This document shows positions 1 through 20,000 of a stretch of DNA of 20,000 nucleotides, piece after piece. Every line of letters begins with the position of its first letter. Position 1 is the first letter of the stretch. The translations under genes were made by a program, and so were the position numbers. Location: IMG/VR virus record IMGVR_UViG_3300025446_000005; one strand, 5' to 3'. The notes below the pieces were generated by a model. The model was given only the letters and a program-made list of their open reading frames with translations. It did no database searches and was not told the origin of the DNA. Origin of the DNA: an uncultured virus (IMG/VR IMGVR_UViG_3300025446_000005) (Duplodnaviria; Heunggongvirae; Uroviricota; Caudoviricetes).

Positions 1-1066
1 CGACGAACCACCGCTTCTTGTCGAACCCGATGTAGCCGTAGGCGCATCCGAGCTCCCGGATGCTCATGTTCTCGTCGATCCCGAAATTGGGGCGGATGTA
101 GATGTGCCCCTCGCGGAAGCCCATCCCCGTGACCTTGTTCTTGAGCGAGCGCACCCTGACCCGGTTGGCGGTCGGGTAGTTCTTCAGCACGGCCCCCTTG
201 GGCTGGACGAGCAGCCATTTCTCCTTCTCGTCGGGGATGCTCTTCCATTCCCACGGGCGGACCTCGTTCTCCAGGGTGAGCTCCAGCATCACGCTGGGCG
301 TGAACCTGGCCTCCCTCCCGCCCGGAAGGGAGTAGATGCGGTTCGTGTAGCTCCACTTGCTGGCGTTGTCGGCATCCTCGTCGATGCGGTCCCTGGTCTG
401 GTTCACCATCAGGAGCGAGCCATCGTACTCCAGGAGCCACGGGTGCAGCATGTGGTAGAAGCCCTTGATGCCCTTGGCATGGCCCCCGTAGCTGCTCTTG
501 AAGGCCCGCCCGCTCTCGAAGTCCTTGCGGGGGATCTTGGTCTCCATGTAGGGGATGGAGTCGTTCACGAACAGGCGCACGCCGAAGTCGGCCATGAGCT
601 GCACGTGCCGCTTGATGGCGTCCTGGAGGCTGGTCGGCTGCTCGAAGAAGCACAGGCTGGGATCCACCCCCAGCGTCCAGGCGTAGGTGGCGGAAGCGCC
701 CGGCTCGTACTCGAAGATGGCGATGGGCTCCTGCATGACCCTCTGGTACTGGGCGGCGATGCAGAGGGCCGTGGTGGTCTTCCCCGCCCCCTCGTCCCCG
801 TGGACCTGCGTGACCCGGGCATGGCGGGGGAGGCCCCCGAGGCTCAGGACGTGATCCAGGACGATGTTCCCGTAGGGCACCAGCTCCTCCCTGAAGTCCT
901 TGTCGAGGATGCGATAGTCGTCCTTGACCTCCTTCCTCGCCTCCAGGAACATCTCGCGCCGCTGGGCGGGGGTCCAAAGCCGGGGGTCCGACGACGGACC
1001 CTTCTCCCTGGCCTTCTCCGCCTTCTTGACCCCTGCCTTGCCCTTTGCCTTCTCCTTGTTCTTCAT
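1..1066 (-). CDS. recA: Divergent RecA/UvsX-like recombinase (3' end runs off the window)
   Basis: Manually translated from the ATG at 1066 (GGAGG RBS upstream). It shows LGGLPRHARVTQVHGDEGAGKTT (Walker A in RecA context), IFEYE (catalytic Glu position), LFVNDSI (Walker B), MVNQTR, LPGGREARFTPSVML and SLKNKV, in the order of the canonical RecA motifs. Not in the supplied ORF track. Confidence 0.93.
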   Translation of the reverse strand, partial: MKNKEKAKGKAGVKKAEKAREKGPSSDPRLWTPAQRREMFLEARKEVKDDYRILDKDFREELVPYGNIVLDHVLSLGGLPRHARVTQVHGDEGAGKTTTALCIAAQYQRVMQEPIAIFEYEPGASATYAWTLGVDPSLCFFEQPTSLQDAIKRHVQLMADFGVRLFVNDSIPYMETKIPRKDFESGRAFKSSYGGHAKGIKGFYHMLHPWLLEYDGSLLMVNQTRDRIDEDADNASKWSYTNRIYSLPGGREARFTPSVMLELTLENEVRPWEWKSIPDEKEKWLLVQPKGAVLKNYPTANRVRVRSLKNKVTGMGFREGHIYIRPNFGIDENMSIRELGCAYGYIGFDKKRWFV

Positions 1067-1079
1067 GTCAGTTCCTCCC

Positions 1080-1607
1080 TTAGCACGGATGCTGGCCTTC
1101 TCTCCCAGCGGAGACAATACCGTAATGGGCCAGCAGGAGGGCATCCGCCCTCCCGATGTCCTTCTTCCTGGACAGTTGGGATGCCACCTGGGGATAGAGC
1201 TGGATCGCCCGCTGCCTGGCGGCGTCCTTCTCCTTGGGCATGTCCATCATGACTGCCTTCTTCCACGTCACCGGGCTGACCAACGTATAGGGGACCTTCA
1301 GGGCGGCGAGCATGCCCCTCCACAGCCCATATCCCATGCCGAAGTTGAACGTGGAGGACACGCCCTGGTCCGGCATGGCCGACACCCTCTCCAGGATACA
1401 GGAAGTCTCCGCCTCCAGCGTGGAGAACTCGGACAGGACGGAGGCCATGGACGCCTCGTTGTACTCGTGCCTTATTTTCTTCCCCGACTTGACCTCGAAC
1501 AGCAGCGGGTCGTACAGGCGGATGTCTTTATTTCCGTCATCCAGGACCCGGATCATGGCCAGGCATCCGGTCTGCCCGGGGTCAATGCCGAGGAACGTTT
1601 TTCCCAT
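1080..1607 (-). CDS. RuvC-like Holliday junction resolvase (RNase H fold)
   Basis: N-terminal FLGIDPG, central ILE, GVSSTFNFGMGYG, VSPVTWKK and C-terminal GRADALLLA; adjacent to recA. Confidence 0.88.
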   Translation of the reverse strand: MGKTFLGIDPGQTGCLAMIRVLDDGNKDIRLYDPLLFEVKSGKKIRHEYNEASMASVLSEFSTLEAETSCILERVSAMPDQGVSSTFNFGMGYGLWRGMLAALKVPYTLVSPVTWKKAVMMDMPKEKDAARQRAIQLYPQVASQLSRKKDIGRADALLLAHYGIVSAGREGQHPC

Positions 1608-1812
1608 TGGGTTTTCGGCCCTCCCATCCGCGAGGTAGCAGCCCCCCGCCCCGCCTCCCGCATCCCTCGCAGGGATGGCTGATGTGGCTCAGGCATCCCG
1701 GATGCCCGCACGGCTCCCCGGGACGGTATTTCTCGGGCGTCAACCATGGGTCTGGAAGTTGCGGCGGGATTTCCTTGGGCTTCTTCATTTCAGTGGGCCG
1801 AGGAAGGCTCAT
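1582..1812 (-). CDS. Small Cys/His-rich hypothetical protein (putative Zn-binding)
   Basis: ATG at 1812 overlaps the upstream TGA (ATGA coupling); motif PCGHPGCLSHISHPCEGCGR. Confidence 0.6.
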   Translation of the reverse strand: MSLPRPTEMKKPKEIPPQLPDPWLTPEKYRPGEPCGHPGCLSHISHPCEGCGRRGGGLLPRGWEGRKPNGKNVPRH

Positions 1813-2084
1813 GCATGCCCGTGCGTGAGCCTTTTTGCGATGTTTCCCGCATGCGCCGCAAGCCATCCGTTGCTCAGCAGGCAGGGGAGATCGTCGATGC
1901 TCTCCACCTCCGACATGATCTCCTCGACCGCCCCGGAAGGGAGCTTGTCCCGCATGAGGAGGTAGAGGAAGACCACCAGCCTGGAGTCGGCCTCCCGGTC
2001 CCCGCTGTTGTAGGCCATGCCTGCTTGTGCCGTGCTCAGCCCCTTCACGGAGACATCGGAAATCGAGCGGCAGTCTATTGCCAT
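1809..2084 (-). CDS. Hypothetical protein (91 aa)
   Basis: AAGGAG RBS upstream, co-oriented and packed between neighbours. Confidence 0.65.
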   Translation of the reverse strand: MAIDCRSISDVSVKGLSTAQAGMAYNSGDREADSRLVVFLYLLMRDKLPSGAVEEIMSEVESIDDLPCLLSNGWLAAHAGNIAKRLTHGHA

Positions 2085-2096
2085 GCTATGCTCCTT

Positions 2097-2987
2097 CTAC
2101 AAATCCTCAATGTTGTCGAGGTTCGCCTCCGCCGCGCCTGCGGCGGCCCCGGCGAGCAGCGCCTTCCATTCGAGGAGAGTGGCCTTCTTCCCAAGCCTCC
2201 TGAACAGCTTCTTGCCGCCGTCCGCGATGAACTTCTGGGCCGCAGCCTCGACTTCCTTGGCCAGGGCGGGGTCCAGCTTCCAGTTCGCCTTGCGGGCCTT
2301 GATGTTGAACTCGTACTTGTTGCCGTTGAGCGCCATCACGATGTCGTAGTCGTAGACGCTCGTCCCTTCCTCGGGGAGCGAGGAGACGGAGCGGAAGTTG
2401 GGACGGGAGAAGTCCACGAATCCGATCTTCCACTCGATGGGGGGCGTCTTCCCGTCGGGCAGCTTGCGGTTCCCGCTTCTCGGGTCCACGTTGGTGTATT
2501 CCAGGGCCAGGGCGATGACGTGGTAGCGCCCCTCCTCGTCCAGCTTCTGGCAGCAGAAGGCCGGTTCGCCCTGCTCGCTAAGGCAGAGCACCTGCCTCTT
2601 GCCTTCCTTGGTCGTCACGAAGTGACTGCGGTGCCCCCTGGGCTTGATGAACGGCAGGAGCGCGAACCGCACGACCTTGTCGCTCTTCCTTTCGGGGCGG
2701 ATGCGTTCGAGCCCGTCGCCCTTCTTCATGAGCTCGGTGTCGCCCCATTCCACCTCGTCTCCCACCGGGTTGCCGTCCTTGCCGCCGCCCTTGGTGGCGG
2801 GGGCGGGAAGGTCAATGTCTTCCTCTGTGGATGCCTTGGCGGATGCCTGAGGAGGAGGCGGGGCCGCCTGCGGCGGTGTCTGGGGTGCTGGAGGCGGGGC
2901 CACTGGGGCCGGTGACGGCGCAGCGGCGGGGGGCTTGCTGGGGACGATGTCATTGAGTTCGTCGTCTACGTCGGAAAATTGTTTCAT
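2097..2987 (-). CDS. Putative single-stranded DNA-binding protein, gp32-like
   Basis: VVRFALLPF, a His..Cys..CysCys cluster (SHFV...VLCL...FCCQ), YDYDIVM...KYEF and an acidic tail NLDNIEDL; lies in the recA/resolvase block; AGGAG RBS. Family assignment is by pattern only. Confidence 0.65.
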   Translation of the reverse strand: MKQFSDVDDELNDIVPSKPPAAAPSPAPVAPPPAPQTPPQAAPPPPQASAKASTEEDIDLPAPATKGGGKDGNPVGDEVEWGDTELMKKGDGLERIRPERKSDKVVRFALLPFIKPRGHRSHFVTTKEGKRQVLCLSEQGEPAFCCQKLDEEGRYHVIALALEYTNVDPRSGNRKLPDGKTPPIEWKIGFVDFSRPNFRSVSSLPEEGTSVYDYDIVMALNGNKYEFNIKARKANWKLDPALAKEVEAAAQKFIADGGKKLFRRLGKKATLLEWKALLAGAAAGAAEANLDNIEDL

Positions 2988-3367
2988 TTCTGGTTCTCCT
3001 TTTGATTTGTGGCTATTTGCGACCCTTGGTCGATCTGGTTTTCCGGGCTACCGGAACCCCCGGCCTTCTCCAGCCTGCGGAGCCTTCCGAGGGTCACGAA
3101 CCTGACCTTGCGTTTCTTGCCGGTGTGCTTGGTCTCCCCCGTGAGGGGAATCCTCCTGAGGCCCGCTGGCCGGTGACGCACCGTCAGTTTCCCGAACTTG
3201 AACAGCTTGATCGCGAACCTGTCGACGTCCAGGTTCTCCGCCAGGGTGGCTTCGAGGGCCGCCAACACCCCCCTGACCATCTCCTCCGCCTCCTTCTTGC
3301 AGAGGCGGGGGAAGGCCTGCCTGACCTTCCCCATGAACATCTCAAGGCCTATCCGCGAGCTGGCCAT
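2984..3367 (-). CDS. HU/IHF-family DNA-binding protein
   Basis: KFGKLTVRHRPAGLRRIPLTGETKHTGKKRKVRF matches the HU arm signature GFGxFxxxxRxARxGRNPxTGE...F. Start placed at ATG 3367 behind AAGGAAG. Confidence 0.85.
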   Translation of the reverse strand: MASSRIGLEMFMGKVRQAFPRLCKKEAEEMVRGVLAALEATLAENLDVDRFAIKLFKFGKLTVRHRPAGLRRIPLTGETKHTGKKRKVRFVTLGRLRRLEKAGGSGSPENQIDQGSQIATNQKENQK

Positions 3368-3449
3368 CCAAGGCTTCCTTTCGTTTCTTTCGGCTACCAA
3401 CGCCGAACGGGCACATCACCCATGGGGACAATACCGAAAAACGGGCAAG

Positions 3450-4226
3450 TCATCTCTGCCATATGGCGGAGACGCGCAGGGCGGCCAAATGGGGGTCCCC
3501 CCTCCTCATCCTCCAGGCGGAGATTTCGCGGACGGTGTCATGGACCTTAGACGGGTCGAGCGAGAGGCCCTTGAGGTACTTCAGCCTCGACGGGGAGACG
3601 GACAGCCCGGCCTTCCTCAGGGATTCCTCCTCGCCGGAGAGCACGAAGGCGTACGCCGAGAGGTCCTTGAACAGGGCATGGAGGCGGTACGCTGGGTCGA
3701 CGCCGGGGGGAATCCACCTTATACTATCCTCCCATGGCCCGGGCCAACGCCTGTACGGGGCGGGCACGGGCCCCAGGAGGAGCCATACGGCGTTCCATAT
3801 GGCCACGCGCACGTCGTCGACGTCCTCGAATGCGAGGGCGTCCGCACACCGCCGCATCACCTCCCGGTCGACGCCCTCTTTGCCCAGGAGGAGCGCCGCG
3901 TGCTTGACCAGCGCCAGCGCCGCCGCCGACCCCTTCCTGACGGGGCCTATCGACCAGAAGGCGGCCTTCTCCCTGACGGAGGCCGACAGGTCCACCACCC
4001 TGGCCGCGGTTATGCACAGGAGGCACGGCTCCCCCGTGAGGAGGGTGGAGTCGTCCACCGCCTCGGCGAACCGGCACTTGAGGCCGAGGGCCTGCTCGGC
4101 GAACCTTATCTGCGCGGGGTCGCTGCCGACCAGGACGTTGTACTTCTTGGGGTTCTTGCGGGACAGGAGATGGAAGACGGGGGGGAAGTCGGATGCCGTT
4201 ATGCCGGGCCGGTGCGGTGCGTCCAC
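3450..4226 (-). CDS. Hypothetical protein, possibly a divergent clamp-loader delta (HolA)-like protein
   Basis: 258-aa ORF with GC3-biased codons. YNVLVGSDPAQIRFA weakly resembles the HolA N-terminus (YLLxGxE). The CDS is well supported; the function is speculative. Confidence 0.6.
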   Translation of the reverse strand: MDAPHRPGITASDFPPVFHLLSRKNPKKYNVLVGSDPAQIRFAEQALGLKCRFAEAVDDSTLLTGEPCLLCITAARVVDLSASVREKAAFWSIGPVRKGSAAALALVKHAALLLGKEGVDREVMRRCADALAFEDVDDVRVAIWNAVWLLLGPVPAPYRRWPGPWEDSIRWIPPGVDPAYRLHALFKDLSAYAFVLSGEEESLRKAGLSVSPSRLKYLKGLSLDPSKVHDTVREISAWRMRRGDPHLAALRVSAIWQR

Positions 4227-4245
4227 ACGGGCTTAATACTGTGCT

Positions 4246-4983
4246 TTAGGTTCTGATTGTTAAAATACGAGTGGCGATTGTCGTGCCCGACTCTTTGAAC
4301 GTTCCTGGCGGAACGTCCTCGACTGTAAAGTCGGCATCCGGGAACAAGACGGCCAAGTCTTGGTCTGAGTGGGGCATTATGATGCTGACCAGGGTGCCCT
4401 TTGGTCGGAGCCAGCCAAGAGCGTGCCTCACATGTCGGATGTCTTGCCCTCTTGTAAATGGGGGGTTCATGACTATCCGATCAAACTTATCATCATCCGA
4501 GGCGGGCAAAGGCAAAGCGAGGAAGTCTGCGACGACGACGTCAAGGCATTTTTCAATCGCTCGGGCGGCAAATTCGGGATTGACCTCGATGCACTGGACG
4601 GATACGGCTCCTTCCTGCATGCACGCATCCGCAAGGGTACCTTCGCCGCAGGACGGCTCCAATACGGAACATCCGCACACGCTTGCCATCCTTGCCACTC
4701 TCTGCGCCAGCTTCTCGGGGGTAAAGAACGCCTGGAAAAGCTTCTTTTCGTCTATGGAAACCCCAGTCTCCAAGGCGAGGCCCAGCTTGACAAGAGGGCT
4801 GCCCTGAAAGACGTGCGTCCTCGTCTGGCGGCTCCATTTGCCGCCAGCATTCACGAGGACCTTGTTCACTTGTTCGTAAAGCTTCCGCTCCAATTGCCCC
4901 GCGGGCAACGCTAGCTGGTTTCCAGATACGGTGGAACGCCGGAGCACGTCCTCGACTTCTGGCGAAATTTTGGCGTTGGACAT
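4246..4983 (-). CDS. SAM-dependent amino-methyltransferase (probable DNA N6-adenine MTase)
   Basis: FFTP motif X, VLEPSCGEG motif I, FDRIVMNPPF motif IV, and TFKESGT. Confidence 0.88.
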   Translation of the reverse strand: MSNAKISPEVEDVLRRSTVSGNQLALPAGQLERKLYEQVNKVLVNAGGKWSRQTRTHVFQGSPLVKLGLALETGVSIDEKKLFQAFFTPEKLAQRVARMASVCGCSVLEPSCGEGTLADACMQEGAVSVQCIEVNPEFAARAIEKCLDVVVADFLALPLPASDDDKFDRIVMNPPFTRGQDIRHVRHALGWLRPKGTLVSIIMPHSDQDLAVLFPDADFTVEDVPPGTFKESGTTIATRILTIRT

Positions 4984-4993
4984 AGCATCTCCT

Positions 4994-5314
4994 CTAGCTC
5001 AATTCGGTATACGCTGCGGTCAAAATCTTGAACTGCTCGGTCGCTTCCTCCAGGGTCATGCGGTTGATGATGATGCGGTCGGGATGGCACGCCATGCTCA
5101 GGCGGCGGTAGGCGCTCCTGATTTCGGCCTTGCTGGCGTTGGCCCCGACACCCAGGATTTCCCGGGCGGTGCGCCTCTGCCCGTGCAGGATTTCCTTCGC
5201 CTCGTCCTTGCTCATCCGCTTGCGGAACGCCGAGCGCCACTGGGCGGGGCTGCCGTAGCCCTCCGCCTCGGGGTCGTAGGTCTTGTAGTTTCCGCCGAAG
5301 GGCCGCTTGCTCAT
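4994..5314 (-). CDS. J-domain (DnaJ-like) protein
   Basis: AREILGVGANASKAEIRSAYRRLSMACHPDR...FKILTAAY with an intact HPD motif. Confidence 0.9.
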   Translation of the reverse strand: MSKRPFGGNYKTYDPEAEGYGSPAQWRSAFRKRMSKDEAKEILHGQRRTAREILGVGANASKAEIRSAYRRLSMACHPDRIIINRMTLEEATEQFKILTAAYTELS

Positions 5315-5550
5315 TGCGCCGCCTTTTTGTGGGGCTCGATTTGATAGCGGGTACGGATGACCGTCCCAAAATCGGAGAGACGGCCCGTGTATTTCCTGCC
5401 TGCGGTCAACAGGGCCTTGTCCACTCCCGTCCCCTTAAAGATTTCCAGCACGACACAGACATGCCAACGGCCGTCCTCGCCGCGTGCCCGCACCTTGTCG
5501 CCTTCCTTGACGGTGGTGCCGTCCGGCAATGTCATGATTCGGTTGCTCAT
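5311..5550 (-). CDS. Hypothetical protein, possible SH3/Tudor-like beta barrel
   Basis: VKEGDKVRARGEDGRWHVCVVLEI pattern; ATGA-coupled at both ends. Confidence 0.65.
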   Translation of the reverse strand: MSNRIMTLPDGTTVKEGDKVRARGEDGRWHVCVVLEIFKGTGVDKALLTAGRKYTGRLSDFGTVIRTRYQIEPHKKAAQ

Positions 5551-5807
5551 TTCAGCAAGGCCTCGAAGGGCTTCATGTCGGCAGGAATGCTAAGGGCTGC
5601 CAAATGCTTGCAGTGGCGGTAGCGAATCCAACCCATGCAGGAGCATCCCCAATGGCGGCCAGCCTTGTTCTGCGACACGACGTAGACCCGGTTGGAGCTT
5701 TCGGACCTGATCTCGAAGCGGTTCGTCCATTGGGCGTTGTCGGCGAGCTTGATGGTCCCTGGCGGGGTGTAGATGACGATCTGCTGTTTTGCTGCGGCTG
5801 CTGGCAT
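5547..5807 (-). CDS. SWIM zinc-finger protein
   Basis: YVV...WGCSCMGWIRYRHCKHL fits CxC-x(n)-CxH; GGAGGG RBS. Confidence 0.85.
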   Translation of the reverse strand: MPAAAAKQQIVIYTPPGTIKLADNAQWTNRFEIRSESSNRVYVVSQNKAGRHWGCSCMGWIRYRHCKHLAALSIPADMKPFEALLK

Positions 5808-5808
5808 G

Positions 5809-6105
5809 CTATTTCCCTCCTAGATTCGACCAAAAATTCCTGGCGGCCTTGACGACCGCTGTGCGCAATCCCGGCACCTCGTCGATGCGGATGCGGTTTC
5901 GCCCGCGAGGGCCAGCCAGTTGGACTGTGATTATTTGCGACGTTCCGACCATGCGGCGCACCGCCCTGACGCTGGCGTATACCGAACCGGACGAATACCC
6001 CGAGACTTCCACGCCGAAGTACAGGACGTCCAGCCCGGGGAATCGGTCGTCGGGCTGGACCATATTGAGCGCCTCAAGCTTCAATCCTTTGTTCCATTTT
6101 TCCAT
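5809..6105 (-). CDS. Hypothetical protein (98 aa)
   Basis: ATG at 6105 behind an AAGGGA RBS and a TATAAT box; first gene of the coupled cassette. Confidence 0.65.
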   Translation of the reverse strand: MEKWNKGLKLEALNMVQPDDRFPGLDVLYFGVEVSGYSSGSVYASVRAVRRMVGTSQIITVQLAGPRGRNRIRIDEVPGLRTAVVKAARNFWSNLGGK

Positions 6106-6126
6106 GCTTGGTTTCCCTTCATCTAC

Positions 6127-6137
6127 ATTATACACCG
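6127..6137 (-). promoter_or_regulatory. Putative promoter -10 (CGGTGTATAAT)
   Basis: Perfect TATAAT in an AT-rich intergenic gap 21 nt before the ATG at 6105; nearly identical to CGGTGTATTAT at 10487-10497. Confidence 0.6.
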
Positions 6138-6172
6138 GGATACACAAATTTTTCGGGGATTCTTCGGGCGGT

Positions 6173-6907
6173 CTAAGCCACTAAGAGCTTTGGTCTTACT
6201 GACTGAAACTTCTTATGGGCGGAAGTAAGCTCGATGAGGAACAGGTCGGCGTCGATCATGTGGAGGAGGACGCGCCTCCCCAAGTCCGTGATGGCGAACC
6301 CCTGCGGGGCCCCGGCGACCAGCCCGTATTGCGCGCCGATCAGCAGGAGGTTCTCCGCCAGTTGGTAGATCATTTTCCTGGAGACCGCCTTCGCCTTGTC
6401 ACCCTCGACCTCCACCCCATCCTCGTCCGTGAACTTCAGCCTTATCGCCTCCTCCAGGGGCTCGATGAGGTACTCATGGACGGGGTCGTTGAGCTCCTTG
6501 AGGACCAGGATCAGGGCGGCCCTCACGAACGGGGCGAGGGGCTGCATGATCGTCTTGACGGGGTCGACCATGAACACCTTCACCATGACAGCCACCCCGA
6601 AGGTGGCACCCCACTTGGTCGCCCCGATGAGGGAGGGATGGAAGGAAAACTCCGACATGGTCGGGTACTTGGCGTATTTCTCCAGGAGCTCCCTCTGCCC
6701 CAGGACCAGCCTCTTGATCTCCTCCGGCCCGGAAAGCTTGCCGGTGGCGAGCTGCTTGGCCGTGACCAGGGCCATCATCTCCCTCCTGACCTCCTGGGCG
6801 ATGACCTTCTGGGCGAACAGGACCTTCTTGAGGTCGTCCATCGTGCCGAGGCGGACGAGCGGCCTCGGCACGACGTCTTCCCTGCCTGCGGGCTCCTTGA
6901 CCATCAT
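6173..6907 (-). CDS. Hypothetical protein (244 aa)
   Basis: Strong GC3 bias. Start at 6907 or 6904, behind AAGGAGG and overlapping the upstream TGA. Confidence 0.8.
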   Translation of the reverse strand: MMVKEPAGREDVVPRPLVRLGTMDDLKKVLFAQKVIAQEVRREMMALVTAKQLATGKLSGPEEIKRLVLGQRELLEKYAKYPTMSEFSFHPSLIGATKWGATFGVAVMVKVFMVDPVKTIMQPLAPFVRAALILVLKELNDPVHEYLIEPLEEAIRLKFTDEDGVEVEGDKAKAVSRKMIYQLAENLLLIGAQYGLVAGAPQGFAITDLGRRVLLHMIDADLFLIELTSAHKKFQSVRPKLLVA

Positions 6908-7014
6908 GCCTCCTTGGCAGGCCCCCTGCGATGCTTCCTCCGGTGCGCCGCGAACTTCCAGGATTTCCTCGTCCTGTAGCCGCACGGGCACGCATACTTG
7001 TACTTGGGCTTCAT
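6904..7014 (-). CDS. 36-aa basic C2H2-like zinc-finger microprotein
   Basis: Manual translation MKPKYKYACPCGYRTRKSWKFAAHRRKHRRGPAKEA*. GAGGAGG RBS, fills the gap between neighbours, and its TGA overlaps the next ATG. Confidence 0.75.
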   Translation of the reverse strand: MKPKYKYACPCGYRTRKSWKFAAHRRKHRRGPAKEA

Positions 7015-7030
7015 CCTTCCTCCTCTTGGG

Positions 7031-7459
7031 CTATGCCGTGGCCAGCAGCCTTTCCGGTGCCCGGAAGACCCTGATGGCCCCCTGCGGGGGCCTGAACGGG
7101 ACGGGCTTCCCGAAGCGCCTCGGGCTCCCCATGATGGCCACGTACGCCTGCCCCGTGCTGCCGTACAGGTTCGGGTCGTCGTCGAAGTAGCTCTGCGGCA
7201 GCTCCTCGACCGGCATCACGTCCTTCACGACGACGGAGCCGACGATGGCCCCGACCGGGACGTCGGCGACCTTCTTGCGCAGCTTGTAGTCCGCCCACCC
7301 CCAGTCGTCGACGCGGTTCGACGACGTGTAGAGCAGGATCGGCCCCCGGTGCTTCCAGTTGAAGCTGATCGTCTTGACCTTCCGCTTCCCGGAGAGCACC
7401 AGCTCGTTCCACGGGGCCCTGTTGGCCATCACCGGCACGGTCTTTTCTTCTTTTTTCAT
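7031..7459 (-). CDS. ASCH-domain protein with degenerate signature motif
   Basis: RAPWNELVLSG..., HRGPILLYTS, GAIVGSVVVKDV and PRRFGKPVP follow the ASCH pattern. Start at ATG 7459 (GGAGGG RBS, overlaps the upstream TGA). Confidence 0.8.
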   Translation of the reverse strand: MKKEEKTVPVMANRAPWNELVLSGKRKVKTISFNWKHRGPILLYTSSNRVDDWGWADYKLRKKVADVPVGAIVGSVVVKDVMPVEELPQSYFDDDPNLYGSTGQAYVAIMGSPRRFGKPVPFRPPQGAIRVFRAPERLLATA

Positions 7460-7626
7460 TTGTCCCTCCCACGGATTTCGACATCGACCCATTCCATCCC
7501 CCAGCGCCTGGCGGACGCCTTCCGCTGGGCCAGGACCTCGTCGTCGCCCATGCGAAGGTCGAGGACCAGCCCGTAAACGCAAAACAGGATAAAACAGGCA
7601 ACGACAACCATCATCCCATATCTCAT
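7456..7626 (-). CDS. Small membrane-anchored hypothetical protein
   Basis: MRYGMMVVVACFILFCVYGLVL hydrophobic N-terminus; AAGGGGG RBS. Confidence 0.6.
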   Translation of the reverse strand: MRYGMMVVVACFILFCVYGLVLDLRMGDDEVLAQRKASARRWGMEWVDVEIRGRDK

Positions 7627-7640
7627 GGACTGCCCCCTTT

Positions 7641-7832
7641 TTAGAATACGCTGAAGCACGGGTTCCCGCAGTTGCACATCAGGTCCCCCGGATGGAGGCA
7701 CCTACATGCCAGGATAGTGGGCTGGGGTTCCTTTCTTTCCTTCGCACCATGACAGTAGATTTCGACCTTCCGCAGCGTCTCCCCGCAGACCCCGCACTTC
7801 TCGCCTTCCTTTTCCGCCAGTTTCTCAGACAT
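7641..7832 (-). CDS. Cys-rich small protein (putative zinc ribbon)
   Basis: CGVCG, CRC and CNCGNPC motifs; GAGGGG RBS. Confidence 0.6.
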   Translation of the reverse strand: MSEKLAEKEGEKCGVCGETLRKVEIYCHGAKERKEPQPTILACRCLHPGDLMCNCGNPCFSVF

Positions 7833-8121
7833 GCTGCCCCCTCGCCGCCAAGTGCGTCCTCAAGAACCTTATTACTGCCGGGATGGACCTGACGGTCTCG
7901 GTGGACCTCCCGACCGACACGTAGCAGTATCCCCCGCAGTACACATCCACGACCCACTCGACTCCGCCCGTGGCGGCCAGGAACCGCCAGTTGGGGACGA
8001 GCTTGTTCGACTCCCTCCATCCCATCCGCATGGGCCCGTCCATCGGAACGGAGCGCTCAAGCACCGCCCTGACCTGGGCGACGTCCTGCGGCCTCGGATA
8101 CCTGGGGCGGAACTTGCGCAT
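7825..8121 (-). CDS. Hypothetical protein (98 aa)
   Basis: ATG at 8121 in a TGATG overlap with the upstream gene. Confidence 0.6.
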   Translation of the reverse strand: MRKFRPRYPRPQDVAQVRAVLERSVPMDGPMRMGWRESNKLVPNWRFLAATGGVEWVVDVYCGGYCYVSVGRSTETVRSIPAVIRFLRTHLAARGQHV

Positions 8122-8399
8122 CAGTTCTTCGCCGCATCGTGATGGTCGGGCGAGAACCCGAACATCGGAATCTGGCGGGAGTCGGGCAGGAGAGAGGATG
8201 CTTCCTTCTCCGACAACAGGCCTTCCGGCGGTCCCTGGGAATACAGGAACTGCGCACGATGTCCGGCTTCTCTCCACGAAATGAAGAACAACACCTTCTG
8301 CCGCCTCTGGCGGAACGCCAAGCCCGACGGGCCTATGCTGACGAACCACCCGCCCGGCAGCCTCCTGCGTATCGTCCTGGAAATGCCCAGCGTCTTCAT
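8121..8399 (-). CDS. Hypothetical protein (92 aa)
   Basis: GGAGGAGG RBS; ATGA coupling. Confidence 0.6.
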   Translation of the reverse strand: MKTLGISRTIRRRLPGGWFVSIGPSGLAFRQRRQKVLFFISWREAGHRAQFLYSQGPPEGLLSEKEASSLLPDSRQIPMFGFSPDHHDAAKN

Positions 8400-8650
8400 G
8401 GCGTGCCTCCTCCTTGGCCCTTCTCCACCAAGAGCCTTCCGCGATCGGAAATTTCGTAGTCGTCGTGGTCTCCGTGCTGTATCAGACCATTATTCAAAAG
8501 CTCGTAGACGGTTCCCCACCGAACATTCTTCAGGACGTATGATCCCTTGGACTTGCTCCCGGATTCGAGCAGGTAGTGCCCGACATGGGGCATTATGCTG
8601 CCGGAATCGGCAAGCAAGCGAAGCACGGATAATCTATAGGATGGTCTCAT
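8396..8650 (-). CDS. Hypothetical protein, winged-helix-like
   Basis: TVYELLNNGLIQ...YEISDRGR is a typical wHTH C-terminal pattern; TAAGGA RBS. Confidence 0.6.
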   Translation of the reverse strand: MRPSYRLSVLRLLADSGSIMPHVGHYLLESGSKSKGSYVLKNVRWGTVYELLNNGLIQHGDHDDYEISDRGRLLVEKGQGGGTP

Positions 8651-8654
8651 ATCC

Positions 8655-10466
8655 TTACCAATCCACCTCGTACTCCCCCGGGAACATCAGGGACTCGGCC
8701 CACCAGGGCGAGAACATCTTCCCGGCCTTCTGGACGAAGTAGCCGAACGCCGCGTCCAGGATGTAGTGGGTGGCCTTGTCGCCGACGTGCCGGTTGGAGC
8801 GCCCCGTGGCCTGCTGCAGGTGGAGCGCCGTGGTCCAGTCGTACCATTCCGGGTCGAGGGCGATGCGCGCCTTCACGTAGTTCGACAGGAACTCGTACGG
8901 GACCTTCACCACGATGCTGAACCGGCTGAGGTCGTCCTTCAGGTCCAGCCCCTCGGTCATCGAGGGCGATATGATGACGGTCGGCACCCCCACCTTCTCG
9001 ATGTGCTCCGCCACGATCCTCTCCCTGTCCCCCTTCACCCCCTCCTCGTGCGTCAGCACGCGGTCCCCGAGCCCGTGGTCCCGCAGGTACTGCACGACGT
9101 ACTTGGTGATCTTGTAGGTGTGGGTGTGGATGATCCCCTTATCGTTGGCATGCTTCCTCAGGATTCTCTCTATCTCCGCGGCCACCAGGGGGAGGGACTG
9201 GTCGATGGTCTTGGCGCTCATGTTGGCGACTGGGCGGTAGAGGATGCGGCGGTTCTCCACCGGGAAGTCGCTCGGGAGGGCCACGCACACCGCGTCGTCC
9301 TTGTCGATGCCCAGGTTCCGCAGGAAGGTGCCGAAGTCCAGGATGGTGGCGCTCATCAGGACGACCTTCTCGGCCTTGGAGAACAGGAGTTTGTCGGCGA
9401 AGAGGGTGGCGGTCAGGGGCTTGATGATCATCTTGGCGGGCAGGAGGGGAATCTTGGCCCCGCACTCCCGCTTCCAGCACTTCGTCGTCCCGGGCCGGAG
9501 CTTGGCCCGGCATTCCGGGCACTTGGTAGTCTCGGACTCGGACCATACCATCCATCCCTTGCGGTCCTCGGACTTGAGGAACATGTCGAGCTGCCCGAGG
9601 TACCTTTCCAGGCCGCTCGCCTTCTTGCTGAGCCTCGCGGCCTCCTTCTTCATGGTGTCGCGCAGGCCCTCCGCCTCCATCTGGAGCTTCTGCACGGCAA
9701 CGAGGACGGCGGGCTGGAATTCCTGCTTGAGCCAGTCGAGCGCCACCCCCATGCCCTCGGCGTCGGGCTTGACGAAGGGGACGGAGCAGAAGTCTATCCC
9801 CACTTCCTCGCATCGCCAGCGGGTGACCTCGGTGTTGGCCATCCCGAGTATGTGCTGCTCGGTGCCGTGCGCCTCGTCCAGGACGAGCATGGAGCGGTTC
9901 CTGAGTTGCCCCGAAAAGGACGTTTCCGCGAGGTAGTAGGCGAAGTTGGTCACGCCCAGGGGGCTGGAGCAAAAGATTTTCTTGGCGACCTTGTACCCGT
10001 GGCACCCCCCCGGCTGGGCGTGCTCCTCGTACATGAAGTCGGCCGCCTCGCAGTCCATCTCCTCGCCGCCCTCCTCCACCGGATAGTAGTAGCCGCAGGT
10101 GTAGTTGGACTTGCCCTTCAGCTCCACGAGGCCCATGCCGCCGAAGTCCCCGAGGTACTGCTCGGTGAGGGTCTTCTGCGGCGACAGGATGTACGTCCCG
10201 GCATCATAGCACCCGCCAGGTGCCATGACCCGGGCCCACGACCCCGCCGCTATGGCCAGCCCGGACTTCCCGGAGCCCGTGGGAAGCTCAAGGACGACGT
10301 ACTTCTTGTTCTCCAGGTACGCCCGCTCCACCGCCTTGAGGGCGGCCTCCTGCGCAGGACGGATGCTGTCGAACGGGAAATGATCCCTGATTTCCTTGGA
10401 TTCTATCAGCGACAGCCATTTCCTGCAAGTCTCTCGGGCTTCCTGGACGGCTAGGGGGTCCCCCAT
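8655..10466 (-). CDS. DinG/XPD(Rad3)-family SF2 helicase
   Basis: Q motif RPAQ, ELPTGSGKS (I), VLDEAH (II), LMSAT (III), EGLDL...KVPY (V), QATGRSNRH (VI). Confidence 0.93.
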   Translation of the reverse strand: MGDPLAVQEARETCRKWLSLIESKEIRDHFPFDSIRPAQEAALKAVERAYLENKKYVVLELPTGSGKSGLAIAAGSWARVMAPGGCYDAGTYILSPQKTLTEQYLGDFGGMGLVELKGKSNYTCGYYYPVEEGGEEMDCEAADFMYEEHAQPGGCHGYKVAKKIFCSSPLGVTNFAYYLAETSFSGQLRNRSMLVLDEAHGTEQHILGMANTEVTRWRCEEVGIDFCSVPFVKPDAEGMGVALDWLKQEFQPAVLVAVQKLQMEAEGLRDTMKKEAARLSKKASGLERYLGQLDMFLKSEDRKGWMVWSESETTKCPECRAKLRPGTTKCWKRECGAKIPLLPAKMIIKPLTATLFADKLLFSKAEKVVLMSATILDFGTFLRNLGIDKDDAVCVALPSDFPVENRRILYRPVANMSAKTIDQSLPLVAAEIERILRKHANDKGIIHTHTYKITKYVVQYLRDHGLGDRVLTHEEGVKGDRERIVAEHIEKVGVPTVIISPSMTEGLDLKDDLSRFSIVVKVPYEFLSNYVKARIALDPEWYDWTTALHLQQATGRSNRHVGDKATHYILDAAFGYFVQKAGKMFSPWWAESLMFPGEYEVDW

Positions 10467-10486
10467 GGGATTTTGTCCTCATGGGT

Positions 10487-10502
10487 ATAATACACCGAAA
10501 AA
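10487..10502 (-). promoter_or_regulatory. Putative promoter (TTTTTCGGTGTATTAT)
   Basis: In the intergenic gap just upstream of the helicase RBS (GAGGA); member of the recurring motif family. Confidence 0.55.
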
Positions 10503-10531
10503 TGACTTTGAAGGGGGGTTTTTGGCTACTT

Positions 10532-11236
10532 TTAGAAAACGACGGGGCGGAAGCAGTCGCTCGTGCAGCCATAGCCATTCACCTGCTCGCGCAGGACTAC
10601 GGCCTGTTCCTCCTTGGGAAGCAGGTCCAGGACCTCCTCCATGGCCTTCCATATGCCGTCCCGGAACTCCGGGCCCTCGATCCTGCCCTTCTCGTCCTCC
10701 TCCATCCCCACGTACTTCCTCGCCAGGGACGTCAGAGCGGAGCACAGGGAGGAGCACGTCCCGGCAGGGATGCCGTCGCCCGCGGACTCCTTGAGGAGCC
10801 TTACGGCCTCCAATATCCTCTCCTCGGGGGAGTCCATGTGGTTGTAGATGCACATCAGCTTGAAGGCCAGCTTCTGCCTGGGCCTGAGGCGGTCCCACGA
10901 GGGGGAGGACCTGGAGGACATCTCCTCCGCCACGTCCTCCAGCATGCCCTCCGCCCTGAGCCACCTCTCGGCCTGGCCAAGCTCATCCGGGGCAAGGGAC
11001 AGGAAGCGCCCGATGCGCCGCTCCTTCTCGCTGCGGACGAGCGCGGGCGAGCATGCCGCCGACCGGGCGCTGCCGATGCAGCAGAGGTGCAGGTCGGGGT
11101 ACCTGATCCGGCGCAGGGCCTTGCTCGTGAACCTCTTCCCCTCGGAGGCGAGCTCCTTGCGGGCGTCTGAGAAGCGCACGGACGGCTGGATGGTCTCGAC
11201 CTCCACCTTGAGCGGGAATCCCTCGGCGTCCTTCAT
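10532..11236 (-). CDS. Hypothetical protein (~234 aa)
   Basis: GC3-biased ORF; ATG at 11236 lies 5 nt after a CGGTATTGT motif (probably leaderless). Confidence 0.75.
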   Translation of the reverse strand: MKDAEGFPLKVEVETIQPSVRFSDARKELASEGKRFTSKALRRIRYPDLHLCCIGSARSAACSPALVRSEKERRIGRFLSLAPDELGQAERWLRAEGMLEDVAEEMSSRSSPSWDRLRPRQKLAFKLMCIYNHMDSPEERILEAVRLLKESAGDGIPAGTCSSLCSALTSLARKYVGMEEDEKGRIEGPEFRDGIWKAMEEVLDLLPKEEQAVVLREQVNGYGCTSDCFRPVVF

Positions 11237-11330
11237 GATCGACAATACCGTCCTTCCGCGTTACCTCGATACGAGGAGCTTGTGCCACTAAAAAAGATAG
11301 GCAATAGGCGAGATTTGGGACGAAGGAAGC

Positions 11331-11366
11331 AAAAAAATGCGGCAAGGCCCCGAGGGGCCCTGCCGC
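11331..11366 (-). terminator. Rho-independent terminator
   Basis: GCGGCAGGGCCCC-TC-GGGGCCTTGCCGC followed by A and T7, about 40 nt after the stop codon at 11408. Confidence 0.85.
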
Positions 11367-11407
11367 CTGAATCCGGTCGGAACGCGACGGGATTACGATA
11401 CGGATGG

Positions 11408-13006
11408 CTAGTGGACGACGCAGACGTAGTCCGGGTTGCCGCCCGTCCGGTAGAAGTCCCCGGCCGCCAGCCCTCCCGTGATCGCCGCCGCGTTGTTGGC
11501 GTATGCGGGCAGCCCCGCTACGGCCAGCTTCGAGTGCGGGGTGGTCGTCCCGATGCCGACGTTGCCGCCGACTTGCGATAGCCCGGGGTTCCAAACCGCG
11601 CCTTGGCCGTCATAAAATAAGAACCCTCCCGAGGACTGAGTGTTGAGAGCGAAGCGCTTGGCGCTGCCGGTGAAAATGGAAAGCCCGGTTGCGGCGTCGG
11701 TCGAGGTGCTGATGGTGAGCCGGGAGCCGACTTGGCCGGACATGGAGGGGTCGGCCGTGCCGACCCCCAGATTGCCCGTGGTCGTGATGGCCACCGGAGG
11801 ATTGCTTCCTCGCTGAGCAAAGAAATGGGTGCCAACGGCGGGAATTGCCGTCCCAATCGAAAGGCCGCCGCCCTGGAGTGCCGCGGCAGAATATATGAGC
11901 GGAAACCAATAGCTGTCGGAACCGGGCGCATGAGTGATGTTAGCGCCCACCGTTGCGATCCACGGGGAGCCGCCACAGACTACCATGCTGAATTTACTGT
12001 AGGAAACTGTGGGGTCCCATTGCCAGAGAGGGGTGCTTGCTATGCCATGAACGACAGTGGAACCAAAGGGTATCCAGGACTGGACAGGTTGCCACAGATT
12101 TGCCCAGTAGGTGGGCTGTTTGTCGGGCTCCTCGTTGGAGTTGTTGGTAAGGCAGCCGTAGACATCACAGCTATACTGGCTCTGGAAGCTCACCACCTGC
12201 CCAACGGTGTAAGCATTGCCCGATGCCCACGAGCCCTTAAATGCGCCCGATGCCCCCATGCTCCCCCAGTTAGTATTGCCTGCCGAGGGAACGGAGTTGG
12301 TGCTGGCTGTAAGCGCCTGCCAGATTGACGAGTTGTGGGAAACCATCTGCCCGGTGACGTAGGTGATTGTGGACGACCACTCACCCATGAAGAAGGAGCC
12401 CACAAGACCAGCAATTCCTGACATCGCTCCGTCAGGGGGGGCATTCCCTATGTTGTTAAACCGCACCGAAACGAACGTGTCTCCATTGTACGATACAACG
12501 TTGCCCGAGCCGTAGGTCGTAGTAGGACTGTACGCTGGTGGGACCCAGGTAATGACGTTCATGTAGGGATAGAAAGAATCCAGAAATGGAGTAGGTATAA
12601 CGGTGGCCCCTGTAAGCTGCAGCCAGCAAGCCGCTGGGGGGGTACAACCCTGATTGCCGTCGATGGTGGATATGTATGCATTTCCTTGGTACATCACTAC
12701 TTCGTACAAGTTGTAGGTATAGTCTGTCCACTCAGTGACCGCAATCAGGAGCGTTCCCTCGCTACTCAGAGCGTTGGGGATTGGGAACCATGGACCCAGC
12801 AGATTTGCTCCGGGATCGGGCACGTTGCCTAAGTTGCTGTCCATAGTCGATACCCAAAGAAGCCCGCCATAGCTCACGACGGAGTACTTGGGGTAGGTCA
12901 GATACCCCCTCCAGGACATGGGAGTAGTTGAAAACTGAAGTAGCCCGCTTTCCGAAAAGCTACCGTTGATTGGAATACTTAGACCTGCAGAATATACGCT
13001 GCCCAT
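11408..13006 (-). CDS. Putative virion fibre/adhesin with six CBM5/12-like (ChtBD3) repeats
   Basis: Six W/Y-x(4-5)-Y-xx-x-x-V/M-V-x-x-x-G-xx-W/Y units. C-terminal GNLGVGT and GNVGIGTTTP plus YANNAAAITGGLAAGDFYRTG resemble phage fibre tips. G/S/T-rich, lower GC than flanks, TAAGGAGG RBS. Confidence 0.7.
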   Translation of the reverse strand: MGSVYSAGLSIPINGSFSESGLLQFSTTPMSWRGYLTYPKYSVVSYGGLLWVSTMDSNLGNVPDPGANLLGPWFPIPNALSSEGTLLIAVTEWTDYTYNLYEVVMYQGNAYISTIDGNQGCTPPAACWLQLTGATVIPTPFLDSFYPYMNVITWVPPAYSPTTTYGSGNVVSYNGDTFVSVRFNNIGNAPPDGAMSGIAGLVGSFFMGEWSSTITYVTGQMVSHNSSIWQALTASTNSVPSAGNTNWGSMGASGAFKGSWASGNAYTVGQVVSFQSQYSCDVYGCLTNNSNEEPDKQPTYWANLWQPVQSWIPFGSTVVHGIASTPLWQWDPTVSYSKFSMVVCGGSPWIATVGANITHAPGSDSYWFPLIYSAAALQGGGLSIGTAIPAVGTHFFAQRGSNPPVAITTTGNLGVGTADPSMSGQVGSRLTISTSTDAATGLSIFTGSAKRFALNTQSSGGFLFYDGQGAVWNPGLSQVGGNVGIGTTTPHSKLAVAGLPAYANNAAAITGGLAAGDFYRTGGNPDYVCVVH

Positions 13007-13177
13007 TTGGTTTGCCTCCTTAGGCGGAACGGCTTATGGCGAGTCGGCAGGGACGGAGATGTCGGGCGTCGTTGCCCAGCATTGGGTTCCATTCGAAAGG
13101 ATGGCCAACTAGAACGTCCCCTCACCTATGGGATGCGTAGTCGGTATATTTATGGTTGGAATAAGAAAACAAAGGAG

Positions 13178-16100
13178 TTATGCTTTATCCAGCTTTTCCA
13201 GCTCCTCTTTCAGCACGGCACGGTCCCGCTCGACCTGCGACCACCCCTTCCGGTAGGTCTCGTCCATCGAGGCCCCCTTGGTGAAATGGTGGTGGGTCAG
13301 CCTGGCGGATTCGTCCCTGAACGCCTCCCCGAGCCTCGACGCCTTGGCCCAGAGGAGGTTGTCGCACCCCACGTGGTGGAATCTCTCGGAAAAGACCTCC
13401 CCGAGCCTGTCGAACAGGTCCTTGCGGATGAGAAAGTGCTCACAGGCGTTTCCCCCGTCCGGGAGCAGGGGGCCCGTGTTGACCGCCACGAGCCCGTGCT
13501 CCCTTGACGACAGCGCCGCCCGGTAGAGACACCACGGGTCGGAGAACTCCACGTCGTCGGCGGCGAAGAAGAAGGCGGCGGCCTCGGCGGCCCTGCACAT
13601 CCGGTTGACCTTCACGGGCACGGTGTCGGTGGTGCCGTCCACCAGGATCGTGACGAGGTGCTTCGGGTAGTACAGCCCATCTATCGAGTCCACGCACCGC
13701 CTCAACCCCTCCGGCCTTCCCAGGGCGGGGATGACGAAGGCGACGCGGGGCAGGTAGTCCTTCTTGCTGTAGTGGGCGGCGTCGACCCACGACTTCATGC
13801 AGTGGTGGAAGAGCCTCGTGTTGGGGGTGACGTTGATGGTGCCAGTCCGGTGGTTGTAGGGCGTGAAGTACTCCGGGGGATAGACCGCCACGCCCGGATG
13901 CCCGCTCCCGCCCTCCTTTACCAGGGGGGTGAAGACCTCCGTCGCGGCCGCGAAGGGGAAGTCCTCGTCCCCCTTGAATTTGCTCTCCATGAGCCTCATC
14001 TGCTCCCGGATCAAAGGATGGTTCGGGATCGAGCCGATGGGGGAGTTCCCGACCCATCCGTCCTCCCCCGTGCCCACGAAGAGCGAATGGCCCAGCATGT
14101 CGTCGAAGCTCCTGCCGGGAAGGACCTCCTCGTCCAGGTCGCAGTAGATTCCCCCGCGTTCCGCCAGCTCGTGGAGCCGCCAGTAGTCCGAGACGTTGAC
14201 CCATTTTTTAGCAGCCACACCGGCGTCCATGTAGGGGATTCCCCTGGGCAGGTCCTTGAGGGTGAGGACCTGGTGCTCGTACCCCCCCATCGCCCTCTGC
14301 GTGGCCAGGCACTTCCCCATGGCGGGCGGGATGCCCCCGTCCTCGGACAGCCATATGTTGAAGATCCTCCTGGGTATGGGGGCCCTGCCCAGGCTGGCGG
14401 ACCCGGGCTCCTTGACCCACGACTTCAGGAAATGGTGGAAGGTAATGCTATGGCTGGTGACGTTGGTCCTGCCGGTCTGGTGGTTGTAGGGGTAGAAGAC
14501 CTCCGGAATGCACACGAGGATGCCCTCGTCCTTGCTGGCGGCGGCCAGGATGCGGGGGGTGATGATCTCCAGGGAGGACTCGAAGTTCTTGTCGTCGTCC
14601 CCCCTGAACTTGGCTACGACCTCCTCCAGGTGCGCTTTGAGGAGCGGATGCCCCGGCTCCGCCCCCATGACGGCGGTGGACACGAAGCCGTTCTCCTCCC
14701 GCCCAGCGAACAGCGAGCGGCGGAGCAGCCCGCGGAAATCCTTGCCGGGGAGGATCTCCACGTCGGCGTCGCAGTATATGCCGCCCCGCTCGATCAGCTC
14801 GTGTATGCGGACGTAGTCGCACGCCTTGACCCATTTCTTGGCCCCGATGGCGGCGTCCAGGTAGGGGATGCCCTTCGGGCAGTCGCCCAGTCCGATGACG
14901 TGGTGCTCGTATCCCTCGACCGCCCTCTGGCTGGCGATGCACTTCCTCACGAGGTCCGGCATGCTTCCGTCCTCGGAGAGCCAGACGGTGAAGATGCGCC
15001 TGGGAATCCTGTCGGGCGGCTCGGACCTCGTCTCCTTGAACCAGATGCTCTCGCACTTTTCCGTCCCCGGGACACACTCGTCCACCGCCTCGCAGACGCC
15101 CATCCAGGTGCCGGGGAGGTAGTCGTGCCCCGACAGGACGACATCGGCCATGTCCCGCCACAGCCCGATGTCCTCCTTGACCTCCTCCTTGGTGTGCCCG
15201 GCGTCGATGAACACCATGCCGAACCTGCGCCCCTCGACGGCGCACTTGGCGGCGGCCTCGCGGCTCGTCATGCGCAGGACTTCGAGGTTCTTGAAGTGCC
15301 CGACGTTCTTCGTGAACGTGGCGAAGATGTCCTCCGCCTTCGCCATGGCGTTGGTCTGGTCCCTCGGGTCCACGGAGCCCTGGAAGGTGTCGACGCACGT
15401 CACCGTGCCCTTGCACCCGGACAGCAGGGCGTGGGTGCTCCTCCCCTTCCAGCTCCCCAGCTCCAGGACGCTGTCCATCCCCTTGGCCTTCTCGTAGAGC
15501 CAGTTGAGCTCGCCGATGCTCATCCACCCCTCGATGCCCTGGTCCTTGTACTCGTAGTCCCGGGGATAGTAGAACTGCCTTTCAGCCTGGTACTTCGGGT
15601 TGGCCGGGTCGTAGGCGAACGCCTTGTCGTAGTGCTCCTTCGACCGCGCCTTGTCGCCGAGCCACCACAGCGCCCAGTACAGCTTCTCGTGCGGCTCGTA
15701 GGTGTAGTGCGCCCCGAGGTTGCAGTAGCAGTCGTTCGGGGGTATCTCCAGGGCCGCCGAGCAGTAGCAGGCGACCTTCTGCGGGTCGTTCTTCCTCCAG
15801 TAATGGTCGGCGAGGCGGAGCAGCGGCTCCCTGCGCGTCCCGTCCGCCAGGAACGCCCTGTGCCAGGAGTCGAGTGCCTTCCCCTCCTCCCCGAGCGCCA
15901 TCCATGCGTCCCCGATGAACACCAGCGACTGGCCCCTCTCCTGCGCCCACCGGTTCATAGCGACGTGGCGGGCCAGCTCCTTGATGGCGGACTTCGGCCT
16001 TCCCCTCCACAGGAGCTCGCGCCCGAGGTAGTGGGAGTTCCGGTCGTTGCCCTGGTTGAGGTAGCAGTCGAGCGCCAGCCCGGCGAGGTAGCGGTCCCTG

Positions 16101-16720
16101 TGCGGGTCGTTGTCGGGCAACTGGAAGTGCTCCAGGAGGAGGACACTCGGGGGGAGGTAGGTGCGCTCGGCCTCGCCCACCAGGACCTCGTGGACGATTC
16201 CCTGCCAGCGCATCTTCCTGCGGTCGTACATCTTGCACTGCTTGAACTGGACGGCCGGCTGGCCGTTGGGGTAGTGCGAGAAGACGAAGTGGAACTCCAT
16301 CTGCTCGTAGCCCCGCCTGACGGCCTCCTCGATGGCGTCGATGTCGCACACGGAGAATTGCTCGTCGCAGTCGGGCATCGAGACGACGTCGTTCGTGGCC
16401 AGGAAGGCGGAATGGTTCCTGGCGGCGGCATAGTTGAACAGCCTGTCCCCCTGGCGGACTATCGGGGCCTCCCCCTCCACAACGAACCGGGCATTGATCT
16501 TGTCCGCGATGCCGGGGGGCATGTCGAACATGAACTTGTCCCCCACGCAATGGACGGAGAACCCTGCGGCCCTGCCAACCTCCACGGTCCCGTCCGTGGA
16601 TCCCGTGTCCACAAGGACCACCTCGCCCCCCCGTCCCAGGAACCCCCCCAGCGAGGCGATCAGCCGCGGGAGCGTCCTCTCCGCGTTCTTCCCTATCAGG
16701 CACACGCTGAAGTTGACCAT
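13178..16720 (-). CDS. Multidomain glycosyltransferase: GT2 + TPR + class I methyltransferase + 2x GT32(DXD)-like + GT2-like
   Basis: LVDTGSTDGT and DCDE (GT2), a helical TPR-like region, VLELGSWKGRST and MVFIDAGH (Methyltransf_24-like), twice IPRRIF..W / RGGIYCDxD / HH..KSW (GT32-like), then VAFVIPALGRPEGL and AADD. Confidence 0.92.
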   Translation of the reverse strand: MVNFSVCLIGKNAERTLPRLIASLGGFLGRGGEVVLVDTGSTDGTVEVGRAAGFSVHCVGDKFMFDMPPGIADKINARFVVEGEAPIVRQGDRLFNYAAARNHSAFLATNDVVSMPDCDEQFSVCDIDAIEEAVRRGYEQMEFHFVFSHYPNGQPAVQFKQCKMYDRRKMRWQGIVHEVLVGEAERTYLPPSVLLLEHFQLPDNDPHRDRYLAGLALDCYLNQGNDRNSHYLGRELLWRGRPKSAIKELARHVAMNRWAQERGQSLVFIGDAWMALGEEGKALDSWHRAFLADGTRREPLLRLADHYWRKNDPQKVACYCSAALEIPPNDCYCNLGAHYTYEPHEKLYWALWWLGDKARSKEHYDKAFAYDPANPKYQAERQFYYPRDYEYKDQGIEGWMSIGELNWLYEKAKGMDSVLELGSWKGRSTHALLSGCKGTVTCVDTFQGSVDPRDQTNAMAKAEDIFATFTKNVGHFKNLEVLRMTSREAAAKCAVEGRRFGMVFIDAGHTKEEVKEDIGLWRDMADVVLSGHDYLPGTWMGVCEAVDECVPGTEKCESIWFKETRSEPPDRIPRRIFTVWLSEDGSMPDLVRKCIASQRAVEGYEHHVIGLGDCPKGIPYLDAAIGAKKWVKACDYVRIHELIERGGIYCDADVEILPGKDFRGLLRRSLFAGREENGFVSTAVMGAEPGHPLLKAHLEEVVAKFRGDDDKNFESSLEIITPRILAAASKDEGILVCIPEVFYPYNHQTGRTNVTSHSITFHHFLKSWVKEPGSASLGRAPIPRRIFNIWLSEDGGIPPAMGKCLATQRAMGGYEHQVLTLKDLPRGIPYMDAGVAAKKWVNVSDYWRLHELAERGGIYCDLDEEVLPGRSFDDMLGHSLFVGTGEDGWVGNSPIGSIPNHPLIREQMRLMESKFKGDEDFPFAAATEVFTPLVKEGGSGHPGVAVYPPEYFTPYNHRTGTINVTPNTRLFHHCMKSWVDAAHYSKKDYLPRVAFVIPALGRPEGLRRCVDSIDGLYYPKHLVTILVDGTTDTVPVKVNRMCRAAEAAAFFFAADDVEFSDPWCLYRAALSSREHGLVAVNTGPLLPDGGNACEHFLIRKDLFDRLGEVFSERFHHVGCDNLLWAKASRLGEAFRDESARLTHHHFTKGASMDETYRKGWSQVERDRAVLKEELEKLDKA
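13787..15009 (-). repeat. Intragenic tandem duplication of the GT32-like domain, 630-nt period
   Basis: Homologous anchors are offset by exactly 630 nt at both ends (14361 vs 14991 'aagat'; 13784 vs 14414 'gacccacgacttca'). Confidence 0.85.
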
Positions 16721-16755
16721 GCCGTCTCAATACTTGGTTTGCCGCAAGGCGGGGC

Positions 16756-17331
16756 CTACCTGGTCCTCGGGGGCCAGCATACCTTCTTGTTCTTGATGTT
16801 TGCCAGAGCCGGGTAGTCCCTTTCCGCAAGGTAGTCCCGCGACAGGTTGGCTGGATTTTTCGGGGTCTCGTGCTGCTCGAACGGCTGGGCGGTGTCGTCG
16901 ATGTGCTTCTGGTTCTCCCGGTTGGCTATCTCCTCGGACCCGTGGAACATCTCCCCGAGCTCGCCGGAGATGTCGTAGCCATAGGCCACCTTCCTGCCCG
17001 CCAGGACGTCCAGGACCCCCCTCAGCTTCAGCATGGCGGCGCGCTGGAGCGCCATGGCGGACTCGTAGTCCCCGGAGCGGGCGGACTCCTTCGAGCCGGA
17101 AACGTCCCGCTTGGCCAGGCCCACGTCCCTTTGCAGGCGGGCGGCGGATGGGGGGAGGGAGGCATAGACGCCGAGGAGCAGCTCCTTGAGCTTGGGGTAG
17201 GCCTCCAGGAAGGCGGCGCGGGCGTCCCCGCCCCCGGCAAAGATGGCCTTCCATAGCTGTGCGGCAAGCCCGTCGAGCCTGCCGACGGCGGCGGGCCCGT
17301 CGGCCTTCTTGCAAAGGAGCGGGTTGCGCAT
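16756..17331 (-). CDS. Hypothetical protein (191 aa)
   Basis: GGGAGG RBS, GC3 bias. Confidence 0.75.
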   Translation of the reverse strand: MRNPLLCKKADGPAAVGRLDGLAAQLWKAIFAGGGDARAAFLEAYPKLKELLLGVYASLPPSAARLQRDVGLAKRDVSGSKESARSGDYESAMALQRAAMLKLRGVLDVLAGRKVAYGYDISGELGEMFHGSEEIANRENQKHIDDTAQPFEQHETPKNPANLSRDYLAERDYPALANIKNKKVCWPPRTR

Positions 17332-17366
17332 GGTCCTCCCTGAATAGGGAACGAAAAGACGCGGGA

Positions 17367-17648
17367 CTAGGGGACGGTCGGGTCGGGAAGGGCCTCCGTG
17401 GGGGGGACGGGGGCGGCGGGGGGCTCGGCCTCGGCGGGCACGGCGGCGCAGTCGATGATCAGAGGCTGCTGGAACAGGCGGAAGAAGGTGGCGTTCCGCA
17501 CGAGGCTCTGGTATTCCCTGACCACGCTCCTGGGCATCCGGGCCCGCAGGTCAGCGACTTCGGCGGAGGATACGGAAATCTCGTATTCCCCGCACGGGAG
17601 CAGGGTCCCGTATTTCCTGACGATGGCGGCGAACATGTCTGGGGTCAT
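17367..17648 (-). CDS. Hypothetical protein (93 aa, Pro-rich tail)
   Basis: GAGGTGAGGG RBS, 3 nt after the upstream stop. Confidence 0.65.
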   Translation of the reverse strand: MTPDMFAAIVRKYGTLLPCGEYEISVSSAEVADLRARMPRSVVREYQSLVRNATFFRLFQQPLIIDCAAVPAEAEPPAAPVPPTEALPDPTVP

Positions 17649-17651
17649 CCC

Positions 17652-17891
17652 TCACCTCTCGAAGAAGCCATGGGACTCGGCATATCCCCTTATGGCCTCG
17701 GCATCGGCGCGCTCCCGCCAGGTGCCGTATTTGATCAGCACGTAGGTGTGGTCCTTGTCGGCCTGGAGGCCCCGCAGGGACTCCGGGCCGGGCACGTACC
17801 TTGCCGTCTCCGGCCTGGCCCACGGCTGGCGCAGGTCGAGCCAGTGGCAGTACTGCTCGTAGCTTCCGGCCAGGATCAGGTGCGTGACCAT
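17652..17891 (-). CDS. Hypothetical protein (79 aa)
   Basis: AGGGA RBS, packed between neighbours. Confidence 0.65.
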   Translation of the reverse strand: MVTHLILAGSYEQYCHWLDLRQPWARPETARYVPGPESLRGLQADKDHTYVLIKYGTWRERADAEAIRGYAESHGFFER

Positions 17892-17898
17892 GCTGTCC

Positions 17899-18669
17899 CT
17901 ACAGGCTGCAAATACCGCCGGATGGCGATCCCGGAACGTCCGCCACGACCGGGGGGTAGGCGGACAGCCTGTTCTCGTGGGGGTAGCCGAACGGGTTCGC
18001 GACGACCCTGGTCCCGCCCATCGTGCGGTCGTATGGGAGGTGGGTGTGCCCGTACACCCACAGCCTCGGCTGCTTCTCCAGGATCAGGCTCGTGAGGTCC
18101 GAGACGAAGAACCGGTTGAGGTTCTCCCTGTCGTCCCTGTAGCGCGGATGGATGGCCAGGATGGACGGGACGTGGTGGGACAGCACGACCGTGCCCTCCC
18201 GGACGAGCCTCCACGCGGCCTCCTGGAAGGCCCCGTTCTCCGTATAGACCCAGTCGGCGAACCCCCTTATCTGAGAGAAGTCGTTGAGCTTGTGCCTGTG
18301 GTACCAGTTTTCCTTGTCGAGCGGGAACCAGAGGGTGCCCCCGAAGAAACGGACGCCCTCGACGGTCTCGTCGCCGTTCCGCAGCCAGTGGAAGTTCGGG
18401 GGCATGGCCTCGGACAGGACGGCCTCCGCCTCCTCCTTGGAGCCGCCGTAGTACTCATGGTTTCCCGCGACGAACACGGCGTGCCTGGCCTTGCTGGAAA
18501 GGAAGCCCAGCACGTCCTTGATGGCTTGGGGGCTTTGTCGGCAGGGGACGACGAGGTCCCCGGGAAGGAGGAGGAAATCGAGGTTCGGCTCGAAGGGGAT
18601 GGTCTTGAGGAACCTGACCGGGTCTGGGTAGAATTCAGAATGTAAATCTGAAAGTAGCTGTGCCTTCAC
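17899..18669 (-). CDS. Calcineurin-like metallophosphoesterase
   Basis: SDLH, PGDL, AGNHEYY, SHH and YGHTH motifs in canonical order. Confidence 0.92.
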   Translation of the reverse strand: MKAQLLSDLHSEFYPDPVRFLKTIPFEPNLDFLLLPGDLVVPCRQSPQAIKDVLGFLSSKARHAVFVAGNHEYYGGSKEEAEAVLSEAMPPNFHWLRNGDETVEGVRFFGGTLWFPLDKENWYHRHKLNDFSQIRGFADWVYTENGAFQEAAWRLVREGTVVLSHHVPSILAIHPRYRDDRENLNRFFVSDLTSLILEKQPRLWVYGHTHLPYDRTMGGTRVVANPFGYPHENRLSAYPPVVADVPGSPSGGICSL

Positions 18670-18917
18670 TTGTTCTTCTCCATGTAGTCTAATACCATTT
18701 TCACCTCATCAATGGTTGCATCTCCTTTAAGAACATTGGCACGATATGAGATGACAAACACGTTTCCTGAAATATACCCTTTACTGTTGTTGATGCGATC
18801 CAAAGAAGGAGAGTTTGGACCCGCTTTACCCCTAGATAAATATAAAGGAATCCCCAGGACTGGACAAATGTCGGGAACCACTATATCTTCAATCTTAATG
18901 GTAGATGCCTCTACCAT
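18666..18917 (-). CDS. HNH-like (beta-beta-alpha-Me) endonuclease, probably N-terminally truncated
   Basis: CPVLGIPL...SPSLDRINNSKGYISGNVFVISYRANVLK; markedly AT-rich relative to the rest of the window. Confidence 0.75.
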   Translation of the reverse strand: MVEASTIKIEDIVVPDICPVLGIPLYLSRGKAGPNSPSLDRINNSKGYISGNVFVISYRANVLKGDATIDEVKMVLDYMEKNK

Positions 18918-18938
18918 ATAATACTGAAAGTCAAAAAA

Positions 18939-19013
<75 letters not shown>

Positions 19014-19048
19014 TTCTATTTAAGGGCGCGGCAGTCAAGATTTGGGCC

Positions 19049-19236
19049 GGGGGCCAACGCCGGTCAGCGGCGTGGTGGACTACCAACCATCATCAACGGC
19101 GAAAACGAACCACCAACCACCGACAACCAACAGTTCCCTAACAGGCTCACGCCCGCAGTGTAACCCTGCCGACTATCTTTATCGTCGGAGGCCAGGTAAG
19201 GCTTTCCGACTAGCCGCGCTCTTCCGGGCGGCCCCC
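19049..19236 (-). ncRNA. Candidate structured non-coding RNA of unknown class
   Basis: Terminal GGGGGCC/GGCCCCC closing stem, internal hairpins (GCGGGC-GUGA-GCCUGU; CCGAC..GUCGG) and a ~55-nt G/U-rich repeat tract; no credible ORF. Confidence 0.55.
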
Positions 19237-19250
19237 GTCAACTTGGCTGC

Positions 19251-19562
19251 CTACTCCTTCTTGGCCGGCACGAGCTCGCCGAGGACGTCCTCGTTGGGCT
19301 CGTATCCCTTGATGGCCGCCACGGCGTTGGTCGCCTTGATGGCCATGTCCAGCTTCCGGCGCTCGCGGGCGATGTTGGATATGAGCCTGTCCAGGGCCAC
19401 GACGTCGTACGTCGGCTCGACCTTCTCCGGCGTGTCGCCCTTCAGTCCGCGATAGGTCGTCCGTGCGGCGGAGTTCTCGTTGCGCAGGCCCTGGAGCTCG
19501 GCGTGCCGCTCGGCCAGCGTCTTCGCCCACGTGAGCCCCTCGTTGATCGTCATCTTTGTCAT
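19251..19562 (-). CDS. Coiled-coil protein resembling the DIP1984/DUF6847 (septicolysin-like) family
   Basis: MTINEGL..AKTLAERHAEL...YDVVALDRLISNIARERRKLDMAIKATNA: two amphipathic helices ending in L..AI...N. GGAGG RBS before ATG 19562. The family is recognised from memory, not by search. Confidence 0.7.
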   Translation of the reverse strand: MTKMTINEGLTWAKTLAERHAELQGLRNENSAARTTYRGLKGDTPEKVEPTYDVVALDRLISNIARERRKLDMAIKATNAVAAIKGYEPNEDVLGELVPAKKE

Positions 19563-19581
19563 GTCCGTTTCCTCCCGAAGC

Positions 19582-19595
19582 ACAATACCGAAAAA
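19582..19595 (-). promoter_or_regulatory. Putative promoter (TTTTTCGGTATTGT)
   Basis: The identical 14-mer also occurs at 3428-3441, upstream of the HU-like gene; both copies are intergenic. Confidence 0.6.
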
Positions 19596-19598
19596 TTC

Positions 19599-19895
19599 GT
19601 GGACCGGTAAGCCGAATTCTGTCCCTCTTGCGAGGTGGCAACCATTCGTCTGGGACGGCCGTCGCCGGCCGCCTCAAGCTCGCTACCCGAGGGTGATGCG
19701 GGCCGGGCAGGCCCTCCCCTCCTATTTGCGATTGCTCCGCATGAAGCTTGCCGCGTTTCACTCCGGACCTAACCGGCTCGTCTCTGTGGCGCTGGTTGTC
19801 ACGCCTTGCGGCGTGCCGGGGCGTTACCCCGCATGCTGCCCTATGGAGTTCGGACTTTCCTCCCCCCCTCACGGGGCGGCGGTTGCCTGGTCCAC
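19599..19895 (-). ncRNA. rnpB: RNase P RNA (bacterial A-type-like, compact, ~297 nt)
   Basis: Universal P4 strands GAGGAAAGUCCGAA and ACAGAAUUCGGCUUA, P1 GUGGACC/GGUCCAC, conserved ACAGAGA, GUGAAA, GGAGCAA..CAAAUAGG, GGGUAG..GCUUGAG and AGACGAAUG. Confidence 0.96.
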
Positions 19896-19898
19896 AAG

Positions 19899-20000
19899 CT
19901 AGGCTGCCTGGAACTCCCCCTGCCTGACCCCCTCCTCGTACCACGAGGCCCAATTGGCCATCTCCCTGAGCGCGAGGTCGGGGTCCAGGTACACCCCCGC
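19899..20000 (-). CDS. C-terminal fragment of an upstream CDS (...AGVYLDPDLALREMANWASWYEEGVRQGEFQAA*)
   Basis: Open GC3-biased frame from the window edge to TAG at 19899-19901, 3 nt before rnpB. Confidence 0.6.
   Translation of the reverse strand, partial: AGVYLDPDLALREMANWASWYEEGVRQGEFQAA

Follow-up and report, generated by a model that had tools for sequence, protein, structure and literature searches.

What is the noncoding segment that separates a small-protein gene from the last tRNA gene in a stable-RNA island of an uncultured Caudoviricetes phage (IMG/VR IMGVR_UViG_3300025446_000005), and does it act together with the protein encoded beside it? The features described here lie on the minus strand of the window, by which we mean the whole 20,000-nucleotide stretch of phage DNA that was analyzed.

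The island and its gene order

In the phage's own record, a single island comprises 11 tRNA genes, a tmRNA gene, an RNase P RNA gene, the protein gene, the segment, and a tRNA-Gly gene. The phage-borne RNase P RNA, of bacterial class A (19898 to 19592; it scores 203.2 bits with Rfam RF00010, whose gathering score is 100, over model positions 1 to 367), lies directly upstream of the module and is not part of it. The open reading frame reported in the original prediction begins 29 nt past it and encodes 103 amino acids (19562 to 19251, with the stop codon TAG at 19253 to 19251). The segment follows as a noncoding RNA of about 195 nt (19237 to 19043, as delimited by a covariance model, R1), and the island ends with tRNA-Gly(CCC) (19013 to 18939; called by ARAGORN, with an Rfam tRNA score of 65.3 bits). 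A matching neighborhood of stable RNAs is present in six relatives (L010, L014, L022, L023, L027, and L028), and phages with the module also have a normal tmRNA.

The protein gene had been credited with a promoter motif of its own, but a consensus scan of the minus strand finds no sigma-70-like promoter for it, and no terminator. In four metatranscriptome runs, coverage is confined to the conserved parts of tRNA-Gly and RNase P RNA, with reads that come from other organisms; positions 19029 to 19589 are bare except for a trace at 19260 to 19358, within the protein gene, seen in a single run, a pattern that is uninformative on expression. A search of sequencing runs gives word shares of just 4 to 5%.

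Fold and conservation of the RNA

Searches of Rfam 15 return no match for positions 19014 to 19250 at an E value of ≤10, and none for 12 relatives at ≤1; with neither a match at gathering score nor a suggestive subthreshold one, the suggestion that the RNA belongs to no known family stands with respect to Rfam. ARAGORN calls the tRNA-Gly in the window but not the segment. The minimum free energy of the single sequence is unremarkable (z = -1.28, with 16 of 200 shuffled sequences folding equally well; z = -0.96 for the opposite strand), and since the segment on its own folds no better than shuffled sequences, the case for structure rests on comparison with relatives.

The model R1 was built from 41 bacterial sequences and no phage ones, and it recovers the window RNA and all of its phage relatives over their full length. 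The match in the window (19238 to 19044) scores 26.1 bits, with an E value of 2.4e-4 in 397 kb, and in the phage's own record the RNA is found as a single copy at 6.9e-5. In an alignment of 86 distinct relatives, which was fitted to R1 and consists mostly of related Vicinamibacterales-type sequences, 95.5% of 2,509 modeled-pair cells are paired, compared with 40 to 50% when the partners are slid; compensatory change is seen in 26 of the 32 modeled pairs, and changes on both sides of a pair occur in 241 cells, against a shuffled mean of 49, a count reached by none of 500 shuffles. Covariation is present in each of the helices P1, P2, and P3. The segment is therefore, as had been supposed, a structured RNA rather than a spacer, and we regard it as almost certain that it is a real, conserved element coupled to the protein gene.

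P1 closes the molecule. Its 5' strand (CGGGGGCCG, one unpaired C, and CCGG; 19237 to 19224) pairs with a 3' strand made up of CCGG, CGU, and UGGCCCCCG (19063 to 19048) in a closing helix of 13 to 16 bp, and in the relatives all 12 modeled pairs vary, 11 of them with changes on both sides. The end pairing proposed originally (GGGGGCC at 19236 to 19230 with GGCCCCC at 19055 to 19049) lies within this covarying helix, and its extension by CCGG (19227 to 19224) with CCGG (19063 to 19060) holds as well; the further extension by AGCG and CGCU does not, as it is not a conserved register, and relatives favor P2 instead, in which GCGGC (19217 to 19213) pairs with GCCGC (19071 to 19067). The 5' strand of P2 follows a purine-rich internal loop, AAGAGC, and its 3' strand stands between CCACCAC and UGA. 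All seven of its modeled pairs show compensatory change, with 97.3% of cells paired; in L010, for example, the helix reads GUGGC/GCCAC. A K-turn at the purine-rich loop between P1 and P2 was considered and rejected, because by eye the strand rules do not hold.

Inside P2, a conserved UAG leads into hairpin P3 (GUCGGA...UCCGAC; together 19212 to 19184), which covaries, with both-sides changes in five of six pairs. An A-rich single-stranded linker follows (GAUAAAGAUAG, 19183 to 19173) and is conserved in relatives as GAUAAAGAUA, GAAAAAC, or GAUAAAC; the motif CUAGUSG...CSACGAWAAA is common to phage and bacterial types. In a long-loop bacterial subtype, the P3 loop and the segment behind the linker are 80% paired with almost no covariation, and a pseudoknot is possible there. 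The GNRA-capped hairpin noted earlier at 19156 to 19141 is found at 19154 to 19143 (P4; GGGC[GUGA]GCCU), and phage relatives, compared by eye, have AACC[UUCG]GGUU, ACCC[UAUC]GGGU, or UGCC[UUCG]GGC at this site. In the bacterial types, 70 of 82 sequences have a 7-nt loop on a stem of 4 bp or more ahead of the G/U tract, compared with about 18 in shuffled sequences. A likeness of this bacterial loop to an anticodon loop was discarded, in that the registers overlap and just 28 loops fit YUNNNA[AC].

At its 3' end the RNA has an unpaired tail, GCCCA (19047 to 19043), the counterpart of N-CCA in most relatives. CCA occurs no more than 6 nt after P1 in 67 of 81 distinct candidate sequences, as UCCA (42+7), GCCA (6), ACCA (4+5), or other forms (3). 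There are exceptions to CCA: the window's GCCCA only approximates it, one subgroup has GAACCC, and L015, an AT-rich phage variant like L013, has none.

The G/U tract, the protein, and their linkage

Between P4 and P2 lies the G/U tract (19133 to 19079), found just as the original prediction quoted this low-complexity half. Tandem Repeats Finder (TRF) detects an array with a period of 7 and 3.4 copies (19131 to 19108), and units of the form GUYSGUK occur four times in phase at 19131 to 19104, with a second block from 19097. Across the family, the tract has a median length of 54 nt and consists of 42% U, 40% G, 12% C, and 7% A, and the distances between UUG triplets peak at 3, 4, 7, 10, 11, 14 nt and so on, a 7-nt period of GUUG-type units; both the composition and the periodicity are kept in divergent groups. 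In a natural variant, L107, most of the tract is gone and the scaffold is kept. Going by these repeats, seen by TRF and in the UUG spacing, the track has the look that would be expected of the multivalent binding site proposed earlier.

G/U-rich sequence is also poor in stop codons, and in the window two frames, one of 28 codons started by GTG and one of 16 codons, cross the tract, such that it could be thought to code for a small hydrophobic peptide rich in Val, Gly, Trp, Leu, Phe, and Cys. We consider this highly improbable: with the P2 anchor as the reference, the longest open stretch falls in frame 0 for 45, frame 1 for 25, and frame 2 for 14 of the 84 sequences, relatives have in-frame stops and indels that are not in threes, and the tract is enclosed by covarying helices.

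Evenly spaced, short, single-stranded repeats containing G and U recall the RNA targets of TRAP, which reads the trp leader, and HutP, which reads the hut antiterminator (UAG with 4-nt spacers), although the period here is 7 nt. Those targets are 5'-leader attenuators with terminator and antiterminator alternatives, whereas this RNA lies behind its gene, within a closed scaffold, and has no terminator by our scan; nor is the protein, a helical hairpin, matched by the TrpBP or HutP families of Pfam.

The protein has 43 homologs at an E value of ≤1e-3, and the family comprises 353 representative clusters at 50% identity, with most relatives being 95 to 110 amino acids long, similar to the 103 here. 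An AF2 model (pLDDT 79.8) places helices at residues 6 to 30 and 54 to 81, forming a helical hairpin. A Pfam scan finds no TrpBP, HutP, or endoribonuclease family, just a weak match to DUF6847 (PF20935; E = 7e-4, 20 bits against a cutoff of 27), which spans profile positions 65 to 136 of 141. NCBIfam NF038048 is matched at positions 72 to 144 of 149, with 18.9 bits against a cutoff of 70 (22.9 bits for the L003 relative). A precomputed PF20935 match exists for 7 of the 43 homologs, and the closest Atlas clusters are viral proteins of about 100 amino acids, of which 20 to 60% have PF20935. A sequence search of the PDB with the protein gives nothing useful. Residues 1 to 85 of the model superpose on residues 71 to 151 of 3kdq_A (Z score 8.0, root mean square deviation 2.0 Å over 81 residues, 20% identity), but unrelated helical hairpins likewise reach Z scores of 8 to 9.6, the antiparallel helical hairpin being a common fold, and Foldseek aligns the model with 3KDQ at an E value of 2.2. 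3KDQ is the crystal structure of Corynebacterium diphtheriae DIP1984.

The description of the protein as DIP1984-like thus survives in part: the protein resembles the C-terminal half of the DIP1984/DUF6847 profile, but weakly and below both curated cutoffs, and members of that family have about 150 amino acids compared with about 100 here. Lysine or arginine is conserved at seven positions, although the protein overall is not basic (median pI 6.6), and in some relatives (L003) the C-terminal tail is Cys rich and basic. The one paper found that mentions DIP1984, DUF6847, or PF20935 does no more than list a gene of this kind on an Acinetobacter plasmid, and neither an RNA partner nor a function is published for the family.

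Among homologous genes with enough downstream DNA, 82 of 90 are followed by the RNA, at a median distance of 15 nt from the stop codon. The RNA is thus tied in evolution to the gene upstream of it, in line with the original pairing of the two. In 121 genomes of one bacterial order, the RNA is present in six and the protein in eight, with the two adjacent in five, and the RNA is absent from every protein-negative genome. A weak test gave the same picture: in a scan of viral contigs with a degenerate core pattern, two of the 80 matches listed are true by R1, and both are known protein loci. The RNA occurs once per genome, and the hosts of the pair are giant phages and soil Acidobacteria (Acidobacteriota); the Vicinamibacterales-type RNA exceeds this phage in abundance. 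A tblastn search of 50,697 phage records with the protein yields no match, and the region around tRNA-Gly of Caulobacter phage CcrSC contains neither a DUF6847 gene nor a look-alike RNA.

Such close linkage could also mean that the segment acts in cis within the mRNA, as either a 3'-untranslated or intercistronic element for stabilization or punctuation or a site at which the protein autoregulates its operon. In most loci the RNA starts 3 to 21 nt past the stop codon, the consensus scan reveals no promoter or terminator of its own, and in bacterial loci the next gene often begins 2 to 6 nt past CCA, all of which would suit such an element. Its downstream gene is not constant, however, being tRNA-Gly, an ERCC4 nuclease, or an unrelated open reading frame; the fold, the tail, and the periodic 54-nt track far exceed known stabilizer hairpins in complexity; and duplex searches against the protein's own mRNA disclose no target site common to the groups. 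We rate a cis-acting role as rather unlikely. The same duplex scans led us to reject an antisense action on the protein's mRNA, in which Ile-Asn codons (AUCAAC) would complement GUUGAU, as no target is shared across groups.

A candidate ribonucleoprotein and its possible roles

Because the RNA is found so regularly behind the gene of one small helical protein, the two may form a ribonucleoprotein particle of a kind that has not been described, a reading drawn from sequence comparison that we place midway between doubtful and secure. The RNA would be excised from a polycistronic transcript by the tRNA maturation machinery, with RNase P making its cut where P1 begins and with trimming of the other end back to the CCA tail; its position among tRNA, tmRNA, and RNase P RNA genes, together with the lack of a promoter or terminator of its own in our scan, fits processing of this style. 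Several copies of the protein, probably as hairpin dimers that rebuild a DIP1984-like four-helix unit, would then bind side by side along the heptad track, which the folded scaffold would keep open. As the phage module sits in an island of translation RNAs, a role of the particle in tRNA or translation biology is pointed to. At Vicinamibacterales-type loci, the gene that comes next is often one for an ERCC4/HhH nuclease. This neighbor, the tRNA-like N-CCA tail, the surrounding island of stable RNAs, and the relatives in Acidobacteriota had all escaped the original prediction.

The predicted maturation has parallels among RNase P substrates: tmRNA and 4.5S RNA likewise start G rich and close with a terminal helix that leads into unpaired N-CCA, and the T4 stable RNAs rnaC and rnaD, with their acceptor-like helix and CCA end, are further substrates of the enzyme. 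Our RNA is, in addition, encoded among tRNA and tmRNA genes. It differs from tRNA, tmRNA, and signal recognition particle RNA in having no ARAGORN or Rfam (RF00005, RF00023) match, no T-arm, and no conserved tag frame. Alternatively, the RNA could be a stable, tRNA-style decoy or sponge for a host factor and not for the neighboring protein, with either the G/U track or the acceptor-like helix and its N-CCA tail titrating a host RNA-binding protein, nuclease, or tRNA-end-modifying enzyme, and with the small protein being merely a coexpressed helper or chaperone. The acceptor-like helix and tail of most candidates would serve this end, as would the fact that in five phage lineages the module is surrounded by genes for tRNA, tmRNA, and RNase P RNA, and the UGGU-type units of the track, read as sequence, are complementary to ACCA-type 3' ends. 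Yet the track motifs show no covariation with the tail letter, GCCA-tailed RNAs being without UGGC, tRNA and tmRNA models fail to recognize the RNA, and a decoy leaves the strict linkage to one protein family unexplained. We see this as unlikely.

Among particles already described, bacterial Ro60 (Rsr) with Y RNA has a comparable general layout, and one report places such particles in jumbo phages too (PMC7824862). Shared are the long closing stem formed by the 5' and 3' ends, a tRNA-like flavor, and the adjoining protein gene; nevertheless, none of the nine window open reading frames scanned against Pfam has a TROVE domain. Y RNAs, whose models belong to Rfam, lack a heptad G/U track, and nothing in Rfam matches the segment.

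The pairing of a small-protein gene with a repeat RNA, in phages and at patchy loci, also resembles ToxIN-like type III toxin-antitoxin systems. In those, the RNA lies upstream of the gene and consists of tandem units of about 36 nt, whereas here it lies downstream as one folded molecule with 7-nt internal repeats, and the protein matches no endoribonuclease family in Pfam or PADLOC. A related proposal is that protein and RNA make up one half, the regulator or antidote, of a toxin-antitoxin or defense cassette, whose effector in Acidobacteriota would be an ERCC4/HhH nuclease, with the giant-phage copy being a nuclease-less anti-defense decoy. At 28 of 54 distinct Vicinamibacterales-type loci, and at none of the phage or B-type loci, fewer than 200 nt separate the RNA from a downstream ERCC4-HhH gene; the pair is patchily distributed in single copy (6 to 8 of 121 genomes); and integrase, HepT, ParE-like, and AlpA genes are near some loci. 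On the other hand, the nuclease is missing at the remaining 26 of the 54 loci, PADLOC matches neither the protein nor the nuclease, and the RNA has no tandem array of 30- to 40-nt repeats like that of type III antitoxins, just the internal 7-nt array of 3.4 copies. We judge this cassette to be distinctly unlikely. A joint reading, in which the RNA is matured like a tRNA, its track is coated by a polymer of the hairpin protein, the resulting particle is in Acidobacteriota the control half of the ERCC4/HhH nuclease cassette, and the nuclease-less pair of giant phages disarms or imitates that cassette, is likewise doubtful.

Regardless of which role applies, huge phages have in this pair a new kind of gene in their islands of translation RNAs, alongside tRNAs, tmRNA, and, in this case, RNase P RNA. 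The pair consists of a strongly covarying RNA family outside Rfam and a protein family encoded next to it, and is common to giant phages and a major soil phylum. For the DUF6847/DIP1984 superfamily, the candidate RNA partner is a first concrete functional lead, and the periodic GUUG track suggests in a simple way how a helical protein could recognize RNA at many sites at once. Should the association with the ERCC4 nuclease be borne out, the module may be a conflict system that contains RNA; and if the polymer-coated heptad track is true, the pair would be a ribonucleoprotein of a new class, present in phages and bacteria.

Locus and anatomy of the RNA

The window corresponds to the minus strand of positions 32175-52174 in a 114,183-bp virus record that is 36% complete (CheckV), and its phage-like genes include those for a UvsX-like recombinase, a Holliday-junction resolvase, a DNA methyltransferase, a phrog_2488 helicase, a tail-fibre-like protein, and a metallophosphoesterase. 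It also encodes a 1180-aa phage protein (13178-16720, minus strand) with two glycosyltransferase domains, a methyltransferase domain, and a TPR repeat. The whole record has a single stable-RNA island, in which 11 tRNAs and a tmRNA are followed by a class A RNase P RNA (19898-19592, minus strand; Rfam, 203 bits), the 103-aa ORF (19562-19251, minus strand; ORF call), a 237-nt gap holding the RNA (minus strand), and tRNA-Gly(CCC) (19013-18939, minus strand; ARAGORN). Directly after the tRNA lies an ORF for an 83-aa, endonuclease VII-like HNH endonuclease (18666-18917, minus strand; phrog_3322, E 2.4e-26), inside a low-GC patch (18501-19000; 48% GC vs 63% for the genome); it resembles a homing endonuclease that has inserted there.

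Bacterial class A RNase P RNA is carried by a giant phage in the window and also at a related locus, L027 (344-657, 188 bits). Both copies cover the model at full length with a shortened middle region, and the phage gene adjoins the tmRNA gene and tRNA array; a surface-level search of the literature returned no earlier report of a phage-borne RNase P RNA. Phage-type loci in general sit among tRNA genes and a tmRNA gene, joined by the RNase P RNA gene in the window and L027. In L020, an unusually long (94-nt) tRNA-Ile(UAU) (1224-1317, corresponding to C1:31336-31429 of its own record, outside the window; ARAGORN) lies shortly ahead of the tmRNA gene, as it does in L028. The low-GC phage at L013, which also has a distant protein copy and a look-alike RNA, carries in its tRNA array a tRNA with anticodon CUA (4561-4633; ARAGORN label Pyl), which may be an amber suppressor.

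The sequence features listed in the original prediction are all present where they had been placed. The gene had also been credited with a promoter motif of its own, and here a sigma-70-like promoter scan of the minus strand found none; a scan of that strand for terminators was likewise negative. The RNA (all coordinates on the minus strand) is closed by helix P1, with outer (19237-19229 with 19056-19048) and inner (19227-19224 with 19063-19060) parts. A purine-rich internal loop (AAGAGC facing UGA) separates P1 from P2 (GCGGC, 19217-19213, with GCCGC, 19071-19067), followed by UAG and hairpin P3 (19212-19184), an A-rich linker (19183-19173), a variable hairpin, tetraloop hairpin P4 (19154-19143), the G/U tract (19133-19079), CCACCAC, and, beyond P1, an unpaired tail, GCCCA (19047-19043). 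In a long-loop bacterial subtype (L111, L059, and similar loci; columns 40-47 with 69-77, and 74-88, of the bacterial alignment A3), GAGAC has two possible partners, the P3 loop as a pseudoknot or GUCU of the next hairpin, an alternative pairing that may be a structure switch.

Conservation and covariation of the RNA family

A word-indexed search found 43 protein homologues at E<=1e-3, and an exhaustive profile search expanded the family to 353 representative clusters, mostly of 95-110 aa. We sampled 13 loci from viral contigs, the best 80 of 208 from metagenome contigs, and 32 from species genomes, titled nearly all Acidobacteriota or Vicinamibacterales MAGs. A similar segment of ~190-240 nt follows the stop codon in almost all loci.

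Folded as a single sequence, the window RNA is no more stable than its shuffles (z -1.28; 16 of 200 equally stable), and evidence for the fold comes from comparison. The covariance model R1 (205 positions, 32 base pairs) was built from RNAalifold helices of A3, an alignment of 41 Vicinamibacterales-type copies. Searching 100 sources (397 kb) at E<=1, it recovered 87 matches, including the window RNA at full length (19044-19238, minus strand; 26.1 bits, E 2.4e-4) and phage relatives L010, L027, L014, L026, L028, L022, and L007. In an alignment of 86 distinct rows, which was fitted to R1 and consists mostly of related bacterial copies, 95.5% of cells are paired, a share that drops to 40-50% if partners are displaced by 1-3 columns. 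Both sides have changed at 26 of the 32 pairs, giving 241 such cells against a shuffled mean of 49, a value reached by none of 500 shuffles. P1, the closing stem whose covariation had been proposed as a check, covaries in this R1 alignment, and the repeat tract is kept family-wide. The helices also hold on direct reading across phage, "B", and bacterial groups; for P1, L010 has CGGGGGCUGAUUAG/CUUGUCAGUCCCCG and the bacterial type GGGGAAGGCCGGAGG/CCUUUGGCUUUCCCC. The segment has no Rfam match even at E<=10, and surface-level searches of the literature on phage RNase P RNA, huge phages, T4 stable RNAs, and jumbo-phage tRNA-like RNAs returned no description of it. This is a new structured RNA family.

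Coupling to a small protein

The RNA family is closely tied to a single family of small proteins. In 90 loci the end of the gene is recognisable and the downstream DNA sufficient; R1 matches in 82 of them, with the RNA starting a median of 15 nt past the stop, a placement that also suits a rival reading of the RNA as a cis element of the mRNA. Among the eight misses, L079 does carry the RNA (its stop was mis-called), L072, L013, and L015 share the family architecture when inspected by eye, the AT-rich L016 and L018 are distant phage loci, and L053 and L116 have unrelated DNA behind the gene. Among 121 genomes sampled from the order to which L102 belongs, six have the RNA and eight the protein; the two are adjacent in five and split over two contigs in one, the two protein-only genomes have truncated genes (one stopping at a contig end), and no protein-negative genome has the RNA. 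There is one RNA copy per genome in 5/5 genomes, and one in the phage record.

Of 54 distinct Vicinamibacterales-type loci, 28 have an ERCC4+HhH nuclease gene that begins directly behind the RNA, an arrangement seen in none of the phage-type or B-type loci. These counts bear on another reading, in which the protein and RNA would serve as the control half of an ERCC4 cassette. The remaining neighbourhood differs between loci, with integrase, HepT, ParE-like, and AlpA genes among those present. In L122 (2713-2794), a natural deletion has removed most of the RNA along with the end of the protein gene, leaving the ERCC4 gene in place.

The protein had been proposed to be DIP1984-like; it matches Pfam DUF6847 and NCBIfam DIP1984 weakly, in each case over only the C-terminal half of the profile. 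AlphaFold2 (41 sequences) predicts two long antiparallel helices (pLDDT 79.8). Foldseek gave no match to this model at E<=1e-3; it superposes on 3kdq_A (chain residues 71-151) over 81 residues at 2.0 A with Z 8.0, where generic hairpins score Z 8-9.6. PADLOC, PHROGs, and PDB sequence searches gave nothing useful, and Atlas neighbours are ~100-aa viral clusters, part of them with PF20935. The family conserves seven K/R positions and has a median pI of 6.6. In the phage relative L003 (3001-3420, on the contig of L010), the partner protein is extended at its C terminus by 36 aa that contain two CxxC pairs and a basic tail, KKSKKNR; this extension may be a zinc knuckle that binds nucleic acid. A full-text literature search on DIP1984, DUF6847, and PF20935 turned up a single paper, in which such a gene is merely listed on a plasmid.

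The G/U tract and the CCA end

The tract has a median length of 54 nt family-wide (at least 10 of 12 G/U) and a composition of 42% U, 40% G, 12% C, and 7% A. A GNRA hairpin breaks it in 60 of 86 rows and is absent from the window tract, which contains a period-7 array (19108-19131; TRF). UUG-to-UUG spacings peak at 3, 4, 7, 10, 11, 14, 17, 18, and 21 nt. Relative to mononucleotide shuffles these peaks have z scores of 6-17, which the relatedness of the sequences inflates. That the tract encodes a small peptide is a further reading; we found no conserved reading frame in it. L107 (2812-2954) is a natural deletion variant that keeps the scaffold and lacks most of the tract.

Of 81 distinct candidate sequences, 67 have CCA within 6 nt after P1; bacterial types carry UCCA, most phage and B types have ACCA or GCCA, and one subgroup has GAACCC rather than N-CCA. 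The RNA combines an acceptor-like end with a heptad G/U track. As a rival, it could be a decoy for a host factor. A tRNA-like partner of Ro/TROVE proteins is described in PMC7824862. In the reading we propose, the RNA would be matured together with tRNAs, through an RNase P cut and a CCA end, and several copies of the protein would bind it along the G/U track.

Follow-up and report, generated by a model that had tools for sequence, protein, structure and literature searches.

The RNase P RNA gene and its surroundings

The window analysed here, a stretch of 20,000 nt, is the reverse strand of bases 32175-52174 of a 114,183-bp IMG/VR virus record from a peat-soil phage. Searching the whole window against Rfam 15 with cmscan returned only two matches above threshold, an RNase P RNA and a tRNA. 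The RNase P RNA match, to RF00010 (RNaseP_bact_a), lies on the minus strand at 19592-19898 (307 nt; 203.2 bits, E 7.1e-65, gathering score 100), spans model positions 1-367 and is not truncated. It was found at the same place when the whole 114-kb record was scanned (record coordinates 32277-32583). The comparison with Infernal models proposed in an earlier, sequence-only reading of the stretch thus gave RF00010 as the best match among overlapping clan members (where these overlap, cmscan retains only the best), and we annotate the gene as rnpB, encoding a bacterial type A RNase P RNA. That reading had described a clear rnpB among phage-type genes at 19599-19895, an interval that falls inside the full-length match. 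It had also placed the gene 3 nt after a CDS stop; there is indeed a stop upstream, but the match abuts it. The first rnpB base directly follows the TAG of the upstream ORF, whose end is at window position 19899, and the 3-nt gap comes from the choice of a shorter start. A promoter and terminator scan of the gene flanks found no sigma-70-like promoter and no clear terminator beside rnpB. The public sequencing runs listed with the stretch comprise 20 DNA and 0 RNA runs, and are uninformative on expression.

Two ORFs flank the gene on the same strand. The upstream one, of 144 aa, has its 3' end at 19899-20000 (-) and runs off the window (GC3 0.90, pI 5.3). The downstream one, an acidic ORF of 103 aa at 19251-19562 (-), begins with an ATG at 19562 after a GGAGG, about 30 nt past the end of rnpB (pI 6.0, on its 110-aa GTG-start form). 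Neither has a Pfam or PHROG match at E<=1e-5. The 103-aa ORF is 72% identical to its counterpart in a 317-kb relative and 67% identical to that in a second relative, G020, while no homologue of the 144-aa ORF was found beside rnpB in the relatives examined. Further downstream, 579 nt from rnpB and again on the same strand, is a tRNA-Gly(CCC) gene with an encoded 3'-CCA (ARAGORN, 18939-19013, -, record 33162-33236; Rfam tRNA, 65.3 bits at 18942-19013), followed by a metallophosphoesterase gene at 17899-18669 (-; PF00149, 8e-13; phrog_1649, 3e-42). In related phages the metallophosphoesterase marks this region of RNA genes by synteny, and tracing its relatives uncovered records that carry rnpB.

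Just beyond the window's end, upstream of rnpB, ARAGORN predictions on the whole record placed an array of 11 tRNA genes (record 29644-31429) and a tmRNA gene (31464-31821). The 11 tRNAs, the tmRNA, rnpB and tRNA-Gly(CCC) share one strand within 3.6 kb, forming an island of RNA genes. Spacers between the tRNAs are mostly 1-8 nt, and all 12 tRNA genes encode CCA. The array tRNAs are Val, Gly, Ala, Gly, Ala, Asp, Val, Ala, Glu and Cys, plus an unusually long 94-nt Ile(tat) call; the tmRNA's predicted tag is AKPLAMYAMA.

The record and its viral identity

CheckV estimates the record at 36% of a roughly 317-kb genome. We predicted 97 ORFs in it with a purpose-made, GC3-based caller and compared them with Pfam and PHROG at E<=1e-5. 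They include a portal (phrog_16240, 1.6e-20), tail fibre, tail spike, virion structural and SLT-domain virion proteins, as well as replication genes (a family A DNA polymerase, a UvsX-like recombinase, primase, clamp loader, helicases and ribonucleotide reductase). No ribosomal-protein family is among the Pfam matches of the 97 ORFs at E<=1e-5. The portal has 16 IMG/VR relatives at 54-72% identity, including genomes of 299,875 bp (direct terminal repeats, 100% complete), 316,945 bp (99%) and 455,708 bp (100%).

Were the record instead cellular DNA, a plasmid-like element or a chimera, its rnpB would be an ordinary bacterial gene. Such an origin would fit the finding that neither Pfam nor PHROG recognised a major capsid protein or terminase in the 114-kb fragment. 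The Pfam models Terminase_6N, Phage_capsid and Terminase_6C matched in 0/5 records (the fragment and four relatives), TerL_ATPase gave a single sub-threshold match in these five, in the relative G009, and a relaxed PHROG scan of 20 unknown ORFs together with two ESM Atlas look-ups returned no capsid and no terminase. As the capsid and terminase models are silent, viral identity rests on the portal, tail and virion PHROG matches, on the IMG/VR record and on the relative with terminal repeats. The earlier description of the genome as viral is therefore borne out by these proteins and this relative, but not by the terminase and capsid genes it had named as confirmation. The phage-type replication genes, the lack of ribosomal-protein families and the 299,875-bp portal relative (terminal repeats, CheckV 100%) all argue against cellular DNA, and the same gene order recurs in independent samples. 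Contigs from 4 public peat and wetland runs cover 18986-20000 plus 383 nt beyond with zero differences, joining rnpB to both flanking ORFs at the depth of the adjoining phage DNA; the sole break falls inside the tRNA-Gly gene. At these peat and wetland sites the phage attains depths of 100-480. As the 4 runs may include the source sample, these contigs are weak but consistent evidence against a chimera. Bacterial rnpB copies also fall on the other side of the tree from this one (see below). Taken with the silent capsid and terminase models, this leaves a cellular, plasmid-like or chimeric origin highly improbable. For annotation, an rnpB match is no proof that a contig is cellular.

Two large proteins of the record also deserve description. 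One ORF at record 88726-106263 encodes a 5845-aa polyvalent protein with a GNAT, two ART-PolyVal and a PARP-like domain; such polyvalent proteins are seen in huge phages and conjugative elements. An 1180-aa ORF at window 13178-16720 (-) combines glycosyltransferase family 2, Methyltransf_24 and a DXD sugar-binding glycosyltransferase region, and matches phrog_13126 (beta-1,4-glycosyltransferase).

Anatomy of the RNA

All five conserved regions, CR-I to CR-V, could be placed on the helix map of the 307-nt RNA, which has its catalytic and substrate-binding architecture intact. P1 has 9 bp, P2 has 7 bp and P3 carries a GUGA loop; P5, P7, P8 (UAAC loop), P9 (GCAA loop) and P10/11 were also placed, with GNRA loops on P9 and P18. 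The catalytic helix P4 is built from CR-I, GAGGAAAGUCCGAA, as its 5' strand (19849-19862, -, with the bulged U at window position 19854) and CR-V, ACAGAAUUCGGCUUA, as its 3' strand (19608-19622, -). In the window, P4 has GAA/UUC, a compensated variant of the usual GGG/CCC.

The specificity-domain core occupies 19755-19787 (-), placed by both cmscan and the helix map, and consists of J11/12 (ACAGAGACGAG, 19777-19787, -), a 14-nt P12 hairpin (19763-19776, -) and J12/13 (AGUGAAAC, 19755-19762, -), with the 3' strand of P11 following at 19754. The P15-P16-P17 arm lies at 19680-19731 (-) and includes L15, GGGUA (19684-19688, -), the site that pairs with the 3'-CCA of tRNA; the CCA encoded by all 12 tRNA genes matches the GGU retained in this loop. 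The GCCC of L17 can pair with GGGC of J5/7 at 19838-19841, forming the pseudoknot P6. P18 (19653-19673, -; cmscan and helix map) ends in a GCGA loop of the GNRA type, and P19, CCUCGCAAGAGG (19624-19635, -), in a GCAA loop, so the P18-like and P19-like hairpins noted earlier from the sequence are both present. P19 is an optional helix, absent from some phage copies in our alignment and with sequence at its site in two betaproteobacterial copies.

The trailer that follows the RNA, AAUUUUUCGG (window 19592-19605), resembles the spacers after the CCA of the array tRNAs, which we compared over record 29722-30500 (AGUUUCGG, UUUUCGU, AAUUUCGU and AGUUUUC). Trailer and spacers may be a shared processing signal.

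The missing P13 and P14 helices

After J11/12, model stretches of 28 and 49 positions are shrunk to 10 and 14 nt in the cmscan alignment, and the helix map leaves zero nt between J12/13 and the 3' strand of P11, meaning that P13 and P14 are absent. This confirms one half of the sequence-only reading, which had seen a short P12 and J12/13 lead directly into what is the P11 3' strand. The other half, that the loss is a special, viral compaction, does not hold, as the same S-domain is present in the rnpB of Burkholderiales and Nitrosomonas. The RF00010 matches of a Nitrosomonas MAG (248 bits), a Burkholderiaceae MAG (245 bits) and the isolate Diaphorobacter caeni (210 bits) have the 43 model positions of P13/P14 reduced to 0-3 nt (cmscan alignments shown for these three of the five bacterial loci scanned), and one peat Burkholderiaceae MAG has exactly the window's 14-nt P12 hairpin. 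A search for the S-domain pattern over 185,579 species genomes found at least 120 stretches, 119 of which match the phage rnpB profile; among the matches listed, most titles are Burkholderiales or Betaproteobacteria, and some are Omnitrophota and Planctomycetota. That beta-proteobacteria lack P13/P14 was reportedly described in comparative studies from the 1990s.

The phage RNA and betaproteobacterial rnpB belong to the same family and share J11/12, a short P12, the J12/13 GUGAAAC with the P11 3' strand directly after it, and P15-P18, with sequence at the place of P19 in some copies. They differ in setting: betaproteobacterial rnpB is a lone chromosomal gene, whereas the phage gene lies in an island of tRNA and tmRNA genes, in a genome lacking rnpA. 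E. coli M1 RNA and the Thermotoga maritima P RNA share the catalytic core (P1-P5, the bulged U of P4, P6, the GGU of P15, and P18), but have P13, P14 and a longer P12, positions that the phage RNA is without. P13/P14 has been named as a type A element (PMC1874661). Archaeal type A RNase P RNAs are also without P13/P14, but lack P18 too and need several proteins (PMC4919922); the phage RNA has kept P18 and its best match is bacterial type A, which sets it apart from the archaeal form. Many RNase P RNAs of the CPR (Patescibacteria) are likewise without P13 and P14, which PMC8172020 calls 'not unusual', and there these RNAs are also described as often lacking P16/P17 and the CCA-binding motif and falling below Rfam thresholds. 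Unlike them, the phage RNA retains P16/P17 and the CCA-binding motif and scores 203 bits.

Since Betaproteobacteria share the layout and the CPR paper treats the loss as commonplace, the compact S-domain is an ordinary, inherited lineage trait, common to Betaproteobacteria, and not a viral adaptation. Nor does the lack of P13/P14 disqualify a sequence from RF00010, as bona fide betaproteobacterial members score 210-248 bits without them. For annotation, the absence of P13/P14 is no sign of an unusual RNase P RNA. The RNA is a standard member of bacterial type A; what is new is its residence in a phage.

Conservation and covariation among phage copies

To place these features in a wider family, we aligned 22 distinct phage rnpB copies with MAFFT and derived a structure from the alignment with RNAalifold. 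This recovers P4, P5, P7, P8, P9, parts of P10-P12, P15, P16, P17 and P18, including the specificity-domain helices P7-P12 with covariation across the 22 copies. P1-P3 fall outside this family-wide score, since the 5' ends align poorly. Both sides have changed in a compensatory manner at 46 of the 56 predicted pairs. Standard pairs make up 94.3% of 1183 cells (67.2% when shuffled), and 0/500 shuffles reach the observed value, a count that is no probability as the 22 sequences are related. Sliding the partners by 1-3 columns lowers pairing to 34-39%, a control that is flattered by the structure having been derived from the same MAFFT alignment.

Within the catalytic core, all eight pairs of P4 form in 22/22 copies, with six of them covarying, and its bulged U is invariant in the 22 copies. 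The P6 pseudoknot, which we added by hand, is 94.3% paired and covaries at 4/4 pairs, as do all 8 pairs of P18. Across the 22 phage copies, the L15 GGU and the bases of J11/12 and J12/13 (the strands of CR-II and CR-III) either do not vary or show at least 90% conservation.

Four copies (L133, L096, L165 and G009) have P9 expanded by insertions of 50-100 nt, at about alignment columns 190-265. These insertions share a GGUUGGAAGCG...UUCCCAACCAA motif, and a similar stretch occurs near the 5' end of the L112 and G015 copies. The pattern resembles the insertion of a single structured module at different sites.

Distribution in viral records

RF00010 was found above cut-off in 10 of the 28 related viral records searched. 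Among the portal relatives that are at least 99% complete, 3/3 carry rnpB (G005, G009 and G011); one further complete record among the 28 is without it and is a distant phosphoesterase relative only. Scanned with the S-domain pattern, IMG/VR gave at least 119 stretches, mostly chance matches, from which rnpB was confirmed in 15 further records by cmscan and in 4 more by nhmmer alone. Homologous rnpB is thus present in no fewer than 29 viral records besides this one, with lengths of 13-463 kb. The gene mostly sits inside tRNA arrays in these relatives, with a tRNA about 0-10 nt away on one side or on both, and the complete relatives have 43, 62 and 64 tRNA matches.

The exception at the syntenic site is G020 (127,843 bp, 41% complete), which has a tRNA array, tmRNA, 103-aa ORF and phosphoesterase in the same order. 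Where the 144-aa ORF and rnpB would lie, it holds about 750 nt of unrelated sequence with small ORFs (L038:3508-4258), and no RF00010 match was found in the locus at E<=1 or in the whole record at E<=0.01. The gene is thus dispensable or movable in at least some relatives.

A different IMG/VR pattern, combining CR-I and J5/7, picked out 9 loci on contigs of 2-22 kb, which we set aside as lying outside the phage rnpB family. Five of these small contigs were scanned and scored 265-328 bits, like ordinary bacterial-type rnpB. The nine are probably cellular DNA or prophage flanks filed as viral.

A blastn search of rnpB against 50,697 GenBank phage records gave a sole match, to a Salmonella chromosome record filed there. 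Our full-text literature searches found no description of a phage-encoded RNase P RNA, and the main text of Al-Shayeb et al. 2020 does not contain the term 'RNase P'.

Phylogeny of the phage copies

In a quick tree of 16 phage and 110 bacterial rows, every phage row lies on one side of a branch with SH-aLRT support of 99%. A more careful tree of 134 rows adds six further, divergent phage copies together with the ordinary rnpB of five small IMG/VR contigs, and drops three long bacterial rows; the 107 bacterial rows that remain were chosen by motif among the matches listed. Here 15 phage rows, the window's copy among them, group together (support 100/99), apart from the 107 bacterial rows. By identity the window's copy is closest to L191 and G011 (82-83%), against 76-78% for the best sampled Burkholderiales. 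The six divergent phage copies sit on long branches elsewhere, and the 'phage' label needs at least 5 changes on the tree. It thus seems that phages acquired or replaced rnpB on more than one occasion, but the lineage of the window's gene is old enough to have diversified within phages. Phage branches are longer than bacterial ones, which could reflect relaxed constraint. The phage rnpB set would supply fast-evolving P RNA variants for structure-function work.

These data bear on whether rnpB is a neutral passenger, that is, recently acquired host DNA with no role in the phage. In its favour, the architecture equals that of betaproteobacterial rnpB, and the gene is missing from the syntenic site of one relative, G020. 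Against it, identity to the nearest sampled Burkholderiales copies (76-78%) is lower than to the nearest phage copies (82-83%); the clade holds 15 diverged phage copies, and compensatory changes preserve every core helix. We regard a neutral passenger as very unlikely.

In the careful tree the phage clade joins an Omnitrophota/Planctomycetota group, a placement that the tree program marked as long branches meeting. The bacterial rows were picked by a shared motif, among the matches listed, and we assign no donor lineage on this basis.

The rnpB of G005 stands apart. This 299,875-bp genome has a 376-nt gene (L066:1501-1876; 255 bits) with full P12, P13 and P14, which pairs with an ordinary bacterial-type copy (100/92) outside the 15-row phage clade. 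Its P4 variant, GGAAGUUCGGGG, resembles the P4 of several phage copies, and the whole suggests gene replacement or a swap of the S-domain.

The protein partner

The sequence-only reading had found no rnpA in the window, and the wider searches agree. No PF00825 (Ribonuclease_P) match was found among the 97 ORFs of the 114-kb record at E<=1e-5, and a six-frame search of the record for rnpA also found none. Across the fragment and four relatives, three of them at least 99% complete, rnpA (PF00825) was above cut-off in 0/5 records, in a search that was positive for 10 of 14 control genomes. We also considered the ORFs flanking rnpB as analogues of the basic RnpA, and rejected them: both are acidic (pI 5.3 and 6.0) and therefore unlike RnpA, neither has a family match, and conservation is limited to the downstream one. 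As the phage has no rnpA, the host would have to supply the partner. RnpA of one bacterial species can replace that of another (PMC4919922), and phage rnpB would offer a natural test of mixing P RNA and RnpA across sources.

The need for a host protein also raises the idea of a decoy, an RNA that captures host RnpA or otherwise disturbs host RNase P as a means of take-over or counter-defence, starving or redirecting host tRNA maturation. Having no rnpA of its own, the phage P RNA must compete with the host P RNA for RnpA, and the 5845-aa polyvalent protein with its ADP-ribosyltransferase domains points to extensive host manipulation. For a decoy, however, the protein-binding region alone would suffice, yet the bulged U of P4, the L15 GGU and the J11/12 and J12/13 bases that read the T-loop are invariant or close to it. 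The helices covary across the 22 copies, and a position inside tRNA arrays fits a processing enzyme. We therefore think a decoy unlikely.

Possible role in phage tRNA maturation

RNase P RNA counts as a hallmark of cells, and to our knowledge reviews list it for Bacteria, Archaea and Eukarya only. In our judgement, the gene described here probably encodes a functional RNase P RNA that is the phage's own, is inherited within a huge-phage clade (about 230-460 kb), and matures phage tRNAs and tmRNA with the help of host RnpA. We infer its catalysis, its use of host RnpA, its substrates and its benefit to the phage from the sequence and its context. Three roles had been put forward earlier for a viral copy (maturing phage tRNAs, titrating host RnpA, or replacing a host RNA destroyed by defence nucleases), and the genomic context favours the first.

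On this model of tRNA maturation, rnpB would probably be transcribed with its neighbours and then cut out of the precursor, after which the phage P RNA would probably bind host RnpA. The resulting enzyme would remove the 5' leaders of the tightly packed, CCA-encoding phage pre-tRNAs and of pre-tmRNA, adding tRNA-maturation capacity during infection. The neighbouring tRNA-Gly(CCC) is a likely substrate.

An active ribozyme might instead have its main job elsewhere, cutting phage polycistronic transcripts, tmRNA or regulatory RNAs and not the bulk of the tRNAs. In this phage rnpB is flanked by protein-coding ORFs and follows tmRNA rather than tRNAs, and its 3' trailer resembles the spacers between tRNAs. 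Known substrates of RNase P include pre-tmRNA, mRNAs and phage regulatory RNAs (PMC4919922). Set against this, rnpB lies directly between tRNAs in most relatives, where 43-64 tRNA genes are an obvious substrate load. We find it improbable that such targets are the main ones, although the two roles are not mutually exclusive.

Conservation of an intact copy across a huge-phage clade would extend the known viral set of translation-related genes by a catalytic RNA. More tentatively, huge phages could keep their own evolving lineage of RNase P ribozymes, apart from the sampled cellular ones. With about 60 tRNAs, tmRNA and a CCA-adding enzyme, this might amount to a virus-owned line of tRNA production that sustains translation while the supply or maturation of host tRNAs is shut down or attacked, perhaps with an unrecognised phage protein, or none, in place of host RnpA; we see this as possible but doubtful.

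The CCA-adding enzyme is encoded at record 107641-109023 (-) and has a PolyA_pol head, an RNA-binding domain and a tRNA_NucTran2_2 domain (phrog_2244). With CCA already encoded in all 12 tRNA genes, the presence of this enzyme points to repair of tRNA 3' ends.
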